Assembly (NCBI GenBank): GCA_021208605.1
Contig: JAJOJK010000017.1
Span: 17,872-81,871 of the forward strand
Direction: 5' to 3'
DNA length: 64,000 nt
From: Candidatus Woesebacteria bacterium
GTDB lineage: Bacteria; Patescibacteriota; Microgenomatia; UBA1400; UBA1396
In this document: positions 1 to 64,000 of the stretch, piece by piece
How the letters are laid out: the number at the start of each line of letters is the position of its first letter
Numbering within the stretch: the first letter of the stretch is position 1
Translations under genes and position numbers: made by a program
The notes under the pieces: model-generated
Seen by the model: the letters and a program-made list of their open reading frames with translations, nothing else
Database searches by the model: none
What the model was told of the DNA's origin: nothing

Positions 1-259
1 GATGTTTGAGCCAAAATATAATGGCTGTCAGGTTTTTATCTCGAATAGCGGAGAGTAGTTGAGCTTCGGCCATGTCGTTGATAAATAGCTCGCCAGCCAC
101 AATGGCTTCTTCCGCTTCTTTGGCAAATGTTTTGTTTTGCTTTTTCCAGCGATAATAGGTTGAACGGGCAACTCCTGTTTTCTCGCAAGCCATCTGAACA
201 ATCGGTGTTTTCTTGAGCTGTTCGATGAGTAATTTCTTTAATTCTTCTGGCTTGCTCAT
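1..259 (-). CDS. phage-type terminase small subunit, N-terminal part; the gene runs off the window start
   Basis: ATG at 259..257 overlaps the upstream stop (ATGA). Translation MSKPEELKKLLIEQLKKTPIVQMACEKTGVARSTYYRWKKQNKTF...LTAIIFWLKH has an HTH (ARSTYYRWKK) and an AIFWLK motif typical of phage terminase small subunits. No stop before position 1. The overlapping listed ORF 36..458 is in a different frame and is low-complexity. Confidence 0.55.
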   Translation of the reverse strand, partial: MSKPEELKKLLIEQLKKTPIVQMACEKTGVARSTYYRWKKQNKTFAKEAEEAIVAGELFINDMAEAQLLSAIRDKNLTAIIFWLKH

Positions 260-1002
260 ATCTGCCTCGCTTTCTCGCCAGTAAGTTTTTCCCAACGATT
301 AATAATGGTTTGGCAATACTCAGGATCGAGTTCAACCATGAAGCACTTCCGTTTTGTTTGTTCACAGGCAATGAGCGTAGATCCCGATCCGCCAAAACAG
401 TCATAGACAACTTCGCCACGGTTACTACTGTTAAGAATGAGTCTCCGTAGCAGTCCAATTGGCTTCATAGTGGGATGGAGTACTGATTTGTTAGGCTTGG
501 GGTAAAACAAAACGCTCTTGTCTTTGGACTTCACGAACTTGTGTCTGCCGTGCCAGCCATAGGCAATAAGTTCGTGTTGGGGAAGGTAATCTAGTCGGCC
601 TACTACCGCACTGTTTTTGATCCAAATTAACAGCTGAGCAAACTTTATGTCTTCATCTGTAAATGCATCCTCTAGTGCAAAGAGCATCTTGTCACTGTTG
701 AAGACATAGAAGGCATTTTTGCTGGCTAGGAATTGTTTAACAACATGAATCCAGTCCTGCATGAACTGTTGGTACTGAGTGTTGGTTTGGGGCTGGTCGT
801 TAGCTATGATTTTTTGTTTAGCTACCGACTGCGTAAAATCTTGCTTATTTTCCACATATCCCACCCCGTAAGGTACATCCGTGAGAACGACATCGATCAG
901 TAGTTGGCCAACGAGTTTTTTGACTATCTGAGCATTTGTGGCATCTCCACAAATCAACCGATGTTCCCCAAGTACAAACAGGTCTCCAATATTTATTGAC
1001 AT
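256..1002 (-). CDS. DNA methyltransferase, beta-class (N6-adenine or N4-cytosine), standalone
   Basis: Starts MSINIGDLFVLGEHRLICGDA with SD AAGGAGG before the ATG at 1002. Has a DVPYG (motif IV-like) and a C-terminal FGGSGST (motif I). Its C-terminus is paralogous to the C-terminus of the adjacent ParB-MTase. Confidence 0.7.
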   Translation of the reverse strand: MSINIGDLFVLGEHRLICGDATNAQIVKKLVGQLLIDVVLTDVPYGVGYVENKQDFTQSVAKQKIIANDQPQTNTQYQQFMQDWIHVVKQFLASKNAFYVFNSDKMLFALEDAFTDEDIKFAQLLIWIKNSAVVGRLDYLPQHELIAYGWHGRHKFVKSKDKSVLFYPKPNKSVLHPTMKPIGLLRRLILNSSNRGEVVYDCFGGSGSTLIACEQTKRKCFMVELDPEYCQTIINRWEKLTGEKARQI

Positions 1003-2265
1003 AGTTCTACCTCCTTGCCAGTAAGTTCTGTAAATCGCTTGATAATGAGATCGCAAAATATAGGATCAACTTCGCACAAGAACGCTCGTCGCTTAAGTTG
1101 TTCGCAAGCAATCAAGGTTGAACCTGAGCCGCCAAATAGATCTACGACTATATCCCCAGGTTTGGTGCACCTTCGAAGTGGTTTTTCATGCAGAGTTGGT
1201 GGCTTGGAAGTGGGGTGTTCATAGTCTTGACCAGGAAGTCGTTTCACCAACCAAAGATCAAGTAAATCGAGGATGTCATCCAATGTCCGATTTCCTGTGG
1301 CAACTTCCTTGTTGAGAACTTCGTTGAGATTGTTAATTGGTGCTAAGTATGGTTTGCCACGGGTGGCATACACACATGGTTCGTACGCTTTGTTGAAGGC
1401 CACCTGTGGAGTCATGTTGTGGTTGTTTTTGACCCACAGACAGACTCGCTTCAGATCGAGATTAAGATCCTGATAAGTTGACTGCACAAGACCGATCCAA
1501 TTTTGGTCGCACCATGTAAAAACGTGGCAATCTGGTGAAGCCACGCTAAGTGCATTGATTAAGATCTCTTGCAAGAAATTTTGGTACTCTGCAGAGCTTT
1601 TATTGTCCTGTTGGAAGTTACCGCCATACTTACCCTTAGTACTGATTCCTTTGTTGTAGTCCAGCGAGATGTTATATGGAGGATCTAGGTAGATCATCGA
1701 GGCTTGTTTTTTTCTGAGCAATCGTTTTACGCTTTCTACTTCTCGAGAGTCACCGCATAACAAATAGTGGTCTCCTAATTTGTAAAGGTCACCAGACTTA
1801 GTAGTAGGTATAGTAATTTCTTGTAACGTTTTTGCTTCATTAAAATGATCGTCTTCAATGGTCAAAACATCGTCCCAGACAGCAGAGAGATCCGAATCAT
1901 TGAAACCAACATCCAAGAGCATCTCGATATCAAATTGCTTTAAGAGCTCAAAATCCCATTGTCCGGTATTACGGTTTAAACGAAGGTTGAGTTCTTTTTC
2001 TCGTTCAACATCGGCAATGGAAACAAATAAGACCGGCACTTGTTCCATGCCAAGTTTTTTGGCTGCTGCCAAACGCATGTGTCCGCCAATGACCACGTTT
2101 TTGCGTTCTTCATGGTTATTGGCAATAACAGGATCAAGGAAACCAAACTTGTTTATACTCTCGCAAAGTTGCTTAAGAGCTTCCTCATCCCAAGTTCTGG
2201 GATTATATGGAGCGGGGTTAAGCTCCGAAATTGGTATGTAGTGTATGACGGGTGGTGTTTGCATC
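993..2265 (-). CDS. ParB-like nuclease domain fused to a beta-class DNA methyltransferase (DPPY)
   Basis: Start refined to MQTPPVIHYIPISELNPAPYNPR, which has SD AAAGGAGA 4 nt upstream. N-terminal ParB/Srx-like domain, then LGDHYLLCGD, DPPYN and FGGSGSTLIACEQ motifs. This architecture is typical of prophage MTases. Confidence 0.75.
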
Positions 2266-2310
2266 GCGTCTCCTTTCATAAAGGAGAACGCGCTCACAGG
2301 GTGTGAAGAT

Positions 2311-2793
2311 TTAGCGTTGAGCCATAAACATTCGGTGACGTGGGGAATTATTTTGTTTCAAAATCTCAAGGAGTTGAGGCATTTGCGATTGGTGATACCA
2401 AACAGTGCCAGATTCTCTCAGGGTATTCACCAAACCTTTTCTTTCCCAGTTTCTTAAAGTGTCAACATGTATGCCCAAAACAGATGCAACTTGTTTTCGA
2501 GTGAAGAGTTTGTCCCTCTGACGTTTATTTTTGACTGAATGAGTTTTTAGCTTGGAGATAAGCTCGGGCGAGTATGGAAAATGCCACGCTTCGTTTTTGT
2601 GCCCAGATCGAGCAGAAACATAAGGTAGTTTGACTGCACCAAATTTCCCTTTCGATGCATATCTGCGCAAAGTTGCTACTGAAATATTCGTCAAAGCTGA
2701 GAGTGAGGGGATGAGTAAATATTTTTTGTCTTGATAGTAAACAATACATTCTTCTGCATTTTTTTTCTCTGGCAAATTTTTTTTGCAACTCAT
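2311..2793 (-). CDS. DNA-binding protein with two excisionase/MerR-like HTH segments
   Basis: VATLRRYASKGKF and VDTLRNWERKGLV resemble HTH_17/excisionase-type helices. It lies inside the phage-like module. Confidence 0.5.
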   Translation of the reverse strand: MSCKKNLPEKKNAEECIVYYQDKKYLLIPSLSALTNISVATLRRYASKGKFGAVKLPYVSARSGHKNEAWHFPYSPELISKLKTHSVKNKRQRDKLFTRKQVASVLGIHVDTLRNWERKGLVNTLRESGTVWYHQSQMPQLLEILKQNNSPRHRMFMAQR

Positions 2794-3433
2794 GGCAAGC
2801 TTTTCGGATCAAATCTCGCAGGATAAGTCCAAGTCTAAAAAAGAACTTTTTCAGTGAAACCAATAAATTATCTTCATCTAAAGGAGACCGTTTATCTGCT
2901 TGATCGAGTGCTTCTAAGAAATGAGTAGCAAACTCGATCCGAGCTGATTTGTTTCGGCTTAGGTCATTCATCCGACAAAAAAGCCGGAATTCTTTGGGAT
3001 ATAGGTGACTTAGTGCCATTACATCTGATTCTGTACCGTCTCTAGCACGATGAAGCTGATGGTATTCAGCCAAAAGAAATGAAACAACGAAGTTTTGTAC
3101 ATGTTGCCAAATATTTTTGAAAAATTCTGGCCAACGTATTGATTTGAAAAAGTTTACGAGTTTGTCATACGCCTCCCGCATTATTTTTATCCAGTTTCGA
3201 TACGTTTCCAATGCTTGGTCAATTGCTCTAAAAGTTTGTTGTGCCATCTCCACAGCTTGAAAAATACTCGGCTTAAGACTTTGAATTGTTTCAATGGCCT
3301 GAAAAATAGGGTGGCGGTAGTTATCAAAAACAGATGACAAGAGTGTTTTGGCTTTCTCTTGTTCTTCCTCAATGATCTTCGCCACAAATGTTGAAGCTGG
3401 TCTTTCTTGAGTAGTGCTTTCCATTATTAGCAA
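2525..3433 (-). CDS. hypothetical helical protein (phage module); the C-terminal approximately 90 codons overlap the next gene and look non-native
   Basis: The long ORF's last approximately 90 aa are Cys/Ser-rich low-complexity and overlap 2311..2793 by 269 nt. The true gene may end near 2800 (possible frameshift or misassembly). Confidence 0.35.
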   Translation of the reverse strand: MLIMESTTQERPASTFVAKIIEEEQEKAKTLLSSVFDNYRHPIFQAIETIQSLKPSIFQAVEMAQQTFRAIDQALETYRNWIKIMREAYDKLVNFFKSIRWPEFFKNIWQHVQNFVVSFLLAEYHQLHRARDGTESDVMALSHLYPKEFRLFCRMNDLSRNKSARIEFATHFLEALDQADKRSPLDEDNLLVSLKKFFFRLGLILRDLIRKACHELQKKFAREKKCRRMYCLLSRQKIFTHPLTLSFDEYFSSNFAQICIEREIWCSQTTLCFCSIWAQKRSVAFSILARAYLQAKNSFSQK

Positions 3434-3461
3434 TCACTCTACCATAGTTGCCAAAAACCCA

Positions 3462-3490
3462 AAAGAAGCACAAAAACACACCCCGAGTAG
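3462..3490 (-). terminator. intrinsic terminator after the DUF4352 gene
   Basis: Minus-strand acacc-tctactcgg-ggtgt hairpin followed by GTTTTT. Confidence 0.4.
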
Positions 3491-3518
3491 AGGTGTATTT
3501 TTGAGAGTAAGTTGGTGT

Positions 3519-4106
3519 TTACTCTGAGAGTTCAACTTCTGCTGGAGTTGCGAAGAGTCCACCACGCAGTTCTATCATGAGACCCTCTGCAGTTTCTGGT
3601 ACGTCGAAGACGATTTCGCCGTTCACACTCAGTCCTGGTTGGACTTGCTGGAGGAAGAGATCGACTTGTCCTTGAGAGAGACCCTTGGCTGTTTGCCCGT
3701 CTATTGATCGCTCGAAGGTGCGTCCTTCGCTATCTGTGAGCTTGATCATCGAGCTGTCGATAGTCTTTGTCTCTTTACCGACATTCTCAATCTTGAGTGA
3801 CACTACCTTAAATACTCCCTGAGCATCCTTTGATGTAAAGGAGTTGCCAAGACTTTGGTATTCCTTAACACCGTTGACAGTAAAGGCGAGGTCTCCACTT
3901 TGGACTGTTTCTCCGATCTTTGCAGTAACAACCTCTTTATCTTGCTGTTCTTGTTGGGCACCTGAATTCCCATTGTTAGAGGTGTTACTTGCACTGTCTC
4001 CACCAGAGGCACTGACTACAACTACGAGAATAATCACTACCAGTATGCCAGTAAGGAACTTATGGCGAATGAACCAGTTACCCTTCTTTTCTTGATCTTT
4101 AGACAT
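3519..4106 (-). CDS. DUF4352-like membrane-anchored protein
   Basis: Start MSKDQEKK with SD AAAGGAAA. One TM helix, then a Thr/Ser-rich linker and a beta-rich domain resembling DUF4352. Confidence 0.45.
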   Translation of the reverse strand: MSKDQEKKGNWFIRHKFLTGILVVIILVVVVSASGGDSASNTSNNGNSGAQQEQQDKEVVTAKIGETVQSGDLAFTVNGVKEYQSLGNSFTSKDAQGVFKVVSLKIENVGKETKTIDSSMIKLTDSEGRTFERSIDGQTAKGLSQGQVDLFLQQVQPGLSVNGEIVFDVPETAEGLMIELRGGLFATPAEVELSE

Positions 4107-4297
4107 ATTTCCTTTCTTATTTACCAGAAGCAAGCATGGGCTCAGCTGTAGAGATGTGGATGGCTCACCAAAACAACGTACCGATTGTCACTATCTCACC
4201 TATGAAAGCTAATTGGGTTGTGAAACTCTTATCAAAGGCAGTATATACAGACCTTGAAGAATTTCTATCTTCATTCAACGCAGAAATTTTGAATTCA

Positions 4298-4903
4298 TTA
4301 AAGATGAGTTAAGTGGTCAGTGCCTGCTAGAAGTTTCAACGCATAATTACTGTTTGTTGAGTTATATTCAATAATAGTTAGTGAACACTCGAAAACATTG
4401 CTGTCTTTTGTTTTTGAAAAGTCTGGAAGAGCTTCATCTAGTGTTTTGCTATCAAAAACATTTAAAACAAAGTCAGTGATTACTCCACCATGTGTTATTA
4501 GTGCAATGTGCTCTTGAGTACCATCATGTGTTTCAATTACTTGCTGAATACGTTTTCCCGCATTACGAGATGAATCACCTACTGGTGGGGTCCAGTCACG
4601 TTCTAAACTAGCTTTTTCCCACATCGCCAAGAAATCTTCAAATGACTGTTCTGGGTCATCTCCCCAATTTACGCGCTCTCGTAGCAACGGCTCCGTTTCT
4701 ATACGAAACCCCGTTTTATCTGCCAAATATTTTGCGGTTTGTTGTGTTCTTAAGATAGGACTTGCAATTATTTGTTGTAGCGGGTGGTTAGACATATATT
4801 CAGCCGTAGCTATAGCCTGAGCGACACCTTTTTCCGACAGAGGAGGGTCACCAATAGTTTTAACTTTATCCCCGTGGCGAATTAAATAAAAAGTTTTATT
4901 CAT
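4298..4903 (-). CDS. histidine phosphatase family protein (phosphoglycerate-mutase-like), paralog 1
   Basis: N-terminal LIRHGDK (RHG catalytic motif) and ITHGG. About 50% identical to 19500..20126. Confidence 0.75.
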   Translation of the reverse strand: MNKTFYLIRHGDKVKTIGDPPLSEKGVAQAIATAEYMSNHPLQQIIASPILRTQQTAKYLADKTGFRIETEPLLRERVNWGDDPEQSFEDFLAMWEKASLERDWTPPVGDSSRNAGKRIQQVIETHDGTQEHIALITHGGVITDFVLNVFDSKTLDEALPDFSKTKDSNVFECSLTIIEYNSTNSNYALKLLAGTDHLTHL

Positions 4904-4951
4904 AAGAGAAAATATATCATAAATAGTAACGATATTCCCTACGGGTTTTTA

Positions 4952-5698
4952 TTGGATGATGGTAAAATACAAATCATGAAACAACAAGCAATTTATAGAG
5001 ATTTAGCAAAGTATTACAACCTCATTTACTCTTTCAAAAATTACGAGGCTGAATCAGAAAAAATAAAAGAATTAATTGCTAAACATTGCAAGTCAACAGG
5101 AACAGCTCTTCTGGAAGCAGGTTGTGGAACAGGTAAACACGCTGCTCTCTTAAACAAAGATTTTGACGTTGTTGCTACTGATATTAATGAAGGCATGTTG
5201 AATGTTGCTCGTTCTCATTTCCCAAGCCTTGATATCCGCCAAGCAGATATGAGCCAGCTTAACTTTGAACAAGAATTTGACGTAATTATTAGCCTTTACA
5301 GCTCTATTGCATACGTAAAAACTCAAGTAAAACTAAAAAAGACTTTACAGGGTTTCTTCAAACATTTGAAAGTTGGTGGTTTGGTAATTTTTGAACCTTG
5401 GTTCACGAAAGAAACGTATACCGTGGGAGTTCCAAGCGTAAAAACATATGAATCAGAAGACACCAAGATTGTTCGTGCTTGTGTTCCCAAGATTATTAAT
5501 GGTGTTTCTATTATGGACTTAAACTACCTTATCGCTGAGAAAAATCAAGAGGTTCAACACGTCATTGACCGTCACGAAATGGGACTCTTTGAAATTGAAG
5601 ATACCTTACAACTGATGAAAGATATTGGTTTTAAGGCAAAGTACCTCAAAAACGGTTTAATGAAAAACCGTGGATTGTATATCGGCGTTAAAAAATAA
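4952..5698 (+). CDS. class I SAM-dependent methyltransferase (TylM1/DesVI-like sugar N-methyltransferase family)
   Basis: LEAGCGTGKHA motif I, VATDINEGML, acidic motif II-like FDVIISLYS. Confidence 0.6.
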   Translation: MDDGKIQIMKQQAIYRDLAKYYNLIYSFKNYEAESEKIKELIAKHCKSTGTALLEAGCGTGKHAALLNKDFDVVATDINEGMLNVARSHFPSLDIRQADMSQLNFEQEFDVIISLYSSIAYVKTQVKLKKTLQGFFKHLKVGGLVIFEPWFTKETYTVGVPSVKTYESEDTKIVRACVPKIINGVSIMDLNYLIAEKNQEVQHVIDRHEMGLFEIEDTLQLMKDIGFKAKYLKNGLMKNRGLYIGVKK

Positions 5699-5956
5699 TG
5701 TATCAAAATACATCATTTTAAAAACAAGACATTCCCTTTTTATAGTGTCCCATTTGTCCCGTTTTTGCTAAAATTACCCTGGAAGCTCAATTCTTGAATG
5801 GGACAGTTATAACGACGCACGGGTTCCAGACCCACCACCTCCGCAACAATCGAAAAGTTCTGACAGACCCGTCCTTTTAGTCAATTAAGATCGGTATTGC
5901 TTGCTAAAAAACGCTGAAAACAACAAATGTCAATTTAACAGCCTAGTAAGAAAACT

Positions 5957-6436
5957 ATGAGTATTTTCGAAAATATTCTCCAAATCCTTGAAAAATCTGA
6001 TATTCCATACAAATTGATTGAACATGAGCCAGTTTTTACTATGGAACAGGCGGCTGAAATTTGTAATCATAAACCTGAACAAGGAGTAAAAACACTTCTT
6101 ACTAAACTCTATACAACGAAACGTCAGTTTGAATACTGGCTCATTGTTTGGCAAGGAGATGAGCAAATTCCTTTTACTGATATATGTTCCAAGCTAGATT
6201 TCAAGAGGAGTAAATTAGCACGACCTGAAGAAGTTATCGATATACTCGGAATCGAAATTGGAGCCCTAGCACCATTTGGATACGATACTGAATACCTAGT
6301 CATTTTCGATAAAAGACTTCTGGAGCAAGAACAGGTGTTTATCAATGCGGGCGTGCATGACAAAACGATTGCTCTTGCCCCAGATGATTTACAAACAGCA
6401 GTGGAACAAAATGCTCTCAGGTTCATTTTGAGTTAA
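5957..6436 (+). CDS. YbaK/ProX-type aminoacyl-tRNA deacylase (trans-editing domain)
   Basis: 159 aa in the size and sequence pattern of the YbaK/EbsC family (HEPVFTMEQAAE..., GALAPFG). Confidence 0.55.
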   Translation: MSIFENILQILEKSDIPYKLIEHEPVFTMEQAAEICNHKPEQGVKTLLTKLYTTKRQFEYWLIVWQGDEQIPFTDICSKLDFKRSKLARPEEVIDILGIEIGALAPFGYDTEYLVIFDKRLLEQEQVFINAGVHDKTIALAPDDLQTAVEQNALRFILS

Positions 6437-6657
6437 CGATTTTGCATCGAACCATCATTCTGCTCTACTTTATATACTTTTTTTGTCCACCCATTGGCAT
6501 AGATCACCTTATCTTGCCAAAGATAAATGATAGCAAAGTTGTCTGGACGACCAACTTTTCCCCAATAAGAAGCATCGGCAGGAACATCCTTACCAACCAG
6601 ATTTATAGACTTTTCTTCCTCGCCTTGTGGAGGAAATTGTTGAGGTATTTCTTTCAT
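6433..6657 (-). CDS. small hypothetical protein (74 aa)
   Basis: Start MKEIPQQ with SD AGGAAAGG. Plausible composition (IYLWQDKVIYANGW). Confidence 0.35.
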   Translation of the reverse strand: MKEIPQQFPPQGEEEKSINLVGKDVPADASYWGKVGRPDNFAIIYLWQDKVIYANGWTKKVYKVEQNDGSMQNR

Positions 6658-7022
6658 ACCTTTCCTTTCTGTAGGTGAGGAAACACAAAAACGCCCCTTC
6701 ACCTACAAATATTTTGTAGACAAAGGGGCATTCTCAATATGATGCAAAACGCGGTACCACCCTTATTCAGTATGTTGTTACCAACACACACTTTGTAACT
6801 TGCTCAGTTGCTCTTATGAGTGACACAAGTCTGGAAGTTACGGATGCCAGCCGATCTCGATTTTGCGAGATTCCGCTCTTGAATTTTGTCATTCAAGATT
6901 ATGAGGCGCGACTCTCATTGATTGCGGATTGAGGTGAATTATATTGGCAGCAATTCAGTCTGTCAAATATTGCATATGTTCGAGACATTTAGAATCGAGC
7001 TATAATTAAAAACAAATAAATT

Positions 7023-7538
7023 TTGCAACAAATTATGAGGTTTGAAATACGCCAATATCAGCTCGAAGATACACCTAAAGTCGTCCAGCTCATGAGTAAG
7101 TTACAAGATTTTTTTGTTGAAATTGATACTCATCAGGAACTCAAATCATTTGATTCACTGCAAACAGCAAAAGATTATATTGATCAAGCAATAAAAGATA
7201 CTACCGATATGAACGGGGTAGTTTTCATAGCTGAAAGTGAACATGGTGAGATAGTTGGCTTCATTCAAGGTATCATTAATAGCCATGAGGATGAAGTGAT
7301 GCACAACCTCACTCATCAACAAGGAAAAGATGGCTGGATAGGATTATTGATTGTTGATGAAAAATATCGTAATCAAGGTATTGGGAAACAATTACTACTG
7401 CGCATAAGTGTTTTTTTTGATAAAGCTGGTTGTAGTTCAATACGCCTGAAAGTTGCTAGTAATAACACTCATGCCATTGAAGTTTATAAGAGTTTAGGAT
7501 TTGCTGAACGTGATATTGAGTTGGCTCGTAAGTTGTGA
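7023..7538 (+). CDS. GNAT family N-acetyltransferase
   Basis: Motif A RNQGIGKQLL and downstream KSLGF. Confidence 0.7.
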   Translation: MQQIMRFEIRQYQLEDTPKVVQLMSKLQDFFVEIDTHQELKSFDSLQTAKDYIDQAIKDTTDMNGVVFIAESEHGEIVGFIQGIINSHEDEVMHNLTHQQGKDGWIGLLIVDEKYRNQGIGKQLLLRISVFFDKAGCSSIRLKVASNNTHAIEVYKSLGFAERDIELARKL

Positions 7539-7617
7539 AACAGGAGCCTCGCAACACCCTCAAATATAAGCTAAAATAGCGGGGCTACCAGATCTGGTGA
7601 GAATCCCGTCCTCCTTG

Positions 7618-8196
7618 CTACCCAGACTCTAATGCCTTTCGCCACTCGCGATCATTATAATACCCGCGGTCATCACAAATTTTTCGTAAATGCTGGATAA
7701 GCACAGAATTCATGTTCGGAGAAAAGTCTTTTGGAAGATTTTGAAAAATATTCGCCTCTTCCGGCGTTATATCATCAAAGGCATTATTCCCCAAAATCGT
7801 GGGGAGGTTTTCACTCGTAGACTGTATTGTCGCCTCGAAATTACCCACCGAACCCCATAGTCTTTGCGATGTTCTCTTTTCCGTGCTCACTGCTTTTTTC
7901 ATTAGATCAAGATGGCGATGATAGGCAGCTTGAATTATTTTGCGCTTATTCTCATCGTTCAAAGTACTGAAACATTTCCGTAACAACAACCCACCTTCGC
8001 GTGGCGTCAAAGAGAAAGTAGTACAAAGATACTGCACATACATAGTATGCGCATCGATGGAGCCAGCCCCCACCATAAAACTTTGGATAACGATGCTGAT
8101 TTTATCCGCATCAGACAGTGTCTCAAGCACTTCCTGCACTTTTCGAGATTCTTGTTGATTGATTGAAACTTCCTGCTCGTACTGTGGTCGCGCCAT
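7618..8196 (-). CDS. hypothetical protein
   Basis: 192 aa ORF with no recognisable motif. Confidence 0.4.
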   Translation of the reverse strand: MARPQYEQEVSINQQESRKVQEVLETLSDADKISIVIQSFMVGAGSIDAHTMYVQYLCTTFSLTPREGGLLLRKCFSTLNDENKRKIIQAAYHRHLDLMKKAVSTEKRTSQRLWGSVGNFEATIQSTSENLPTILGNNAFDDITPEEANIFQNLPKDFSPNMNSVLIQHLRKICDDRGYYNDREWRKALESG

Positions 8197-8301
8197 ACTA
8201 GGTAATCATACAGATATGATGTAAAAAGTTCCAATTTTGTTCTACGCTCTCCGCTCTTGAGAATAGACTTTGTTACCTGGGAACTTTGCTATACTTTCCG
8301 T

Positions 8302-8970
8302 ATGCATTCCCCACTACTTATCGCTCATCGAGGTGATCGTAAATATTTTCCAGAAAATACTTTGGTGGGATTCCAATCCGCATTCAGTAAAGGGGCTGAT
8401 GGTGTAGAAATGGATATCCAACTCGTGAGTGGCGAAATCCTTCTTATCCATGACTATATGTTTGATCTCCAACAAGAATACACTTCTCTAGAGAGTGTTC
8501 TACAAGAACTCAGTCAAGTTGGGCGACTAGAAATAGAAATCAAAGCCTTTACACCAGATATTATCGATCCACTAAACACGCTTCTGAAAAAATATGCACC
8601 AAAAGATATTGAAATAACTACCAGTGAGTTGCCAATTGTTCCATACATCACAAAAGCCTTTCCTCAGTATTCTGTCGGTGTAAACTTTAATGAATGTCAT
8701 TATGAATCCTGGATGAGTGAAGAGCTTTACGTAAGAAAAGTAAGTGACTACCTCGATATTTTCAGTGCCCAAGTTGCTCATTTAAGCAACTTACCAGAAG
8801 AAAAAATCACTGAATCTTTAGTGCATTCTCTCCAAAGAAAAGGCTACATAACTCACTACCACATTGGCTTCCTGGAAATGGATACCCAAATGCAAACTTA
8901 CAAGTTGTTACAAGAAGTAGGAATTGATCAGTGTACTTTTGACGACACTGACTTACTGAGTGGTGTATAA
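8302..8970 (+). CDS. glycerophosphodiester phosphodiesterase (GDPD) family
   Basis: LIAHRGD...ENTL and GADGVEMDIQL. Start refined to MHSPLL, which sits 6 nt after a TGcTATACT extended -10 (leaderless type). Confidence 0.7.
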   Translation: MHSPLLIAHRGDRKYFPENTLVGFQSAFSKGADGVEMDIQLVSGEILLIHDYMFDLQQEYTSLESVLQELSQVGRLEIEIKAFTPDIIDPLNTLLKKYAPKDIEITTSELPIVPYITKAFPQYSVGVNFNECHYESWMSEELYVRKVSDYLDIFSAQVAHLSNLPEEKITESLVHSLQRKGYITHYHIGFLEMDTQMQTYKLLQEVGIDQCTFDDTDLLSGV

Positions 8971-9068
8971 TAAAGCTCCAATTTCTTACCAAAATCTTTT
9001 CTCAGAGACTAAAACTGGAATGGAGTCCAAGACCCAAGCTTATAATTAAGATACACTCAACTAAAGAT

Positions 9069-9584
9069 ATGAATGAAGCTAAATTTGGACAACTCTCTGT
9101 GGATGGTAAAAAATACGATGCAATTTGGGTAGAAATAGATGGAAAACCTGTAGCAAAACTCTTTTATGTTGAAATTGATGAAGAAACAATCTTAACCAAT
9201 AGAGAAACTGATGAAGAGTTCCGACGACAAGGATTACAAAAAACAATTTCAGCAGCATTATTGCGTTTCATGACTGAACACAATTACCGGTACATTCAGA
9301 GTTCTATTCCTATAGATAACCTAGCATCAATTGCAAATAGACTGTCACTCAGAGTGCCTGGTACAAAACATGTCTTTGAAACCAAAGTATCTGAAAGAGC
9401 CTTAAATCGTTTGAATGAAATAGCGAAATCGAGTCAAAAAAGATATCCTGAAAGTATAGTTTTTATTACTGACATAAAAAGTGTCGTACCAAATAACCAT
9501 TCTTTATGGGAAAAAATTCTTGATGCACAAGAGTATCTTTCAGAGAAGCGCTATTCTTACGACAACAAAAATCAAACTTCTTAA
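9069..9584 (+). CDS. hypothetical protein, possibly acyl-CoA N-acyltransferase-like
   Basis: Weak GNAT-like RRQGLQKTISAALL segment only. Confidence 0.3.
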   Translation: MNEAKFGQLSVDGKKYDAIWVEIDGKPVAKLFYVEIDEETILTNRETDEEFRRQGLQKTISAALLRFMTEHNYRYIQSSIPIDNLASIANRLSLRVPGTKHVFETKVSERALNRLNEIAKSSQKRYPESIVFITDIKSVVPNNHSLWEKILDAQEYLSEKRYSYDNKNQTS

Positions 9585-9668
9585 CAAGTCTTGTGTAGTA
9601 ACCTGGAGGATTTAGTGTGAGATTATTATAGCGTCGAACCGGTTCCAGACCCCGCTCTCCGCTCTTGG

Positions 9669-10088
9669 TTACTTCGTTAAATCAATAAATTGCACACCTT
9701 CAAAAAAAAGCTTTACTGCAGCTGCATGACCAGGAAGAACTTCTTGTAAATGAGCTGGATCAAACCACTCCCAACCCTCACATTTTCCTGGTTCACAAAG
9801 TGTCACTTCTTGATCATGAACCTCTGCTTGAAAAACAAAATGTACGAAATCATATGCATCTTGGTTTTCACGAACGATACCTAGAAATGTGAAATCTAGG
9901 CCTGTTAGTCCGGTTTCCTCCATTACCTCACGAGAGATAGCATTAGTCACTTTTTCATTCAACTCAATTCTTCCACCTGGCAAACCGTAGAAACCTGCTT
10001 TATAGCTATTCTTTCTCTTTCCAAGCAGAATTTCATTCTTTGAATTGGTAAGTACAGCACAAGTGCCAATTGGTTGATGTTTGCTCAT
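9669..10088 (-). CDS. NUDIX hydrolase (1 of 3 in the window)
   Basis: Nudix box GLPGGRIELNEKVTNAISREVMEETGL. Start refined to MSKHQ, placed 6 nt after TATAAT (leaderless). Confidence 0.75.
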   Translation of the reverse strand: MSKHQPIGTCAVLTNSKNEILLGKRKNSYKAGFYGLPGGRIELNEKVTNAISREVMEETGLTGLDFTFLGIVRENQDAYDFVHFVFQAEVHDQEVTLCEPGKCEGWEWFDPAHLQEVLPGHAAAVKLFFEGVQFIDLTK

Positions 10089-10203
10089 ACAAGTATTATA
10101 TCGGTCAAAAAAGTTCCAATTTCGCACCACTATTTCCGCCATCCCCAGTTAACACTTACACCGCGTATGAAGAACGCATTTTTTCTCAAGGAAATGATGC
10201 TAC

Positions 10204-11163
10204 TCAATCTGCTGCATCGGGAAGTGACGTCATTGTTTTCCTACTGAGTATGTTAAAGAAATCCTGCCGAAACTGTGAGTCATCGATCTGGACCACGACA
10301 TCAGCATTCGTTTTTCCTACTTTATGTGGTCGTTTTTCAGCAACGCTCATGCCAAAAGTGTGTTCGCCTTGGGTTTCAATTACGAGATCCATTGCTTTTA
10401 AGGTAAAAGCATGTGGATTCAGTAAGTAGTATGCAGCGAGAGCATCGTATACGAGAATTCCGGTGGTACCTTCATCTGAAGTTAAACCGCCAAAAAAATG
10501 TTCCATCATGGGAATCAAGATTGATTGGAGTCTCTCATTCTGTACTTTTCGGAAATCATCGACCTGAAGAATGACTGTATTACACACGTCAAGTGGAACC
10601 AGGACTTTCTGAACTTCGGCCTGAAAAACGTCATCAGCTGCCTCGGGATCAACAAAAAAGTTGAACTCAGCAACGCGGTTTTTATTCCCAGGAACATCTA
10701 TCGCACCGCCCATGATTACCAGTTGTTTCACTTTGCTTGAAAATTGTGAATCGAGTTGTATTGCCCGAGCAACATTACTCAGTGGTCCAAGTGCTAAAAT
10801 TGTTATTTCCTCTGGATTGGCAGTAACCAACTCAACCATTTTCTCAGGTGCATTTTGGGTAAGTCTGCAATCAGTACTCGAGGTATCAAATCCCGCCATC
10901 CCAGATTCACCGTGTACTACTGCGGTAACAAGTTTTCGTTTCAATGGTTCGTCAAAACCAGAAAAGATTGGAACCGGAGAACCAATCAAATCAAGAATTG
11001 CCTGTGCGTTTCTTGTTACCTTTTCAATCGTGGCATTACCAGCAACGGTGGTGATAGCCAGTACCTCAAATTGATCTGACAGGAGTGTCATCAAAATGGC
11101 TAGGGCGTCATCGTGTCCTGGATCGGTGTCGATGATAAGTTTTGGTTTGTTGTTTATTTGCAT
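10204..11163 (-). CDS. inosine-uridine-preferring nucleoside hydrolase family
   Basis: N-terminal DTDPGHDDALAI aspartate cluster. About 320 aa. Confidence 0.8.
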   Translation of the reverse strand: MQINNKPKLIIDTDPGHDDALAILMTLLSDQFEVLAITTVAGNATIEKVTRNAQAILDLIGSPVPIFSGFDEPLKRKLVTAVVHGESGMAGFDTSSTDCRLTQNAPEKMVELVTANPEEITILALGPLSNVARAIQLDSQFSSKVKQLVIMGGAIDVPGNKNRVAEFNFFVDPEAADDVFQAEVQKVLVPLDVCNTVILQVDDFRKVQNERLQSILIPMMEHFFGGLTSDEGTTGILVYDALAAYYLLNPHAFTLKAMDLVIETQGEHTFGMSVAEKRPHKVGKTNADVVVQIDDSQFRQDFFNILSRKTMTSLPDAAD

Positions 11164-12290
11164 AGTTTCTCCATGAGCGTTGAGAAAAACTCAACTGTTC
11201 GTTGATAATTTTTGATTGGAATTCGTTCTACGTTGCTGTGCCCGGTTTTTCCAAGCCCGCCTCCGAACATTAGTGCTGAGGGCTGATCGTATTGTTGCCA
11301 CATCATTTGTAAATCTAGGTAGCCCGTGTCTTGAGGATCTGACCAAGCCGTTTTATTCGTAGTGGGAACTATCTTTTCTATATCAGTTTTGGGTGTTATC
11401 CAAGCAGAGTAGTCATGTGTGATTTGCATGACTTCGAATTCAATCCTGTTCTTTGATGCAATATCACTCAGTTGCTTTTGTATAAACTGTGCCGTTACTT
11501 TCGGATTAGCCGGCCTGATATCAATCACACATTCACAAATATCTGGAATGATATTTCCGGCTTGGCCAACTTCTGTCAAAAATTCTCTTTGTAACGAGTC
11601 AGCCTTTTTCTGGCCACCAAAAATATAAGCTAAGTTTAAGCTCGTTTTTCCTAACTCAACGCTAGTTTGAGCATCTAAGATTTCCTTGAGAATAGCAACT
11701 AATCTGAATGTAGCATCAATTGCATTTCTTCCGTTCCCTTTGGCAGCGTGTCCAGACTTCCCAAAGACGCGAAGGCGTAACTCAATTAATCCGCGACAAG
11801 CATAGCCAACTTGGAGATCTGATCCATCTGCAGAAATGATTCTTTGTGGTTTTAGATCAGGGTACTCTTTTAAGAAACCCTTCATTCCCAGAAAGTCATA
11901 TTCCTCGTCGGCATACAGAACGATCCAAAAGTTATTAGCCTGAGGATTGTTTCGAGCTGCTAACAGCAAAGCAGCTAAACCAGATTTCATATCTGAGGCA
12001 CCGCGTCCCCAGATTTCACCGCCTTTCTCAATTGCTTGGCGCTGACTGGAGTCACTCGGTGCTACAGTATCCGTGTGTGCAAGAAAGAGAGTATCTGGAT
12101 TGCCTTTTTTGATGATGAGATTATATCGATCATTCCCAAGTGGTTGTTTTTCAATAGTTGCTGTCAACGTGTTTGCTACCCATTCTTCAATGTAATTCAC
12201 TAATTTTGTTTCATTTATACCCTGCTGATCATCAACATAGGAGGGTATTTCTATGAGTTGCTTGAGGAGTTCTATGGCTTCGTTGTTCAT
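11154..12290 (-). CDS. M20 family metallopeptidase (ArgE/DapE-like), paralog 1
   Basis: HTDTV, GRGASDMKSG, ADEEYDF. Overlaps its neighbours, so it is in an operon. Confidence 0.8.
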   Translation of the reverse strand: MNNEAIELLKQLIEIPSYVDDQQGINETKLVNYIEEWVANTLTATIEKQPLGNDRYNLIIKKGNPDTLFLAHTDTVAPSDSSQRQAIEKGGEIWGRGASDMKSGLAALLLAARNNPQANNFWIVLYADEEYDFLGMKGFLKEYPDLKPQRIISADGSDLQVGYACRGLIELRLRVFGKSGHAAKGNGRNAIDATFRLVAILKEILDAQTSVELGKTSLNLAYIFGGQKKADSLQREFLTEVGQAGNIIPDICECVIDIRPANPKVTAQFIQKQLSDIASKNRIEFEVMQITHDYSAWITPKTDIEKIVPTTNKTAWSDPQDTGYLDLQMMWQQYDQPSALMFGGGLGKTGHSNVERIPIKNYQRTVEFFSTLMEKLCK

Positions 12291-12958
12291 ACCATACCTT
12301 TCTTTTTTAATACATTGAGAGCACTGACAATATCAGGAGCAATAAAGTCCGCTTGAGTTTGCGCGTGTTTGGCAATTCGCAGAGTTTTCATCCCAATTTC
12401 TTTTGCCGGGAGGATGTCGGATTGCTCCTGGTCACCTATGGCTAAAATGGCTTTTGGTTCCAGGTTCCAATACTGTGCTAATTGGAGAAAAGCTGCAGGA
12501 TTGGGTTTACGGAGGTCAGATTCTCCAGTAAAGATTGCCTCGCCAAACAGGGATCGAATTTGAAGGAAATCCAATACTTTTTCGGTCCAAACTTGAGGAG
12601 CAGCGGTCAGTAGGCCGGCGCGTACGGATAACCCGGAGAGCAGCTGTGCTAAGGAATCGTTGTACTGCAGAAACCGTTCTGCGGGAACATTCCAAGTAGC
12701 AGCAAAGTATTCGTTTCGTGAGACGCCGAGCTCTTTTTCACAGGCAAGACTGATGTGCCCAGCATATTGCTTTTGAAGCTCCAGATACTTTTTTTCTGCA
12801 TCGTTTGCGGAAAGTGCACATTGTTTTTGTAAAAATGACAAAATATTAGCTCGAATGCACTGGCCAAACTGAGAAGATGCAAATGCACTCTCTTCGTTGT
12901 CATCAAATGCATAGAGAGTGCCATCCATGTCAAAAATGATGGCTTGGATTGTAGACAT
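12287..12958 (-). CDS. HAD superfamily hydrolase (phosphatase)
   Basis: FDMDGTLY (DxDGT) motif. Start MSTIQAI has SD GGAGG. The listed longer ORF reads through the leader and terminator. Confidence 0.75.
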   Translation of the reverse strand: MSTIQAIIFDMDGTLYAFDDNEESAFASSQFGQCIRANILSFLQKQCALSANDAEKKYLELQKQYAGHISLACEKELGVSRNEYFAATWNVPAERFLQYNDSLAQLLSGLSVRAGLLTAAPQVWTEKVLDFLQIRSLFGEAIFTGESDLRKPNPAAFLQLAQYWNLEPKAILAIGDQEQSDILPAKEIGMKTLRIAKHAQTQADFIAPDIVSALNVLKKKGMV

Positions 12959-12987
12959 ATGTATTCCTCCGTATTTCCTTTCTCCAT

Positions 12988-13010
12988 AAAAAAACCTCCC
13001 TTGCGGGAGG
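12988..13010 (-). terminator. intrinsic terminator/attenuator hairpin immediately upstream of the HAD gene RBS
   Basis: Minus-strand CCTCCC-GCAA-GGGAGG followed by T7, and then GGAGAAAGGAAAUACGGAGG...AUG of the HAD gene. Confidence 0.7.
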
Positions 13011-13038
13011 TTGCTCTTGTAGTTTCTTTTCTTGCTTT

Positions 13039-13110
13039 TTACGGCATCACCAACAAACACCTCCCAGGGCGGTTAAACCAGAAATGATGGTGCATGTTGT
13101 TGGTTTGCAT
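13039..13110 (-). CDS. putative leaderless leader peptide uORF, 23 aa: MQTNNMHHHFWFNRPGRCLLVMP
   Basis: AUG 7 nt after TATACT. Stop UAA at 13041..13039. A paralogous uORF sits in copy 2. Translation is unproven. Confidence 0.3.
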   Translation of the reverse strand: MQTNNMHHHFWFNRPGRCLLVMP

Positions 13111-13157
13111 TGAAGGGAGTATATCATAGTATTTTTTTGGCTTATACTCTAAGGAGT

Positions 13158-13706
13158 ATGCAGCTCCTTCCAGAATTTCCTGATCGCTATTGGCTGAAGT
13201 TTTCCGAAGAACCGGTTGAGATCGTGCCGTATGATGCGCAGGCAAAAACCTTCGCCGCCGAGTATGAGCAAAAATTACAAGACTTGCTGAAAGAGTATCC
13301 GGTGCAGATCTATCACCGCGGATCGACTGCACTAGAGATTGCTGGCAAGGGTGACATCGAAATTGGGGTGATTCCCGATCCAGAATATTGGTTTGAAATT
13401 ATTGTGTTTTTAGCGCAACAATTTCAAGGTTTGGGAAATCTAGACGAAGAATATGCGCGGTTCAATGATGTCAAAGACGGATTTGACATCGAAATTATAC
13501 TCATGCGCGGATACACTGCACTTCTCGATAGGCGTTTGCATGACTTTTTGCGTGGGAACGCATCTTTGCTGCAGGAATACGAACGGATAAAAAAGGAATT
13601 TTGTTTTTCGCAGCGTGAGTATAATCGGCAGAAGGATGTTTTTTTTCGTAAGGTGATAACTCAGATTCCTGAATATTCGCGCTGGGCAACAAGTTCCGAT
13701 TTTTAG
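13158..13706 (+). CDS. GrpB family protein (nucleotidyltransferase-like)
   Basis: HRGSTALEIAGKGDIEIGV and the general GrpB/UPF0157 pattern. Start MQLLPEF has SD TAAGGAGT. Confidence 0.5.
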   Translation: MQLLPEFPDRYWLKFSEEPVEIVPYDAQAKTFAAEYEQKLQDLLKEYPVQIYHRGSTALEIAGKGDIEIGVIPDPEYWFEIIVFLAQQFQGLGNLDEEYARFNDVKDGFDIEIILMRGYTALLDRRLHDFLRGNASLLQEYERIKKEFCFSQREYNRQKDVFFRKVITQIPEYSRWATSSDF

Positions 13707-13746
13707 TCCTCTTTGCCCCTATCCGTCAACGAAAACCAAGATACAA

Positions 13747-14367
13747 TTGAAAACTATGTCTCACGAATCAGCTCGAAAAATGTGGAATAGCGATGCACCA
13801 AACTGGGTTGATCACCAGCATCTTGGGAGTATTGCTCCGGTAATAGAATCCTTTATTTGCAGGCATTCTGCACAAGTATTGCAGGTGACGCCGCGCAACT
13901 CACGAATAGTTGATCTCGGAACGGGAGCTAATACAAAAGCGTATTTTCCTGCTTCTGCTCACCCGAGAATTATTGGCCTTGATTTCTCCAGTGAGATGCT
14001 ACGACTCAATCCGCTGCCGCAAAAGACTGTGGCAGAGATGTCAGCACCTCTCCCATTCGCAAGGGAATCTTTTGGGCTCGTAACTTCTTTTTTGGCCTGG
14101 AGATATTTGAGTTCAGAAGAGCATGCGGCTCTTATTCAAGAAATGTACAGAGTTCTTTTGCCATACGGAACTGTCCTGCTTATTGATTTACTGAAAAACA
14201 ACTGGGAGCATCAGAAGTCAGAATTTTCACCTGACTGGAATGCACAACACCTCCGCACTGCCGGATTTAGCGTGCGTACTGCTTCCACCGAGAACGTACG
14301 ATCTCCATTAGGATATACACTGCGCTACACAGCGGAGCTGGGAGTAGTAGTGGCTCGCAAAGCGTAA
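13747..14367 (+). CDS. class I SAM-dependent methyltransferase
   Basis: VDLGTGAN motif I, acidic motif II GLDFS, and PYGTVLLID. Confidence 0.55.
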   Translation: MKTMSHESARKMWNSDAPNWVDHQHLGSIAPVIESFICRHSAQVLQVTPRNSRIVDLGTGANTKAYFPASAHPRIIGLDFSSEMLRLNPLPQKTVAEMSAPLPFARESFGLVTSFLAWRYLSSEEHAALIQEMYRVLLPYGTVLLIDLLKNNWEHQKSEFSPDWNAQHLRTAGFSVRTASTENVRSPLGYTLRYTAELGVVVARKA

Positions 14368-14397
14368 AAGGGAATATTTCTCTGGTTTATTTGTGGG

Positions 14398-14598
14398 CTA
14401 CGGTTGACTCTTAATTCTCCGAATAGTGTGCCGATTGATCCAGGATTCATCTACGTAGAGATCAAGGCCATCCTCAGTTTCAAGCCGGACTAACAGTGTA
14501 TTGCGATCAGCAAGAGTTCCAAAGCCTGTTTTGTATGGTGTTGTGAGTGGTAGGGCAACTTCCAACAAATCTGTTCTGACTATTTTTGAATTACGCAT
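14398..14598 (-). pseudogene. truncated N-terminal remnant of an enolase-superfamily (MR/MLE, dipeptide epimerase-like) gene
   Basis: MRNSKIVRTDLLEVALPLTTPYKTGFGTLADRNTLLVRLETEDGLDLYVDESW matches the MR/MLE N-terminal domain pattern but stops after about 67 aa. The ATG overlaps the M20 stop (ATGCGTAA). Confidence 0.5.
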
Positions 14599-15703
14599 AC
14601 ATTTCTTCCTCCACATCCCGCAAAAACCTCCGCAGTCCCTCATAAAACGCCATCGTCGATTCTACATCCAGCCACTCGCTTTCCATATGAATATCTCCAC
14701 CGTGGGGTTTAATCATGAGAATTGGTATGTCAAATGCCGCAAAGTGTCTGGCATCCGAACCGCCATGGGTGGGTTTGATTTGTATCTTTTGCTGGTGCGT
14801 TGTTTCCAGTACTGCCAGGAATTTTTTAACGATCGGGAGTTCCGGATCGGTGGCAGTTGGAAGACCAGTTGCCAGCGGTGAGAAAGTGACCCGATTTTGG
14901 AAAGGTTCACACATTTCTGTGAGTTCATCCACTATGCGCTCGAAGCTGTCGGTTTCTGGATAGCGGAAATCAATCTGCAGGGTAGCACTGTCACAGACTT
15001 GGTTTGTGGAAATGCCGCCAGAAATTTTTCCAAAGTTCACGGTAGTTACCCAGCCTTCGGTGGCGTTATTGGCAGCGTAGCGTTTTTCTAACTTAGTTAT
15101 AATATGAGCCAGTGGAGTGATGGCATTTTCCCCATCCCAGAGTCTGGAAGCATGCGCTGATGTTCCAGTTGACTCAACCACAAATTGCGCCACACCCTTG
15201 GAGGCATGAACAAACTGAAGATTGTCACCACCATCAGGCACAATCAGTACTTTTGGTCGCCATTGTGCGGTTTCTGCCAGGTGCGCCGCGCCGTCAAGGC
15301 CGCCGATTTCTTCGTCAGTAGTAACAACGAATGAGAATTGAAGCGGGCTCTTGTTTTCGATCAATTCGTTCAGGAGGGCAATGCCGAGTGGAATTGAAAA
15401 CTTCATGTCGCTCACCCCACGGCCAAAGATCTTGTTTTCTTGCTGAGTCATGGTGAACATTTTTTCAGATGCCGCTACGACATCAACGTGCACGAGATAT
15501 CCGATATCTGGTTGCAGTGTGTCTGAATTACTGGCAATGAGTATTTTTGCTTTAGCATTTTCAATGACTCGTACGTTTGCTTGCGGCGAGAGCAGCGTGC
15601 GAATATATTCGATTGCCTGTTGATTCGCAGTCGTGTCAGCGGTGACTGTGGGGATAGCTACCAAGTCTGATAGCTGATGCAAAAATGTATCTTTGTGTAA
15701 CAT
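14591..15703 (-). CDS. M20 family metallopeptidase, paralog 2
   Basis: HVDVV, GRGVSDMK, TTDEE. Start MLHKD with SD GGAGAAAGGA. Confidence 0.8.
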   Translation of the reverse strand: MLHKDTFLHQLSDLVAIPTVTADTTANQQAIEYIRTLLSPQANVRVIENAKAKILIASNSDTLQPDIGYLVHVDVVAASEKMFTMTQQENKIFGRGVSDMKFSIPLGIALLNELIENKSPLQFSFVVTTDEEIGGLDGAAHLAETAQWRPKVLIVPDGGDNLQFVHASKGVAQFVVESTGTSAHASRLWDGENAITPLAHIITKLEKRYAANNATEGWVTTVNFGKISGGISTNQVCDSATLQIDFRYPETDSFERIVDELTEMCEPFQNRVTFSPLATGLPTATDPELPIVKKFLAVLETTHQQKIQIKPTHGGSDARHFAAFDIPILMIKPHGGDIHMESEWLDVESTMAFYEGLRRFLRDVEEEMYA

Positions 15704-15716
15704 ATTTCCTTTCTCC

Positions 15717-15744
15717 AAAAAAAAACCTCCCAGGTGGGAGGTGG
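15717..15744 (-). terminator. intrinsic terminator/attenuator hairpin immediately upstream of the M20-2 RBS
   Basis: Minus-strand CCACCUCCC-ACCU-GGGAGGUGG followed by T9, then GGAGAAAGGAAAUAUG. Confidence 0.7.
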
Positions 15745-15771
15745 ATTCTTGTTTCTTTTTGTTCTATTGCA

Positions 15772-15837
15772 CTACAAACAAGCACCTCCGCGGGTGGTCA
15801 TAAACCAAATAAGGGCGTAGCAGTTGTTTGTATGCAT
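15772..15837 (-). CDS. putative leaderless leader peptide uORF, 21 aa: MHTNNCYALIWFMTTRGGACL
   Basis: Same -10/N7/AUG geometry as copy 1. The peptides share M-x-T-N-N, WF and C-L positions. Confidence 0.3.
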   Translation of the reverse strand: MHTNNCYALIWFMTTRGGACL

Positions 15838-15920
15838 TGTGGGGAGTATAGCACAGTAGTTACGCGTTCAAAATGAAAACATATCCGGATTTGTAAGCGT
15901 TATTGTATAATACACAACTT

Positions 15921-16784
15921 ATGAGAAAGGTAGAATCCCAATTTTCAGTTGTGGTGCCAGTATCAAATGACTTATCCGTGAGGGAATATGCAAAGAGTGT
16001 TTCTAGTGCGCGTGAATTTGATTCTACTGAGCATGTGTTTGTTCAAAATGGCGTGAGTGATGCTGTTCGGCAAATAACGGATGAATTTGCTAATGACTAT
16101 TCCAACCATCGGAATATACAAATACTGGAAAAGGGAATTCAAATCTCTAGAAACATAGGTATATCTCAAACGAGCTGTGAATGGATTGTTAATTTAGATT
16201 CTGATGTACAAGTGAATCGTCGTTTCTTTGAGGCACTGCGTATCGCTATTGAAGAAAATCCTGGAGTAGAAGTTTTGGTTCCGCGTTTGTTGAGAGATGA
16301 GGGACAGAGTTTCTTACAGAGAATGACTTCAGCGCATTTTACAAACCTCTCTCGTCGACCTAAACCGCCGGTGCACAATCCAGGACTTGTGGTGAGGCGG
16401 ACCGTGTATGAGGATGTTGGATTACTAGATACGCGATTTAAAAACGGAAATGACAATGATTTTAAGCGGAGAATTAAGGGAAAGAAGACTATAAATGTAC
16501 CGGGTGCTGTGGTTTTTCATAAAGCAGATCCAGACGCAAAACTCATGAAACAGCATTTCAAGTATGGTCGCGACCGATCACGAATATCCCGTCATGGTCA
16601 CCCAGAAGATAGAAAAGCCATTTTAGGAGATAGGATAAGTAAAACGCTTTTATTCCCAAAATTTATTCAGTTTTTACCTTATGGTTTCAAAGTGGCCAGC
16701 TACGAAACAGTACTCGGTTTTATTTCAGCGGCTGGGTTTTGGTATCAAGAAGGAATGCGTATTTTAGGTAAGGAGTTGTTGTGA
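15921..16784 (+). CDS. glycosyltransferase family 2
   Basis: VVVPVSND and a DSD (DxD) motif. Start MRKVESQ lies 9 nt after TATAAT. Confidence 0.7.
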   Translation: MRKVESQFSVVVPVSNDLSVREYAKSVSSAREFDSTEHVFVQNGVSDAVRQITDEFANDYSNHRNIQILEKGIQISRNIGISQTSCEWIVNLDSDVQVNRRFFEALRIAIEENPGVEVLVPRLLRDEGQSFLQRMTSAHFTNLSRRPKPPVHNPGLVVRRTVYEDVGLLDTRFKNGNDNDFKRRIKGKKTINVPGAVVFHKADPDAKLMKQHFKYGRDRSRISRHGHPEDRKAILGDRISKTLLFPKFIQFLPYGFKVASYETVLGFISAAGFWYQEGMRILGKELL

Positions 16785-16801
16785 GTCATTATTTGATACT
16801 G

Positions 16802-17377
16802 TTATTTTTGTAGGAACTCCATCAACTGCCGCCGGCAATCATTTTTTGTTTGGCTGGCAATGTGTTGGTGCCACTCTTCGTTGGAAATTTCTGCCAAGGT
16901 TTTTCCAGGAAATTCAGCGGGAGAGTAGATCAGTAAAAGTTCTGTCCAGCCGCGTAAATTTTCTCCACGCGGTTCGTGGACGATTACCCCTGGTTCTTCA
17001 TCCATGAAGTAGTGATCTTGTTGGCCGTCGAATAAGCCGAGAGTAGAAATAAAACTGGCGCGACGGTCAGTTTGATCTTCCATCAATTTCAAAATGCCGC
17101 CAATTCCCAGTGTTTGTAGTACCGGTTTAACAAGTGGCCCCGGAAAACCATTGAGCGCGGGAATAGAAAACCCGCGGTCGTCAACGAGAACCGCCTTTCC
17201 TGGTAGGAGTTTTTTTGCTTGCTGAAGTTTGTGTCGAATGATTGCCTCACCGGTCATGAGTTGCAGTTCGTTCAGTTCAGTGGAATGCTGTTTCAGTGCT
17301 ATCGGCAGTTGTTGGAAGCGTCGCGCTAAACTGTCAAACTTCGCTTGATTGGTAGTAACGAAGAAAAGTTCTTGCAT
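16802..17377 (-). CDS. rdgB: non-canonical purine NTP pyrophosphatase (Ham1/RdgB/ITPase family)
   Basis: FVTTNQAKF and VDDRGFSIPALNGFPGP motifs. Start MQELFF is 6 nt after TACAAT (leaderless). Confidence 0.65.
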   Translation of the reverse strand: MQELFFVTTNQAKFDSLARRFQQLPIALKQHSTELNELQLMTGEAIIRHKLQQAKKLLPGKAVLVDDRGFSIPALNGFPGPLVKPVLQTLGIGGILKLMEDQTDRRASFISTLGLFDGQQDHYFMDEEPGVIVHEPRGENLRGWTELLLIYSPAEFPGKTLAEISNEEWHQHIASQTKNDCRRQLMEFLQK

Positions 17378-17405
17378 GGGGGTATTGTAGCGCAACGAAT
17401 ACCTT

Positions 17406-18134
17406 CTACTCACCTGAAAACTCTTTCGAGTAAAAGATTTTTTCCTCCGAAAAAATAACTACATCTCGACGGCGAAAGGGAATGTGAATTTCTAAAGCAG
17501 CAAAAGTTTCAGACGGAGTGAAGTTCAAGCTCTTACCAGTATTCAAGAAAATTTCCACCCAGGTGTCTTTTTGGACTGCGTCGACAATATGGGCCTTTTC
17601 TTGAGCGAGCGCTTGCATCGCAGTTTCCATTTTTTCCGTCGAGTCTGAGCTCTGAGCCAGTATGTGCCTGGGTTCACTTCCCCAAGTTTGCAGATTCCAG
17701 TGGCCGTAGGAGCTCAGTATACTGCGGTTCTCTAGCTGGATCTGCACAATCGATCCGTACACAATAAACGCATCTACGATACGTTGGGTGTGCAGCAGCG
17801 CTAAATCTTTGGCGGCCTGTTTGGGTGAGATGGAGTGTTTTTGTGTCAGTTGGATGAGCACATGGACTCGGTCAAAACTGTACACTCTTTTTTCGTGACG
17901 TCGCTGAGAGAGTTTTGGGAGTCGATTTTCCAGATAGCTCTCCAGTTTGGCAGGGTAGATTTCTTGCGCCGTGTCAGGATATGAGTACAACTCAAAAGTA
18001 CCTTGTGGAGTTTCAATCCAATGCCGCCATATGCGACGGTGTGCCGGTTCAAAGTACATGACATCTTCGATTGATCCAATATGCCAGTGATCGACAACGC
18101 GTTGAAGAATGGCCGGCGAATAGATACTGTTCAT
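17406..18134 (-). CDS. hypothetical protein
   Basis: Start refined to MNSIYSP, directly after the upstream stop. No known motif. Confidence 0.4.
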   Translation of the reverse strand: MNSIYSPAILQRVVDHWHIGSIEDVMYFEPAHRRIWRHWIETPQGTFELYSYPDTAQEIYPAKLESYLENRLPKLSQRRHEKRVYSFDRVHVLIQLTQKHSISPKQAAKDLALLHTQRIVDAFIVYGSIVQIQLENRSILSSYGHWNLQTWGSEPRHILAQSSDSTEKMETAMQALAQEKAHIVDAVQKDTWVEIFLNTGKSLNFTPSETFAALEIHIPFRRRDVVIFSEEKIFYSKEFSGE

Positions 18135-18352
18135 TCTTCCAACTTCCGAAATCTCGGCACTGTCTGTCCATCCACTTCTACAGATTCCAGAAACATTTCC
18201 AGCGGCCGCACCCACATGCTGGCGGTTTCGTTTTCGTAGAGCGAGACATACACTACCAGATCTTCCAGCGTTTCGCTGTGTTTGGCCACGCCCAAGACTA
18301 AGTACTTTTTGCCTTTGTAGTGTTGGTAGAGGCCGGTGGGGAGATTAGACAT
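18131..18352 (-). CDS. DUF1653 domain protein
   Basis: YQHYKGKKY...VYVSLYE pattern characteristic of DUF1653. Confidence 0.6.
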   Translation of the reverse strand: MSNLPTGLYQHYKGKKYLVLGVAKHSETLEDLVVYVSLYENETASMWVRPLEMFLESVEVDGQTVPRFRKLEE

Positions 18353-18823
18353 GAGTGTTTTCTAGATAGTTTTTTATTTTGTCTACGTACTTCATTCTCA
18401 CATCCGGTTCCGACAAATAACTTTTTTTCGTGAGCTCTTGATTAAACGCATCTCCTTCGTAGCGCGGAAATACGTGCATGTGGTAATGCAGCGCATGTTG
18501 ATCGCCAGCGGGTTCATTATTTTGGCGCAGAGTAATGCCGTCGCAGTGATAGGCTTCTTTGATCGCGATGCTCATCAATTTTGAATTTCAAAGAGACGGT
18601 GACCAACTTGACTAGGAGCAGAGTAGATATTCTCAAAATGCTCGTTTGGCACAATAATCACATGACCTTCATTTCCCTTGATCCAAAAAGAATTTATCCA
18701 CACGCTTACAAGATCGTCACGAAACACTAAGTCCGCTTGTTTGAGGAGCGTGTCGTCACTTTCGATACCTTGATTTCCTAGACAGATTGGGCAGATGTAG
18801 TTTTTGGGAGTGTTTATTTTCAT
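18345..18823 (-). pseudogene. HIT (histidine triad) family gene split by a frameshift
   Basis: The N-terminal ORF (CPICLG zinc-ribbon-like start, HVIIVPNEH) and the C-terminal ORF (NNEPAGDQHALHYHMHVFPRY, the HxHxHxx motif) are in different frames. They join within AAATTCAAAATTGATGAG. Confidence 0.6.
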
Positions 18824-19488
18824 CTCTCACCACTCTTCACAATACGCCCGTCTCTCACCACCGGGAAGAAGTCAAAAATACTTTCTTGCAGACACAGGTG
18901 GAAATCCTCTTCCGGGAATTTTTCATTGTTTGGATCTAAGAAATGGGTTTGGATCCACTCGTATTGGGCAATTGTGTTTTTCATATTTGCAAATGAGAGT
19001 GATTTTTCACCCAGCAGTGCCGAGTAGAGAGAGAGGGCGAACATATGGTCGTCATAGGCATCCATGGGGACAATCGTGATTTCTCGATCGGGAAATTGTT
19101 GTAAATACGAAACGAGAGCGCCCGCCATGACAAAGCTGCCAAAGAGTATTTCTTGCGCTTGTTTGGCATTGACTAAGCCTTGTGTGCCCGTTGAGCTGCG
19201 GTGAATGACTGTTTTCCCATCCAGATCATTTCTTCGGAGAATCTCGCTGGGTGAATTTCCGAGGTCAAAGCCAGGAATTATAATGCCTTTGTTCTCACCC
19301 ACCAGCAGCGTAGTATCATCATTTTTCAGTTGAAAGGCCTCTTCAGCAGTCGAAACCGGAAGAATAGAAGTTACTCCAGCATCAAGAAGATACGCCGCCA
19401 CAGACGCCGCTCGGAGTACATCGATTATTACGGCTATGTCAGTTGCTTGTTGGGCACCGTGTATGCCTGGAATAATCTGAATACGCAT
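18820..19488 (-). CDS. 2-phosphosulfolactate phosphatase (ComB) family
   Basis: IIDVLRAASVAA and GENKGIIIPGFDLGNSP. Start refined to MRIQII. Confidence 0.55.
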   Translation of the reverse strand: MRIQIIPGIHGAQQATDIAVIIDVLRAASVAAYLLDAGVTSILPVSTAEEAFQLKNDDTTLLVGENKGIIIPGFDLGNSPSEILRRNDLDGKTVIHRSSTGTQGLVNAKQAQEILFGSFVMAGALVSYLQQFPDREITIVPMDAYDDHMFALSLYSALLGEKSLSFANMKNTIAQYEWIQTHFLDPNNEKFPEEDFHLCLQESIFDFFPVVRDGRIVKSGER

Positions 19489-19499
19489 GTGTATACTTA

Positions 19500-20126
19500 T
19501 TGTATCGCAAAAAAACATTTTCTGGAAATACAACCGTGACCACCTTCACCCTCATCCGCCATGGCGACAAGCTTTTTTCACCGCTCGATCCGAGTTTGAA
19601 TGAACTCGGCCACGAACAAGCCCGCCGTACGGCCGAGTACTTAGCCGACCAACCAATCCAAAAAATCATTGCCAGTCCTTTGCGTCGAACGCAAGAAACA
19701 GCCCAGTATATTGCCGAAAAACTCAATTTACCGATTCACACCGACGAGCGTCTGCGCGAGCGCATTAACTGGGGAGATCGCCCCAATCAAACACGGGACG
19801 ACTTTGTGCAAACCTGGATTCAAACCAGTCGCGACCGCGACTATGTTCCGCTCGGAGGCCAGTCTTCCCGACAAGCTGGGGAGAGTTTTTTATCCGTAAT
19901 TACAGAGCAGATTGGTGCTCCTGAAGAACATATTGCGCTGGTTTCGCACGGCGGGATCATTAGCGACTTTTTGCGCAATATTTTTACTGAAGAGCAACTT
20001 GCGCCCATGAGTAAGAAATTTCCCAATGGCTTGGACTACGAAATCAAAGAATGTTCTCTCACCCAAATAAAGGTCGATACCGATTTTCAACTGATTTGTA
20101 TCAATGCCGTTGATCATTTGGTGTGA
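19500..20126 (+). CDS. histidine phosphatase family protein, paralog 2
   Basis: LIRHGDK and VSHGG. Paralog of 4298..4903. The true start may be the GTG at 19536. Confidence 0.75.
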   Translation: MYRKKTFSGNTTVTTFTLIRHGDKLFSPLDPSLNELGHEQARRTAEYLADQPIQKIIASPLRRTQETAQYIAEKLNLPIHTDERLRERINWGDRPNQTRDDFVQTWIQTSRDRDYVPLGGQSSRQAGESFLSVITEQIGAPEEHIALVSHGGIISDFLRNIFTEEQLAPMSKKFPNGLDYEIKECSLTQIKVDTDFQLICINAVDHLV

Positions 20127-20578
20127 TGGCCCATGCTACACTACATCTCATGACACCATTCTTTCATACCTCTCGTCAGCGCACGTTGTTTCTCGGCATC
20201 ACTCTGGGCGTATTGTTGCTCGGTTTACTCGTGTGGAAGATTGCTGGAACCCAATCCCTCTGGGAACCAACCGGCACTCCATCAACGGCCAGCCAGGCTG
20301 AAGGCACACCCGTTGACTTGCCTCGTGAATACACCTTTACTGCCTCTGAAGCCATGACAGCAGAGGAACTCCTCAATTCGCAGGCGGAAGTGGAGTACCA
20401 AGACTTTGGCCCAGGCGGAAAATTTGTGCAGTCGATCAATGGTCTGGCGAGTGATGAAATGTATTTCTGGGGGTTTTATGTCAACGACGAATTTGCCCAA
20501 GCTGGGGTAAGTCAGACGCAACTGCAACCAAATGATACGATACGTTTTACCTATGAAAAAATTGAACCACTTCAGTAA
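20123..20578 (+). CDS. DUF4430 domain protein (N-terminal TM anchor)
   Basis: GKFVQSINGL...YFWGFYVNDEFAQAGVSQ...NDTIRFTY matches the DUF4430 pattern. Confidence 0.55.
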   Translation: MMAHATLHLMTPFFHTSRQRTLFLGITLGVLLLGLLVWKIAGTQSLWEPTGTPSTASQAEGTPVDLPREYTFTASEAMTAEELLNSQAEVEYQDFGPGGKFVQSINGLASDEMYFWGFYVNDEFAQAGVSQTQLQPNDTIRFTYEKIEPLQ

Positions 20579-21062
20579 CCAAATTCTCGTCGCAGCTGGC
20601 GTTTTTGTCTGGCGAGCGGCGCGCGTCGCGGCGAACGTTTCTCCACTCGGAAGTTTCGGCTTTTTTGGGAGAGCACCAGTAGCCTACTTTGCAACTATCA
20701 TTGCGTTTGATTGGCTCGTAGGTGGTTTTTATAGTGGTTTTCTCTGGACCTATATCGCCTTTGCCGCGTATCCCATGTTTGGATACTTTGCTCGCGGTAA
20801 TTGGCGTCGCCAAGCAGTGTTGCTTCCTCTGGCTTCATTTGCCTTTTTTGCCATTTCGAATGCCGGAGTCTGGTGGCACTGGTATCCGCACACGTGGTCA
20901 GGATTGCTGACTTGTTATACGCTCGCATTGCCGTTTTATGTTCGGACTTTACTCGGCGATGTAACTTTTGGATATGGGTATTTGTTCTGTCGATGGCTCG
21001 TGCGCCAGAAAACTGGCAGTCATTGCACCAGAGTGTGCCCCTTTTTCGCCAAGCATAACTAA
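20553..21062 (+). CDS. polytopic membrane protein, possibly an ECF-transporter S-component-like protein
   Basis: Five to six hydrophobic helices. Overlaps the DUF4430 gene. Confidence 0.35.
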   Translation: MKKLNHFSNQILVAAGVFVWRAARVAANVSPLGSFGFFGRAPVAYFATIIAFDWLVGGFYSGFLWTYIAFAAYPMFGYFARGNWRRQAVLLPLASFAFFAISNAGVWWHWYPHTWSGLLTCYTLALPFYVRTLLGDVTFGYGYLFCRWLVRQKTGSHCTRVCPFFAKHN

Positions 21063-21128
21063 CTTGTCTTTCCTTCCAGCCTGACTTATACTGGCGTTTC
21101 TCAATCAGCTGCCCAGAAAGAATGAGCT

Positions 21129-21656
21129 ATGTCGGCAGAGGTACCTATTTCACCATCATATGGAGTCACCGCTCTTTTTGTTGGTCAAAACGGAGAACTG
21201 TACGGCTTACCGCTGTTGCGTGAAGATTCAGCATGTCAGAAACGGGAAGCGTGGCGTACGGCGAGTACTGCCCAAACCATTGCACAGGGGCGGCTGTCAG
21301 ATTTTTCTTACGGTGCGGTAGGCGGGGCAGTGGCAGCCGGTGAAACCCCACGCGAGGCATTGCGTCGCGAGATGGTCGAAGAGCTCGGTGAGCTGCTGCA
21401 CGACGGTGTTTTTGCACAGGAAATTATCAATCAATTCGTCATTCGTACCCTAGTTCGTATGCCCAGTTTTTTTATTGATCAGTATAAAAATGAGAGTTTT
21501 CGCGGTCGTTTTACCGTGTGGTCGACACTCATTTTGTTAGATACGGAAATACAGAACAGCCTGCAGTCAATTTTGCATCCGCTCCGCGAATCAGAAATGC
21601 ATCTGTATCGTCCACTATTACAAGCCCTCTACCAGACTGTCACTGGTATTCGCTAG
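21129..21656 (+). CDS. NUDIX hydrolase (2 of 3)
   Basis: GAVGGAVAAGETPREALRREMVEELG is a Nudix box. Confidence 0.6.
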   Translation: MSAEVPISPSYGVTALFVGQNGELYGLPLLREDSACQKREAWRTASTAQTIAQGRLSDFSYGAVGGAVAAGETPREALRREMVEELGELLHDGVFAQEIINQFVIRTLVRMPSFFIDQYKNESFRGRFTVWSTLILLDTEIQNSLQSILHPLRESEMHLYRPLLQALYQTVTGIR

Positions 21657-21679
21657 GATTTTTCGTCTATACTGCGTGC

Positions 21680-22300
21680 ATGTCGGTGCCTTTTTTTCTT
21701 GGAATCGCGGGCGGTAGTGGATCAGGCAAGACTACGCTTGCGCAGAATATCTTAAAAAACATTGATTCAGAGTCTATCTCTCATATTTCCCATGATGCCT
21801 ACTACCGCGATCAGTCGCACATGCCCATGGAAGAGCGGGTCAAAACCAACTACGACCACCCCAGTTCACTGGAGACAGATTTATTGGTAAACCATGTTCA
21901 CCAGCTTCGCTCCGGCCAGGCGATTCAGCAGCCGACCTACGATTTCTCTCAGCATACGCGCGCAGAAGCTACCGCAGTTGTGCAGCCACGGCCTATCATC
22001 ATAATCGAGGGCATTCTCATTTTTGCCGAACCAGAATTACGAGACGCTCTCGACATGAAGATTTTCGTCGATACAGATTCGGATATCCGCTTTGCCCGTC
22101 GGTTGCTACGCGATGTTGCCGAGCGCGGCCGCACATTTGAATTTGGTATCGAACAGTATCTGACCTATACCAAACCCATGCACGAGCAGTTTGTGGAACC
22201 GTCCAAGCGCTATGCCGACTTGATCGTTCCGGAAGGCGGAAAAAACAGTCGCGCCATCGAGGTCATTTTGTCCCAATTGCAGCGCATAGTGGAGCAGTGA
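21680..22300 (+). CDS. udk: uridine kinase
   Basis: GIAGGSGSGKTT P-loop and DAYYRD. Start MSVPFF is 6 nt after TATACT (leaderless). Confidence 0.8.
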   Translation: MSVPFFLGIAGGSGSGKTTLAQNILKNIDSESISHISHDAYYRDQSHMPMEERVKTNYDHPSSLETDLLVNHVHQLRSGQAIQQPTYDFSQHTRAEATAVVQPRPIIIIEGILIFAEPELRDALDMKIFVDTDSDIRFARRLLRDVAERGRTFEFGIEQYLTYTKPMHEQFVEPSKRYADLIVPEGGKNSRAIEVILSQLQRIVEQ

Positions 22301-22312
22301 TACCATAGACAC

Positions 22313-23122
22313 ATGGAAAACCAATCTTCCCCCTCAACCCGTCAAATGCTCGCCTGGGCTATCTTGGGTGTGGCGATCTTAGCTGCTTTTGGTCTCGGTT
22401 CCTTTATTGGCAGTGGGTTTAACTGGGGAGTAGTGGCAGTGCGTCAAGCTCCCAGCATTACGGTGAGCGGTTTTGCGGAGCAGCAAGAGCAAAATCAGAT
22501 TGCTTACTTTACCGTGGGCGTTGATGAGACCGATCCAGACAAAAATACCGCCGTCGAAGCCGTTAACTCCGAAATGGGTAGCATCATTGAGCAACTGAAG
22601 TCGTTTGGTATTGCTGAAGAAGACATTCAGACCCAAAACCTGAGCATTTACAAAATGGAGCCACCCGTTTTTGAAGCGCGCACCATGATGGCACCCGCCC
22701 AACCTGGTGCAAGTGGTGTTGCTGAGCCAAGCTCAGATGGCAGTGTGTGGCAAGCCAATAACTCGCTCGAGGTTACCTTGCGCGAAGTTGACCGGGCCGC
22801 CGAATTAGCCGATCTCCTCGCTTCTACCGGAGCTACCAATGTGTATGGACCGCGTTTCTCCCTAGATGATCGTGAGTCCACCGAAGATGCCTTGCTCCAG
22901 GCTGCTATCGAAAACGCCCGCGAAAAAGCACAGCGTATAGCCGACAGCAGTGGTCGCCGCCTCGGAAAAATTGAAACAGTCGTTGAAGGTGCCAGCTCTG
23001 GTGGGGTGTACCCAATGTTTTCTCGAATGGAAGCCGCTGATGGCCTGGGTGGTGGCGCTGTCGTCGAGCCAGGAAGCACGCAAGTTACCAAGACGGTGAC
23101 CGTGACCTTCACACTCCGTTAA
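22313..23122 (+). CDS. SIMPL/DUF541 (BP26-like) domain protein, membrane-anchored
   Basis: N-terminal TM helix, then the two-lobed SIMPL pattern ending in TKTVTVTFTL. Confidence 0.6.
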   Translation: MENQSSPSTRQMLAWAILGVAILAAFGLGSFIGSGFNWGVVAVRQAPSITVSGFAEQQEQNQIAYFTVGVDETDPDKNTAVEAVNSEMGSIIEQLKSFGIAEEDIQTQNLSIYKMEPPVFEARTMMAPAQPGASGVAEPSSDGSVWQANNSLEVTLREVDRAAELADLLASTGATNVYGPRFSLDDRESTEDALLQAAIENAREKAQRIADSSGRRLGKIETVVEGASSGGVYPMFSRMEAADGLGGGAVVEPGSTQVTKTVTVTFTLR

Positions 23123-23253
23123 TAGCACTCGGCGTGATTGATTGCCAAAAATGCCATTCTGTACAATTGCTTGATAAATAAGCAAAAATAGGCTGTCTTT
23201 CGCGGTTTTCCGCGTGCTCTGTGCACTGAGAAACCAGAGAATTCCCAAAAAAA

Positions 23254-23946
23254 CTACTGGTAGACGCGCTCGGCGAAGACCAGTTTGCGCTGGAGTGTGG
23301 TCCCTGGTGGCCAACAAGTCTGGAGAACAATGGTTTCAGTAGCGTATTCTTGTTGCAAAAAGTAGGTATCTTCCGGGTCAACCTCGACTGATTGTGTCAC
23401 CTGGTACTCAAACCGTTCGCCCTGGTGCCAGATAAATATTTCATCACCTGGTTCCAGTTTTCCTAGCAGGTAAAAAACAGCGTTGAACTGCGAACGAAAC
23501 TCTGGCGCAGAGGAGTGGGCGAAGTAGTAGCCAATTCCACCCGTATCCGGAAATGCAGTACTGGAAGCGTGCGCAATACCTTGGCGTAGAGCGGCGAGAT
23601 ACGATTCCGAGTCATTGGGATTGACGTTATAGATCACCGGCTCGTCCAAATAGATGGCTGGAATGACAATGCCGTTTTCGGTGTTTGTGGCGTTGAAGCC
23701 GCGGATATCAACCGAGATGTTGGGAATGAACAGTGAGCGCAGTGATCCGTCGCCCGTAAATACGGTGCTGAACAGGCGTCGATACTGGTACTTTGCTTCC
23801 ACTGCAACAACTGGACCAAACGTGAGTAAGAGCCACAAGAGTGCGCTGAGGAGTCCAACTGCAGCGATACTCAGCCAGAGAATTGGTGACTGCAACCACT
23901 GTATGCGAGAGTGTTGATAGCGTGCAGCTGGTTTGGCAGGTTTCAT
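23254..23946 (-). CDS. sortase (class E/F-like)
   Basis: N-terminal TM helix, YLLGKLEPGDEIF, and catalytic TLxTC (IVLQTCWPPG). Start refined to MKPAKP. Confidence 0.7.
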   Translation of the reverse strand: MKPAKPAARYQHSRIQWLQSPILWLSIAAVGLLSALLWLLLTFGPVVAVEAKYQYRRLFSTVFTGDGSLRSLFIPNISVDIRGFNATNTENGIVIPAIYLDEPVIYNVNPNDSESYLAALRQGIAHASSTAFPDTGGIGYYFAHSSAPEFRSQFNAVFYLLGKLEPGDEIFIWHQGERFEYQVTQSVEVDPEDTYFLQQEYATETIVLQTCWPPGTTLQRKLVFAERVYQ

Positions 23947-23986
23947 AGGTGGGCAGTACCTTTGTTTTCCGTTTCGGTATTGACGC

Positions 23987-25459
23987 CTAGGCGCGGAGCG
24001 CGCGGTAGCGAAGTAAGCCGACCGTGCCGATGATGCCACTAGTGATACCGAAGATGGTGAGGCCGGTTGGGGTGCCGGTGTCAGGTTGCTTGGTTAGTGG
24101 TTCGGTTTCAATGTACACCGTAGAGGTACACGTACCGTCGCCGCCCTGCCAGTTGCCTTGGGAGTCGCGGATGTAGCCTTTGACGGTGTAGGTGCCTGGC
24201 TGGTTGTACAGCTGTTCAAAGGTTTCGCCATCGGATTCTTTGACCACGCCGTTTCCGAAGTCCAGTTTGTATTTTTGAATGGCACCCTTGTTGTCGTAGC
24301 CAGTTACTTTGAACTGTACTGTGCTGGGCGATTCCTCGCGGTTACCAGACAAGATGAACAAATCGGAACATTTGGATTTATGGCTTTCGATAGAACGAGC
24401 TTTGATCGAGACGGTGCTTTCACAAGCGTTGCTCGAAATCCAGTTGCCTTTGCTGTCTTTGACATCGGCCCGGGCGGTGAAGTTGCCGGAGCTTTCGTAT
24501 GTGTGGCTGAATTCACCGGACTCGTTTTCTTCTTTGGTGCCGTCGCCGTAGTAGACGCGGTAGCGTTGGATGTCACCCAGGTTGTCGGTGCCTTCCACTT
24601 CGAACTTCACTGTGGCCGGAACAGTGCCCAAGTTGCCTTCGCGCAAGATCAAGTCTTGGCAGGAGCTGCGGTGCTCTTCACCGGCTTGCTCACGGCGAAC
24701 GCGGAAGCTGTCGGTGTTGCTACAGGCATCGATCGTGGTCGAGTAGCAGCGGAAGCGATACGAGCCAAAGTCTTTGACTTCATAGTTGCGGAGAACGCTG
24801 GTGTGTTTGGTTTCGGTGCTGTTATCTGGTTTGGTAATTTCGATTTTGGCGCCAGGCAAGAGGTCAGCACCATTTTTGGCAAAACAGTTGACGTCTACTG
24901 TGTCACCGATGGCGATGTTTTTGCTCGACATGTCGTCGCCGCTAATCCAGGTGTTTTCGCCTGATTTGCGGAACTGCGTATTTACTGGTTCGTAGGCGCT
25001 ACAGGTTTGGTCGTTTTCATCGTTGCCTGGGTTAGGACGATCGTTGCTACAGTCGCCGGAGTACCAGACCATGTAGTCGACGAGGTCATTGTCATCACAG
25101 ATCCAGTCGTTACCATCGCGGCATTGCGTATTGAAGACATCGATTTGCACAGTTTTGCCACATCCGACACCGCTCACCGATTGACGCAAGCTGAAATCAG
25201 ATTCGTTACTGCGACACTCGGTCTGGCGACCGTCACAAATGTAACGGACCACGGAAGCTTTGGGATACGAACAGGAGCCATCAAAAGTATTACAGTAACC
25301 GCCACATGTATTGTGTGTAGCCGAAGTGCCGGAGCCACAAAGATTGGTGTATTCGCCATTTCCGTAGGTCATGCGCGCCGAGGCCGTGCTGGCAAATGCG
25401 CCGAGAACAACGAAAGTGGTGATGAGAGCAGTGAAAAATCGAATGAATTTTTGTGTCAT
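23987..25459 (-). CDS. secreted Cys-rich protein with three PKD-like repeats and a C-terminal cell-wall sorting signal (sortase substrate)
   Basis: Signal peptide. Repeats with ...GNFTARADVKDSKGNW, ...GTYTVKGYIRDSQGNW and a third repeat. C-terminal KQPDTGTPTG, then a hydrophobic helix, then RYRALRA. Confidence 0.65.
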   Translation of the reverse strand: MTQKFIRFFTALITTFVVLGAFASTASARMTYGNGEYTNLCGSGTSATHNTCGGYCNTFDGSCSYPKASVVRYICDGRQTECRSNESDFSLRQSVSGVGCGKTVQIDVFNTQCRDGNDWICDDNDLVDYMVWYSGDCSNDRPNPGNDENDQTCSAYEPVNTQFRKSGENTWISGDDMSSKNIAIGDTVDVNCFAKNGADLLPGAKIEITKPDNSTETKHTSVLRNYEVKDFGSYRFRCYSTTIDACSNTDSFRVRREQAGEEHRSSCQDLILREGNLGTVPATVKFEVEGTDNLGDIQRYRVYYGDGTKEENESGEFSHTYESSGNFTARADVKDSKGNWISSNACESTVSIKARSIESHKSKCSDLFILSGNREESPSTVQFKVTGYDNKGAIQKYKLDFGNGVVKESDGETFEQLYNQPGTYTVKGYIRDSQGNWQGGDGTCTSTVYIETEPLTKQPDTGTPTGLTIFGITSGIIGTVGLLRYRALRA

Positions 25460-25617
25460 ACTAATGGTGATTATAGGAGAGGCTTTCCTCCCTGGCAAGC
25501 GCTATCCGATAGTATCATTCATGAGGTGGTAACGGAAAAGTAAGTGGTTTCATATCCGTGAAATGTTACCTATACTATGAACTCCGTAATCAAATGAAAG
25601 AAGAAAGAGGAAAGCGC

Positions 25618-26136
25618 ATGTCAGAAGACATCACTCCCCCCAACCAATCAGGAAATAAGACGATGGGATTTGTTATCCTGGGCGTTTTAGCGGTAGCTGC
25701 TATTGGCGTTTTGGCGTATGACCAGCTCAAGCCAGCTGCATCGACCGAGATGGAGCAAGTAGAAACAGTAGAGGCTAACCAACCGAGTACCGCTGAGCAG
25801 AACATGGGTGCTGATGCTCCCGAAATGGCAGCAGATTCGAAGTATCAAGATGGAGAATACACCGTGATGGGTGAGTATACTTCTCCAGGTGGCCCAGAAG
25901 AGATCGAAGTAACTGTGCAATTAGAGAATGGTGTGATTGTAGATTCAGAAGTAGTGCCACAGGCAACAGCCCCGATTTCTGTCAAAATGCAAAATGATTT
26001 TGAGTCAGGATACGAGGAACAAGTAATTGGAAAGTCTCTTGATGAGGTTCAAGTTTCGAAAGTAGCGGGTTCATCCTTAACTCCGAAGGGCTTCAACGAT
26101 GCGCTTGAGAAGATTAAACAAGAAGCACGTGCCTAA
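25618..26136 (+). CDS. FMN-binding domain lipoprotein-like protein
   Basis: SD AAGAGGAAAG before MSEDIT. One TM helix. The FMN_bind pattern YQDGEYTV...KVAGSSLTPKGFNDAL includes a candidate flavinylation Thr. Confidence 0.65.
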   Translation: MSEDITPPNQSGNKTMGFVILGVLAVAAIGVLAYDQLKPAASTEMEQVETVEANQPSTAEQNMGADAPEMAADSKYQDGEYTVMGEYTSPGGPEEIEVTVQLENGVIVDSEVVPQATAPISVKMQNDFESGYEEQVIGKSLDEVQVSKVAGSSLTPKGFNDALEKIKQEARA

Positions 26137-26141
26137 TCGGC

Positions 26142-27080
26142 ATGGCTTCGCTTCTTGGTCGGCAATTCTCATTTGAAGCGATTGGCACGCAGTGGACGCT
26201 TGATATTTGGACAAACACAGAAGAATCGGCGCTACAAGAGCTTTTGCAGTCGGTGCATCAGCGTATCGAGCAATTCGATCAACGGTATTCCCGTTTTCGC
26301 GCTGATTCTTGGGTGAGTGAAGTCGCCGCAGCAGCCGGAAGCTATGCTTTGCCTGTCGATGCCGAGCCTTTGTTGCACGTGTATGACGAGTTGTTTCGTT
26401 TGAGTGACGGCAGTATTACGCCGCTCATTGGCGGTTTACTGGAACAGGCCGGCTATGATGCCGAGTATTCTTTAGCTGAAAAGAGCGGGTTTGCGGAACA
26501 GATTGCTCCCAAATGGCAACAAGCTGTGACCTATGCTGACGGACAGTTACAGGTTTCCGAACCGGTGGTGCTGGACTTTGGCGCTGCCGGAAAAGGATAT
26601 CTGGTTGATCAAATTTCTGAACTGCTCGAAGCCGCCGGAATCACGCAGTACTGTGTTGATGCCAGCGGTGACATGCGGTATCGCCATCCGCGGCAGGTGC
26701 CGTTGCGAGTGGGATTAGAAAACCCGTTTGCGCAGCAGCAAGTTATTGGAGTGGTGGAGCTCACTGAAGGCAGTTTGTGTGCTTCGTCTGGTAATCGGCG
26801 CCGGTGGGGGACTCATCACCATATTATGGATGCGCAGACCAAGCGATCTCCGGAAGATATTGCCGCAACATGGGTAGTTGCCCCGCGAGCCCTCGAGGCC
26901 GATGCTTTGGCTACCGCGCTCTATTTAGTTTCTCCAGACATTCTCGAACAGGCATTTTCTTTTGAGTATCTTATTTTGTACGATGGGTACAGAGTGCAGC
27001 GGAGCGATGATTTTCCGGTTGAGCTGTTTACTGCCTCATCGCGTCCGCACGAAACGCAGAAAGGGGAGATTCCTGCATGA
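26142..27080 (+). CDS. apbE: FAD:protein FMN transferase (ApbE family)
   Basis: FGAAGKGYLVDQ and DASGDMRY are ApbE hallmarks. Confidence 0.8.
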   Translation: MASLLGRQFSFEAIGTQWTLDIWTNTEESALQELLQSVHQRIEQFDQRYSRFRADSWVSEVAAAAGSYALPVDAEPLLHVYDELFRLSDGSITPLIGGLLEQAGYDAEYSLAEKSGFAEQIAPKWQQAVTYADGQLQVSEPVVLDFGAAGKGYLVDQISELLEAAGITQYCVDASGDMRYRHPRQVPLRVGLENPFAQQQVIGVVELTEGSLCASSGNRRRWGTHHHIMDAQTKRSPEDIAATWVVAPRALEADALATALYLVSPDILEQAFSFEYLILYDGYRVQRSDDFPVELFTASSRPHETQKGEIPA

Positions 27081-28606
27081 TTGCTCCATGGCGAAAAATT
27101 GATGAATTTCTGAATGAGTACACCATGTATCGGGTGGTGCTGTATGCCTTGGTAGTCTTGGCCGGTATTGCGTTCTTTTTTAGTGCGGTTGGGATTCTCG
27201 ATTATTCATTTGTTTCGTTGTTGTCGAGTATTGTGCTTTTGGGTGTGAGTTGTGTGAGTGTGAATCGAGTGGCAGCTTGGGCTCTGAGTGTCCCCACAAA
27301 TGTGGAGTCGGCAGCTATTACTTCGCTGATTCTGTTTTTTGTGGTGACGCCACCGCAAAACTTCTCAGAAGGCATGGTTTTAGTTGGTGTGGGAGCGATC
27401 AGTATGCTCAGCAAATACTTGCTAGCTTGGCAGAAAAAACACGTCTTTAATCCGGTCGCAATAGCCTTGGTGATCGCGGGCATTTTAGGATTGCCCATTG
27501 CCAGTTGGTGGGTAGCAACGCCCGTATTAGCTCCATTCACCCTGATTTTGGGAATTCTCGTTGTGCGGAAAATTCGACGATTTGGCATGGTGGGAGCTTT
27601 TATCCTGGCGGCCAGTATGGGAATTTTGGGCTTAGGACTCTGGCGCGGAGCGAATCTCACCGATTTGGTATATGAACTCTACGCATCGTGGCCGATTGCT
27701 TTCTTTGCCACATTTATGCTGACTGAACCACTGACCACGCCGCCAACTTGGCAGTATCGGGTGGCCTACGGCGTTTTGGTGGGCGCGATTTTTGGTTCCC
27801 AACTGGGCTGGTGGCGGTTGTATGCCTCGCCTGAGTTGGCCTTGATAATGGGAAATATATTTTCGTTTGCGGTGAGTCCGAAGTATCGTTTGCTGTTGCG
27901 GTTGGTGGAAAAACGGCAGTTGGCGCGTCAGACCTTTGAGTTTGTATTTCAGTCGAGTCGGAAGATGCGTTTTCAGCCTGGGCAGTACATGGAGTGGACG
28001 TTTGCGCATGATGCACCAGATGACCGCGGCAATCGCCGTTACTTTACGATTGCTTCGTCGCCGACGGAAGAAGAAATTTTGCTTGGAGTCCGTATTCCAG
28101 AGCAGGCGAGTTCCTATAAGCGCGAACTGGCTGCTATGCAGCCGGGTGAAGAGATTGTGGCCGGTCAGTTAGCCGGCGATTTCACTTTGCCCGCTGATGA
28201 GACTCAACCGCTGGTGTTTATTGCGGGCGGGATTGGTATTACGCCGTTTCGCAGCATGATTCAGTATTTGGTCGACACGAAGCAGAAACGTGCGGTGACA
28301 TTGTTTTACGTTAACAAAATCGTTGACGATATTGCGTATAAAGACCTCTTTGATGCTGCCAAGAAAAAACTGCCTGGTTTTTCTGTGGTGTATGTGCTCA
28401 CCGATGAATCGCAGGTGCCGAAAAAATGGTCAGGCGAAACAGGATACATTACTGGTGAAATGCTCCAACGGCATTTGGAAGATATCACGCGACCGCTGTA
28501 TTACTTATCGGGACCGAACGCAATGGTCGACGCCTACAAAGACGTTTTGCGTGTAAATGGCGTCAACGAGGCGGCGATTAAGACGGATTATTTCCCGGGA
28601 TTTTGA
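27077..28606 (+). CDS. fusion protein: NqrB/RnfD-like polytopic membrane domain plus an FNR-like FAD/NAD(P)-binding oxidoreductase domain
   Basis: The N-terminal approximately 300 aa have multiple TM helices (HVFNPVAIAL). The C-terminus carries RRYFTIASSP (RxYS FAD motif) and GGIGITPF (NAD motif). Translationally coupled to apbE. Confidence 0.6.
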   Translation: MIAPWRKIDEFLNEYTMYRVVLYALVVLAGIAFFFSAVGILDYSFVSLLSSIVLLGVSCVSVNRVAAWALSVPTNVESAAITSLILFFVVTPPQNFSEGMVLVGVGAISMLSKYLLAWQKKHVFNPVAIALVIAGILGLPIASWWVATPVLAPFTLILGILVVRKIRRFGMVGAFILAASMGILGLGLWRGANLTDLVYELYASWPIAFFATFMLTEPLTTPPTWQYRVAYGVLVGAIFGSQLGWWRLYASPELALIMGNIFSFAVSPKYRLLLRLVEKRQLARQTFEFVFQSSRKMRFQPGQYMEWTFAHDAPDDRGNRRYFTIASSPTEEEILLGVRIPEQASSYKRELAAMQPGEEIVAGQLAGDFTLPADETQPLVFIAGGIGITPFRSMIQYLVDTKQKRAVTLFYVNKIVDDIAYKDLFDAAKKKLPGFSVVYVLTDESQVPKKWSGETGYITGEMLQRHLEDITRPLYYLSGPNAMVDAYKDVLRVNGVNEAAIKTDYFPGF

Positions 28607-28640
28607 AGCATTAAAAAAGCAGCCAAAGCTGCTTTTCTTG

Positions 28641-28715
28641 TGGCTGCCGGACTAGGACTCGAACCTAGAATAACGGCTCCAAAGGCCGCTGTGATGCCAT
28701 TTCACCATCCGGCAA
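28641..28715 (-). tRNA. tRNA-Gln (UUG)
   Basis: Hand-folded cloverleaf: acceptor UGCCGGA/UCCGGCA, T-arm CUAGG-UUCGAGU-CCUAG, anticodon loop CUUUGGA, CCA encoded. Confidence 0.75.
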
Positions 28716-28840
28716 AGACGAACGAAGCATCATTATACCAGACCGATACGGTTTTCTGGGAAGCATTTCATGCAAATTTCCTCAAGCAAAGTCTCTCCGC
28801 AGACCGGGGAAGGAATGATACAATACAGTTCTCCAGCCGT

Positions 28841-28913
28841 GCCGACGTAGCTCAGTGGTAGAGCGGCGGTATCGTAAACCGTAGGTCGTGGGTTCGAATC
28901 CCACCGTCGGCTC
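28841..28913 (+). tRNA. tRNA-Thr (CGU)
   Basis: Acceptor GCCGACG/CGUCGGC, D-arm GCUC-AGUGGUA-GAGC, anticodon loop AUCGUAA, T-arm GUGGG-UUCGAAU-CCCAC. Confidence 0.8.
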
Positions 28914-28916
28914 ACA

Positions 28917-28945
28917 AAAAAGACGCTTTCGGCGTCTTTTTTTGT
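28917..28945. terminator. bidirectional intrinsic terminator
   Basis: AAAAAAGACGCUUUCGGCGUCUUUUUUU is a perfect hairpin with A and U runs on both sides. Confidence 0.8.
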
Positions 28946-29128
28946 GAGGCTATGTTGGTAGCAGAGAAGCCAATTGGGTTCCGACGCCCAGGGAGTCCTT
29001 TGAGCGAAGCGAAACGGCGACCAGGCTAGTACCCGGAGGGTGCGACGGGGTGAGCATATCAAATATAATGAATGCGAAACCATGACCAGACAGTATCCAG
29101 TGTGGTGCCAAGGTGGGTCTATTAAAGC

Positions 29129-31129
29129 TTAATGAGAAGTAGAATTTGCCGTGTCTTTCTTCCAAGCCAATGTCTCTACTAAACGGCGTTCAAACTCTTG
29201 GAAGAGGCGGGAGTAGTTGCGTTCAATAATTTGCATCTGGAAGCTGTTTTTGAGACGGAACTGCTCGTGTTCAGTTTTGACACTGTCGATAATACGCAAC
29301 GCTTGTTTGTCGTTATCGAGGAGGTCAGCTACGTGTTCGAGGTAAAGAATTGCTTCACTACTGGCTACAATACGAGCCTGTAGAAGTGATAAACGGCTCA
29401 TAATTAAGTTTTTCTGGTTGCCAATTAACCAGCTTTGAATAAAAGGCAGTGGGAAGTTTTGAATAGATTCGCGAAGGCGAGCGAGACGTCCGAGGAACGT
29501 TTCTTGGCTATCAACTCGGCCACCAGCACGGTATCCACGTCCAGCGTAGAGTTCTGGGTACTCAAGCGCGTCTTGCTGAAGGTCGAGTTCTGTTTTGAAG
29601 GTGTTCAAAACGTTGGCGGAGATGTGTTCATGCTCAAAGAGGCGATTGATCGTTTTTCGCTCGATTTCCAGTACTTCCAAACGCAAACTTTTTTCCAGCT
29701 CGCGTGGAGTGGCGAGTTCCGCAAGGCGTTTTTGGTGTTTTCGTTCCCGTTCGGAGAGAGTGCGTTGCACATCTTTCAAAACCACTCGAGAGAATTCGTT
29801 GTCAGAGAGTTGTTCTAAGCGATGCTTTGCTTCTTGAATAGTGAAGATATTCGTTTCTTCTTGAATAATCTCTTCTTCCCGTTTCGGCAGGTGGAGGCCA
29901 AGCTTCATGAGGAGTTTGCGGATCGTGGTGGCATTTACCAGCATAGTGAAAAGGAAGGTAGCCAAGGTGTAAGCAATAAATTCTTCGCGCAACACAAAAT
30001 CTTGTGGCAGTGAGTACACCAAAACTAAAGGAATTACTCCCCGTAAACCACCCCAGTTCAAAACGTGTTGCCACTTAAGGAACACATTTGGCTCATTTTT
30101 GAAGAAAGGAATAGTGTTCGTTAAGAAGAAGGTGACATACGTAGAAACCGCGCGGCTAATGAGTACCGCCAGAATGACAAGCATGACACTGTATGGTTGC
30201 GCGATAATTCCGGCGAGGTCCAAATCCAGACCAGCAAAGAAGAACACCAGCGAAACCGAAATAAAACCAATGTATTCCCAGAGTTCTTCCATGAAAGAAA
30301 TAACTGGCGAGGAAATATTGGTGCGACCAATATTACCCATGGTGAGACCAGCCGCGACAGTGGCAATTACGCCAGAAAGTCCGAAGAAGTGCTCCGCCGC
30401 GACGAAGGTAATGAGTGCCAGGGCAATTGTCATGGTGGTTTCGACCAGACGATCATTCTTGATGTTTGAGATAAAGAGCGAAGTCGCGTACGCAGCCACA
30501 AAGCCAAAGCCCATACTGCCAATAAAGACATAGGTAAAGTCAAGCAAGCTGTAGGCCAAGTCGACTGTGGCAAACAGTTGGTCTGCCACCACAAAGCCAC
30601 TAATCAGACGGAACAAAATAACAGCCGTAGCGTCGTTAAACATACTTTCGCCTTCGGCAAGGAGACCGAGTCGTTTTGGTGCACCCAATTCCTTAAAGAG
30701 CGCGAGCACCGCGATAGGATCGGTTGCGGATATGAGGGCACCAAAGAGTAAACCGTGCAGTGGGTCCATGCCCAGGAATTGAGAAAGCAAGAAGGCCACT
30801 GTTCCCGTGGCAAGTAACACGCCAAAAGTGGCTAAGAAGGTAATCGTCTTAAACTGCAGTTGGAACTGGTGAAAGTTAATGTGAAACGCAGATTCATATA
30901 GCAACAGCGGAAGCAAAACGAAGTAGATAAGGTCGGATTCCAAGCTGAGCGGGTTGTGGAGTCCAGCTGCCTCGAGTAAATATTGACCGATAAAGCCACA
31001 CACTAAGAGTGCAACGGTGTACGGCACGTTACTGCGACGAACGAAAGACTGCAGGGCAGCCGTGATAGCCAAAAAGAGGCCAGTAAACAATACACCAATA
31101 ATCAATGCTTCCGCATGCATGTTCTGCAT
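29129..31129 (-). CDS. CPA1-family Na+/H+ antiporter (NhaP-type) with a long C-terminal cytoplasmic regulatory domain
   Basis: Twelve or more TM helices with Na_H_Exchanger pattern, and a 230-aa coiled C-terminus. Confidence 0.75.
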   Translation of the reverse strand: MQNMHAEALIIGVLFTGLFLAITAALQSFVRRSNVPYTVALLVCGFIGQYLLEAAGLHNPLSLESDLIYFVLLPLLLYESAFHINFHQFQLQFKTITFLATFGVLLATGTVAFLLSQFLGMDPLHGLLFGALISATDPIAVLALFKELGAPKRLGLLAEGESMFNDATAVILFRLISGFVVADQLFATVDLAYSLLDFTYVFIGSMGFGFVAAYATSLFISNIKNDRLVETTMTIALALITFVAAEHFFGLSGVIATVAAGLTMGNIGRTNISSPVISFMEELWEYIGFISVSLVFFFAGLDLDLAGIIAQPYSVMLVILAVLISRAVSTYVTFFLTNTIPFFKNEPNVFLKWQHVLNWGGLRGVIPLVLVYSLPQDFVLREEFIAYTLATFLFTMLVNATTIRKLLMKLGLHLPKREEEIIQEETNIFTIQEAKHRLEQLSDNEFSRVVLKDVQRTLSERERKHQKRLAELATPRELEKSLRLEVLEIERKTINRLFEHEHISANVLNTFKTELDLQQDALEYPELYAGRGYRAGGRVDSQETFLGRLARLRESIQNFPLPFIQSWLIGNQKNLIMSRLSLLQARIVASSEAILYLEHVADLLDNDKQALRIIDSVKTEHEQFRLKNSFQMQIIERNYSRLFQEFERRLVETLAWKKDTANSTSH

Positions 31130-31167
31130 TTTACCGCTTGGTCAGGGAAAACGGAAGAAGATTTTTT

Positions 31168-31215
31168 TCAATGCCAAAAAGCCGCGGTTGCTCGGCAGCC
31201 GCGGCTTAAGTTGGA
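31168..31215 (-). terminator. intrinsic terminator after the LysM gene
   Basis: Minus-strand AAGCCGCGG-loop-CCGCGGCTT followed by TTTTTGG..AAAAAAA. Confidence 0.5.
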
Positions 31216-31225
31216 GTCTCACTAT

Positions 31226-31783
31226 TTACTCTTGAGTGTTTACTGGAGTGGTCATCCCACCCTTAGTTTGGACAGGCTGATCAGGATTTTGCTCCTGCAT
31301 TTCTTGCACTGTTTCGGTCATCGCGCTACGAGGAACACCAGCTTCTTCTTGTGTTCGCACTGAAACTTTTGGAATAGTCAATTGCATCCCTGGAGTCAGT
31401 TCTTGATCTGGGTTGAGGCTGTTTTCCGTTTCGATATCGACGTAGTTAAATCCAGAACCGTAGAAAGCTTCGGCGATAGCCCAGGTAGAGTCGCCTTCCC
31501 GAACGGTGTAGCGTGCTGGAAGGTTTGTGGGCACTTCGCGTCCGGTTTCATCTGTCTCTGTCATAACCTCGGTGGGGAGTTCCGTGACCTCAACCACGTT
31601 TTGTTGCTGCTCTTCTGTTGGTGTTTCTTCAGCGGCCTGACGGTTTTGCCGCCAGTTACGGATGTATGAAAACGCCAAAGCACCAATAACTACGACCACC
31701 ATGGCGCCAAGAATCATGCTAATTACGGACTCGCTGTCGGTGGGGACAGTAACTTTAGGTTTGGCATTCTGTGTATTGGCCAT
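31226..31783 (-). CDS. LysM domain protein, membrane-anchored, acidic
   Basis: One TM helix and a C-terminal LysM (YTVREGDSTWAIAEAFYG...LTPGMQLTIP). Confidence 0.7.
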   Translation of the reverse strand: MANTQNAKPKVTVPTDSESVISMILGAMVVVVIGALAFSYIRNWRQNRQAAEETPTEEQQQNVVEVTELPTEVMTETDETGREVPTNLPARYTVREGDSTWAIAEAFYGSGFNYVDIETENSLNPDQELTPGMQLTIPKVSVRTQEEAGVPRSAMTETVQEMQEQNPDQPVQTKGGMTTPVNTQE

Positions 31784-31947
31784 TTTCCTCCCTACTTGTA
31801 GGCTCTATTTCTCTTTTCGGAGTTTTGTGGACACTATGCCACTGGCTCCATCTTTTTCGCAAAGATTATAAGTTACCGTATACGATTTTTCGGGGAGTGG
31901 CAAGAGGGAAAGAGCTTCTTTGTGGTAGAGAGTTCGCTTTATAAGTA

Positions 31948-32504
31948 TTAGCGGCGAGAAAAATAGCGAAAAAGAGCGTCGGCAAGTTCATCTATTGATG
32001 ATGAGTGATGCAAAGTATCGAGGCTCTCGTTGGCTTTCGTCGTGGCTCGAATAAGTTCAGCAGTATATAAGATGTCATTCGGTTTTTCCGGATGCCACGT
32101 CAGCGATACCTGAAGTGCAGTAGTGGGCCGAGCAAGTCGTCCCAGTGCTAATTCTGCAGTCAGAGTAATGTTCTGTATCTCCACGCGTTCTCCCCAAAGA
32201 ATAATCTGCACTTGGGCAGATGTAGTCAATCGATCAGAAAAACCATTTTTTTCATCCTCCAAGAGGGGTGATAATTCATGTATCCGGAAAAGCAGATGAT
32301 AGATAAAGTTGTTGAATTCTCCGTGTATCTTCTGATATTCAGTTTTTTTTGAATTGCTTTAAGGACATCAGAAGTAATATTTGGTACTGCGGTTGCTGAT
32401 TCGTGATACGGAGCAACTTCGGAATGGAGCATCGTTCCGCGGAGTTCGATTGTGGGGAGCATAGTTTCTTGTCCGTAGTATAAGGAAAGGAGTGGTTGTG
32501 TCAA
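31948..32504 (-). CDS. hypothetical protein(s): two overlapping ORFs (92 aa and 104 aa) in different frames; possibly one frameshifted gene
   Basis: 32226..32504 and 31948..32262 overlap by 37 nt. No recognisable motif. Confidence 0.25.
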
Positions 32505-32589
32505 AGTTATTTCTGTGTTTCTTGCCTGAACGTAAAAGCTCCTTCTTTTTTTGCCTCGCCATGATACAATAACTTTCTCATCTCGCTAT

Positions 32590-32666
32590 GGTCGCGTGGT
32601 GTAGCTGGTTAACATACCTCTCTGTCACAGAGGAGACCGCCGGTTCGAGTCCGGTCGCGACCGCCA
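32590..32666 (+). tRNA. tRNA-Asp (GUC)
   Basis: Acceptor GGUCGCG/CGCGACC, anticodon loop CUGUCAC, T-loop UUCGAGU, CCA encoded. Preceded by a TGaTACAAT extended -10. Confidence 0.8.
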
Positions 32667-32718
32667 TTTTTTGAGTTGAATTATATTTCTTTTATCCTTT
32701 AAAATACAAAGTAGGTAT

Positions 32719-33804
32719 ATGTTTACAGAAAATCCACAATCGACAAATTTAAAAGATCGAGAGTCTGTGAATACGCCACGTGCTTTGGAAGTTTTTTCTC
32801 AACTTCTCTTACGTTATAATACTCTTTCAGATCAACAGCAGCAGGTCATAGATGGAATTATTACTCAACTTGATTTTTTGCAAAGAACCATTCTTGGCAA
32901 ACAAAGTGAGCCTGAAGAGTCCGCGGAGCAAATAGAAATTCGCAGTGAAGAAAAAGAGACTTTATCAGCAGGTATAGATCCGGATGAAGTGTATGCTCAA
33001 ATGAGAGATTTTGAAGTTATCGCAACTCAAGAGCAGAGAAGAAAACTCAGTAGAATGTTCTTTAATTTAGGGTATTGGTCGCATATCAGGTATGGCGCCA
33101 GCAGTTCTCATGATATTATTCAAGATTTAGAAGAAATATCGGATGATAGCCCAGAAATAAATAGACAAAAGCAATTAATATTGCAATACATTCAAGACTA
33201 TATTAATGCTGTCAAAAATGAGGCTGATTTACCTTCGATTGATTATGAAATGCTTGAAAATGGTGGAGTAGAGATTCTTCATGATCTCTCTGAGGAAAGC
33301 AGAGAAAAAGTAATGAAAGTATTAGAAGATATAAACGAGCTTACGGCACATCTTTTTCAGGTAGATAACGTAAATTTTACAGTGAGGGGAAATAATTTAA
33401 TTCAAACACCCGGGGTATATGATCTTTCGTTCAGACCATCTAGTGCCTTTAAAAGTGCATTTCCAAATGATTATGATGATCAAGCTGATGTTATTGAAAG
33501 AAGAAACTTGAATAAATCTCTTACTATTGTTTTGGATGGTTCTACCGCTCATTTGAATGGACATAATATTGGTGTTGACTTTTATGATCGTCCCACCAGT
33601 TTTGGTATTAAAATTATTTTTAAGGACTCCGATTCTGCAAAACGGTTTCTTCAGGTAATCAACGAGGTTAAAGTAGCTGATAGAAATAGCTTTTTAATGA
33701 CTTTGCTTGAAGGAGCTGTTAAACGTTGTAATCAAGATATATATGATTTAGGTATGTATTTTTCCAAACAACTAATTCGCGAAGTGATTGTAGAAGTAAT
33801 TTAG
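32719..33804 (+). CDS. hypothetical protein (AT-rich ORFan next to tRNA-Asp)
   Basis: 361 aa with about 33% GC versus about 48% nearby. No known motif. Confidence 0.45.
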   Translation: MFTENPQSTNLKDRESVNTPRALEVFSQLLLRYNTLSDQQQQVIDGIITQLDFLQRTILGKQSEPEESAEQIEIRSEEKETLSAGIDPDEVYAQMRDFEVIATQEQRRKLSRMFFNLGYWSHIRYGASSSHDIIQDLEEISDDSPEINRQKQLILQYIQDYINAVKNEADLPSIDYEMLENGGVEILHDLSEESREKVMKVLEDINELTAHLFQVDNVNFTVRGNNLIQTPGVYDLSFRPSSAFKSAFPNDYDDQADVIERRNLNKSLTIVLDGSTAHLNGHNIGVDFYDRPTSFGIKIIFKDSDSAKRFLQVINEVKVADRNSFLMTLLEGAVKRCNQDIYDLGMYFSKQLIREVIVEVI

Positions 33805-33825
33805 CAGAATAGGAAAGGATAATTT

Positions 33826-34416
33826 ATGAATACACTCTTTATCATCATCGTCATTGCTTTACTCGCTGGAGCATTTTACGTCGTTTCCGTCTACAACGGC
33901 CTCCAAGCCTTGCTCACGCAAATCGAAGCCGCCACGCAAGAGATTGGGAACCAACTCAAGCGCCAAGCCAACTTAATTCCAAATTTGGAAAAATCTGCCA
34001 AAGCTATCTTGAAGCAAGAAAAATCCATTTTCGAAATGCTCTCGGAAGCTCGTAAAAGTGTAAACCAAGCTGTGGAAACAGGATCTGCCAGTGCCATCGA
34101 GCAGGCCGAAAAGCAAATCCAAGCCGTTTTACCAAAGTTGCAAGTGGTCATGGAAGACAATCCCGAGATGAAGAGCAACGAGACTGTCCAACAGTTTATG
34201 GCCGAGTTGCGTGACACCGCGGACAAAGTCACCTACGCTCGCCGTGCTGTCATCGATTTGTCGCAACAATACAACCAACGCTTAGTGGTCTTTCCTTCAA
34301 ACATTATTGCGAATATGTTTGGCTTCAAGAAGCAAGCTGGTTTGCAGATGCCAACCGATGGTGACCATCTGAGCGTCTCTGACGACGAGACCCAGAGTCC
34401 AGAAGTTTCTTTATAA
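33826..34416 (+). CDS. lemA: LemA family protein
   Basis: N-terminal TM helix and the LemA pattern (VYNGLQ...IPNLE...ARRAVIDLSQQYN). Confidence 0.75.
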   Translation: MNTLFIIIVIALLAGAFYVVSVYNGLQALLTQIEAATQEIGNQLKRQANLIPNLEKSAKAILKQEKSIFEMLSEARKSVNQAVETGSASAIEQAEKQIQAVLPKLQVVMEDNPEMKSNETVQQFMAELRDTADKVTYARRAVIDLSQQYNQRLVVFPSNIIANMFGFKKQAGLQMPTDGDHLSVSDDETQSPEVSL

Positions 34417-34450
34417 GTGAGCGAGAAAGCTCCCAAGCAGAGGAGGGGAG

Positions 34451-35350
34451 ATGTCGGTCTACCAACAAATTGCTAGTAACAAGCGTAAGACATGGTTTAT
34501 TGTCGGAATGTTTACCGCCTTTGTGGTCGGAGTGAGTTGGGTTTTCGCCCAGGTGATGGGATATGGCCCCGGCGCCGTCGGCATTGCCATGATTTTGGCT
34601 GGTATTGGTTCCTTTGCCACCTACTGGTTCTCGGACCGCATTGTGCTGACGATGAGCGGTGCGCGACCAGCTACGCGCGAGCGCGATTTCGAGTTCTTTA
34701 CCGTTACTGAAAACCTCTGTTTAGCGGCTCGTCTGCCGATGCCAGATCTCTATGTGATCGAAGACACGGCCATGAATGCCTTTGCTACTGGTCGTGATCC
34801 CAAGCATGCCGTGGTGTGTGCTACCACTGGCTTGCTGCAGCGTTTAGATCGCTCGGAATTAGAAGGTGTGGTGGCGCATGAACTTTCACACATTGAAAAT
34901 TACGATATTCGTTTGATGGCTGTTGTCTCTGTCATGGTTGGTTTTATTGCTTTGATTGCCGATATCTTTCTGCGTTGGAGTTTCTGGGGCGGGAAGTCTG
35001 ATAACGAGGGTGGAAAACAATTCCAAGCCATTTTATTTCTGGTGGGAATTGTGTTGGCGATTTTGTCGCCCATTGCCGCTCAACTCATTCAGCTGGCTAT
35101 TTCTCGCAATCGCGAGTTCTTGGCTGATGCCTCAGCAGCCAAGTTAACGCACTATCCTGAAGGGTTAGTGCGTGCACTGCAAAAGATCTCTGCTGATCGT
35201 GAACCACTAGAAGCTGCCAACAAGGCTACAGCGCACATGTACATCAGTGATCCGCTGAAAAATCATAAGGACGCTGTTGGGTGGTTTGCTGGTTTGTTCC
35301 AGACACATCCGCCGGTAGATGAGCGTATTTCTCGCTTAAAATCGCTATAA
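34451..35350 (+). CDS. htpX: M48 zinc metalloprotease HtpX-like
   Basis: HELSHI (HExxH) motif, four TM helices, and the conserved lemA-htpX gene pairing. Confidence 0.8.
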   Translation: MSVYQQIASNKRKTWFIVGMFTAFVVGVSWVFAQVMGYGPGAVGIAMILAGIGSFATYWFSDRIVLTMSGARPATRERDFEFFTVTENLCLAARLPMPDLYVIEDTAMNAFATGRDPKHAVVCATTGLLQRLDRSELEGVVAHELSHIENYDIRLMAVVSVMVGFIALIADIFLRWSFWGGKSDNEGGKQFQAILFLVGIVLAILSPIAAQLIQLAISRNREFLADASAAKLTHYPEGLVRALQKISADREPLEAANKATAHMYISDPLKNHKDAVGWFAGLFQTHPPVDERISRLKSL

Positions 35351-35377
35351 ATCAGCATATTTGTATTTTCTTCGGTA

Positions 35378-35404
35378 TTATCACTCCCCTTGAATGATTG
35401 CTAA
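35378..35404 (+). promoter_or_regulatory. CIRCE-like inverted repeat (candidate HrcA operator) overlapping the clpB promoter
   Basis: TTATCACTC-N9-GATTGCTAA matches the CIRCE consensus TTAGCACTC-N9-GAGTGCTAA at 16 of 18 positions. It overlaps a -35 TTGAAT, with a 17-nt spacer to AATAAT. Confidence 0.4.
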
Positions 35405-35460
35405 TTTTGCGCAATAATACGTATACGACAATCGTAAAACGAGTAACAAAAGGAGTGACC

Positions 35461-37611
35461 ATGCAGATGTACCCCGCCCCAGAGCAGAAGAAACTCGAAG
35501 ACTTTACTACCGACATTACCGCTTTAGCGAACGAAGGCAAACTTGATCCCGTGATTGGTCGCGAAGCCGAGATTCGCCGGGTGATCCAAGTGCTTTCCCG
35601 CCGCACCAAAAACAATCCGGTTTTGGTGGGGGAGCCTGGTGTCGGGAAAACGGCCGTGGTAGAAGGCCTGGCGCAGCGGATCGCCAACGATGACATTCCC
35701 AACTCGCTGAAAGGAAAACGAATTCTCTCGTTGGAGATGGCTTCGGTTTTGGCTGGGGCAAAGTTCCGCGGCGAGTTCGAAGAGCGTTTCAAGATGATTG
35801 TGGAAGAAGTTACTAAGTCTGAAGGCGAAATCATTTTGTTTGTGGATGAACTGCACACTATTGTTGGCGCGGGGAAAGCTGATGGATCAGTTGATGCGGG
35901 CAATATGCTCAAGCCGGCTCTGGCACGTGGGCAGTTACGCTTGATTGGATCGACCACCCTCAATGAATATCGCCAATACATTGAGAAAGACTCGGCTTTG
36001 GAGCGTCGTTTCCAGCCGGTGTTTGTCGAAGCGCCGAGCGTGGAAAATACTATTTCCATTTTGCGTGGTTTGAAGGAAAAGTACGAACTCCACCACGGTA
36101 TTCGTATTACGGATGATGCGTTAGTGTCTGCGGCTGAACTCTCTGACCGCTACATTCCGGCGCGCCATTTGCCAGACAAAGCGATCGATTTGATCGACGA
36201 AGCCGCCTCAGCTTTAAAAATCGAGACGGAGTCTGATCCCACGGCTATCGACCAACTCAAACGCAAAAAGACGCAGCTCGAAATTGAAGAGCGCGCCCTC
36301 AAAAAAGAAAAATCGGCCGAGTCCAAAGAGCGCTTAGAAGAAGTGCAAAAAGAACTTTCGAGTATCAATGACGAATTGAGTGAACTGCAATCTCACTGGC
36401 AAGAACAGAAAGAGATACTGAATACGGTACAAAGTGTGCGCACGAAAGTGGAAGAGCTCAAAGCGCAACTCGAACGAGCCGAGAGAGACGTGGAGCTCGA
36501 AAAAGCGGCGCAAATTAAGTACGGCCAACTTCCCGAAAAACAAGCTGAGCTCGATGAAGCGCTGAAAAAATGGAGCGCTATTCCGGAGTCAGACCGCCTG
36601 CTCAAAGAAGAAGTTACGCAAGAAGATATTGCCGGTGTGGTGGGGCGCTGGACTGGTATTCCGGTCACGCAGCTGGTGAAAAGCGAAACCGAAAAACTGA
36701 AACACCTTGAGGAAGAACTTGGCAAACGAGTCGTGGGGCAAGATGAGGCGCTGCGGGCGGTGGCCAATGCCGTGCGTCGTTCACGCGTGGGAATCAGTGA
36801 TCGGCACAAACCTCTAGCGACCTTCTTATTCTTGGGTCCGACTGGAGTGGGAAAAACCGAGACCGCCAAAGCCTTAGCAGAGCAACTCTTTGGTGACGAG
36901 CGCGCCATCGTTCGCCTGGACATGAGTGAGTACAGCGAGCCGCACACCGTGGCACGTTTGATTGGAGCTCCTCCTGGATACGTGGGGTATGAGGCTGGTG
37001 GTCAGTTGACTGAAGCGATTCGTCGTCGACCATACTCGGTGGTATTGCTCGATGAAATGGAAAAAGCGGATGCGCAGATTTTCAATACGTTCCTGCAGGT
37101 GTTTGATGATGGTCGCCTGACCGATGGCCAGGGGCGCACGGTCGATTTTACGAACACGGTGATCATTATGACTTCCAATGTGGGTTCAGACCTCATGCTC
37201 GATATGGCGGCCAAAGACAAGTCAACAGAAGTCATCGAGACGGCCGTGTGGGATCGTCTGCGCGGTGCTTTTAAGCCAGAATTCTTGAATCGTATCGATC
37301 ACATTTTGTTGTACGAGCCATTGCAGCCAGAGCAGTTATTGTCGATTGTCGATATGCAGCTCGGCGAGCTCGAAAAACAGCTCGCCTCAGCGCATGTGAA
37401 ACTGCATGTGACTGACGCTGCGTCTCAATGGTTGGCTGATAACGGTTACGATCCCGCCTTTGGTGCCCGTCCGCTGAAGCGTCGCATTCAGTCTGACATT
37501 TTGGATGAAGTTGCTCTGTTGATGCTGGATCGGGAAGATGAGAATGAACAATTGACTGTCCTGGTTGATGCCCAGAACAACGAACTGACAGTGGAAAAGT
37601 CGGATTCATAG
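35461..37611 (+). CDS. clpB: ATP-dependent chaperone ClpB (short form lacking the N-terminal domain)
   Basis: Two AAA+ modules ([16 protein letters not shown]) and a long coiled-coil M-domain between them. SD AAGGAGTG. Starts directly in NBD1. Confidence 0.85.
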
Positions 37612-37645
37612 GTTTTTTGCTTATGGTGCGGTATAATGGCCGACT

Positions 37646-38206
37646 ATGGGAAAAGATAAAGAAACTTTGTATACACCACAAGATATAAAGCGACTTGTAG
37701 CTGCCTACCGTACAGGCAATAAGTTGAAAATTATCGGAGGTTTTTTACAGGAAGTTGGTTTCCCTTACAAAGGTATTTTACTGAGAGAAGAGTGGCAGAA
37801 ACTTACTGGTCAGCCATTACTAGAGCCGCTGAGGGATTTTGCAGATGAACTGAGTACTCTTCCTGATGAATGCGGGGCACTTGATTTGTTGGAAGTAGCG
37901 GTCTCTCTTCAAGTCATGGTGGAGTTTGCCATACACGAAAAAGAGAAGCTGCAAGCGGTAGAACAGACAAAAAGCATTAGCTCTTTCGAGATAATAAATC
38001 TTTTACAGAGATCTGAGAAAGATTTACGGCAATTAGCAGAAAAATTGAAAAAAATATCGAATGATACGTTAGGTTGGTGGAAAACTGAGTGGGTTGATCA
38101 ACAAAGACCGTCCGCACAAGATCTCTCAGATACACGTCGTGTGTTGAACATATATTTTTCTGAACTCCTCAAAATAGTTGAGAATTATCCTGATCAGAAT
38201 CGCTAG
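37646..38206 (+). CDS. hypothetical protein (AT-rich ORFan)
   Basis: 186 aa with about 36% GC. No motif. Confidence 0.4.
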   Translation: MGKDKETLYTPQDIKRLVAAYRTGNKLKIIGGFLQEVGFPYKGILLREEWQKLTGQPLLEPLRDFADELSTLPDECGALDLLEVAVSLQVMVEFAIHEKEKLQAVEQTKSISSFEIINLLQRSEKDLRQLAEKLKKISNDTLGWWKTEWVDQQRPSAQDLSDTRRVLNIYFSELLKIVENYPDQNR

Positions 38207-38266
38207 AATTATTTTCTTTTCAGACTCGGGCTCGCCACGCGTCTAAAAAATGCGTAGAATGGTGCT

Positions 38267-39391
38267 ATGTCTGTATTGGAGAATGACCTTGAACGAACCC
38301 AAACTAAAACTCGTTTGTCGTATGAAGACATTCGGCGAATTTTGGGTGACGAAGCCGATTATTTGTTGAATCATGTTAGCAAAGCAGTTCCCAAAGAACA
38401 TTTAGTTTTACCTGCGCCAGACTTTGTTGATCAAGTATGGGGCGATTCGGATCGCAGTGACCGCGTACTGCGGAATATGCATCGGTTGTACGGCAGTGGT
38501 CGTTTGGCTGATACGGGATATCTTTCTATTTTGCCGGTCGATCAAGGCGTGGAACACAGTGCGGGCGCAGAGTTTGCAGCTAATCCGATGTATTTTGATC
38601 CAGAAAATATCATTAAGCTGGCAGTGGCGGCAGAGTGTAATGCGGTCGCGTCCACGATTGGGGTTTTGGGCACGGTCGCGAAACGCTACGCTGAACAAAT
38701 ACCTTTTATTGTCAAACTCAATCACAATCAACTGTTAACCTATCCAAAGACGTACGATCAGATTATGTTTACTTCGGTAGAGAAGGCCTATGAAGTCGGC
38801 GCTGTTGCTGTGGGAGCCACTATCTATTTCGGCTCTCCGGAGAGTGACCGACAGATAATTGAAGTGGCACAAGCTTTTGCGCGGGCACACGAACTTGGTC
38901 TAGTTACTATCTTGTGGTGCTACGTGCGGAATTCTGAGTTCAAGCATGACGGTACCAACTACGAGCGTTCGGCTGACATCACCGCTCAGGCAAATCACCT
39001 GGGAGCGACCATTGAAGCGGATATTGTCAAACAAAAATTGCCAGAAACGAATGGCGGTTTTGCAGCTTTAAATCAGGCCGGTAAAGATTTTGGTTACTAC
39101 GATGAGCGCATGTACACCGAACTGGCCACTGATCATCCAATCGATCTGGCTCGTTACCAAGTCTTGAATGGTTATGCGGGTCGAGTTGGACTGATTAGCT
39201 CTGGTGGTGCGGCTTCTGGCGGTGATGATGATTTCCGTGCAGCGGTGCGTACGGCGGTGATAAACAAGCGGGCTGGCGGCATGGGCTTAATTACTGGTCG
39301 CAAGGCCTTCCAACGTCCATTTGGCGAAGGGGTCCAGCTCATTCAGGCTATTCAGGATGTGTATTTGTGTGACGAAGTTACTATTGCATAA
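38267..39391 (+). CDS. fbaB: class I fructose-bisphosphate aldolase (FbaB/DhnA type)
   Basis: Collinear near-identity to remembered E. coli FbaB blocks (VLRNMxxLYxxGRLAxTGYLSILPVDQGVEHSAGAxFAANPxYFDP, AVRTAVINKRAGGMGLIxGRKAF, DVYL). Confidence 0.85.
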   Translation: MSVLENDLERTQTKTRLSYEDIRRILGDEADYLLNHVSKAVPKEHLVLPAPDFVDQVWGDSDRSDRVLRNMHRLYGSGRLADTGYLSILPVDQGVEHSAGAEFAANPMYFDPENIIKLAVAAECNAVASTIGVLGTVAKRYAEQIPFIVKLNHNQLLTYPKTYDQIMFTSVEKAYEVGAVAVGATIYFGSPESDRQIIEVAQAFARAHELGLVTILWCYVRNSEFKHDGTNYERSADITAQANHLGATIEADIVKQKLPETNGGFAALNQAGKDFGYYDERMYTELATDHPIDLARYQVLNGYAGRVGLISSGGAASGGDDDFRAAVRTAVINKRAGGMGLITGRKAFQRPFGEGVQLIQAIQDVYLCDEVTIA

Positions 39392-39438
39392 ATAACCAAA
39401 GGAAAAAAGCACATCTCTAGCTTTGTTTTTTCCTCTGG

Positions 39439-39798
39439 TTGCGGTACACTAACCCCATGAAAAAACAGAGTTCCGCTTCCGAACCCTCGGCTGTGCAGGT
39501 GACGCCAGCCACGGTTGCTCACATCGGGCAGCTTGCTAACCTCGAAATTTCCAATCAAGAACAACAACAATTTGCGCAAGCGTTTACCGAAACTCTTGCA
39601 GAAGTGCAGAAAATTTTTGCTGTTGATGTCTCTGAAGTTGAGCCCACACATCATGTGACCGGTTTGGTCAACGTGTGGCGCGAAGACGTGGTCGACGAAA
39701 ATCAGGTGCTTTCCCAAGAGCAAGCGCTCTCAGGCGCCAAGCACACCTTTGGCAAAATGATCGTCGTTGATCGTGTGTTGGAAGGAGATACGGCATGA
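39439..39798 (+). CDS. gatC: Asp/Glu-tRNA amidotransferase subunit C
   Basis: Small acidic protein immediately upstream of and overlapping gatA. Confidence 0.75.
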   Translation: MRYTNPMKKQSSASEPSAVQVTPATVAHIGQLANLEISNQEQQQFAQAFTETLAEVQKIFAVDVSEVEPTHHVTGLVNVWREDVVDENQVLSQEQALSGAKHTFGKMIVVDRVLEGDTA

Positions 39799-41189
39799 GC
39801 GTGGCTTTAAACGAACTCACACTGCGCGAAGCAATTGATGGCATTCGCGCCAAACAGTTTTCTGCAGCAGAAGTACAACAAGCGGTGATCGCGACCGTAA
39901 TCAAAAAAAATCCGGAACTGAACGTCTACCGTGATTTCCACGAGACTGCCACGGATGAAAATTTTGCCGAAGATCTCGCTGGTGTACCGATTGCCGTCAA
40001 AGATAACATCTTAACGCCAGGTTTGAAAACCACGGCCAGTTCCGCGGTGTTGACTGAGTATATGCCGCACTACGAGGCCACGTTGGCCAAGCAGATTCGC
40101 GAAGCCGGCGCCTTTGTGGTAGGGAAAACGAATCTCGATGCCTGGGCACATGGGTCAAGCACCGAAACCTCGGCCTTTGGACCAACCAAAAATCCTTTGA
40201 ATCCTGAGTACATTCCAGGTGGTTCTTCTGGCGGTTCGGCCGCAGCCATTGCGGCTGATATGGCCATTGCGGCGATTGGCACCGAGACTTCTGGTTCTAT
40301 TTTGGGTCCGTCAGCCTGGTGTGGCATGGTAGGCTTGAAGCCAACGTATGGCCGCGTCTCGCGCTATGGTGTGATTGCCATGGCTTCCTCTTTGGACTGT
40401 CCTGGTCCGATGACGAAAACAGTGGAAGATGCCGCGATCATGCTGGAGTACATGGCTGGTCAGGATAAATATGATGGCACCACTTCTCCAACAGAAGTGC
40501 CAGGCTATCGTGACTTCATTGGCAAAGACATCAAAGGTTTACGCATCGGTGTCATGTATCTCGACATTTTGGACAGCGATGAACAACGTGCTGTTTACGA
40601 AACAGCCAAAGAAGAACTCCGCGCTCTGGGAGCAATTGTTGAGGATGTTCAAGCCATGAATCCGGAACCGGCGATTGGAATGTATGCCGTTCTGCAGCGC
40701 AGTGAGGTCAGCTCTAACTTGGCGCGGTTTGATGGCATTCGCTATGGCGAAGGCCGCGATGCCTTTGGCGAAGAAGCTAAGCGCCGCATTATGCTCGGAA
40801 CCTACACCTTAAGTAAAGGGTATGCCGAGAAGTACTACATCCAAGCGCAGCGAGTGCGCAGCTTGTTCATTCAAGACTTTACGCGTTTATTTGCCGAGTA
40901 TGACGTGCTCGTGTCGCCAACGATGCCCGGTTATGCTTTGAAACTCGGTGAAAGCAAGAACTTTGCTTTCTTTGGTGAGATGGTGGACAAAATGGCCGAA
41001 CCACGCGCAGCCGCCGGATTGCCAGCGGTGAACGTGCCGTGTCATCGTGATCCAGCTACGAACCTGAGTCTGGGCCTCGCATTTACGGCGCCGGCCTTCC
41101 AAGAGCAACTCGCCATCCAAGTGGCCGACGCCTACGAACGAGCCACGAACTGGAATCCATGGCGGAAACGTCAGCAGGAGGGAGCCTAA
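39795..41189 (+). CDS. gatA: Asp/Glu-tRNA amidotransferase subunit A (amidase signature)
   Basis: Amidase signature GGSSGGSAAAIAA with a Ser-cisSer-Lys context. Confidence 0.9.
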   Translation: MSVALNELTLREAIDGIRAKQFSAAEVQQAVIATVIKKNPELNVYRDFHETATDENFAEDLAGVPIAVKDNILTPGLKTTASSAVLTEYMPHYEATLAKQIREAGAFVVGKTNLDAWAHGSSTETSAFGPTKNPLNPEYIPGGSSGGSAAAIAADMAIAAIGTETSGSILGPSAWCGMVGLKPTYGRVSRYGVIAMASSLDCPGPMTKTVEDAAIMLEYMAGQDKYDGTTSPTEVPGYRDFIGKDIKGLRIGVMYLDILDSDEQRAVYETAKEELRALGAIVEDVQAMNPEPAIGMYAVLQRSEVSSNLARFDGIRYGEGRDAFGEEAKRRIMLGTYTLSKGYAEKYYIQAQRVRSLFIQDFTRLFAEYDVLVSPTMPGYALKLGESKNFAFFGEMVDKMAEPRAAAGLPAVNVPCHRDPATNLSLGLAFTAPAFQEQLAIQVADAYERATNWNPWRKRQQEGA

Positions 41190-41190
41190 C

Positions 41191-42612
41191 ATGTCTACGA
41201 ATGAATACACGCCAATTATTGGTCTCGAAATCCACGTTGAGATGCGCACCAATTCCAAAATGTTTTGTGGCTGTCCGGCCGAACACTTTGGTGCCGAACC
41301 AAACTCGCACACTTGTCCAGTATGTTTAGGCTTGCCAGGCGCTTTGCCGGTGGCCAACGGAGAGGCGATCAAGCGAACGGTCAAAATTGGTTTAGCTTTG
41401 GGATGTTCGATTGCGGAAGAAAGTAAATTTGACCGCAAGAACTATTTCTATCCGGATTTGCCGAAGGGCTATCAGATTTCGCAGTACGATCAGCCACTGT
41501 GTTATGAGGGTTTGGTCCATACTGATTCTGGTGACGTGCGCATTACGCGCGTTCACTTGGAAGAAGACACCGCCAAACTGCAGCACGTAACGCTCACTCC
41601 GGACCAAATGAAGGCGGCTAATGTGGAACACGCCGATGTTTCCTTGCTGGATTTTAATCGCTCGGGTGTGCCGCTGGTAGAAATTGTGACGGAGCCAGAT
41701 ATTAAAACCGGTGCGCAGGCGCGTGAGTTTGGAAAACTGTTGGTCCAAACCTTGCGCTATCTCGGCGTTTCTGACTGTGACATGGAGAAGGGTTCGTTGC
41801 GATTAGAGGCGAATATTTCGGTGCAGTCCGAAGAGGAAAAAGCTGCTGGCAAGCTGCCGAACTACAAAGTCGAAGTGAAGAACCTGAACTCTTTCCGATT
41901 TTTGGAGCGGGCCATCGATTTCGAGATTGAACGCCACACGGCCATGCGTCGAGCTGGAGAAACGCCAACGCAAGAAACCCGGGGCTGGAACGATGACCGC
42001 AGTGTGACCTTTAGTCAGCGCAGCAAAGAGGAGGCTGAAGATTATCGGTATTTCCCGGACCCAGATTTGCCACCACTGTATTTGTCGCAAGAACTCGTGA
42101 CCGAGATTGGCGAGAGTTTGCCCGAACTGCCGCAGGCTGCTTATATTCGTTTGCAGAGCGGATATGGTTTGAGCGCCCAGAATGCTGAAGTCTTTACTGC
42201 CGAGCGGGAAGTTTTGTTGGCTGGAGAGCAGTTGCTCCAAGCCGCCCAAAAATCGGAACTCGAGCCGCAAACGGTGGCGAATGACGTAGTGAATAAAAAG
42301 GTTGAGACGTGGATTTTGGATGCAGAACGTGTCAGTTCTGCTCCGCCAGAAGAAGTTGCTGCTGAAGTCAAAAAAGTGCTCCAGACGATTGCAAAAGCGC
42401 GGCAAACTGAATCTATTCCTGCAGAAGAGGTTCATGCTATCATGGATGAAATAGCCTCAACTGCCGATGGAAAAGATGCTATCGAAAAGTACCGATCCGG
42501 AAAGGTGCAAGTAATTGGCTTCCTGATGGGTCAGTTAATGCGCAAGCTCCAGAAGAAGGTCGATGCAGGTGAGGTGAAGCAAGTGCTCGAAAACTACCTG
42601 CAAAATGACTAA
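41191..42612 (+). CDS. gatB: Asp/Glu-tRNA amidotransferase subunit B
   Basis: GLEIHVE...CPVCLGLPGALPV and a C-terminal GatB/YqeY domain. Confidence 0.9.
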   Translation: MSTNEYTPIIGLEIHVEMRTNSKMFCGCPAEHFGAEPNSHTCPVCLGLPGALPVANGEAIKRTVKIGLALGCSIAEESKFDRKNYFYPDLPKGYQISQYDQPLCYEGLVHTDSGDVRITRVHLEEDTAKLQHVTLTPDQMKAANVEHADVSLLDFNRSGVPLVEIVTEPDIKTGAQAREFGKLLVQTLRYLGVSDCDMEKGSLRLEANISVQSEEEKAAGKLPNYKVEVKNLNSFRFLERAIDFEIERHTAMRRAGETPTQETRGWNDDRSVTFSQRSKEEAEDYRYFPDPDLPPLYLSQELVTEIGESLPELPQAAYIRLQSGYGLSAQNAEVFTAEREVLLAGEQLLQAAQKSELEPQTVANDVVNKKVETWILDAERVSSAPPEEVAAEVKKVLQTIAKARQTESIPAEEVHAIMDEIASTADGKDAIEKYRSGKVQVIGFLMGQLMRKLQKKVDAGEVKQVLENYLQND

Positions 42613-45217
42613 AGATTTACTTCAATCACCACAAAATGTAGAGGGCGGTGGAATTCCTCCACAGGTTGAACAACTCGGAAGATCTGAATGGAAGCAGCGC
42701 CTTCCTGGCATCCTCAAGGAGCTTGCGGTACCAATGGATGCTGATGATGATATGGCTGGGCATCTTAAGGAAGCTCGCATCAAGGCAGCACAGCTCCATC
42801 TGCAAGAGATGAGGGAGCTTGCTACTGAGATGTACGAAGTGTACCAACGCCTTATGGATGGTGAGTCGACAAATGCCTCTGAAAAATTCGTAGTATCTGC
42901 CGAACAAAAAAAACAGATAGAAGATATTGTTATCTCATTTTATCGGCAAGGGCTGGCTATCCTTCACGAAGATTCTAATTTTCCTGTTAACTCACTACCA
43001 ATGGCGTTTAGGACTAACTTACAATGGAATAATTTCTCCAGGTTTTTGCCTACTGAAAAGGTGCAAAATGATATTTTGCAAAGAATTATCACCAAGATTC
43101 AGGAAACTCTTGCGCAGAGTACAGAGTTATTGGACCAAGAGACTGTGCAAGCAGTAGAAGCAACTCCTGAAATCGGAACTGAAGCGTTCGCCGACGATCC
43201 AGCAGAGCTTGCACCCGAGAATGATTATCCTGAGTTTGATGGAGATACTGAACCTAACCGAGTAGCTGCACCCGAAAAGGAAGCTGTTAATCCGTATCAG
43301 CCAGTGCCACAAGAGGAACGAGCTGAGCACTCATCATTTTTGAAGAATATGCTCTGGAGGTCGGAATCAACGGAACAGGTTCCTGCTGCGAAGGAAACCT
43401 ATTTCTCTAATGAAAAACGATTCCGCATTCTTCCTCTAAAACCAGAAGAACGACAGTACCGAGAGACCGTGCAACGACTTTTACCGGAAGGTGTCGTTTT
43501 GCTCCAAGTGGTCTCTGAAAATGAGTCTGAAGGGGATTTAACACATACGATGACCGTTTTCCCTGGATCACAGTTTTACAATGAAGTTTTGCTCCCTGGA
43601 GGTGTGGATGAGTCTCTAGAAAATGAACCGTTTTTACGAATGGAGAGTGAATCTGAAGTTTGGTACGCAGTAGCTTCTACAGAGCCGGGAGTACGACTTG
43701 AATTTTCGGAAACGCTGGATTCAAATGGAGAAGGTGCCCGGGCTCGCGAAGTGATGAGGCAGCACATTCTTGGAAACTGTATCGAAGAAATTATCCTCCT
43801 ATACGGTATGGCTACTGAACCGAATGTGGATGCGAGTGATCTCTCAGACCAAAAGGAACTATATGCTCAGTTCAGTGCTGGATATAAAGAGTTTTCAGCT
43901 CGAGTGAATTTGGCAGGCTTAGCAGAAAAGATTCAAGAGTTTGAAGCGATGGCTAGTCAGGCCTCAAAAGGAAACGCATCACCAGAAGCTTCGGCTGCGT
44001 ATCGATCGATAGGCGCTGATAATGTAAAAGAAATTGGCAAACACGCTGCTGAACTCAAAAAAGTGCTAACGTATTTTTATCCTGAGGAAGAGCTTCTTGC
44101 TCTTCTTGCGGAACTCCAAAATGAGGGCCAAAATGTTGATTTTGCAAACCTGTATTTTGATCTCGGAGAATTAGAAGCAAAAGCAGATAAGATTGCCCAA
44201 GAAATCCGTAAGAAGAAAAACGGCCTTACTTTTGAGAGCGATGAGGTGAGACAATTTATCACTGTCACAAGAAAGATCTTTACCTACCTTGATGACATGC
44301 TCGATCTAGAAAGAACACAGTATACAGAAGCGGTGTACATTTCTAGGCAGGAGCAGCGACTTAGTTTAGTACAGCAGAAATTAGAACAAATGGGACTTAC
44401 TTTTGATATATCACAAGCGGGTTTGTCTCGAAATTTCTTGTTAGGGATGACGGGCGGAGAATCTCTGGCTCAGCAAGAGGTGAATCCAGTTGAGCTTTTA
44501 GGCGCTGTGGAGCGTGAGTATGGTGTGGCGGTGTCTGAAATACAGCAATTTTTGACAGATCAAGCTGGAGATATTGAGTGGGCAACCTTTTTCCCACCTG
44601 CTTGGCAAATAGACTCTTTGTATGACTGGTATACCGATTTTGTGGCGGTGCGTTCAAATTTCCAGGAAACTATGGATGCGATGACTGCCTATCTTGACAG
44701 AATTGTATGGTTATTATCGGGAACGGAGACGGAGATTGCCTCTCTCGCACAAGCTGCAAAAAACAGTTTAGGTGGTCGGTCAGACGAAATTGGAGCCCAT
44801 TTAGTGTCTCTTGAGCAAAAGATCAATGTTTTGCAAAAACCTGAACCTGAAATTTTGGGAAGCATAAAGCTACTTCAAAGAGAATTTAATTCATATGCAG
44901 AGCGGCGTAAATTGGTCACACGGCTCGTGGAACCAGTGAAGAACATTCTTTTGCGGGAACGAGGTCGTCAAGGAGAGTACACAGATAAGAATAGAGAGGT
45001 AAAAAGGATATTTTACCGTGTGTTAGAGAAAAATTTCAAAAACACCTACGGCAGTTTAGAAAATATAGTTACCAAAACTCGAATCACCGATACTACGAAT
45101 GACAGAGTAACAGTTTCTGAATTATCACGAGCCCTGAACGAAGTATTTGATGATGTTTCTCAAGAAGTGAGTCAAGATATAAATAGCAGCCTTGGGTTAA
45201 CCGCAGAGGCAGCTTAG
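42605..45217 (+). CDS. large acidic hypothetical protein (870 aa ORFan) between gatB and dnaE
   Basis: Overlaps the gatB stop by 8 nt. No TM helix or signal peptide and no recognisable catalytic motif. Predicted mostly helical. Confidence 0.5.
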   Translation: MTKDLLQSPQNVEGGGIPPQVEQLGRSEWKQRLPGILKELAVPMDADDDMAGHLKEARIKAAQLHLQEMRELATEMYEVYQRLMDGESTNASEKFVVSAEQKKQIEDIVISFYRQGLAILHEDSNFPVNSLPMAFRTNLQWNNFSRFLPTEKVQNDILQRIITKIQETLAQSTELLDQETVQAVEATPEIGTEAFADDPAELAPENDYPEFDGDTEPNRVAAPEKEAVNPYQPVPQEERAEHSSFLKNMLWRSESTEQVPAAKETYFSNEKRFRILPLKPEERQYRETVQRLLPEGVVLLQVVSENESEGDLTHTMTVFPGSQFYNEVLLPGGVDESLENEPFLRMESESEVWYAVASTEPGVRLEFSETLDSNGEGARAREVMRQHILGNCIEEIILLYGMATEPNVDASDLSDQKELYAQFSAGYKEFSARVNLAGLAEKIQEFEAMASQASKGNASPEASAAYRSIGADNVKEIGKHAAELKKVLTYFYPEEELLALLAELQNEGQNVDFANLYFDLGELEAKADKIAQEIRKKKNGLTFESDEVRQFITVTRKIFTYLDDMLDLERTQYTEAVYISRQEQRLSLVQQKLEQMGLTFDISQAGLSRNFLLGMTGGESLAQQEVNPVELLGAVEREYGVAVSEIQQFLTDQAGDIEWATFFPPAWQIDSLYDWYTDFVAVRSNFQETMDAMTAYLDRIVWLLSGTETEIASLAQAAKNSLGGRSDEIGAHLVSLEQKINVLQKPEPEILGSIKLLQREFNSYAERRKLVTRLVEPVKNILLRERGRQGEYTDKNREVKRIFYRVLEKNFKNTYGSLENIVTKTRITDTTNDRVTVSELSRALNEVFDDVSQEVSQDINSSLGLTAEAA

Positions 45218-45274
45218 TTCTGAGCGCCTGTATTCCTGAGGTAAAGCCTTTCTGAATTTGCTACACTACAGATC

Positions 45275-48200
45275 ATGTCCTTTGTTCACCTGCACGTTCA
45301 TACTGAGTACTCGCTGCTTGATGGTTTGAGTAAGATTCCCAAGTTAGTGGAACGGGCCAAAGAGTATGGTCAGCCGGCGATTGCCATGACCGACCACGGG
45401 GCCATGTATGGTGCGGTGCCATTTTTCAACAAAGTGAAGAAGGCCGGCCTGAAACCGATTATTGGTTTAGAGACGTACATGTCGGCCACGAGTCGCTTCG
45501 AAAAACAGAAACGGCCTGGAGCCGATGCCTATCACTTAACCTTGCTCGCTAAAACGTTCAAAGGCTATCAGAACTTGATGAAGCTCACTTCCCGGGCGCA
45601 TATTGAGGGGTTTTCCTACAAACCGCGCATAGACGAAGAGCTCTTGCGGGAACACAGTGAAGGCGTCATTGCCACCACCGGGTGTTTGGCCAGTATTTTT
45701 TCGCGCAAACTCATGGACGGTGAGTACGACGAAGTCAAAGAAATGGTCAAACGGTACTATGAGCTGTTTCACGGAGATTTTTTTGTCGAGATTCAACACC
45801 ACCATGGTATTCCTGAAGTCCAACAACACGCGGAAGAAATGGTCAAAATTTCGCGCGAAACCGGCGTACCGTTGGTGGCTACGAATGACGTACACTATGT
45901 CGACAAAGACGACGCCGAGGCGCAAGACGCGCTGGTGTGTGTCTCGACTCGTAAACTCATTAGCGAAAAAGACCGCATGTCGATGCTGCACTCGCCAGAC
46001 TTCTATCTGCGCAGCAGCGAGGAAATGGAGCAGCTCTTTGCCAAGTATCCAGATGCGATTGAGAATACGCTCAAAATTGCCGATATGTGTACCGCTGAAA
46101 TCCCCACCGGACAGTGGATTCTGCCCCAGTACGGCGTGCCCGATGGAATGAGCGCTGAAGAGTACTTGCGCCACATGACGTACGAGCGCGCTCCCAGCGT
46201 GGTCGGGGCCATTACCGACGAGGTAACGCAGCGCTTGGATTACGAGCTCGAAGTTATCAACACCAAGGGTTATGCGAACTACTTTTTGATCGTGCAAGAT
46301 TTTATTTCTTGGGCCAAGGAAAATGGAATTTATGTTGGTCCGGGCCGTGGTTCGGCGGCAGGTTCTTTGGTGTCATTTAGCTTGGGAATTACCACGCTGA
46401 ATCCGCTGGAGCACGATCTGAAGTTCGAGCGGTTCTTGAATCCAGAACGCCCGTCTCCGCCAGATGTTGATGTCGACTTTGCTGATACGCGCCGCGAAGA
46501 AGTGATCGAGTACGTCACCAATAAATACGGCGCTGATCGTGTGGCCAACGTGATTACATTTGGAAAGATGGAAGCTCGGGTGGCAATTCGTGACATTGGC
46601 CGTGTGCTTGGCATGGATTACTCAGATCCAGATAAAATCGCCAAACTCATCCCGCAAGGCATGCGGTTGGGCGAAGCCATTGAAGAAGTACCCGAGCTGA
46701 AACAGTACAGTGAGCTGCCAAAATACTCCAAGTTGTTTGAGTTGGCGCTGAAAGTGGAAGGTTCGATTCGCCACAGCAGTGTACACGCCGCCGCGGTGAT
46801 CGTGACCGATGATGACATTACCAATTACTGTCCGGTGCAACAAGATCCCAACGGAAAAATTGTCACGCAGTACGACATGTATGTTTTGGATGCCAACGTG
46901 TCCGGTGATGATGCCATTGGTTTGCTGAAGTTCGACTTTTTGGGTCTGCGGAACTTGTCCATCTTGGGTGAGGCTGTGGAGTGGGTCAAGAAAACCAAAA
47001 GCATAGATGTTGATCTCGACCGCATTTCTCTCGAAGAAAAAGATGTCTACGACATGATTTCGCGCGGTGAGACAACTGGTATTTTCCAGATGGAGTCGGG
47101 TGGTATGCGGCGTGTGGCCCGTCAACTCAAGCCAAATAAATTTTCTGATATTACTGCTATGGTCGCTTTGTACCGTCCGGGTCCAATGGACCTGATTCCA
47201 GGTTTTGTGGAAGCCAAACATAATCCGGAGAAGATTCAGTATCCTCATCCGGATCTCGAGCCAGTTTTTAAAGATTCTTACGGATACATGATTTACCAGG
47301 AGCAGGCGATTGGTGTGGCCAACGTCATGGCCGGCTATACGCTCGGTGAAGGTGACGTGCTGCGGAAAGCGATCGGTAAAAAGAAAATCGAGATCATGCA
47401 GAAGCAGCATTCTGAGTTTATTCGCCGGTCCATGGAAAAGGGCTACGCCAAAAAAGTGGCCGAAGAAGTCTGGGGCTACATTGAAAAATTTGCGGGCTAT
47501 GGTTTTAACAAAGCCCACGCGGCTTCCTACGCGATGGTGGCGTATCGCACCGCATACATGAAGACGAAGTACCCGGTTGAGTACATGACCGCTCTGGCTT
47601 CGGTGGAGTCTCTGTCGCACAACCAGAAGCGCGAAGAGAAGGTGATGCTGGCGGTCGAAGAAGCCAAGAGCATGGGTATTTTGGTATTTCCGCCGGATAT
47701 CAATAAGTCGGATGTTGGTTTTGTCATCGAAGAAAATGACGAGTCGCTGGAAAATATGGCGATCCGTTACGGACTGGGAGCAATTAAAAATGTCGGTACC
47801 GCTGCGGTAGAATCGCTCCTGGCTGAGCGAAAAGAGAATGGTCCGTTCCAGTCCTTTACTGACTTTTTGCAACGTACGGATTCCCGCAAGGTCAATAAAA
47901 AAGTAGTGGAAAGTTTAGCTCGCGTTGGTGCCTTTGATGCCTTTAGCACCCGTTCCAGCATTTTGGAAAATCTGGATGAAATACGCGCCCAAGCCTCACA
48001 ATTTAAGAGTGATATTGAGGGACAAGATTCCTTGTTTGCGGCTATTGATGACGATAGTGCCACGCAAGTGCAGGACACGTTTCCGCAGTTGGAAGAGTAT
48101 CCGCAAGCGGAACTGTTGGCCTATGAAAAAGAACTGCTTGGTTTTTATTTGACGCAGCACCCAATGGCTAAAGTCTTGACAAAAATTTCGCAGCAAGCGG

Positions 48201-48754
48201 ATCGCAAGATCGCCGATCTCGATGCTGATATTCATGCTGAGCAAGTATTTGTTGTCGGCGGTATTCTTGGTGGCATTCGCGAAGTACGCACCAAAAAGAA
48301 AAATGAAAAGATGGCCTTTGGTACTTTAGAAGACCAAAGTGGTTCGGTTCGAGTCGTGTGTTTCCCTCGTACCTACGTACAAGCCGAGAAGCATTTTCAA
48401 GATGACAACGCTGTTCTCATTCGAGGAAAGCTTGATTCGCGTGATGAAGAAGTGCAAATTATTGCCGAAAAAGTATGGGTGCCCACAATGAGCCCTGATG
48501 AAGAAGACGAGTTGGAAGATGCCGTCGAGATCCTTATTCCTCGTGGTACCTCGAAAGAACTTCTTCAAGAAGTTGGCACTTTACTGAAGAGAAGTCCCGG
48601 GAAAACGCCTCTCGTGTATCTGATCCCTTCACCAGATGGTCAAAAAGTTTCAAAACACCGACCGAACTATACTGTGCACTGGACGGAAGATTTAGCGGCG
48701 TATGTTGCCGAAAAACTCGGTTTGCAAACCAAAGATCTCTCAAAACAGGCGTAA
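45275..48754 (+). CDS. dnaE: DNA polymerase III alpha subunit
   Basis: PHP domain start MSFVHLHVHTEYSLLDG, polymerase core, and an OB domain. 1159 aa. Confidence 0.9.
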   Translation: MSFVHLHVHTEYSLLDGLSKIPKLVERAKEYGQPAIAMTDHGAMYGAVPFFNKVKKAGLKPIIGLETYMSATSRFEKQKRPGADAYHLTLLAKTFKGYQNLMKLTSRAHIEGFSYKPRIDEELLREHSEGVIATTGCLASIFSRKLMDGEYDEVKEMVKRYYELFHGDFFVEIQHHHGIPEVQQHAEEMVKISRETGVPLVATNDVHYVDKDDAEAQDALVCVSTRKLISEKDRMSMLHSPDFYLRSSEEMEQLFAKYPDAIENTLKIADMCTAEIPTGQWILPQYGVPDGMSAEEYLRHMTYERAPSVVGAITDEVTQRLDYELEVINTKGYANYFLIVQDFISWAKENGIYVGPGRGSAAGSLVSFSLGITTLNPLEHDLKFERFLNPERPSPPDVDVDFADTRREEVIEYVTNKYGADRVANVITFGKMEARVAIRDIGRVLGMDYSDPDKIAKLIPQGMRLGEAIEEVPELKQYSELPKYSKLFELALKVEGSIRHSSVHAAAVIVTDDDITNYCPVQQDPNGKIVTQYDMYVLDANVSGDDAIGLLKFDFLGLRNLSILGEAVEWVKKTKSIDVDLDRISLEEKDVYDMISRGETTGIFQMESGGMRRVARQLKPNKFSDITAMVALYRPGPMDLIPGFVEAKHNPEKIQYPHPDLEPVFKDSYGYMIYQEQAIGVANVMAGYTLGEGDVLRKAIGKKKIEIMQKQHSEFIRRSMEKGYAKKVAEEVWGYIEKFAGYGFNKAHAASYAMVAYRTAYMKTKYPVEYMTALASVESLSHNQKREEKVMLAVEEAKSMGILVFPPDINKSDVGFVIEENDESLENMAIRYGLGAIKNVGTAAVESLLAERKENGPFQSFTDFLQRTDSRKVNKKVVESLARVGAFDAFSTRSSILENLDEIRAQASQFKSDIEGQDSLFAAIDDDSATQVQDTFPQLEEYPQAELLAYEKELLGFYLTQHPMAKVLTKISQQADRKIADLDADIHAEQVFVVGGILGGIREVRTKKKNEKMAFGTLEDQSGSVRVVCFPRTYVQAEKHFQDDNAVLIRGKLDSRDEEVQIIAEKVWVPTMSPDEEDELEDAVEILIPRGTSKELLQEVGTLLKRSPGKTPLVYLIPSPDGQKVSKHRPNYTVHWTEDLAAYVAEKLGLQTKDLSKQA

Positions 48755-50113
48755 TTACTGATACATTTCTCGTAAGCCACCCTCAAGCCAGATGATGTCC
48801 ACACGTTTTCCGAGCAGCGAGAGTTTGTGAAGTATCTCTTCTCGCGTCAGGCCTTCGAGAAGTGTGAGTGATGTTTTTTTCCGCAGGGCGTCACGTAAGT
48901 CGGCGTTATATCTCGTTGGCAGGACTCCAACAATGGTTGCTACACGAGAAAGATCTTTAGCCATTTCGAGATGCGCTTGGTGTGTTGTTTCGGCGTCCAG
49001 CTCAACAAAACCGCTCGCGAGAACCATGACGTTTTTTTCTTGAAACTGTTCCAAAATTTCAACCGATTCTTTCCAGGAACCCGGATTAGTGTTGTAACTA
49101 TTGTCGATAACCCAAGTATTATTTGGATTTCGATGTACTTCCAGGCGGCGAGAAATCGGAATATGATACTGCAGACTGCGCGCTGCTTGGGTCCAGGAGT
49201 GGTTCAGTGTGGCGGTCAGCCAGAGACCAGGGAGCGCATTGTGAATTTGGTGTTTAGCCAAGAGTGGCGTGGTTGCGGTCAGGTCACGATTTTGAAAGCG
49301 CACAGTAAAAGAAGAGCCATAGAGATCACTGGTAAAGTCACGCAACTGAATATCGCTTTTTGCTTTGGATCCGTACCAAATAATTTTTCGATAGGTTGGT
49401 GGGGATAGCAACGAGCGATTCTGGTCATCGATCAACACCGTAGTGGGCGCCCATTGACTGGTAAACATTTCGGCAAAGGTAGCGAGCAGATTTTCGCGAG
49501 TTTTGAATCGTTCCATGTGGGCAAAGCCCACTGGTGTGAGAATGCCAAAATCGGGTCGAACAAGCTCGAGCAGCATGTCGATGTCGCCTTTTTGGTACTC
49601 ACCAAGCTCAACAATAAAACACTGGTGGTCATTGCGGAGTTGCGTGGTAATGGTGTGGGCGATTCCCAGTGGGGTGTTGTAACTGGCCGGAGTCATCAGC
49701 GTAAAAAAATGATTGCTGAGGACATGGTGCACGCTGTGTTTTAAAGAGGTTTTCCCATAGCTTCCGGCTACGGCGATAACTTTGAGGCCGTTGCGCTGGG
49801 CGCGACGCAATTTGCGTCGCGCACGCCACATTACCCCCCATTTGCTCATGTTTTCTACTGGGCGCAGCAGTGCGGTGCTCCAGAGTATGGCGGTGGTTTT
49901 GGGGATAGCAATCAGAGTAAAAAATTGACTTATACGATAGATCAGTTGAATTTTTTTGGTCCATTTTTCTGGCTGTAAGCCCTGAATGTGATGCGTGAGA
50001 GCTGTTTCGCGTGGCTCAGCTGCTACCCATTCACGGAAGAGACGAGGTTCGTATTCCTGTTGTTGCCAGATGGCGAGCAAGTTTTTGAGGGAGTAAGGCA
50101 GTCGGGATTTCAT
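48755..50113 (-). CDS. murF: Mur ligase family protein, MurF-like (UDP-MurNAc-peptide ligase)
   Basis: AVAGSYGKTS P-loop and DNSYNTNP (the MurF DxSYNANP motif). Atypical N-terminal 100 aa. Confidence 0.6.
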   Translation of the reverse strand: MKSRLPYSLKNLLAIWQQQEYEPRLFREWVAAEPRETALTHHIQGLQPEKWTKKIQLIYRISQFFTLIAIPKTTAILWSTALLRPVENMSKWGVMWRARRKLRRAQRNGLKVIAVAGSYGKTSLKHSVHHVLSNHFFTLMTPASYNTPLGIAHTITTQLRNDHQCFIVELGEYQKGDIDMLLELVRPDFGILTPVGFAHMERFKTRENLLATFAEMFTSQWAPTTVLIDDQNRSLLSPPTYRKIIWYGSKAKSDIQLRDFTSDLYGSSFTVRFQNRDLTATTPLLAKHQIHNALPGLWLTATLNHSWTQAARSLQYHIPISRRLEVHRNPNNTWVIDNSYNTNPGSWKESVEILEQFQEKNVMVLASGFVELDAETTHQAHLEMAKDLSRVATIVGVLPTRYNADLRDALRKKTSLTLLEGLTREEILHKLSLLGKRVDIIWLEGGLREMYQ

Positions 50114-50889
50114 AGTGAGGTCTCCAACCAGCGCTGTATGTCTGTCGGGTGAGTGAGGTGAATAAAGTGGTCTCCGCCTGGCACGACGAATACATCGTTT
50201 TCTTTGGCAATAGTGCGGAAGCGGTAGGCCATCCAGAGGTCGACCGCCTGATCATGGCTTCCCCAAGCAAAATGCAGCGGGAAGGGGCGTGGTTCCGAAA
50301 CTGCTTCGGTAATATCCTGGCTGAGAAAACGACGCAGTGATTCCTCTTGGAATGGAGTGGCATTGAGGTAGTCCGTTTCTTGAATGACGGAGCTGTACAG
50401 GAAAGCCCGTAAGCGGCCGAGGACACGTCGCTTCATGGCATAAGGAATATATCCCAAAGCAGTGCGAAGTGCGCGTTTTGGCCAACTCAGAGGTCGGACA
50501 ATCCCAGACGGAGCAATGGCAAAGAAACCAGCTGTAACGGGTGGCAAAGAGAGTTCATCACCATAGGCAAACCAAGCAAAGCTGAAGAGTTTTCCGCCAA
50601 ATGAGTGGCCAATAACCGCGTGGAGCTGGGTGATACCGCAGCGTTGCAAAAAATCTTCTAACCAGATGCTCCATTGCCACATATCCCAGCCACTGAACGA
50701 GCCATCACTCTGCCCAAATCCAGGCAAATCTGGAATAACTACGCGATACGAGCGTGAGAGCATCGGAATATATGGGGCCCAGGTTTCCCAGTTGTGTCCC
50801 CATCCGTGGAGAAGCAAAAGGACAGGCGCATCTTTTTTTCCAATATCTTGGTAGTGAATCTGGAGATGTCCGGTGCGGCACGTTGGCAT
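50110..50889 (-). CDS. alpha/beta hydrolase fold protein
   Basis: HGWGHN oxyanion region and the GHSFGG nucleophile elbow. Confidence 0.7.
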   Translation of the reverse strand: MPTCRTGHLQIHYQDIGKKDAPVLLLLHGWGHNWETWAPYIPMLSRSYRVVIPDLPGFGQSDGSFSGWDMWQWSIWLEDFLQRCGITQLHAVIGHSFGGKLFSFAWFAYGDELSLPPVTAGFFAIAPSGIVRPLSWPKRALRTALGYIPYAMKRRVLGRLRAFLYSSVIQETDYLNATPFQEESLRRFLSQDITEAVSEPRPFPLHFAWGSHDQAVDLWMAYRFRTIAKENDVFVVPGGDHFIHLTHPTDIQRWLETSL

Positions 50890-50949
50890 GGTAGGTTTCG
50901 TAACTCTAGTGTAGCGCAGAAAGAGGGGAAAAGTAACTTGTTTGTCTTT

Positions 50950-51957
50950 TTAGTGCGGGTGTTTATGGGTGTGGTGATGACTGGAGTGGAGGTCAATTGG
51001 TCTGTCGAGTATTTTGGGCAGGATGAGCAAGCTGGCGGCGGCCAGAAAAGTACTGACGGGCACAGCAGTCACTAAACCAATTGATCCAGTGATGGTGCGC
51101 ACCATTTCTTCCATGACCAGTTCGCTGTTGAGGGTTACCCAGAGTGGTTCAGGTGAGTCGGCGAACAGGAGGAAAAGAGGTAGGTTGGCACCGGCATACA
51201 CTAATACCAATGTATTCACGAGCGAGGCGACGTGGGTTTGTCCGACGCGCAGGCTGCGTTGGAAGAGTTCCGCAAAACCGATCTTCGGTTTGGAGGCAAA
51301 GAGTTCTTGCACCACGGCAATTTGGGACACGATAATATCGTCGAGAACACCAAGTGTGCCCAAGAGGATACCGCCGAGGAGTAGCCCTTGGAGGCGAATT
51401 TCGTTACTTCCCAAGAAACGTACAAAGAGGGCTTCTTCGCTCCCCAGGCCAGTTAAGTGCATGGACTGCACACTGCCATACGAGAGGAGGCCGACACTCA
51501 AGAGCACGCTGACGATGGAAAAATAGGCGATGTGAGTAGTCATGTTCCAGCCGTGCGTGATGTAGAGCGTCAAGGCAGAAAGTGCGATGGCACCAAAAAT
51601 ACTTACCAATAATGGGTCATAGCCGCGAGAAAATGCGGGAATGAGCGCCACGGAAAGCACAATAATAGTCGCCGACATGCCCACCACGGAAAGAAGTCCT
51701 CGCCATCTGGCTACGGCAAATACCAGTAACAGGAAAAAGGCAAATAAGACCAGCCAAGTATTCAGACGAAAAATATCCACAATTTGGTATGTCGGTTGTG
51801 CTTCCGACTGATCGGTAATTGGCGTGGCCTGCACAATAATAGTTTGGCCGGTGCGCAGGAGTTGGTCTTCGCTCAAGGGTGTAAACTCGCTGCCGTAGGA
51901 AACGGTGTACTCTGTTTCGTCTCCAGGAATTTGAAAAGAGATTGTTTGCACGGCCAT
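50950..51957 (-). CDS. YibE/F family membrane protein with a His-rich C-terminal tail
   Basis: Periplasmic N-terminal domain, then six to seven TM helices with the YibE/F pattern. Tail HSSHHHTHKHPH. Confidence 0.55.
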   Translation of the reverse strand: MAVQTISFQIPGDETEYTVSYGSEFTPLSEDQLLRTGQTIIVQATPITDQSEAQPTYQIVDIFRLNTWLVLFAFFLLLVFAVARWRGLLSVVGMSATIIVLSVALIPAFSRGYDPLLVSIFGAIALSALTLYITHGWNMTTHIAYFSIVSVLLSVGLLSYGSVQSMHLTGLGSEEALFVRFLGSNEIRLQGLLLGGILLGTLGVLDDIIVSQIAVVQELFASKPKIGFAELFQRSLRVGQTHVASLVNTLVLVYAGANLPLFLLFADSPEPLWVTLNSELVMEEMVRTITGSIGLVTAVPVSTFLAAASLLILPKILDRPIDLHSSHHHTHKHPH

Positions 51958-52196
51958 GGTCCGCGCGGTGCTTGGAGCAGCGGCGGGATTTGGTTCGAGG
52001 TACTCTGTTTCTACATTTGTTATGCGAGCGCGCTGAAATGAGGTATCAGTAGGCAGAGCTTCAGATGGAAGTGCTGGTTCTTGCGCCGAGACGCTCGTCG
52101 CGAAAAAAAAACGAAAAAAGGAAAATCAGAAGTCCGGGAAGAATGGTAGAGAGAAGCTGCTTGTGGTAGGTCATGAACAGATCTATACTAACATGC

Positions 52197-53213
52197 ATGG
52201 TCTCCTTTTTTCGACGTTTGAAACTCTGGCAATGGATTCTGATCATCGGTTTAGTGACGGTGATTGGTGGTGGGATAGCTTGGCGGCAGTTTGGCCAAAA
52301 AGAGGAAGTTGTCGAAACCATCACACCACGCTATCAGCCGTTGCAGCAGACGTTGGAGTTCACCGGTTTGGTAAATGCGCATGATCGGGTGCAACTTCGT
52401 TTTGCTACCGGCGGCGAGGTCATCTACATTGGAGCTCAGGAAGGTGACACGGTGAAACGAGGGCAGACCATAGTGAGTCTGGATCGACGTTCAATGGAGA
52501 AGTCGCTCGAAAAATCGCTCAGTTTATATGAAACCCAGCGCCGCACGTTTGAGGGCACAGAAGATACCCTCGGTGATTATATCGATGACGACGATGAAAA
52601 ACGCGAAGCCGAAAAGAATCAGTTTGCGCTCGAGCGCTCAGTATTAGATGTAGAAATTCAATCTCTCGCTATAGAAAACTCCCGTTTAAGTTCCCCATTG
52701 AACGGTGTTTTAGTGACATCTCCCGTCACTGTAACCGGAGTGAATATTTTTGCGACTGATATCTTTGAAATTGTTGATCCCGATACTCTCTATTTCCAAT
52801 TACTGGTGGATGAAGTCGATGTCGACAAGATGTATGTTGGTCAAAAAGCCTACGTGCGTTTGGATGCTCGCCCCGATGATGTCCTAGAAGCCATCGTGGC
52901 GGATATTTCTTTGAAGGCGGCACAAGGTGCGAGTGGAACGGTTTTTCCTGTCGAACTTGATTTTATTGCGCCAGTTTCGATTCAAGAGCAACGGCTTGGC
53001 ATGAACGGTGAAGCCGCCGTGGTCTTAGCGGAAAAAGATAACGTCTTGACGGTCCCGATTGAAACCGTCACATTCCGTGATGGCGAGAGTTGGGTTGAAG
53101 TTCTTGTGGACAGCGAAGTACAACGACGAGTGGTAGTCACTGGTGTCGAAGGTGATGATTCCGTGGAGATAGTGAGTGGTTTGTCGGAAAACGATCAAGT
53201 AGTTTTGCCATGA
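52197..53213 (+). CDS. efflux periplasmic adaptor (HlyD/MacA family)
   Basis: TM anchor, coiled-coil hairpin and a beta-barrel region. Start refined to MVSFF, 7 nt after TATACT (leaderless). The in-frame ATG at 52173 would include the -10. Confidence 0.7.
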   Translation: MVSFFRRLKLWQWILIIGLVTVIGGGIAWRQFGQKEEVVETITPRYQPLQQTLEFTGLVNAHDRVQLRFATGGEVIYIGAQEGDTVKRGQTIVSLDRRSMEKSLEKSLSLYETQRRTFEGTEDTLGDYIDDDDEKREAEKNQFALERSVLDVEIQSLAIENSRLSSPLNGVLVTSPVTVTGVNIFATDIFEIVDPDTLYFQLLVDEVDVDKMYVGQKAYVRLDARPDDVLEAIVADISLKAAQGASGTVFPVELDFIAPVSIQEQRLGMNGEAAVVLAEKDNVLTVPIETVTFRDGESWVEVLVDSEVQRRVVVTGVEGDDSVEIVSGLSENDQVVLP

Positions 53214-53917
53214 CGAAACGAAATACGGGTCCAGTATTAGAGTTGCACGCTGTGCAAAAACGATATCGGCTGGGCGAGCAAACGATTCAGGCCTTGCGTG
53301 GCGTTGATTTTACGATCGAAAAGGGCGATTTTGTGGCCATTATGGGACCGTCAGGCTCTGGGAAGTCCACTTTATTGCAGATTGCTTCTCTATTAGATAA
53401 TCCGAGTGAAGGAGAAGTTATTTTGCACGGCATGGATGTATCCAAGTATTCAGAAACAGAATTAGCCAAAGTGAGAAACCAAGAAATTGGTTTTGTGTTT
53501 CAACAGTTTAACTTGTTGGCGAAAACATCTGCCTGGGAAAATGTGGCGCTGCCATTAGTGTACGCCAATGTGTCGCCGGCTGAGCGGCAGCAACGAGCGC
53601 AGGCCATGTTGGAGCAAGTTGGTTTGGGTGAACGGCTCGAGAATACGCGGGCTCAGCTCAGTGGCGGCCAACAGCAGCGCGTTGCGATCGCCCGCGCGCT
53701 CATCAACGATCCCACCATTATTTTTGCGGACGAACCAACCGGAAATCTCGATACCAAATCGGGCGACGAAATTATGGGCATTTTACAAAATTTCTCGAAA
53801 GAAGGTCGCACGATTGTCATGGTCACACACGAAGAAGATATCGCTGCGTATGCGCATCGTATTGTTCATTTGCGGGATGGCCTGATCAGTAGTGACCAGA
53901 AAAATGGAAAAAAATAG
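53210..53917 (+). CDS. ABC transporter ATP-binding protein (MacB/LolD-type)
   Basis: Walker [10 protein letters not shown], signature LSGGQQQR, Walker [13 protein letters not shown]. Confidence 0.85.
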
Positions 53918-53929
53918 AGAAGACAACAC

Positions 53930-55157
53930 ATGCAGTGGGTTAACACCGTAAAAGTCGCTTGGAAGGCCATTTTTACGAACAAATCACGTTCTCTCCTCAC
54001 AATGCTGGGCGTCATTATTGGTGTCGGTTCGGTTATTTTGCTGACTTCTATTGGGACTGGTATCCAAAAGTTTATCGAGCAGCAGTTTGAAGACTTGGGT
54101 GTGAACACCATTGTGGTGTATCCGTTCCAAATTTTCAGCGAGAGTGGTGGATTCCAGAATGGCGATGATCGATTGGGTGAAATAGCTGGCCAACAATTTT
54201 CGGAGCGCGAGGTGCAGGATATTGCTCGTTTGAGTTCGCAAATAGTAGCCGTCATGCCGGAGTCATCGCAGCGCAGCGATGTGGCGTGGCGGAATACCAG
54301 CGAAGTGGGCACTATTGTTGGCACTTCGGAAGAGTACGAAATTGTGCGCAACACGAAAGCAGAAAAGGGTCGTTTTTTTTACCGAGCAAGAAGCAAAATC
54401 GGGCCAACGCGTGGCGGTGCTCGGAAATACCATTGCCGAAGAAGTTTTTGGGGATGTCGATCCGGTGAATAAAGATGTGCGTATTGGCGAGACGACTTTT
54501 ACTGTAGTCGGTGTGGCCGAGAAAAAAGGTGGCGGGTTTGGTGGACCTGGTTTTGACCGCTACGTTATGATTCCGCTCGATGCCTATTTCCGTATGTTTG
54601 ATACTCGCGATGTGAACAGCATGTCGATTAAGGTGCGTTCGAAAGAAGATATTAACGACGTGATCAGTCTGGTGGAGAATTATCTGGAAGAAGAAAGCAA
54701 TCGCGACGCTGATGATTTCGATGTTTTTGATCAGACCGAAATTCTCAATACTATCAATCAGATTTTGGGTGTTTTGACGCTCGGCCTCGGTGGAATCGCG
54801 GCGATTTCTCTTGTGGTGGGCGGTATTGGCATTATGAACATTATGCTGGTCTCGGTAACCGAGCGAACGCGCGAAATTGGCTTGCGAAAAGCCTTGGGAG
54901 CGACCCCGAACCAAATACTGTTTCAGTTTCTTATTGAGTCTTCCCTGTTGTCATTTATTGGCGGGGCGATTGGCGTCGGGTTGGCAGCTTTACTGTCGAT
55001 GGCATTAGTGGTCTTTGCTGATTTTCCCTCGGCGATTACGCTTGATGCGATCGCGCTCGCTTTTGGTGTGTCGTTTGTAGTGGGTATTGTGTTTGGTGTG
55101 GCACCGGCGCGCAAGGCGAGTCGCTTGTCTCCAATTGAAGCGTTGCGCTCAGAGTAA
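53930..55157 (+). pseudogene. MacB/FtsX-type ABC permease interrupted by a +1 frameshift in a T8 homopolymer
   Basis: The 53930..54472 and 54279..55157 ORFs join cleanly if the T8 tract at 54371..54378 is T7 (…AEKGRFFTEQEAKSGQRVAVLGN…). The FtsX-like four-TM C-terminus is intact. Confidence 0.6.
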
Positions 55158-55202
55158 TTTTCCGCTTCATGATCCGTGTGCTGTATACTGAATGAGAAAG
55201 TT

Positions 55203-55694
55203 ATGACCAAGTTTTTCGCTTTTGCCCTTATTTTGGTTGGACTCGGCGGGGCCGCTTTGTGGTATGTGGCGTATCAGCTGCAATTGCCAGATTTAACGCA
55301 GGCTCAAACGACGGCACCAAGTATGTCTGTTTCAACAGATGCAATCCAGAATGAAGTGAAGCGTATTGATCAGCAGATCGCGGCACAGATTCGGAAAGTG
55401 GGCGAGGAAGGTATTGATTTCAGTATGTTTTCACAAGTGCCCCAAGTGGCGAGTTCATTTCAGCAGGCTTCTCAGGCGACGCTGTCTGCCACTGTGAGCA
55501 CTACTCCAGAAGAACTCTGGCAGACGCTACGTGAAGAAGGTGCACAAGCTGTAATGGGTTCGCTCGCGAAAAATGCCGAAGTGTCGGTCAACGACCTTTC
55601 TACCGATATTATGAACGAAGCACGTTACCAATACTGTGTCGGTGTGGTCGAGCAGTATGAACACAATCGATCGGCAGAGGACGCTGCCCAATAA
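55203..55694 (+). CDS. hypothetical membrane-anchored protein
   Basis: Start MTKFF. One N-terminal TM helix and a Gln/Ala-rich region. Confidence 0.4.
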
Positions 55695-55720
55695 GCGCGG
55701 CGCCTGATATACTAACGCAC

Positions 55721-56821
55721 ATGATACTTCCCAAAGACATTCGTGAGCAGTGGCAAGAAGCCGAGCAAAAAGCGAATGAACTCCGTGAGTCTGTCGACAC
55801 TGTGGCCAAAGAGGCGGAAATTGCCCGTTTGCAAAATTTGACGCTCGATCCCGCGTTCTGGAATGATCAAGTGAAAGCGAAAAAAATAAACCAAGATTTA
55901 TCTAGCCTGCAGCAAGAACTCGAACGCATCCAGGAGCAGGCACAACTACTGGAAGATATTGCAGCGTATATTGATTTAGTTTCAGAAGAGGAAGACGATG
56001 TGCCGGTTTCTGACCTTTATGCACTTTTGTCTCGCTTGCGTGCCGTCAACCAGACTATTGAATTGCAAACGTATTTGGCTGGTCCTTATGATAAGAATGA
56101 TGCTCTAGTAACGATTCACGCCGGCCAAGGTGGCACGGAAGCCATGGACTGGGCCAGTATGCTCCGCCGCATGTACGAGCGTTACTTCCAACGGCAAGAG
56201 TGGAAGTTCGAAACGCTCGAAGAAAGTCGCGGCGAAGAAGCCGGTATTAAATCAGTTACTTTTTTAGTGCACGGTGCGTATGCATATGGGTACCTCAAAG
56301 GGGAATCCGGAGCGCATCGTTTGGTTCGCCAGAGTCCATTTAATGCCGATGGATTGCGCCAGACCTCTTTTGCGGGCGTTGAAGTAATGCCCTTTTTAGA
56401 TGATGAAGATACCTCCATTGAAATTAGCCCAGATGACTTGGAATGGCAGTTCGCGCGTGCTGGCGGAAAAGGCGGTCAAAATGTCAATAAAGTGAATACC
56501 GCTGTCTATCTAACGCACACCCCAACGGGAATTACCGTGCATGCTCGTCAAGAACGCAGTCAAGAGCAGAATCGAAAAATTGCTTTGCAGATGCTCCGTT
56601 CACAGCTGGCTGAACAGGAAGAACAGAAACGTCGCCAAGAGATTTCTGATATTAAAGGGGAGTACCAACAGGCCTCCTGGGGAAATCAGATTCGCAACTA
56701 TGTTTTGCATCCGTACCACTTGGTAAAAGATACGCGCACCGAGGTGGAGACCAACGATACGACGGCCGTTTTGGATGGTGATCTCGACACATTTATCTTT
56801 GCTGAGGTCTCCCAACTCTAG
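55721..56821 (+). CDS. prfB: peptide chain release factor 2, single uninterrupted ORF
   Basis: SPF tripeptide (RF2-specific) and GGQ. No internal in-frame UGA and no split frame. Confidence 0.85.
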
Positions 56822-56914
56822 TTTCTCGAGTAGGGTGTTCGACGGAAAGAACTCATCCTCTTTTGAAATTGCCGTTCTCTTGCTATAGTGAACAGACAGA
56901 GATAGAGGAGTTCT

Positions 56915-57577
56915 ATGGCCTTTCAACGTGTCACTATGAAAACGCAAACTGCAACCGATACCAACGGATCAACTCCGACTTCCACCGCAGCTCCTGCAGA
57001 GGAGAAGCAGGCGACACCTCGTCCGGAAGCGTTTCGTATGCGCACCGTAGCGCCAGATTCCTCGAAAAAGCAGAGTCTGTTTGACGATACAAAGGAAAAA
57101 AACACTATGAAAAATACATTTTCCCGCAAAACACTTCTTATTGGCGCTCTTGTGATGGTGGTGCTTGGTTTGAGTTCCGGTTTCGCTGGTGCATACCTGA
57201 CGAAACAATCGGGCGGCGTTGCCGTTGTCCCGAAAGAAAATCAGAAAACCGCTCAAGAAGTTGAGAATGCGGTTCGTGTGGGTGCCGTATTTGGTGTACC
57301 CGATGAAAAAACATTCAGTGATGACACTACTGGTGTGCTTATCACCGGAGGCTTGGAAGGAGAAGGTTCTCACACACTGCTTCGTCCTGGCGGAGAATCG
57401 CAGAATGTTTACCTCACCTCTTCGGTTGTCGATCTAGACCAATTTGAAGGTCACCGCGTGCACATTTGGGGTGAAACCTTTAAAGGCCAAAAGGCTGGTT
57501 GGTTAATGGATGTCGGTCGTATCGAAGTCGAAGAACTCGACGCCGACAAGCCAGAGTGGTATACCGAGTCACAATAA
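56915..57577 (+). CDS. hypothetical membrane-anchored protein
   Basis: Thr/Pro-rich N-terminus, one TM helix, and a beta-rich C-terminus. Confidence 0.4.
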   Translation: MAFQRVTMKTQTATDTNGSTPTSTAAPAEEKQATPRPEAFRMRTVAPDSSKKQSLFDDTKEKNTMKNTFSRKTLLIGALVMVVLGLSSGFAGAYLTKQSGGVAVVPKENQKTAQEVENAVRVGAVFGVPDEKTFSDDTTGVLITGGLEGEGSHTLLRPGGESQNVYLTSSVVDLDQFEGHRVHIWGETFKGQKAGWLMDVGRIEVEELDADKPEWYTESQ

Positions 57578-57601
57578 AAGAAACAAACGAATTGTACGTC
57601 T

Positions 57602-58354
57602 ATGATCCAGTTTGAAAACGTCAGCAAGGTGTTTCCAAATGGGTTTGTGGGGCTGGAAGATATTTCTTTCACGATTGAACCGCAAACACTGACGTATATT
57701 ATTGGTGAATCAGGAGCGGGAAAAACAACGCTGCTGCGATTGCTTATTCGCGAACTCATGCCGAGTGAAGGCGAAATCTATTTTGGTGGTGAACCGCTCA
57801 CTCGTTTGTCTTCACGCCATATTCCTCACTTACGCCGTCGTATTGGCGTAGTGTTTCAAGACTACAAGCTGATTCCAGAGCGCACCATTCGCGAGAATAT
57901 TGGCCTGGTTTTAGAAATCATGGGAGTTCCCCGATCTGAACAGCGCAAGAAGACCGAAGATGTTTTGGATGTGGTCGGACTCGGTGACAAAGCTGATTTG
58001 TTCCCAGTGCAGTTGTCGGGTGGTGAGTTGCAACGAGTGTCAATTGCCCGCGCCTTAGCTACAACTCCAGAAGTCCTCTTTGCTGATGAGCCGACCGGAA
58101 ATCTCGATCCGGAAACCAGCAAAGGCATCGCTGATCTTCTCAAGAAAATTACCGATCTCGGTACAACCGTAATTATTTCCACCCATGACTTGGTGCTCTT
58201 GGAAGACTTCCCAGGACGTGAGTTGCACCTTCGTCAAGGAAAGCTCGTTCGTGACACCGCTGCTGACGAAAAAGAAGATACCAAGTCAACTTCCAAGAAG
58301 AAATCCACTCCCAAAGAAGCCCCAGCAGAAACCGCAGAGGAAGAGGAGGCGTAA
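57602..58354 (+). CDS. ftsE: cell division ATP-binding protein FtsE (Lys/Glu-rich C-terminal tail)
   Basis: Walker A GESGAGKTT, LSGGELQR, Walker [12 protein letters not shown]. Adjacent ftsX. Confidence 0.85.
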   Translation: MIQFENVSKVFPNGFVGLEDISFTIEPQTLTYIIGESGAGKTTLLRLLIRELMPSEGEIYFGGEPLTRLSSRHIPHLRRRIGVVFQDYKLIPERTIRENIGLVLEIMGVPRSEQRKKTEDVLDVVGLGDKADLFPVQLSGGELQRVSIARALATTPEVLFADEPTGNLDPETSKGIADLLKKITDLGTTVIISTHDLVLLEDFPGRELHLRQGKLVRDTAADEKEDTKSTSKKKSTPKEAPAETAEEEEA

Positions 58355-59223
58355 TGGCGGCCTTAACGCAAGCGTTCAAAAACATCCGTCGTTCGCCGTA
58401 TCAAGCTTTTGCGGCGGTGTTGTTGGTGATAGTAACATTTGTGGTCGGCTATTCGTTGGTACTCTTTATGTTGGGTTCGGACCGCGTGCTGCGCTATTTT
58501 GAGACGCGTCCACAAGTGACGGCATTTTTTGAACAAGATATTGAAACCGAAATCTTAGAATCGCATGCCGAGGAGTTACGCACACAGTCGTATGTTAGTA
58601 ATGTCGAGGTGATTTCTCAGGAAGAAGCTTTGGAAATCTATCAGGAGCAGACTGGCAATGACCCAGTCATGCTGGAGTTAGTGACCGCCGATATCTTACC
58701 GCCTTCCCTGGAAGTTTCGACTGTGGCGTTAGAAGACCTCGCCCAAGTTGCCGATCAGCTCGAACAAATGGAAGGTATTGACGAAGTTGTGTACCAAGAG
58801 GATGTTGTGGACAGCTTGCGCCACTGGTCGACACTTTTGCGCCAAATTGGTTTGGGCGTGACTGGAGTTTTCGCTCTGACCGCCATCTTAATTATTGTGG
58901 TCATTACTAGTATTCGCATTGCCAGTCGAAAAGGAGAGATCCGTATTATGCGCCTCATGGGTGCGACCAAGTGGTACATTATGCAGCCATTCTTGTTGGA
59001 AGGTGTTTTGTACGGCTTGCTTGGTTCTGTTTTTGCCTGGGGTGTGGTCTACATTGGTTTGTTGTATGCCACGCCGACAATTCAACAATTTTTTGGAGAA
59101 GTACACTTGCTGCCGGTACCACCATTACACATGCTTATTTTGCTCGGTGGTGGTTTGGTAGTGGGCGCGAGCATTGGCATGATCGCCAGCTTCTTTAGTA
59201 CCCGTCGACTTTTCCGTCGATAA
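58354..59223 (+). CDS. ftsX: cell division permease FtsX
   Basis: TM1, an extracellular domain, then three TM helices. Overlaps the ftsE stop. Confidence 0.8.
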   Translation: MAALTQAFKNIRRSPYQAFAAVLLVIVTFVVGYSLVLFMLGSDRVLRYFETRPQVTAFFEQDIETEILESHAEELRTQSYVSNVEVISQEEALEIYQEQTGNDPVMLELVTADILPPSLEVSTVALEDLAQVADQLEQMEGIDEVVYQEDVVDSLRHWSTLLRQIGLGVTGVFALTAILIIVVITSIRIASRKGEIRIMRLMGATKWYIMQPFLLEGVLYGLLGSVFAWGVVYIGLLYATPTIQQFFGEVHLLPVPPLHMLILLGGGLVVGASIGMIASFFSTRRLFRR

Positions 59224-59233
59224 TCGCTACACT

Positions 59234-60478
59234 GTGCACTACTGTATGAAACTGCCCCAGTTATCCGCATCAGCCTTTCTGCGACGCCTTGCTGGAATTT
59301 GCTTAGTGTTGCTTTTGGTATTTTCCGTTCCGGTTTCAGCGCAAGCGCAACTGATTGATGATGAGCGTCATCAGCAACTCCTTGACGAAATTTCCGAGCT
59401 CGAAAAAAAACTTGCCGAAACAAAAGCAGAGAAAAATACACTTTCCGAGAATATTCAATATTTGAATAACCGTATTGCGCTCAACGAAAAAGAAATCGAA
59501 AAGACGCAGTATGATATTGCCGTGTTGGATGCCCAGATCAACGATCTCGGACAGCGTATTGTCGGTCTCGAGTCCTCGCTTGGTGAATTGTCGGAAGCGT
59601 TAATTGATCGCGTGCAAACCCAGTATAAGCGTCGCGCAACCGATCCTATTAGTATGGTTTTTGCGACCACTGGCCTGTCAGATTTCTTTAAGGAGCATAA
59701 GTACTACGAGCGAGTACGGAGTCACACGCAAGAACTCTTGCTGACCACCGAACTCAAGCGTCAGGTCTACGACGAGGAAAAGACCAACAAGGAAGACAAG
59801 CAAACCGAGATGGAGGTGTTGCAACAGCGCCTGAACTCGCAGCAGGCGGAACTGCGTCAACAAGAGCAAGCCAAACAGCAATTACTCACGCAGACAAAAA
59901 ATAGTGAAGCGAACTACAGTCGTTTGCTCTCCGAAGCTCGTGAAGAATTGAACTCGCTGAGTCGATTTACCGAAACGAAAACGGCATCAGGAGTTTTGCC
60001 AGCGCAGAACAGTCCTGATGGGTGGTACTTTAGCCAGCGTGATGAGCGATGGGCGAACAACTGTGTTGGCCTGAGTTGTGACTACAATATTTACGAGGTC
60101 GGCTGTCTTATTTCCAGCGCCGCTATGGTGAAGAAGAAATTCGGTGAAAGTGTGACTCCAGCGAGTATTGCGGGCAATACCAGCTACTTCTTTGGTACCA
60201 CCGCGTATATGTTACGTCCATATCCGTCGCCATCAGGCTACTCTTACGCGTACAGTGGATACAATCCGAGCGTGATTGATTCACAGCTCGAAAAAGGAAA
60301 TCCCGTTATTGTGAAGTTAAATGTGGCTACTCAGTACTCAACTCACTTTGTTGTCCTCAAAGAAGGCAAGGGCGGTGACTACATCATGCATGATCCGTGG
60401 GAAGGCTACGATAAGAAATTCACCGATTTTTATTCGCTCGGCCAAATCTCGAGTATGGCATACTTAATTCCTGGTTAA
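59234..60478 (+). CDS. PcsB/EnvC-like secreted coiled-coil protein with a C-terminal C39-like/CHAP-like cysteine peptidase domain
   Basis: Signal peptide, approximately 250 aa of coiled coil, and a C-terminal domain with a Cys (EVGCLISSAAM) and a His (THFVVL). Confidence 0.6.
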   Translation: MHYCMKLPQLSASAFLRRLAGICLVLLLVFSVPVSAQAQLIDDERHQQLLDEISELEKKLAETKAEKNTLSENIQYLNNRIALNEKEIEKTQYDIAVLDAQINDLGQRIVGLESSLGELSEALIDRVQTQYKRRATDPISMVFATTGLSDFFKEHKYYERVRSHTQELLLTTELKRQVYDEEKTNKEDKQTEMEVLQQRLNSQQAELRQQEQAKQQLLTQTKNSEANYSRLLSEAREELNSLSRFTETKTASGVLPAQNSPDGWYFSQRDERWANNCVGLSCDYNIYEVGCLISSAAMVKKKFGESVTPASIAGNTSYFFGTTAYMLRPYPSPSGYSYAYSGYNPSVIDSQLEKGNPVIVKLNVATQYSTHFVVLKEGKGGDYIMHDPWEGYDKKFTDFYSLGQISSMAYLIPG

Positions 60479-60514
60479 CGCTGTCGAAACTGTTCTTTTA
60501 TTGTCTCTTTTTGT

Positions 60515-61324
60515 GTGTATGGTAGGAGCGTGTGGAAACGCTTTTGTATTTTGACAGGGATTGGAATTATCTTTTTGACTTGCGCTTCCTCTGCTGTGGC
60601 GATTGATGTTGGTGGAGTTCGTGTCCGTGCCGTCTTCCCGAATCCACAAGGCTCGGATACCACGGAGTGGATCTTGATCGAAAATAACGGTTCTCAACCC
60701 CTTACAAGTGGTGAGATTACGGTGCGTGATACCGAAGGTTCGGTGCACGGATTTACGGTAGCGGAAGAAATTGCTGCAGGAGATTTTTTGTTCCTTCCGG
60801 CAACTGTCAGTGGTATTGCTTTGAATAACTCAACTGATACCGTCGAGATTGTACAGAACAACACAGTCATGTTTACGTCAAAACCCTACCAAGATGCCGA
60901 AGAAGACCAAGTGTGGTGGGTGTCAGATGAGAATGCCTGGCAGTGGTCACCGGTAGCGGAATTTTTGGTCCGGCTCGATAACGGCGACTTTGCAGTATCT
61001 CCATCGAGTCAGGAAGAAGAGAACACGTCACCCACACCCGATCTTCAGGGCTTACCTGCTGTTACGCCACACCCAGCTTCTGTGAATGAAGCTGATCCAG
61101 AAAGTACTCCAGACACGCCACTGGTCACGCCAACACCATATTTGGGCCAGTCACCGCATCTGGAAGCTTCTTTAGCCACACTTTCTGCCCAGCAACAAAT
61201 GCCATCGGAACCATTGGCCTTTCCCCAATTTGACTTTTCTGCCCAAGAGGATCGATTTATGCAGTGGAAGCGCCAGGCACTCCTCGGGAGTTTGCTGAGA
61301 TTTTTTCTGGTGGCTGCTTTTTAG
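60515..61324 (+). CDS. lamin tail domain (LTD) protein, secreted, with a Pro/Thr-rich linker and a C-terminal hydrophobic segment
   Basis: VFPNPQGSDTTEWILIENNG is the LTD signature. Confidence 0.6.
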   Translation: MYGRSVWKRFCILTGIGIIFLTCASSAVAIDVGGVRVRAVFPNPQGSDTTEWILIENNGSQPLTSGEITVRDTEGSVHGFTVAEEIAAGDFLFLPATVSGIALNNSTDTVEIVQNNTVMFTSKPYQDAEEDQVWWVSDENAWQWSPVAEFLVRLDNGDFAVSPSSQEEENTSPTPDLQGLPAVTPHPASVNEADPESTPDTPLVTPTPYLGQSPHLEASLATLSAQQQMPSEPLAFPQFDFSAQEDRFMQWKRQALLGSLLRFFLVAAF

Positions 61325-61328
61325 TCAT

Positions 61329-61805
61329 TTGCGTGCCGTATTTTTGGGAGCGATACCACTGGCGCTTCTGAAACTCTGTCTGAAGGTTGCTACAATAACG
61401 GATATGCTTCGCTTCCTGTGGGAACGCGCGGTACAGTGGGGACCAGCTGTTTTCATTGTGAGCGTCATTACCTTTCTGTCGCATCAGCCAAAGTTACCCG
61501 GGCCAGATGGCTTTGCGTGGGAGTTTTTGTGGTTTAAGACGGGGCACTTGGTGGTGTATGCTCTGCTGGCTTGGTCTTTGTATCGGGCGTTGTGGTGGCA
61601 GCGGTGGTCGCAAATACTTTCTCGTCGCCAAGTTTGTATCTTGTTAGCCACGGTTGCAGTATTGGCAGTGCTCGATGAGGTTCACCAAAGTTTTATTCCT
61701 GGTCGCGGACCACATATTCGCGATGTGGGTATTGATGTACTCGGCGCAATGCTTTTTGTAGTGTGGCATCGGTGGAGTTCCCAAATTATATCGCCAGAGC
61801 AGTAA
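61329..61805 (+). CDS. VanZ family membrane protein
   Basis: LDEVHQSFIPGRGPHIRDVGIDVLGA matches the VanZ core. Confidence 0.7.
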   Translation: MRAVFLGAIPLALLKLCLKVATITDMLRFLWERAVQWGPAVFIVSVITFLSHQPKLPGPDGFAWEFLWFKTGHLVVYALLAWSLYRALWWQRWSQILSRRQVCILLATVAVLAVLDEVHQSFIPGRGPHIRDVGIDVLGAMLFVVWHRWSSQIISPEQ

Positions 61806-61882
61806 TACGCCAGGAGTTTTCTCGAGCAAGCGTGCTATAATTTTGTTCTTGCCACCCGTGCTGAGAGCACGGGGAACCCCGC

Positions 61883-61957
61883 CGGGATGTAGCTCAGATG
61901 GCTTAGAGCGCACGCATGGGGTGCGTGAGGTCGCTGGTTCGAGTCCAGTCATCCCGA
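61883..61957 (+). tRNA. tRNA-Pro (GGG)
   Basis: Acceptor CGGGAUG/CAUCCCG, anticodon loop AUGGGGU with G37, T-loop UUCGAGU. Confidence 0.75.
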
Positions 61958-61959
61958 CT

Positions 61960-61995
61960 CATGAAAAACTGCCAATTGGTCAGTTTTTTTATGAG
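61960..61995. terminator. bidirectional intrinsic terminator after tRNA-Pro
   Basis: CUCAUGAAAAACUG-CCAAUUGGU-CAGUUUUUUUAUGAG. Confidence 0.7.
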
Positions 61996-62156
61996 TTGTG
62001 GAATGTCGGAGCGCGCCAAGTTCGACGCCGCCAAGTGCATGTCGTAGACGCACATGGCTAGTACTGGGAGGCGTTTACGCCGAGCAGTGATCCAGACACC
62101 TTATACCTTACGAGAGCGAATTGACTCGCGACGGGGTGAGCCTACCGATTTCCCTC

Positions 62157-63023
62157 CTACACCTCATTGGCTTCTCGTACCTGCAACGCAGCCAACCGCG
62201 ACAACATTTGCATATACTCGCGCAAAAAAATGAGTTCAGGTTCTTTCTCTAAGGCCTCCGCAGGGATACGAGAAAGATGTTGCGCCGCGGAAAAAAGCAG
62301 GGCGTTTGTGCTGGCTCTTCCCTCGGGCGAGATGTTGGGATCGGTATAGATGTTCAAAAAGTGTTCCAGTAACTGCCTCAGTGCGGAATGAAGCTTTTGC
62401 CGAGTAGAGTCTTTGTCATAGATATCAGATTGGAGTGCGTTTATGTCGCGTATGTACGTTTTAATCTCTTCGTGATGCGACGCAATGCGGCCGTGTCTTC
62501 CAAAGATCCACTCTGTAGCCTGCCCGATGCGGGCTTTTGCTTGGGTAAAGGTGTAGGCTAGAAGGGAAATGTTGTTTGTACTGCGTTGAATATTTTCTAC
62601 GGCGCGACTAAAACTGATAGGATGGGAGTGTGATTCGCTGGAGATATTGCGTGAGTACCGAGCGACCGTATCGGGCGAGAATGGCAACTGTGGATTGTAG
62701 ACATGAACCGCTAACTCGATCAAATCTTTGAGCCAGACAGATTGCGATTCCATTGTCTCTATTTTTTGCTGCATTGGTTCTTGCGACAGTGCCTTGCGCA
62801 AACGGAGTAACCCAACAATGGCTTGGGAAAGATCCGCGGTGGAGTCGCCTTTATAGGCTTCGCCACGATAGATGGTGTGTTTGTTGATGGTGGTGATGAG
62901 ATCTATCAACTGTGATTGCGGAGGGCGCTCATTTTCAGTTTGTCGTTGATCCGGGCCAGAAAGTGGTTCTAATGGAAGCGGTGGTTCTACCCTGTCCTGT
63001 TTTTGTCGGCGAATTTGCACCAT
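62157..63023 (-). CDS. hypothetical protein
   Basis: 288 aa. No motif. Confidence 0.4.
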   Translation of the reverse strand: MVQIRRQKQDRVEPPLPLEPLSGPDQRQTENERPPQSQLIDLITTINKHTIYRGEAYKGDSTADLSQAIVGLLRLRKALSQEPMQQKIETMESQSVWLKDLIELAVHVYNPQLPFSPDTVARYSRNISSESHSHPISFSRAVENIQRSTNNISLLAYTFTQAKARIGQATEWIFGRHGRIASHHEEIKTYIRDINALQSDIYDKDSTRQKLHSALRQLLEHFLNIYTDPNISPEGRASTNALLFSAAQHLSRIPAEALEKEPELIFLREYMQMLSRLAALQVREANEV

Positions 63024-63069
63024 ATCAAAACCTATTATAGAGAACGAGCGTGGTGAAAGATAGTCTGTG

Positions 63070-63381
63070 TTATCGAGAGATAGGACTCAGATGAGTTCGA
63101 GCTCTTTGAGTACTCATCACAAAGCAATGACCAATAACATCTCTATTCTCTGATTCCTGAACTTTGAATTTTAAGTAAGCAGGATTACTACTAGATTTAC
63201 CAAGATAGATAATCGCTGTTTTTGCTGGTAGCGTTTGCCAATTGAGAGGATGGCTAAAGTTACGCTGTAGTTCCTGAGCAATGAAGTACGTGCTGTTTAC
63301 AGTATATTCAAGTTTCTGATCACCACTCAGTGGTCCTAAATATCGTTGATCTACTGTTTCTTGGCGTCTTGGTTTTCTCAT
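63070..63381 (-). CDS. hypothetical protein
   Basis: 103 aa. No motif. Confidence 0.3.
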   Translation of the reverse strand: MRKPRRQETVDQRYLGPLSGDQKLEYTVNSTYFIAQELQRNFSHPLNWQTLPAKTAIIYLGKSSSNPAYLKFKVQESENRDVIGHCFVMSTQRARTHLSPISR

Positions 63382-63454
63382 ACTTCTCCTTAAGTCCCAT
63401 AGTATATATCAAAAACTATTTTTTGGATAGAAGATATGCCGTACAATAAACAGC

Positions 63455-63889
63455 ATGCAAATTACAGACGCCGCCTACGGTTTCGTTCCATTCATTATCA
63501 AAAATGGTGAACCACTCTATCTAGTAACCCTTCACCACAAAGGCCACTGGGCATTCCCAAAAGGCCATGCCGAAGGCAATGAAACTCCGCTTGAAGCTGG
63601 TCTGCGCGAACTCCGGGAAGAAACCGGATTAGAGCCAAAGCGTATCTATGAGCAAGCTACGTTTCTGGAAGAGTACACGTTTACCGATCCCGATGGCAAT
63701 GAAGTAGAGAAGACGAATACCTTTTGGTTGGCTGAGATGCCGCACCAAGAAGTGACTCCACAAGAAGCGGAAGTGGATGACTTTGCGTGGTTGCCATATG
63801 ACGAAGCAATGGAAAGAATGACTTTTGCGAGCGCAAAAAAATCATTGCTGCGTGCTCATGAGCTTTTTGAGCAGTACGTTCGCGAGTAA
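63455..63889 (+). CDS. NUDIX hydrolase (3 of 3; Ap4A-hydrolase-like size)
   Basis: GHWAFPKGHAEGNETPLEAGLRELREETGL. Preceded by a TACAAT -10. Confidence 0.75.
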   Translation: MQITDAAYGFVPFIIKNGEPLYLVTLHHKGHWAFPKGHAEGNETPLEAGLRELREETGLEPKRIYEQATFLEEYTFTDPDGNEVEKTNTFWLAEMPHQEVTPQEAEVDDFAWLPYDEAMERMTFASAKKSLLRAHELFEQYVRE

Positions 63890-64000
63890 TTTGCTCCTGT
63901 TTTCCTCAAGAAAATTTGGTAGGCTGAGCACAGCTACACAGCACTTCTTCGTTGAAATCGTTGTGTTTTTTATACCATTACAAAGGACTCAGGCCTGCTC

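Follow-up and report, generated by a model that had tools for sequence, protein, structure and literature searches.

Transcription of the HAD-M20a-IUNH operon described here is probably governed by a ribosome-mediated attenuator of the his leader-peptide type, a reading that we hold with a probability of roughly two in three. The anatomy of the leader, the recurrence of His-run leaders upstream of orthologous operons, and the flip of the predicted fold under a ribosome mask together point to such an attenuator, apparently translated from a leaderless mRNA. A sequence-only reading of the same DNA had proposed attenuator control, and a leader ORF, an antiterminator, and a terminator are indeed present. 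Its further claim that the sensed signal could not be predicted is overturned by the leader peptide, which contains three consecutive His codons, and by the His runs in the leaders of orthologous operons. In the following, the window is the whole 64-kb stretch of DNA analysed, which comes from a MAG of an uncultured member of the Woesebacteria (CPR).

All four genes of the array, each on the minus strand, proved to be real, and the identities first assigned to them were borne out by Pfam:

12287..12958, minus strand: HAD-superfamily phosphatase, 223 aa (Pfam PF00702, 6e-16, and PF13419)
11154..12290, minus strand: M20a, an ArgE/DapE-type M20 metallo-deacylase, 378 aa (PF01546 and PF07687)
10204..11163, minus strand: IU-type nucleoside hydrolase (IUNH), 319 aa (PF01156, 3.7e-85, full length)
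9669..10100 (including TATAAT-N6-ATG), minus strand: NUDIX hydrolase, 139 aa, ATG at 10088 (Pfam, 1.4e-19)

The catalytic motifs are legible in the translations (DMDGT, DTDPGHDD, and a Nudix box), with DTDPGHDD representing the N-terminal DxDxxxDD motif of IUNH. The HAD gene is preceded by a GGAGG ribosome-binding site (12970..12966), and its nearest NCBIfam models, CTE7 and pyrimidine 5'-nucleotidase, both score far under their cut-offs. IUNH reaches 251 bits against the RihC model, for which the cut-off is 382. The profile search suggested earlier for the M20 enzymes placed them as ArgE/DapE-type, with catalytic and dimerisation domains found, but gave no equivalog-level assignment, as all equivalog models remain far under cut-off for M20a and for its paralog M20b alike (M20a against TIGR01910: 101.8 bits, cut-off 217.6). 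None of the M20 metal ligands (H72, D100, E129/E130, and H351) varies among 34 homologs, and the nearest homologs of M20a, all from Patescibacteria, are about 50% identical to it.

The start-to-stop overlaps noted earlier hold as translational coupling, although the ATGA type is found only at the HAD/M20a junction (12290..12287); the M20a/IUNH junction is a 10-nt overlap, ATGCAAATAA (11163..11154). The leaderless-type start proposed for the NUDIX gene also stands, with TATAAT-N6-ATG at 10100..10086 and an NCBI gene call for the same genome that begins at the same ATG, 10088, and gives 139 aa. This gene starts 115 nt past IUNH with no terminator in between. It is nevertheless loosely attached and no conserved member of the module, as in relatives it is located elsewhere, with other genes. 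The earlier reading of NAD or ADP-ribose salvage is unsupported; the conserved partners are histidine genes.

Leader 1 (13126..12986; leader region 12959..13126) lies just outside positions 9669-12958, to which the sequence-only reading referred, and comprises the following elements:

13118..13126, minus strand: extended -10 element TGATATACT, recognised by sequence 7 nt upstream of the leader ATG
13039..13110, minus strand: leader ORF of 23 codons plus stop, encoding MQTNNMHHHFWFNRPGRCLLVMP, kept in all leader-family relatives
13084..13092, minus strand: putative regulatory His codons CAC CAT CAT (codons 7-9), identified by sequence
13044..13108, minus strand: 5' hairpin '1:2', in both the MFE and centroid structures
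12988..13012, minus strand: intrinsic terminator AACCTCCCGCAAGGGAGGTT followed by a T run, 30 nt upstream of the HAD start codon

No Shine-Dalgarno sequence precedes the leader ORF, and the position of TGATATACT 7 nt before the ATG implies a transcript that is apparently leaderless or nearly so. Transcription would start about 7 nt after this element, such that the mRNA would begin at or beside the AUG of the 23-codon ORF. The arrangement TATAMT-N7-ATG occurs four times in the window against 0.6 expected; the two matches outside the leaders, like an N6 match at 8302, are ordinary gene starts. Among the -10/ATG matches, those examined at 8302, 10088, 52197, and 55721 are true gene starts, with 21668 left out. 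Within the leader family, TGn-TAnAnT-N7-ATG is conserved in all eight members.

The 5' hairpin pairs region 1 (13108..13089) with region 2 (13065..13044). The latter contains the antiterminator core GGGAGGT (13065..13059), which is part of the leader ORF, and two Asn codons (AAC AAC, 13101..13096) lie upstream of the His codons. The same fold recurs in the RNAalifold consensus of seven leader-family members and includes a compensatory change from C-G to A-U between leader 1 and its paralog, leader 2 (alignment columns 27/84). The terminator has the composition AACCTCCC-GCAA-GGGAGGTT, with a GC-rich stem of 8 bp and seven consecutive T, the first two of which belong to the stem. Folded alone, it reaches -14 kcal/mol, and the antiterminator core complements its 5' arm. 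Because the adjoining GrpB gene is divergent, the terminator ends no gene. A weaker terminator-like site is located on the plus strand at 13001..13022.

The minimum-energy structure was computed with a ribosome mask of 28 nt placed along the leader. In silico, an A site at codons 2-10 gives the antiterminator, and from codon 11 the terminator is back, except at codon 23 and the stop codon in one run. With the ribosome at the last or stop codon, the two folds are near-isoenergetic, with the terminator in one run and the antiterminator in another. In three related leaders (L101b, L109, and L116), mask folding gives a permissive window that coincides with the His codons.

These folds suggest the following switch. 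In a leader without a ribosome, the long 5' hairpin would sequester GGGAGGU, the terminator would form, and transcription would stop before HAD. When charged tRNA-His is scarce, a ribosome would be expected to stall at codons 7-9, perhaps also at the two Asn codons preceding them, and to open the hairpin in its 5' half. The released GGGAGGU, together with its flanks, could then pair with both terminator arms, and the antiterminator so formed would let RNA polymerase read into the operon. Stall-dependent read-through would make the operon a histidine-starvation response, a direction in vivo that we infer from the model.

A different kind of stall, in which the nascent peptide itself arrests the ribosome upon a free ligand, is conceivable from the W-F pair and the W11...P23-stop spacing. 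In TnaC, W12 and P24 are spaced by 12 within a peptide containing WFN. Leader 1 matches both the WFN and the distance of 12 from W to the terminal P, and WF is conserved in seven of eight family members. The terminal Pro and the spacing are, however, missing from leader 2 and the other members, where the last residue is L, A, M, or Q, 9 to 13 residues past W. Furthermore, UGGUUU doubles as apical stem, a ribosome at the stop codon gives the ambiguous fold described above, and TnaC works on Rho-dependent termination, all of which makes arrest of the TnaC kind highly improbable.

Searches for known RNA families gave no hint of a different sensor. At the gathering threshold of Rfam 15, only four tRNAs pass in the whole window, with no cis-regulatory family, riboswitch, or T-box. 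When both leaders were searched at E values up to 10, nothing relevant was found; the weak matches to His_leader (RF00514, 18.2 bits against a gathering score of 49, E = 1) and Phe_leader (21.3 and 26.3 bits against 55) lie below threshold. A riboswitch or the target of a PyrR/TRAP-like RNA-binding protein, with the 5' hairpin binding a metabolite or protein and the mini-ORF incidental, would account for the conservation of the hairpin and its apical GGU...ACC stem in eight family members, and for the z-score of -2.95 of the whole leader. We regard this as very unlikely. In addition to the absence of Rfam matches, the hairpin minus the terminator is not unusually stable (z-score -1.17), the ORF is maintained via synonymous changes and codon-sized indels, and orthologous operons elsewhere share the His-run ORF, the antiterminator, and the terminator, but no RNA sequence or shape. 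A ligand-binding RNA is unnecessary to explain the control of the operon, and in-line probing with candidate ligands, which had been suggested, would be the wrong experiment for a switch in which His-tRNA is read by stalling.

The relatives were collected by two scans. A profile scan of genome contigs with the full M20 alignment was dominated by the generic M20 motif and yielded just three useful loci; a metagenome scan with a subfamily-specific M20 segment worked. Other assemblies of the same strain were uninformative, as their leaders are identical save for homopolymer errors. The 374 kb of related loci contain 69 mini-ORFs, each with a terminator downstream. His runs are present in 14 of these 69 units, with every other residue at three or fewer. 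The leaders of orthologous M20/IUNH/HAD operons in other Patescibacteria carry a His-run mini-ORF (e.g., NNHHHH, SHHHHIH, and MHHHF) and are unrelated in nucleotide sequence, but antiterminator and terminator match each other in every one, for example TCGGGGTTGTG with CACAACCCCGA in L120, CAGCGGGGTG with CACCCCGCTG in L099, and CAGCGAGGTG with CATCTCGCTG in L001, where A has become G in the antiterminator and T has correspondingly become C in the terminator. Complementarity co-varies between lineages. A covariation test of the antiterminator helix among the close members of the leader family gave values not above shuffles, and it is uninformative because the helix is invariant there.

This recurrence bears on the simplest alternative, that there is no regulation at all but a constitutive partial or bidirectional terminator behind a chance HHH ORF. 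The weaker plus-strand site would fit such a view, but no gene ends here on either strand, with GrpB and a GT2 gene divergent, and the leader unit is duplicated before the second M20 gene. Together with the His-run enrichment and the co-varying antiterminators, this leaves absence of regulation with next to no probability.

The operon genes themselves recur behind His-run leaders in other Patescibacteria. More specifically, the leader in L120 precedes M20a-IUNH-HAD, and those in L001 and L099 precede a histidine racemase homolog and, further along, HAD-IUNH-M20a. In L003 an M20a-like gene is followed by hisS, in L113 the leader precedes hisG-hisE, and a PRT-like protein also lies behind such leaders, in L090 with M20a after it. 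Conserved in the genomic neighborhood are histidine genes (hutH, the histidine racemase homolog, hisS, and hisG), along with EamA transporters; within the window itself, no hisS, hutH, hisG, histidine racemase, PRT-like, or EamA gene was found. The hutH gene and EamA transporters lie behind a variant leader without an antiterminator. In L087, M20a-IUNH-HAD lies downstream of hutH, a catabolic gene, and the His leader has no predicted antiterminator, which indicates that regulation is not uniform across lineages.

His runs in the unrelated leaders of orthologous operons suggest that the switch reads the supply of His-tRNA via ribosome stalling. Sensing may be broader, with stalls at Asn and aromatic codons (N4, N5, and F10, among others) adding to those at His, in a general response to starvation for scarce amino acids and not for histidine in particular. 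Asn is enriched five-fold in the three codons before the His run (12 of 44, p 2.5e-6), and the permissive window of leader 1 spans codons 2-10. Moreover, Y, W, F, and H abound in related leaders, for instance SYWHFSLHS in L002, before HAD-IUNH-M20', and MHYHFWF in L122, and the N-N-C-Y-L-I of leader 2 is kept through synonymous changes. Against this, His alone forms runs across unrelated leaders, the terminator is predicted to survive a stall at W11 or F12, and hisG, hisS, and the histidine racemase homolog are among the genes behind such leaders. We therefore consider multi-amino-acid sensing unlikely, and favor the his-type attenuator. What speaks against the his-type reading is that leader 1 has only three His codons, that the regulated genes are hydrolases and not his biosynthetic genes, and that leader 2 has the same scaffold without a His run. 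The near-equal folds at the end of the ORF, the lack of covariation within the close family, and the L087 leader weigh against it too.

The second copy of the unit lies upstream of the paralogous M20 gene:

15716..15853, minus strand: leader 2, a paralogous attenuator with 80% identity to leader 1
14591..15703, minus strand: M20b, a second ArgE/DapE-type M20 deacylase, 370 aa (Pfam and NCBIfam)
14398..14598, minus strand: remnant of an N-succinyl/N-acyl-amino-acid racemase (NSAR) of the enolase superfamily, 66 aa

Leader 2 consists of TGCTATACT-N7-ATG, an ORF encoding MHTNNCYALIWFMTTRGGACL (15837..15772, including the stop), the antiterminator GGAGGTG (15789..15783), and a terminator (15742..15725) followed by T9. 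Compared with its ortholog in L120, it shows three synonymous changes and whole-codon indels, which places the leader ORF under coding constraint. M20b is only 28% identical to M20a and is a candidate N-succinyl-L-amino-acid desuccinylase. The gene remnant beside it had been recognised correctly as such, but its identification as a dipeptide epimerase was rejected, with dipeptide epimerase matches of only E 1e-22 to 1e-27. It is an NSAR instead, in which about 43 N-terminal residues are joined to about 25 C-terminal ones, with roughly 300 residues deleted.

The Geobacillus pathway, with an M20 desuccinylase, an intact NSAR, and a GNAT succinyltransferase, resembles this arrangement in relatives, where M20b overlaps an intact NSAR gene (L120 and L124) and M20a adjoins GNAT-type genes and the histidine racemase homolog. 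In contrast, NSAR in the window is a 66-aa remnant without an adjoining GNAT gene, so that the three are not co-encoded, neither M20a nor M20b reaches an equivalog cut-off, and M20a has as partners a nucleoside hydrolase and a HAD phosphatase, neither of which is part of the Geobacillus pathway.

Among known attenuators, hisL of E. coli and Salmonella (RF00514) likewise places consecutive His codons in a short leader ORF and has mutually exclusive protector, antiterminator, and terminator hairpins, with read-through upon His-codon stalling, as predicted here; in Patescibacteria relatives, hisG also lies downstream of the same design. Leader 1 differs in having three His codons versus seven in E. 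coli hisL, a three-strand scheme (1:2, 2:3, 3:4) that is nearer to the trp leader than to the six-segment his leader, and an ORF without a Shine-Dalgarno sequence on an apparently leaderless mRNA. It also controls hydrolase genes in a probable histidine auxotroph. The polycysteine attenuators of mycobacteria lie on leaderless mRNAs whose first ORF encodes a very short peptide, and runs of a single amino acid tie expression of the downstream operon to how much of it is available (bioRxiv 10.1101/834739). They belong to a different phylum and use Cys in place of His, whereas a canonical intrinsic terminator, with an antiterminator, is part of the Patescibacteria units. No attenuator of the his leader-peptide type was found described for CPR bacteria in the literature.

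Regarding the enzymes, it is possible, and we propose it tentatively, that M20a frees L-histidine from an N-acyl-histidine or Xaa-His conjugate, and that HAD and IUNH convert nucleotides to base and ribose. Roles of HAD and IUNH in AICAR disposal or PRPP supply were also considered. A link to queuosine was examined, as tRNAs with Q34 read His, Asn, and Tyr codons alike and a queuosine hydrolase belongs to the IUNH family. It was rejected, since similar leaders precede hisG, hisS, and the histidine racemase homolog, and Asp codons are not enriched.

A more far-reaching and doubtful idea is that the His-attenuator regulon of Patescibacteria represents an undescribed route of histidine acquisition in auxotrophic, host-dependent bacteria. 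The recurring set would be M20a, the IU-nucleoside hydrolase, and the HAD phosphatase, with a histidine racemase homolog, a PRT-like 350-aa protein, an M15 dipeptidase, EamA transporters, and a 250-aa Zn-ribbon protein as variable members. The last may be an acyltransferase (Q-x-x-G-x-G motif; no GNAT match); Pfam, NCBIfam, and PDB gave weak or no matches for it and the PRT-like neighbor. If true, the set would dismantle a ribosylated, phosphorylated, or N-acylated histidine conjugate, or D-His peptides, to L-histidine. The attenuator scaffold would have been copied and re-coded in this genome, with leaders 1 and 2 giving the two M20 operons different amino-acid specificities.

CPR/Patescibacteria are regarded as very poor in regulators and as reliant on their hosts for amino acids. 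Our result corrects the expectation of a novel riboswitch and suggests that in these bacteria the charging of tRNA-His is read by classical attenuation coupled to translation, apparently on leaderless mRNAs. The genes behind His leaders (hisG, hisS, and those for the histidine racemase homolog, M20, IUNH, HAD, and the PRT-like protein) become testable candidates for obtaining or disposing of histidine. This provides a functional handle on the conserved triad of M20, nucleoside hydrolase, and HAD, which is annotated to family level at most.

The operon lies on the minus strand and comprises a HAD phosphatase, an M20 metallo-hydrolase (M20a) and an IU-type nucleoside hydrolase (IUNH), followed by a NUDIX gene. 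These identities, taken from the sequence-only reading, were supported by the ORF listing and Pfam, and the sequence upstream contains a compact leader element (leader 1).

Features of leader 1 and its operon
13126..13118, minus strand: promoter element TGATATACT, 7 nt 5' of the leader ATG
13110..13039, minus strand: leader ORF 1, 23 codons, MQTNNMHHHFWFNRPGRCLLVMP
13065..13059, minus strand: GGGAGGT within leader ORF 1, complementary to the terminator 5' arm
13012..12988, minus strand: terminator AACCTCCC-GCAA-GGGAGGTT, with a run of 7 T
12958..12287, minus strand: HAD phosphatase
12290..11154, minus strand: M20a, M20 metallo-hydrolase with dimerisation domain
11163..10204, minus strand: IUNH (Pfam, E 3.7e-85)
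10088..9669, minus strand: NUDIX hydrolase

The proposed ATGA-type coupling holds at the HAD/M20a junction, whereas the M20a and IUNH genes share 10 nt (ATGCAAATAA). The NUDIX gene follows after a gap of 115 nt and does have its own leaderless-type start (TATAAT-N6-ATG), with the NCBI gene call for the same genome beginning at the same ATG (10088). Profile models, suggested for resolving the M20 subfamily, did so at the family level only: in NCBIfam, M20a and the second M20 gene of the window (M20b) fall into the ArgE/DapE deacylase subfamily, both far under every equivalog cut-off. IUNH is RihC-like and the nearest models for HAD are of the 5'-nucleotidase type, both under cut-off. The closest homologs of M20a elsewhere are about 50% identical, all from Patescibacteria.

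We interpret leader 1 as a his-type leader-peptide attenuator controlling the HAD-M20a-IUNH operon, with a probability of roughly two in three. An A-rich spacer separates the leader ORF from the terminator, and a GGAGG ribosome-binding site lies between the terminator and the HAD start codon. Since no gene ends at the hairpin on either strand, it is not the 3' terminator of any gene. No Rfam cis-regulatory family was found for the leaders, the best sub-threshold matches being the Phe and His leader-peptide models.

Within the window, TATAMT-N7-ATG occurs four times (0.6 expected) and the N6 form three times (0.56 expected). TATACT-N6/7-ATG stands directly at the starts of three ordinary genes, encoding a GDPD protein (8290-8304; NCBI start 8302), a membrane protein (52184-52199) and a release-factor-like protein (55708-55723); of the further sites at 8302, 21668, 52197 and 55721, those at 8302, 52197 and 55721 were examined. 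Leaderless mRNAs therefore appear common in this genome, and because ordinary genes start at such sites, the leader ORFs are probably translated by leaderless initiation as well.

The predicted structure of leader 1, and of its paralog upstream of M20b (leader 2), consists of a long 5' hairpin (nt 3-67 in leader 1) and a terminator, a consensus common to seven family members, with one compensatory pair. The consequences of translation were modeled thermodynamically by masking 28 nt, as the footprint of a ribosome, at each codon in turn. When the A site occupies any of codons 2-10 of leader 1 (NN and HHH among them), the lowest-energy structure switches to an extended antiterminator pairing nt 37-62 with nt 95-118. 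The terminator is predicted to return from W11 onward, and with the ribosome on the stop codon the two structures are nearly isoenergetic. Following classical logic, a ribosome stalled on hungry codons would uncover the antiterminator.

To place this element in context, loci with M20a homologs were collected and scanned for mini-ORFs (374 kb). Upstream of M20a-IUNH-HAD-type operons, His-run mini-ORFs followed by terminators were found in the loci listed here by number.

His-run leader peptides in related loci
L120 (closest ortholog operon): MLYCITLRHQVHHVLHTVGVVIHFS
L001 and L099: ..QNNHHHHAIS..
L090: MTNLISHHHHIHLSFGGR
L109: MKFTFAMHHHFRFGRG
L101: MFANVVHHHHFRLRRG
L112: ..SNHHHINLFR
L116: His-run leader

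Across the 374 kb, 14 of the 69 mini-ORFs with a downstream terminator carry a His run; runs of any other residue number three at most. The nucleotide sequences of these leaders are unrelated to leader 1, and in each of them the antiterminator complements the terminator of that leader. L001 and L099 differ by an A-to-G substitution in the antiterminator and a matching T-to-C substitution in the terminator arm. In mask folding of L101b, L109 and L116, the His codons and the permissive window coincide; in L099, L090a, L112, L120a and L123b, the His run lies at the 3' edge of that window.

Histidine genes stand behind such leaders. In L113, a His leader precedes hisG-hisE (PF01634, 2.8e-53; PF01503, 3.8e-24), and the L001/L099 operon opens with a histidine racemase homolog (PDB 9cr6, 1.4e-19; CntK model 94 bits, under the cut-off of 300) and ends with HAD-IUNH-M20a. 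The signal had been considered unpredictable from context; because the leaders of relatives carry His runs and are followed by hisG-hisE, hisS or the racemase homolog, the comparison instead identifies histidine, putatively read via His-tRNA.

The L113 unit (8217-9510, minus strand) has a leader ..SFHHHS with a terminator arm beginning at the stop codon. No further his biosynthetic genes occur within the 10 kb examined; nearby are a SLOG/LOG-like gene, an AstE/AspA-like deacylase, a PfkB-type kinase, EamA, hutH and M20a. L003:5569-5970 contains two tandem His-run leaders, with one terminator each, 5' of an M20a-like gene and a histidyl-tRNA synthetase gene. In L002:9791-9937 (minus strand), an aromatic- and His-rich leader peptide (MLIRSYWHFSLHSAVAGGFSDKL) with antiterminator and terminator precedes a HAD-IUNH-M20' operon, M20' being a third M20 type. 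In L001:915-990, L099:205-280 and L120:7270-7345 (minus strand), the terminator lies inside a second, outer hairpin (e.g. AAACACTTCA...TGAAGTGTTT) that reaches to just 5' of the first gene's ribosome-binding site; this outer hairpin is absent from both window leaders.

Sensing of several amino acids was considered in view of the residues before the His run. Asn is enriched in the three preceding codons (12/44 versus a background of about 5%, p 2.5e-6), at window 13096-13101 and in leaders of L001, L003, L099, L112, L116 and L087. This could reflect either a co-signal or a structural role of the AAY codons, which in leader 1 (13096-13101) form part of the 5' helix. Peptide-mediated arrest was considered as well: leader peptide 1 (13039-13110) has a WFN motif and a terminal Pro 12 residues away from the W, features shared with E. 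coli TnaC. They are not kept in paralogs or relatives, and the likeness is probably coincidence.

A second His-run geometry, in which the mini-ORF overlaps the terminator or stops 0-10 nt away from it and folding predicts no antiterminator, occurs in L117:2543-2610, L087:2650-2745, L090:1992-2070 and L101:604-680. Folding predicts that the terminator is lost only with a ribosome at the ORF end in L117, L090 and L101, and that it forms at every ribosome position in L087. These units precede hutH (catabolic histidine ammonia-lyase) and EamA-type transporters, and would fit induction by histidine sufficiency through pyrBI-like coupling, with a polarity opposite to leader 1.

A covariance model search recovered eight members of the window's own leader family, whose peptides share M-Q/H-T-N...W-F...G-R/G-C-L. 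His codons at positions 7-10 number three in leader 1, two in L123b and L122, one in L123a and L124, and none in leader 2 and L120b; L121 has its sole His at position 13. One member, L123:527-683 (59.8 bits, MQITTMHHSTWYTTPSGRCVFVLQ, TACAAT-N7-ATG), precedes a 97-aa ORF and an operon for an ABC-2 type transporter. Leader 2 (MHTNNCYALIWFMTTRGGACL) is 80% identical to leader 1, and its permissive codons in mask folding are N N C Y A L I. Three synonymous changes and two indels of whole codons separate leader 2 from its L120 ortholog, which argues that the ORF is read as codons. The His leader of the L120 M20a operon is unrelated to leader 1, which looks like a scaffold copy re-coded with HHH.

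M20b (15703..14591), behind leader 2, has closer relatives than M20a, up to 75% identical. Its counterparts in L120 and L124 overlap an intact enolase-superfamily gene, whose best structural relatives are N-acyl/N-succinyl-amino-acid racemases (1sja, 4.6e-81), against 1e-22 to 1e-27 for dipeptide epimerases. The window retains a 66-aa ORF (14598..14398) joining the N-terminus of this racemase gene to its C-terminus. The gene remnant noted beside M20b is thus real, but its assignment as a dipeptide epimerase gives way to a racemase. M20b is a candidate L-desuccinylase whose racemase partner was lost in the window.

Among 31 loci, the neighbors of M20a include a 250-aa Zn-ribbon protein (18 loci), HAD, IUNH and hutH (12 each; the L087 hutH copy exceeds the TIGR01225 cut-off), HisRS-like genes (6), EamA transporters (5), and the histidine racemase homolog and a PRT-like (phosphoribosyltransferase-like) 350-aa protein (4 each). 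The M20a-IUNH-HAD triad recurs in 12/31 loci in variable gene order. NUDIX, previously grouped with the phosphatase and nucleoside hydrolase as a salvage set, is not a conserved partner. The Zn-ribbon protein gave no GNAT match and is possibly an acyltransferase, judging by a Q-x-x-G-x-G motif. Members of the PRT-like family come first after the His attenuator in four loci (L109:5227-6291, L090:6532-7608, L101:3741-4856 and L112:8873-9916, minus strand); the family has no Pfam domain, a PRPP-binding-like motif (LLVVDDVLAFGDT) and weak PRTase matches (E 0.04-0.16). Both the starvation-induced and the hutH-linked operons would be consistent with a hydrolase that frees histidine from conjugates of the N-acyl-His or Xaa-His type. 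HAD and IUNH, whose linkage to M20a is conserved, may convert nucleotide to nucleoside and then to base and ribose.

Another assembly from this strain (L083, GCA_021208155.1) differs from the window only in homopolymer lengths, which break several genes (M20b, HAD and a methyltransferase); errors of long-read assembly, rather than biology, are the probable cause.

Compared with known his leaders, leader 1 misses the Rfam His_leader model, has a simpler, trp-like three-strand layout and carries a leader ORF without SD. In mycobacteria, attenuators of the leaderless short-ORF type have been described for cysteine (10.1101/834739), and among the papers searched we found none joining leader peptides and attenuation with Patescibacteria or CPR. 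The putative attenuator of leader 1 offers a way into the question of how CPR bacteria acquire histidine.

Follow-up and report, generated by a model that had tools for sequence, protein, structure and literature searches.

The locus described here lies within a window of 64,000 nucleotides, by which we mean the whole stretch of DNA that was analysed, and comprises two short leaders on the minus strand together with the genes that follow them. The first leader, W1, precedes an operon whose four genes were assigned with Pfam and NCBIfam, and the second, W2, precedes a further M20 gene, as follows.

12958..9669, minus strand: operon HAD-M20a-nucleoside hydrolase-NUDIX, the putative target of W1
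12958..12287, minus strand: HAD phosphatase
12290..11154, minus strand: M20a deacylase/peptidase (M20 ArgE/DapE-like hydrolase)
11163..10204, minus strand: inosine-uridine-type nucleoside hydrolase
10142..9669, minus strand: NUDIX hydrolase
15703..14591, minus strand: M20b, a second M20 hydrolase, downstream of W2 and 28% identical to M20a

A GrpB gene on the plus strand is divergent from W1. An exact-protein look-up assigned the window to a MAG of Candidatus Woesebacteria / Microgenomates (GCA_021208925.1), and hence to Patescibacteria (CPR). We propose that M20b may be controlled by W2, and the inspection of solved structures gave no function for the M20b protein. In one assembly the leader is found fused to the HAD ORF, which constitutes an annotation pitfall. 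The elements recognized in W1 and W2 are listed below in the order in which the minus strand is read.

13126..13118, minus strand: extended -10 promoter element TGATATACT, identified from sequence
13110..13108, minus strand: ATG of the leader ORF, separated from the -10 element by the 7-nt gap CCCTTCA
13110..13039, minus strand: predicted leaderless leader ORF MQTNNMHHHFWFNRPGRCLLVMP, 23 codons plus stop (UAA at 13041..13039)
13108..13086, minus strand: region 1, the 5' strand of the leader hairpin (GCA, ACCAACAA, GCACC, UC)
13092..13084, minus strand: putative regulatory codons His7-His8-His9 (CAC CAU CAU)
13083..13075, minus strand: Phe-Trp-Phe codons, next after the three His codons
13065..13044, minus strand: region 2, formed by the core GGGAGGUG (13065..13058), UUGUUGGU and UGC
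13038..13011, minus strand: unstructured, A-rich spacer, 28 nt long, joining the stop codon to the terminator stem
13013..12988, minus strand: intrinsic terminator, with region 3 (CAA-CCUCCC), a GCAA loop, region 4 (GGGAGG) and U7
12985..12956, minus strand: GGAGAAAGGAAAUA, which duplicates the ribosome-binding site of M20b, followed by CGGAGG and the start codon of HAD (12958..12956)
15853..15717, minus strand: paralogous leader W2, 79% identical to W1
15853..15845, minus strand: W2 -10 element TGCTATACT
15837..15772, minus strand: W2 ORF MHTNNCYALIWFMTTRGGACL
15741..15717, minus strand: W2 terminator CCUCCC-ACCU-GGGAGG-U9

Transcription of W1 is predicted to start at the A of the leader AUG or 1 nt ahead of it. 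Region 1 overlaps both this start codon and the His codons, and region 2 can take either region 1 or region 3 as its partner, region 3 being at the same time the 5' arm of the terminator and the antiterminator partner of region 2. In the long helix of W1, ACCAACAA (13104..13097) pairs with UUGUUGGU (13056..13049), with GCA/UGC flanks and an inner GCACC/GGUGU helix; the hairpin has a folding energy of -22.8 kcal/mol and the whole leader one of -38.2 kcal/mol (z -2.79). The G of the AUG and the bases next to it are paired in the hairpins of both W1 and W2, and a comparison of the two long helices revealed one compensatory change, C-G to A-U. The competing 2:3 pairing joins GGGAGGUG to CAACCUCCC in a duplex of -17.1 kcal/mol. 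The terminator CCUCCC-GCAA-GGGAGG-U7 (13010..12988) was also reported by a terminator scan, together with the W2 hairpin at 15742..15725, and GGAGAAAGGAAAUACGGAGG starts 2 nt past the W1 U-tract, ahead of the HAD ATG at 12958. When the window was scanned generically for a -10 box, an ATG, a short ORF and a terminator, W1 and W2 were the only loci recovered; a third motif match at 32446..32463 (3 mismatches) carries no leader features and was dismissed as a chance occurrence.

These elements confirm a preliminary description of the same DNA, which had reported the -10 box, the gap, the 23-codon ORF with its UAA, a perfect terminator ending 2 nt before GGAGAAAGGAAAUACGGAGG, and a second copy near 15704..15853. 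It had also proposed that an upstream GGGAGG could act as an antiterminator, which agrees with the 2:3 duplex of W1 and with the retention of this pairing in many related genomes. The long helix that it described is real, given the W1 fold and the compensatory change in W2, but encloses 40 nt and not about 37; the A-rich spacer is likewise present but measures 28 nt from the stop codon (33 nt from the end of the helix) instead of 35 nt.

At the gathering threshold, an Rfam search of the whole window returned four tRNAs and nothing else. Searches of W1 and W2 by E-value produced only sub-threshold hits to leader families, in which the full length of the models was matched: Phe_leader scored 21.3 bits with W1 and 26.3 bits with W2 against a gathering score of 55, and His_leader scored 18.2 bits against a gathering score of 49. 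Because their scores fall far under the gathering score, W1 and W2 are not members of Phe_leader. All of these near-hits are leader-peptide attenuators, which supports an assignment of W1 and W2 to that kind of element.

The M20b profile was searched against one genome per species and against metagenomes, and the neighborhoods of M20a and hutH homologs were fetched for the leader search. The preliminary description had called for homologous leaders in related genomes, and about 45 were collected from other Patescibacteria, in Microgenomates, Paceibacteria-like and Saccharimonadia-like lineages; the metagenome search with the M20b profile yielded at least four further leaders among the matches listed. 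The homologous leaders fall into nucleotide classes that are not mutually alignable, and the anatomy is common to all of them: a -10 box 7–9 nt ahead of an ATG, no Shine–Dalgarno (SD) sequence, an ORF of 13–30 codons and a terminator. In the main design, three mutually exclusive pairings (1:2, 2:3 and 3:4) can be drawn, and the spacer of homologs that share the design of W1 measures 23–46 nt. Every leader stands immediately ahead of an operon of the same types and has the orientation of that operon. The transcription attenuator with a leaderless upstream ORF that had been proposed from the sequence is made up of features conserved across many related genomes.

In 30 of 35 homologous leaders, the ATG of the small ORF is preceded at 7–9 nt by a TAnnnT box, often together with an upstream TG or a -35 TTGACA, and an SD-like motif upstream of the leader ATG was found in none of the 35. 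This spacing, in combination with the lack of an SD sequence, predicts a leaderless mRNA, that is, a transcript beginning at the leader start codon. Frame 0 is open for 15–28 codons in all 35 leaders, against medians of 0 and 8 codons in the other two frames. In-frame CAY codons number 99 against 9 and 21 out of frame, TGG codons 43 against 4 and 8, TAY codons 41 against 9 and 26, and AAY codons 76 against 10 and 20; no frame bias was seen in these leaders for TTY, TGY or GAY. The codon bias is present separately in each class (three clades). Compared with the neighboring proteins, His is enriched 7- to 11-fold and Trp 4- to 7-fold. Length differences ahead of the His cluster amount to whole codons, the His positions are conserved as His through synonymous CAU/CAC changes, and in the most densely sampled class the codons for Asn, Trp and His hardly vary in the amino acid that they specify.

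The leader peptide as a whole exhibits no protein-like excess of third-position changes. A frameshift in its C-terminal part is tolerated, for instance in leader L051 and between W1 and W2, and the order and spacing of the conserved residues vary by clade (HHH-x-W[FY], WHY, NNWHHNH, HHHH). Conservation between the W1 and W2 peptides was at first rejected because a 2-nt indel shifts the frame; the homologs revised this view, with W1 belonging to an HHH-x-W[FY]F...GRG type and W2 to a WF...GG-x-CL type. As read from sequence, the codon pattern is a regulatory-codon signature, neither that of a functional protein nor that of an aptamer. W1 contains only three His codons, and W2 has Tyr, Trp, Phe and Asn codons where W1 has its His run. 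The His run is also absent from L005 and L077, so the sensed amino acid would not be uniform across the leaders. The enrichment of NAY codons for His, Asn and Tyr also raised the idea that the leaders sense queuosine through tRNAs with GUN anticodons; this idea is unsupported, since Asp is not enriched, Trp is enriched, and the U/C third-base preference is opposite for His and Asn.

The alternative pairings are conserved as well. Region 2, which is rich in G and belongs to the 3' half of the ORF, is the complement of the terminator's 5' arm. Across homologs the 2:3 duplex has a median energy of -16.5 kcal/mol and a median z of -3.1, with z below -2 in 23 of 30 leaders; taken singly, the duplexes of W1 and W2 are no outliers against shuffled sequences (z -1.9 and -1.2). 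The 2:3 sequences change between clades with the complementarity kept, as in GGGAGGUG/CACCUCCC, GCGGAG/CUCCGC, CGAAGGG/CCCUUCG, CGGGGUUGUG/CACAACCCCG and GCGGGGUG/CACCCCGC, and pairing in the antiterminator core of class III reaches 98.9%, with two of the pairs being compensatory. For the 1:2 hairpin, pairing in register amounts to 86%, compared with 43–58% when slid. In class I, which includes W1, RNAalifold on a MAFFT alignment of the ORF regions did not recover the long helix, and the helix was then tested explicitly with slid controls: it is 69% paired in register against 32–50%, with a covariation score of 0.281 against 0.075–0.159, the observed score being reached by 31 of 500 shuffles. 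The covariation that the preliminary description had named as a check on the long helix is accordingly detected above the controls, and constitutes real but modest support.

The position of these pairings relative to the codons was analysed by masking a 30-nt ribosome footprint at each A-site codon and refolding the leader. In the hairpins of W1, L011 and L007 the core of region 2 pairs with the His-codon segment, and in class III it pairs with the codons just after that segment. The scan of W1 predicted that the terminator is gone for A-site codons 1–9 and retained for codons 10–22, which places the boundary exactly after His9, and a like boundary was predicted 0–3 codons past the His/Trp cluster in L007, L013, L015, L025, L050 and L079. 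The full-length thermodynamic scan was uninformative for class III, whose terminators are too stable, and was for this reason replaced by a version with truncated transcripts; in transcripts that ended before region 4, the antiterminator formed for stalls through the cluster in nearly all leaders. Without a ribosome, the terminator arm of W1 and W2 does not pair with the ORF. With a ribosome at the last codons of W1, the thermodynamic scan predicts the 2:3 pairing. A ribosome on the stop codon leaves the GGGAGGUG core uncovered, so that termination behind an unstalled ribosome would need fast release or a kinetic re-formation of the 1:2 hairpin.

The link with histidine was then examined through the operon neighborhoods. 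Of the M20a ortholog loci examined in other genomes, five of six carry a leaderless His-run small ORF before the operon, the exception being L159, where no leader was seen before the M20a operon. Together with W1 (MQTNNMHHHFWF...), this gives six M20a-operon leaders, all with His runs; those outside the window contain 3–5 His codons and are the following.

L156: MLYCITLRHQVHHVLHTVGVVIHFS, before M20a-nucleoside hydrolase-HAD
L161: MLLNMIFSQNNHHHHAISGVI, before CntK-like racemase-HAD-nucleoside hydrolase-M20a
L160: ...NSHHHIHHII, before a hutH-led M20a operon
L163: MTQAHHHVQVVQL, before a hutH-led M20a operon
L162: MTTHSHHHHIYKLN, at an M20a ortholog locus

The genes found near M20a orthologs include hutH, a CntK-like histidine racemase, hisG/hisI/hisE, hisS, and LOG-like and aspartoacylase-like genes, the lyase genes being hutH by the NCBIfam equivalog cut-off (609–642 bits against 539). 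The neighbors of M20b differ in kind, with MR_MLE (N-acylamino-acid racemase-like) and Asp/Glu racemase or LMW-phosphatase-like genes, and the M20b leaders contain mixed His, Trp, Tyr and Asn codons. The enzymes of the W1 operon, which are not biosynthetic, are linked to histidine only by this gene neighborhood.

A second design of leader was encountered in the neighborhoods of hutH. His-run leaders of this type (L159, L160, L163, L164, L165 and L167) precede six of the seven hutH genes that were inspected, and another precedes one M20a operon; the seventh hutH (L166) lies inside a hutG-hutI-hutH-hutU operon and has no leader. In the hutH-type leaders the stop codon lies 0–11 nt before the hairpin, or the ORF reads through the hairpin, and in L165 the end of the leader ORF overlaps with the start codon of hutH (ATG). 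A constant 19–26 nt separate the last His codon from the hairpin. The antiterminator is absent from these leaders, in which the strongest pairing of the ORF with the terminator arm reaches -3.6 to -7.3 kcal/mol (z -0.5 to +1.4). The presence of His leaders that lack an antiterminator suggests that hutH is under control of the opposite sign, possibly by a pyrBI-like occlusion of the terminator by an unstalled ribosome, which would turn hutH on at plentiful histidine. A literature search for hutH with a leader peptide and attenuation found no such report.

Taken together, W1 is probably a leaderless, ribosome-mediated, histidine-responsive transcription attenuator that turns its operon on when His-tRNA is scarce, and not a riboswitch. 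The scheme that we propose builds on the sequence elements, on the conserved frame, codons and three pairings, and on the histidine-related genes that accompany M20a; from these we infer where transcription starts, that the ORF is translated, that the ribosome stalls and in which direction the operon responds. The A of the AUG would be the first nucleotide transcribed, and the 5' end of the transcript would recruit a 70S ribosome. With plentiful His-tRNA(His), the ribosome would cross the 23-codon frame and depart, whereupon region 1 would pair with region 2 (GGGAGGUG...), leaving region 3 for region 4, and the CCUCCC/GGGAGG-U7 terminator would halt transcription ahead of HAD, at 12988. With scarce His-tRNA, a ribosome stalled on His7–9 would mask region 1, region 2 would capture the emerging region 3 to form the antiterminator, and RNA polymerase would enter HAD-M20a-nucleoside hydrolase-NUDIX. 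If no ribosome loads, the 1:2 hairpin would also bury the start codon and the default outcome would be termination. W2 may work in the same way, with Tyr/Trp/Phe/Asn codons replacing the His run.

The preliminary description had left the choice between a metabolite riboswitch and a leader peptide open. The second alternative is supported, because the frame and the in-frame His and Trp codons are conserved whereas nucleotides of a ligand pocket are not. A metabolite-binding riboswitch, with the long hairpin as its aptamer and the ORF as an incidental feature, would account for the structured hairpin, for the alternatively pairing expression platform after it and for the presence of some covariation; no Rfam family was matched, however, and the nucleotides of loops and junctions vary between clades while the open frame, with its ATG at the predicted transcription start, and the His/Trp codons are kept, and the hutH-type relatives have a His ORF without any hairpin of this kind, all of which makes this explanation very unlikely. 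We regard it as likewise very unlikely that the choice between terminator and antiterminator is made by an uncharged tRNA or an RNA-binding protein comparable to PyrR, TRAP or HutP, bound to the hairpin. The layout of anti-antiterminator, antiterminator and terminator is shared with protein-mediated attenuators, but no binding motif is conserved across clades, Rfam matched neither PyrR nor a T-box, a T-box would require a longer element, and the conserved leaderless frame with its codon bias would be left unexplained. That the element is an independent small gene, encoding a micro-protein (e.g., a metal-binding His/Cys peptide) or an sRNA without any control of the operon, would fit its own promoter, ORF and terminator, its His/Cys-rich peptide and the fact that M20 enzymes are metalloenzymes. 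This too is hardly probable in view of its invariable position and orientation relative to the same operon types, of the conserved 2:3 complementarity, which is useful only for the control of read-through, and of a peptide that is poorly conserved outside the His/Trp codons and tolerates frameshifts.

Two other explanations retain the translated ORF and change what is sensed or how the operon responds. In one, the nascent peptide or a general translation stress is the sensor, so that an arrest peptide (TnaC, SpeFL or Erm-like) would answer a free metabolite or a drug and the stalled ribosome would flip the same RNA structures. At the level of the RNA, this would lead to the same result as the starvation model, and the conserved features lie in amino-acid/codon space, with Trp and aromatics included. 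Among the homologous leaders, however, no peptide motif is conserved at a set distance from the stall site or the stop codon: the conserved residues change in order and spacing from clade to clade, the stop codon lies at varying distances (ORFs of 13–30 codons), and the element survives frameshifts that alter the C-terminal half of the peptide, as seen in L051 and on comparing W1 with W2. Runs of a single codon type are moreover the signature of sensing tRNA supply, and we consider an arrest peptide unlikely. In the other, the sign is reversed, with efficient translation turning the operon on and a stall at the His codons turning it off. Relatives of the same operon family with His leaders whose terminator abuts or lies within the ORF speak for this possibility, as does the thermodynamic scan, which permits regions 2 and 3 to pair while a ribosome occupies the stop codon of W1. 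Those hutH-type relatives, however, have no antiterminator at all, whereas W1 has a 28-nt spacer and a conserved antiterminator, and region 1 of W1 holds the His codons, so that a stall there would free region 2; a reversed sign for W1 thus appears quite unlikely.

The kind of element that W1 would represent is already known from his and trp leaders and from the leaderless ilvBNC attenuator; what is new is the leader family, the phylum and the scavenging-type targets. Attenuators of the His-leader type with 3–5 His codons have been predicted in the Bacillus cereus group, Peptostreptococcaceae and Erysipelotrichales (PMC9413887). W1 resembles these and hisL (RF00514) in its short ORF with a His run, its antiterminator/terminator alternatives and the intrinsic terminator before the first gene, and, as in hisL, stalling at the His codons should favor read-through. 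It differs from the hisL of gamma-proteobacteria in having three His codons instead of seven, in a score of 18.2 bits against the gathering score of 49, in a start that is predicted to be leaderless and not SD-led, and in a stop codon located after region 2 and not before it. It also differs from both hisL and the leaders of PMC9413887 in its host, a member of Patescibacteria, and in its targets, which are hydrolases (HAD, M20, nucleoside hydrolase, NUDIX) and not genes of histidine biosynthesis or transport.

The closest layout is that of ilvBNC in Corynebacterium glutamicum, in which a leader peptide is produced from a leaderless transcript and a three-hairpin model has been proposed (PMC11857589). 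There, H1 holds the start region and, as an anti-antiterminator, prevents initiation as well as antitermination; H2 serves as antiterminator, H3 as terminator, and the element is backed by mutational analysis (PMC11857589). The first hairpin includes the start region in both systems, in the case of W1 as judged from the sequence by itself; the differences are the codons (His versus Ile/Val/Leu), the phylum and the targets. In mycobacteria, polycysteine attenuators with leaderless short ORFs act on several operons per genome, a 'ribulon', and a ribosome stalled in the tract remodels the downstream RNA and acts on translation (bioRxiv 10.1101/834739). W1 would share with them a leaderless sensory ORF, as predicted, and a run of a single codon type; unlike them, it would act on transcription, given its canonical intrinsic terminator. 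With the Phe leader (RF01859), the best Rfam near-hit, W1 and W2 share the layout of hairpin, spacer and terminator, and they differ from it in that a Phe run is absent.

Patescibacteria are uncultured, largely auxotrophic cells. To our knowledge, almost nothing is known about gene regulation in Patescibacteria (CPR), and our searches of the open literature found no report of an attenuator, a leader peptide or a leaderless mRNA for this group. The leaders described here give a concrete, testable cis-regulatory mechanism in these bacteria, and constitute sequence-level evidence of leaderless initiation and of coupling between translation and transcription. Together with their neighborhoods, they tie widespread M20, nucleoside hydrolase and HAD operons to histidine, which offers a functional handle on these genes, and the fusion of leader and HAD ORF mentioned above serves as a warning to annotators. 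As a tentative wider reading, the leaders may belong to a Patescibacteria-wide 'histidine ribulon', in which leaderless His mini-ORFs would read the supply of His-tRNA and control histidine-handling operons with either sign. One design (W1, L156, L161) might then use an antiterminator to turn on M20a, the nucleoside hydrolase/LOG-like genes, HAD and the His racemase in starvation; the other, hutH-type design could conceivably use an occluded hairpin, so that histidine catabolism is turned on only with plentiful His-tRNA. If true, such a ribulon would imply tight transcription–translation coupling and routine leaderless initiation in minimal cells.

The W1 leader, which stands before the operon of HAD, M20a, nucleoside hydrolase and NUDIX genes, holds a copy of the ribosome-binding site (GGAGAAAGGAAAUA) of M20b, the second M20 hydrolase of the window, ahead of HAD's own CGGAGG site. 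The M20b-type sites are located as follows:

12972..12985, minus strand, M20b-type ribosome-binding site
15704..15716, minus strand, M20b-type ribosome-binding site

Because this copy precedes HAD's own site, the W1 leader looks, from the sequence, as if it had been duplicated from the M20b locus and then set before the HAD operon. L156, a 75%-related genome, has its M20a operon in a different gene order and with an unrelated His leader. A same-species MAG (GCA_021209405.1) carries UUUU rather than UUU in the W1 leader ORF (L002, about 5660; window about 13056), bringing the leader AUG into frame with HAD, for which the gene caller gives a 274-aa 'HAD' versus 223 aa; this variant is a genuine fusion or else an assembly error in the homopolymer.

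The peptide of W2, the paralogous leader before M20b (MHTNNCYALIWFMTTRGGACL, 15772..15837, minus strand), has lost the His run and kept Tyr, Trp, Phe and Asn codons, a pattern also found in L005 and L077. Owing to this loss, W1 and W2 may respond to different amino acids within one genome. M20b orthologues share operons with MR_MLE (N-acylamino-acid racemase-like), Asp/Glu racemase or LMW-phosphatase-like genes, and where M20b is not first, the leader stands before the first gene of the operon. The partners and leader placements were observed at these homologous loci:

L156, 9109..10227
L030, 384..488 and the next gene
L019, 664..783
L055, 645..771
L047, L053, L054 and L057, regions upstream of M20

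The racemase- and phosphatase-like partners hint at a pathway that would yield L-amino acids from D- or N-acyl-amino acids. The neighbourhood is also dense in small nucleotide/phosphate hydrolases and related genes, including three NUDIX, Ham1, two His_Phos_1 and 2-phosphosulpholactate phosphatase-like members, together with a uridine kinase and a tRNA-editing domain of the YbaK type. They lie within these intervals:

4298..4903
5957..6436
9669..10142
16802..17413
18820..22300

A DNA methylase pair, one ParB-fused and one plain, lies at 256..2297.

Although the homologous loci are clearly of Patescibacteria, many of the species-representative MAGs that contain them (TPA_asm records; L005, L006, L009, L011-L015 and others) bear the titles 'uncultured Pseudomonadales', 'Gammaproteobacteria' or 'Saccharibacteria', probably taxonomic mislabels. 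L014 was left out as unusable: directly upstream of its M20 gene (about 1050..1190) the sequence contains a stretch of N and repeats the M20 start region, which looks like an assembly gap.

Of the seven hutH (histidine ammonia-lyase) loci examined, six have a second leader design upstream of hutH, and one M20a operon is preceded by it as well. This design comprises a leaderless short reading frame with a His run, and the antiterminator is absent from all leaders listed:

L159, 6290..6195, minus strand
L160, 1153..1240
L162, 1538..1607
L163, about 1140..1205
L164, 2417..2500
L165, 2412..2500
L167, 2392..2500

The stop codon lies 0-11 nt upstream of the terminator hairpin or past it, and 19-26 nt separate the last His codon from the hairpin. 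Together with the missing antiterminator, this geometry suggests that an unstalled ribosome would occlude the terminator, such that histidine catabolism would be ON at plentiful histidine, with a sign opposite to that of W1, in which stalling at His codons is proposed to turn the downstream genes ON.

What the first reader, a model, noticed from the sequence alone, without database searches (positions are those of the whole stretch)
15704..15853. Second, homologous copy of the attenuator leader in front of the paralogous M20 peptidase
Same parts in the same order and spacing: TGTGcTATACT, N7, AUG at 15837, a 21-codon ORF (MHTNNCYALIWFMTTRGGACL), the helix TGCA.TACAAACAA / TTGTTTGTA.GTGCA, an A-rich spacer, and CCACCUCCC-ACCU-GGGAGGUGG-U9 ending at the RBS GGAGAAAGGAAAUAUG. 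The two copies align over about 150 nt. Conserved blocks are UAUACUCCC, CAAUGCA, ACAACAAC, UUUGGUUUA, CC.CCC..GGAGGUG, GAAAC, and the region from the terminator through GGAGAAAGGAAAUA. Helix partners change in a compensatory way (ACCAACAA versus UACAAACAA, with matching changes on the 3' strand). The peptides keep M-x-T-N-N, WF and C-L. A duplicated regulated module (peptidase plus leader) is the simplest explanation. The preserved helix despite substitutions argues for RNA-level function.
Basis: seen in the sequence. Interest (0 to 1): 0.8.

Follow-up and report, generated by a model that had tools for sequence, protein, structure and literature searches.

The report
Leaderless leader-peptide attenuator in Woesebacteria
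The two look-alike 150-nt stretches are copies of an amino-acid-sensing "leader peptide" transcription attenuator, a classic bacterial switch not reported so far in the little-known CPR/Patescibacteria bacteria, where it controls a scavenging peptidase and a nucleotide-salvage operon.

Summary
Window 15853-15704 (-) and 13126-12972 (-) align at 76% identity. Both have a TGnTATACT box, N7, an ATG, a 21/23-codon ORF, a long hairpin, an A-rich spacer and a CCUCCC/GGGAGG-U(7-9) terminator.

It is a ribosome-mediated, trp-type transcription attenuator whose leader ORF probably starts at the 5' end of a leaderless transcript.

- **Conservation:** The same leader sits upstream of orthologous M20 peptidases, HAD-RihC operons and hisC in many other Patescibacteria genomes.
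- **Mechanism class:** In sister leaders, the leader-peptide composition predicts the downstream gene. Met-rich leaders precede MetRS and Phe-rich ones PheRS. Aromatic-rich ones precede DAHP or DHQ synthase, Ser-rich ones SerA/B, and Cys-rich ones a BshB-like deacetylase.
- **Window type:** The window copies are His/aromatic type (HHHFWF; Y..WF).
- **Alternative pairings:** The 1:2, 2:3 and 3:4 helices are supported by covariation and permutation tests.

"Duplicated peptidase+leader module" is not. The two M20s are 27% identical, copy 1 directly precedes a HAD hydrolase, and each copy is closer to leaders in other genomes than to the other copy.

No Rfam family matches. Leaderless leader-peptide attenuators are already known in Actinobacteria, so this is a new member of a known kind in an unexplored phylum.

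The parts
15845..15853 (-). Copy 2: extended -10 promoter element TGcTATACT, 7 nt before the leader ATG. No SD in between, so the transcript is probably leaderless.
   Evidence: Sequence. A -10 box 5-10 nt before the leader ATG occurs in 35/51 related leaders, against 3.4% of all ATGs. An SD-like 4-mer lies upstream of 1/51 leader ATGs.
15772..15837 (-). Copy 2: leader ORF of 21 codons plus stop, MHTNNCYALIWFMTTRGGACL*. Putative sensing codons are Tyr (15819-15817) and Trp-Phe (15807-15802).
   Evidence: Orthologous ORFs are present in L005/L043, L007/L062, L008/L061, L006, L092-L095 and L103.
15813..15836 (-). Copy 2: region 1, the 5' strand of the big hairpin. It lies inside the ORF, from codon 1 to about codon 8.
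   Evidence: MFE fold. Helix covariation on 23 sequences: 83% of cells paired against 39-54% in slid controls.
15768..15789 (-). Copy 2: region 2, GGAGGUGCUUGUUUGUAGUGCA. It is the 3' strand of the hairpin (anti-antiterminator partner). It also copies the terminator's 3' arm, so GGAGGUG can pair with CACCUCC as the antiterminator. It contains the ORF stop at 15774-15772.
   Evidence: (CCUCC pairs with region 2 in 51/51 leaders when region 1 is masked and the 3' arm is absent).
15717..15744 (-). Copy 2: regions 3 and 4, the intrinsic terminator CCACCUCCC-ACCU-GGGAGGU-U9.
15701..15716 (-). Copy 2: SD GGAGAAAGGA and the ATG of the regulated gene.
14591..15703 (-). Regulated gene of copy 2: M20 (ArgE/DapE-like) metallopeptidase, 370 aa.
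   Evidence: Pfam PF01546 and PF07687; NCBIfam; PDB 2rb7 is the best match.
13118..13126 (-). Copy 1: extended -10 element TGaTATACT, 7 nt before the leader ATG.
13039..13110 (-). Copy 1: leader ORF of 23 codons plus stop, MQTNNMHHHFWFNRPGRCLLVMP*. Sensing codons His-His-His-Phe-Trp-Phe are at 13092-13075.
   Evidence: It uses the same frame and motif (..HH..W[YF]..P.GRC..) as the hisC and HAD-RihC leaders of other genomes.
13044..13065 (-). Copy 1: region 2, GGGAGGUGUUUGUUGGUGAUGC. It is the hairpin 3' strand and the antiterminator strand.
12988..13012 (-). Copy 1: intrinsic terminator AACCUCCC-GCAA-GGGAGGUU-U7.
12972..12985 (-). Copy 1: block GGAGAAAGGAAATA, identical to copy 2's RBS but not used as the RBS here. 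The HAD gene has its own GGAGG at 12970-12966 and its ATG at 12958.
9669..12958 (-). Operon regulated by copy 1: HAD hydrolase (pyrimidine 5'-nucleotidase-like, 12958-12287), M20 paralogue (12290-11154), RihC-like nucleoside hydrolase (11163-10204), and probably NUDIX (10142-9669).
   Evidence: The overlapping stop and start codons are seen directly in the coordinates.

Best explanation
Each copy is a ribosome-mediated (trp/his/phe-operon type) transcription attenuator.

Proposed mechanism:
1. Transcription starts at an extended -10 promoter about 7 nt upstream of an AUG that has no Shine-Dalgarno. The leader ORF is therefore probably translated from a leaderless 5' end (inferred).
2. The 21-23-codon ORF runs through region 1 (the 5' strand of a long hairpin). 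It ends inside or just after region 2 (the 3' strand, containing GGGAGGU).
3. Region 2 duplicates the 3' arm of the downstream terminator. It can therefore pair either with region 1 or with the terminator's 5' arm (CACCUCCC, region 3).
4. When charged tRNAs are plentiful, the ribosome reaches the stop codon and covers region 2. With no translation at all, regions 1 and 2 pair instead. In both cases the 3:4 terminator forms and transcription stops before the peptidase or HAD operon.
5. When the ribosome stalls at hungry codons in the middle of the ORF, it masks region 1. These codons are His-His-His-Phe-Trp-Phe in copy 1 and Tyr..Trp-Phe in copy 2, possibly also the conserved Asn-Asn. Region 2 is then free to pair with region 3 before region 4 is made, and RNA polymerase reads through.

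The two window leaders belong to a His/aromatic-type family found across Microgenomates-like Patescibacteria. Members precede hisC, M20 peptidases and nucleotidase/nucleoside-hydrolase operons. The output is induction of salvage enzymes on amino-acid starvation.

Shown: the anatomy, conservation, alternative pairings, and the codon-to-gene correspondence across the class. Inferred: the transcription start, translation of the ORF, and which amino acids are sensed.
For: 1. The leader is conserved upstream of orthologous M20 genes (48-82% leader identity). It occurs in 25 loci at 58-132 bits with a covariance model, and only twice in the window.
2. Every conserved leader keeps an ATG-initiated ORF of about 15-30 codons. 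The stop lies 12-26 nt past the start of GGAGG in nearly all of them.
3. Peptide composition predicts gene function in sister leaders with the same platform:
 - MKTLNNSKLMMVMMMQNL and MTIRKLTNSMMEMMMS.. precede MetRS.
 - ..TFFFFT.. and ..LFFEFYF.. precede PheRS-alpha.
 - F/Y-rich leaders precede DAHP synthase (twice).
 - YWFYFGTF precedes dehydroquinate synthase.
 - FSPS(L/S)SS precedes SerA/SerB.
 - CCC and C x5 leaders precede a BshB/MshB-like PIG-L deacetylase.
 - ..SMCMS.. precedes homocysteine methyltransferase.
 - THHNAWYY precedes hisC (TIGR01141, above cutoff).

4. M20-linked leaders found by protein homology rather than by motif are also His/aromatic-rich. Examples are MLTNWSTHHHFFHYPNYGEG and ..NNWHHDHLLH..YWH...
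5. A -10 box lies 5-10 nt before the ATG in 35/51 leaders, against 3.4% background. An SD is present in 1/51 leaders, against 36/51 downstream genes.
6. Structure:
 - The 1:2 hairpin has 83% paired cells against 39-54% in slid controls, 10 pairs changed on both sides, and a covariation score of 0.217 against 0.169 in shuffles (0/500).
 - With 18 diverse representatives, native 1:2 and 2:3 duplexes beat non-native combinations (6 and 3 of 20000 permutations). The 1:3 control does not.
 - L094 has a different terminator (ACACCC/GGGUGU), and its region 2 has changed to match (CGAAGGG:CCCUUCG).
7. State-dependent folding:
 - The terminator forms in 39/51 full-length MFE folds.
 - The terminator forms in 51/51 when a ribosome sits at the stop codon.
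 - The antiterminator forms in 51/51 when region 1 is masked and the 3' arm is not yet made.
8. In ten ungapped hisC leaders, codons 2-17 vary most at third positions, with synonymous His, Asn, Ala and Pro changes. Region 2 varies least at third positions, and it is read in two different frames across the family.
Against: - There are no transcript 5'-end, translation or read-through data for any member.
- Copy 2's peptide carries only single His, Tyr, Trp and Phe codons. Its F+W+Y+H enrichment alone is not significant (4/20, p = 0.17; copy 1 is 6/22, p = 0.03). The identity of the sensed amino acid in the window rests on family-level conservation.
- The M20 substrate is unknown, and the link between His/aromatic supply and a nucleotidase/nucleoside-hydrolase operon is only rationalised.
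- With region 1 masked, the thermodynamic MFE of both window copies still prefers the terminator. Antitermination must therefore be kinetic.
- In an ungapped register, the antiterminator extends only 1-2 bp beyond the GGAGG:CCUCC core, no more in native than in non-native pairs.
- The GTDB set was collected with a motif that fixed GGAGG/CCUCC/GGAGG, so the universality of that platform is a selection effect.
- The sigma-70 scan found no good -35 box at 16-18 nt spacing.
Confidence: 0.8

Rival explanations
1. A metabolite-binding riboswitch. The long hairpin with its conserved internal and apical loops (UGGUUUA..ACC.CCC..GGGAGGUG) would be an aptamer whose ligand decides between terminator and antiterminator. 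The ORF would be incidental.
For: The hairpin is stable and conserved, with covariation. The region-2 nucleotides are conserved although they are read in two frames. The regulated genes are hydrolases of nucleotide and peptide salvage, a typical riboswitch context.
Against: - No Rfam family matches, even at E <= 10. The only hits are sub-threshold Phe and His leader-peptide models.
- The ORF is retained in every member, with a fixed stop position.
- Codons 2-17 show third-position variation with His, Asn, Ala and Pro retained.
- Sister leaders swap the 'loop' sequence for runs of Met, Phe, Ser or Cys codons that match the downstream enzyme. A single aptamer cannot explain this.
Confidence: 0.05
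2. A nascent-peptide arrest element (TnaC/SecM-like). The conserved peptide motif ([HY]..W[FY]..) would stall the ribosome from inside the exit tunnel, perhaps on binding a free amino acid such as Trp. Stalling would not come from lack of charged tRNA. The same RNA switch would follow.
For: A specific motif is conserved, not just composition: N-N..H-H..W-[YF]. There is mostly a single Trp codon. From memory, TnaC also contains K-W-F-N. This rival uses the same alternative structures as the main model.
Against: - The motif's conservation can be explained by common descent within one family.
- The sister leaders have classic homopolymeric runs matched to aaRS and biosynthetic genes, which is the signature of codon-supply sensing.
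- The C-terminal part of the peptide is not conserved as protein, since two frames are used.
- Logic also argues against it. Stalling induced by a free amino acid would switch a scavenging peptidase ON when the amino acid is abundant.
Confidence: 0.08
3. A factor-dependent attenuator. A protein (TRAP/PyrR/ribosomal-protein-like) or an uncharged tRNA (T-box-like) would bind the leader hairpin and control the terminator.
For: Many Gram-positive amino-acid and aaRS genes use such systems. The leader has a conserved structured domain.
Against: There is no T-box or other Rfam hit. There are no repeated triplet or binding-site arrays in the sequence. This rival explains neither the conserved ORF nor the match between peptide composition and gene.
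Confidence: 0.03
4. A recent in-genome duplication of a peptidase-plus-leader module. The similarity would reflect recency rather than selection.
For: The block from the terminator to the RBS is 87% identical between the copies. GGAGAAAGGAAATA is retained in copy 1 although it is not used there as an RBS. Some intragenomic exchange of the 3' part is therefore plausible.
Against: The M20s are 27% identical. Copy 1 precedes a HAD gene. Each copy has closer relatives in other genomes, in front of the same kind of gene, than its partner in this genome. Another genome (UBA1396) also carries two family members, before M20 and before hisC (L062, L078).
Confidence: 0.04

Closest known systems
Classical enterobacterial leader-peptide attenuators (trpL, hisL, pheL/pheA, pheM-pheST, thrL, ilvL; Rfam RF00513, RF00514, RF01859 and others)
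   Same: Both have a short ORF with sensing codons, three alternative helices (1:2, 2:3, 3:4) and an intrinsic terminator before the first structural gene. The stop codon is placed so that a terminating ribosome blocks the antiterminator. aaRS genes can also be targets, as with pheST.
   Different: - There is no sequence or CM membership: 26 and 21 bits against the 55-bit Phe_leader threshold.
- There is no SD, and the ORF probably begins at the transcript's 5' end.
- The sensing codons are mixed (His, Trp, Phe, Tyr, possibly Asn) rather than one long run.
- The targets are salvage hydrolases and hisC, not a biosynthetic operon.
- The antiterminator strand lies inside the ORF.
Leaderless leader-peptide attenuators of Actinobacteria (Streptomyces lividans leuL, trpL, alaL, thrL, ilvL, metL; Corynebacterium glutamicum ilvB, trp, leu, aroF)
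   Same: The leader peptides are transcribed leaderless and followed by hairpins and a U-stretch, in front of amino-acid biosynthesis, transport and aaRS genes. Some have a single sensing codon, such as TrpL2 (PMC8079986). In C. glutamicum ilvB, the first hairpin includes the start region and acts as an anti-antiterminator (PMC11857589), as helix 1 does here.
   Different: The phylum is different (Patescibacteria) and the sequences are unrelated. Here the terminator and antiterminator are built from an SD / anti-SD-like GGGAGG/CCUCCC triplet. In 12/51 relatives the terminator arm doubles as the gene's SD. The regulated genes include an M20 peptidase and a nucleotidase/nucleoside-hydrolase operon.
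Mycobacterial leaderless poly-Cys sORF attenuators (the 'Cys ribulon')
   Same: Both are leaderless sensory sORFs. Several loci in one genome share one amino-acid signal, forming a ribosome-directed regulon (10.1101/834739). The CPR Cys-rich leaders before PIG-L deacetylases (L027, L048) are a direct parallel.
   Different: The mycobacterial elements act by unmasking the downstream RBS, which is translational. The window elements carry a canonical intrinsic terminator well upstream of an independent SD, so they should act on transcription.

Membership tests
Ribosome-mediated (leader-peptide) transcription attenuators | A short ORF in the leader, conserved as an ORF across relatives | tested here: met
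   A 15-30-codon ATG ORF is present in all conserved leaders. This includes nine found through M20 homology alone. Third-position variation with retained residues is seen in codons 2-17.
Ribosome-mediated (leader-peptide) transcription attenuators | Sensing codons that correspond to the amino acid connected with the regulated genes | tested here: inconclusive
   This is met clearly for sister leaders: Met to MetRS, Phe to PheRS, aromatic to DAHPS/DHQS, Ser to SerA/B, His/aromatic to hisC. For the window copies the codons are His, Phe, Trp and Tyr, but the substrates of the M20 and HAD-RihC enzymes are unknown. Copy 2's enrichment is weak.
Ribosome-mediated (leader-peptide) transcription attenuators | Mutually exclusive helices 1:2, 2:3 (antiterminator) and 3:4 (terminator), with region 1 inside the ORF | tested here: met
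   The antiterminator is short, at 7 bp in both window copies.
Ribosome-mediated (leader-peptide) transcription attenuators | An intrinsic terminator between the leader ORF and the first structural gene | tested here: met
   Stems of 7-8 bp with 5 G-C pairs, followed by U7-U9.
Ribosome-mediated (leader-peptide) transcription attenuators | The ORF is translated, and read-through responds to amino-acid or charged-tRNA supply | not testable with these tools
   This needs Term-seq or dRNA-seq, ribosome profiling or reporter assays.
Rfam Phe_leader (RF01859) / His_leader (RF00514) | Covariance-model score at or above the gathering threshold | tested here: not met
   26.3 and 21.3 bits against 55 for Phe_leader, and 18.2 against 49 for His_leader. 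There are no gathering-level hits in the window apart from tRNAs.
Leaderless leader peptides (Actinobacteria-type architecture) | The transcription start coincides with the leader AUG | tested here: inconclusive
   This is only inferred. A -10 box lies 5-10 nt upstream in 35/51 leaders against 3.4% background. An extended -10 with N7 spacing is present in both window copies, and the SD is absent in 50/51. There are no 5'-end data.
Riboswitch | A conserved ligand-binding core that is independent of coding capacity, or a match to a known aptamer class | tested here: not met
   There is no Rfam match. The 'core' is replaced by different codon runs in sister leaders. The 5' half shows a coding-type substitution pattern.
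T-box leader | Specifier loop, T-box sequence and a match to the Rfam T-box model | tested here: not met
   No hit at E <= 10 in 12800-16000.

The most novel reading that the evidence does not exclude
Patescibacteria have almost no described regulators and few biosynthetic pathways. They may run a phylum-wide 'ribulon' network of leaderless sensory mini-ORFs built on one SD / anti-SD-mimic switch (GGGAGG / CCUCCC / GGGAGG). In this network, stalled ribosomes would directly set expression of aaRSs, residual biosynthetic steps and host-derived-nutrient salvage enzymes (M20 peptidase, nucleotidase, nucleoside hydrolase, ribokinase).

Under this reading, the His/aromatic leader with its invariant Asn-Asn..Trp core would be a multi-amino-acid starvation sensor, or a TnaC-like arrest peptide, rather than a single-amino-acid attenuator. 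The leaders could then be used to read out which nutrients limit these uncultured episymbionts and what the unknown enzymes do.
Probability: 0.2. Interest if true: 0.7.

Novelty: new member of a known kind. Interest (0 to 1): 0.5.

Why it matters
Gene regulation in the Candidate Phyla Radiation is essentially uncharted. Three full-text searches found no paper that links these bacteria with leader peptides or transcription attenuation.

These leaders give a sequence-only way to assign physiological signals to genes of unknown role. A 'DapE/ArgE-like' M20 peptidase and a nucleotidase/nucleoside-hydrolase operon appear to be switched on by shortage of His and aromatic aminoacyl-tRNAs, together with hisC. 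This suggests they supply amino acids and ribose from scavenged peptides and nucleotides.

The wider class (Met, Phe, Ser, Cys and aromatic leaders before aaRS and pathway genes) shows that transcription-translation coupling and intrinsic termination probably operate in CPR. It also adds to the evidence that leaderless sensory ORFs are an old and widespread design.

The mechanism itself is textbook, so the conceptual surprise is moderate.

Tried and rejected
- **Rfam:** Searched at gathering and at E <= 10. Only tRNAs and sub-threshold leader models were found.
- **Promoter scan:** The sigma-70 consensus scan did not flag the leader promoters, because they lack a -35 box at 16-18 nt spacing. 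Only the extended -10 is visible.
- **RNAalifold:** Run on the MAFFT alignment, it gave a fragmentary consensus (-6.5 kcal/mol). The terminators of the sub-families are offset by 1-2 columns. I used per-sequence folds mapped to columns instead.
- **Antiterminator pair count:** My first structure string was mis-registered by one column, so that result is void. The +1 slide gives 78% paired. The CM alignment has the same offset, so I relied on duplex-energy permutations and on L094.
- **Ungapped anchored extension:** The antiterminator shows no excess over non-native pairs. Covariation beyond the core is therefore modest.
- **Clustering:** Clustering with difflib, or at 60% identity, left too few representatives (9 and 2) for a meaningful permutation test.
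- **Metagenome scan:** The scan with the M20 alignment returned mostly distant paralogues. Only about 12 of 80 loci were orthologues.
- **Other attenuators in the window:** The only other terminator before a gene (3497-3471, minus strand) is the ordinary terminator of the preceding gene. The CM finds just the two copies.
- **'Recent module duplication':** Considered and rejected.
Full report
**1. What is in the sequence**

The finding lies on the minus strand. Reading 5' to 3', copy 2 consists of:
- TGcTATACT at 15853-15845, then 7 nt, then ATG at 15837.
- A 21-codon ORF, MHTNNCYALIWFMTTRGGACL*, ending at 15772.
- A long hairpin whose 5' strand (15836-15813) lies in the first third of the ORF. 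Its 3' strand (15789-15768, GGAGGUGCUUGUUUGUAGUGCA) contains the stop codon.
- An A-rich spacer.
- A terminator, ACCUCCC-ACCU-GGGAGGU plus U9, at 15742-15717.
- GGAGAAAGGAAAUAUG, ending at the start of a 370-aa M20 peptidase (15703-14591).

The hairpin folds at -39.7 kcal/mol (z = -3.0). The terminator is picked up by two independent scans.

The other copy is at 13126-12972:
- TGaTATACT, N7, then ATG at 13110.
- A 23-codon ORF, MQTNNMHHHFWFNRPGRCLLVMP*.
- The same hairpin (-44.8 kcal/mol for the whole leader).
- A terminator at 13012-12988.
- The same GGAGAAAGGAAATA block.

The two align at 118/155 (76%). The score is far above shuffles, at 160 against a maximum of 36. Identity is 69% across the ORF and hairpin part, so the resemblance is not just promoter plus terminator.

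- The terminator's 3' arm is GGGAGGU, not GGGAGGUGG.
- Copy 1 is followed directly by a HAD hydrolase, with the M20 paralogue second.
- A 2-nt indel after UGGUUUA puts the 3' halves of the two ORFs in different frames.

**2. Genomic context**

The window comes from a Candidatus Woesebacteria MAG (Patescibacteria/CPR).

Copy 2 controls a single M20 (ArgE/DapE-like) gene. Copy 1 controls an operon with overlapping stop and start codons:
- A HAD hydrolase whose best sub-threshold NCBIfam matches include a pyrimidine 5'-nucleotidase model.
- A second M20.
- A RihC-like nucleoside hydrolase.
- Probably a NUDIX hydrolase.

Both leaders are transcribed divergently from their upstream neighbours. The terminators therefore cannot belong to a preceding gene.

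The two M20 proteins share only 27% identity.

**3. Conservation elsewhere**

I fetched DNA around M20 orthologues of 55-75% identity. The same leader was present in four other CPR genomes (L005-L008).

I then ran a motif scan of one genome per GTDB species with GGAGGYNYNYG-N28-58-CCTCC-N4-9-GGAGGTTTTT. It returned 78 loci. About 50 are clearly related elements, nearly all in Patescibacteria. Several 'uncultured Pseudomonadales' titles sit on contigs that are evidently CPR.

A covariance model built from 23 members finds 25 strong family members (58-132 bits) in the fetched loci, and exactly two in the window.

The strong members precede three kinds of gene:
- M20 orthologues.
- HAD-RihC(-M20) operons like that of copy 1 (L041, L087).
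- Most often, hisC (TIGR01141, 283 bits, above the cutoff).

A protein-anchored metagenome scan added five more M20-linked leaders (L092-L095, L103).

In the ORF and hairpin part, copy 1 is 69-71% identical to the HAD-RihC-type leaders of other genomes but 61% to copy 2. Copy 2 is 82% identical to the leader of the orthologous M20 in L043. The copies are therefore old members of one regulon, not a recent 'peptidase + leader' duplication.

Only the segment from the terminator to the RBS is 87% identical within the genome. It includes an RBS-like block that copy 1 does not use. This hints at local homogenisation.

**4. Why it is a leader-peptide attenuator and not a riboswitch**

*The ORF is always there.* It is 15-30 codons long. 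Its stop falls 12-26 nt after the first G of GGAGG in almost every case.

*Peptide composition predicts the downstream enzyme.* In sister elements with the same switch but different peptides:

| Leader peptide feature | Downstream gene |
|---|---|
| Met runs (two loci) | Methionyl-tRNA synthetase |
| Phe runs (two loci) | PheRS-alpha |
| Phe/Tyr-rich (two loci) | DAHP synthase |
| YWFYFGTF | Dehydroquinate synthase |
| Ser-rich | SerA-SerB fusion |
| Cys-rich | BshB/MshB-like deacetylases |
| M-C-M | Homocysteine methyltransferase |
| T-H-H-x-A-W-Y-Y | hisC |

This correspondence is the hallmark of sensing through charged-tRNA supply. A single aptamer cannot produce it.

*The two halves evolve differently.* In ten ungapped hisC leaders, codons 2-17 vary most at third positions, with synonymous changes that keep Asn, His, Ala and Pro. 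The region-2 codons vary least at third positions. That region is also read in two frames across the family..GRC[VL]F.. against ..GGxC... The 5' half is therefore constrained as a peptide or codon string, and the 3' half as RNA.

*No known RNA family fits.* Rfam has no match. Only Phe and His leader models appear, far below threshold.

**5. The switch**

Region 2 carries a copy of the terminator's 3' arm. It can therefore pair with region 1 or with the terminator's 5' arm. In the window the pairings are GGAGGUG:CACCUCC for copy 2 and GGGAGGU:ACCUCCC for copy 1.

Evidence from the 23-sequence alignment:
- The 1:2 hairpin has 83% standard pairs, against 39-54% when partners are slid.
- Ten pairs are changed on both sides.
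- The covariation score is 0.217 against 0.169 +/- 0.008 in shuffles (0/500).

Evidence across 18 diverse representatives of the whole class:
- Native 1:2 and 2:3 duplexes are more stable than non-native combinations, reached in 6 and 3 of 20000 permutations.
- The 1:3 control is not.

L094 is an M20 leader found by protein homology. Its terminator is a different sequence (ACACCC...GGGUGU), and its region 2 has changed correspondingly (CGAAGGG pairs with CCCUUCG).

Folding under different ribosome positions behaves as the model requires:
- The terminator forms in 39/51 full-length MFE structures.
- The terminator forms in 51/51 when the ribosome sits at the stop codon.
- The antiterminator forms in 51/51 when region 1 is masked and the 3' arm is not yet transcribed.

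There are caveats. For the two window copies the terminator remains the thermodynamic optimum even with region 1 masked, so the decision must be kinetic. In an ungapped register the antiterminator extends only 1-2 bp beyond the core.

On geometry, the Trp codon of copy 2 is nt 31-33 of the ORF and GGAGG starts at nt 49. A ribosome paused there would cover region 1 and leave region 2 free.

**6. Leaderless start (inferred)**

Both window leaders have TGnTATACT exactly 7 nt before the AUG, with no purine-rich SD.

Across 51 leaders:
- 35 have a -10 box matching at least 5 of 6 positions, 5-10 nt upstream. The mode is 7 nt. The rate is 3.4% for all ATGs and 21.6% for the first ATGs of long ORFs.
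- Only 1 has an SD-like tetramer upstream, against 36/51 for the downstream genes.

In choosing among in-frame ATGs I preferred the one with a -10 box. This biases the count slightly.

The first helix includes the start codon. It would therefore also block late initiation, as argued for C. glutamicum ilvB (PMC11857589).

**7. What is sensed, and why these genes**

The family core is N-N..H-H..W-[YF]-[YF]. Copy 1 has HHHFWF and copy 2 has Y...WF. M20-linked leaders from unrelated lineages are likewise rich in His, Trp, Tyr and Phe. Examples are MLTNWSTHHHFFHYPNYGEG and MQNIFINTYFYSLWHHTSCLGRYLHRH.

The signal is most likely shortage of His and aromatic aminoacyl-tRNAs. This is solid for the family and weaker for copy 2 alone (p = 0.17).

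The rationale for the target genes is inference:
- hisC-type transaminases serve His and aromatic amino-acid synthesis.
- M20 enzymes would release amino acids from scavenged peptides or N-acyl amino acids.
 - In L005 and L008 the M20 is followed by an enolase-superfamily racemase/epimerase (MR_MLE).
 - In L009-L013 it sits next to a class Ib aaRS, TyrRS-like in L009-L011.
- Nucleotidase plus nucleoside hydrolase yield ribose, the precursor of PRPP (His, Trp) and erythrose-4-P. An aromatic-type leader also precedes a ribokinase-like PfkB gene in L057.

**8. Comparison with known systems**

Mechanistically this is the trp/his/phe attenuator design.

The closest described architecture is the leaderless leader peptides of Actinobacteria. 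They have hairpins and U-tracts and lie before biosynthetic and aaRS genes, and some have a single sensing codon (S. lividans; PMC8079986). The mycobacterial leaderless poly-Cys sORF 'ribulon' is similar but acts translationally (10.1101/834739).

The window elements are not members of any Rfam leader family.

Full-text searches found no report of leader peptides or attenuation in Patescibacteria, CPR or Saccharibacteria. That library is incomplete.

Verdict: a new member of a known kind, in a phylum where regulation is essentially undescribed.

**9. Rivals**

A riboswitch, an arrest peptide that senses a free ligand, a factor- or tRNA-dependent attenuator, and a recent module duplication were all considered. 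Each is given low probability for the reasons above. The arrest-peptide variant shares the same RNA switch and cannot be excluded without experiments.

**10. Scores**

- Confidence that this is a ribosome-mediated attenuator: about 0.8.
- Confidence that the signal is His/aromatic: about 0.6.
- Interest: 0.5. The mechanism is textbook, but the phylum is new, the regulated genes are new, and the elements have useful annotation power.

Noticed in passing
L030, L085, L053, L045, L019, L090, L024, L050/L065, L027/L048, L060 (leaders just upstream of the genes listed): Other Patescibacteria carry the same GGAGG/CCUCC/GGAGG-Un switch with different leader peptides. Met-, Phe-, aromatic-, Ser- and Cys-rich leaders precede MetRS, PheRS-alpha, DAHP synthase, dehydroquinate synthase, SerA-SerB, a BshB/MshB-like PIG-L deacetylase and homocysteine S-methyltransferase. 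This looks like a phylum-wide class of amino-acid attenuators.
   Followed up: partly
All 51 leaders, including window 15837-15772 and 13110-13039: Asn is strongly over-represented at residues 2-10 of the leader peptides, whatever their amino-acid type. It makes up 17% of residues against a 4.6% background, and NN occurs in 22/51. The sequences are related, so the statistic is inflated. It could reflect an A/CA-rich start that favours leaderless initiation, or Asn sensing. This is unexplained.
   Followed up: partly
Loci L014-L091 and the window: 21.6% of the first ATGs of long ORFs have a -10-like hexamer 5-10 nt upstream, against 3.4% of all ATGs. Leaderless mRNAs may be common in these CPR genomes.
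   Followed up: no
window 12972-12985 (-) versus 15703-15716 (-): GGAGAAAGGAAATA is identical in both copies. In copy 1 it is not the RBS: the HAD gene has its own GGAGG at 12970-12966 and its ATG at 12958. The 3' part of the leaders looks homogenised within the genome, while the 5' parts group with different orthologues.
   Followed up: partly
L041:5489-5632(-), L087:5244-5399(+), L083:3179-3328(-): In HAD-RihC-type loci of other genomes, the leader is followed by a conserved 48-52-aa ORF (MPEQLQNIFWM...ANP.FSHWLY). Next comes a roughly 293-318-aa protein with no Pfam or NCBIfam hit, before HAD and RihC. Both are absent from the window's copy-1 operon.
   Followed up: no
L057:2456-2570(-) and gene L057:1529-2452(-): An aromatic-rich leader (MNTYKTSNWYFFYFYFLNKRRSLL) precedes a ribokinase-like PfkB kinase. 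This links ribose salvage with the aromatic-type signal and fits the nucleotidase/nucleoside-hydrolase operon behind window copy 1.
   Followed up: partly
L094:881-1020: This M20-linked leader uses a non-CCUCC terminator (ACACCC..GGGUGU). Its in-ORF region 2 has changed to CGAAGGG, which pairs with CCCUUCG. It is a clean compensatory example for the antiterminator.
   Followed up: yes
12 of the 51 leaders, e.g. L024, L027, L050, L057: The terminator's 3' arm GGAGG lies 5-13 nt before the gene's ATG, so it doubles as the gene's SD. Those elements may attenuate transcription and translation at once. This may also explain why the switch is built from SD / anti-SD-like sequences. It is not the case in the window copies.
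   Followed up: partly
L009-L013 and L005, L008: M20 orthologues without a leader sit in operons next to a class Ib aaRS, TyrRS-like in L009-L011. Leader-bearing ones are often followed by an enolase-superfamily racemase/epimerase (MR_MLE). These are hints about the peptidase's substrate.
   Followed up: no
L090:2989-3106 and L055:6087-6208: Weak second covariance-model hits lie near the primary leaders. They could be tandem or additional attenuators. They were not examined.
   Followed up: no
Record titles of L014, L017, L018, L043 and others: Many TPA_asm MAG contigs titled 'uncultured Pseudomonadales/Gammaproteobacteria bacterium' carry typical CPR genes and leaders. L043 is the same contig as the CPR locus L005. 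These labels look unreliable.
   Followed up: no
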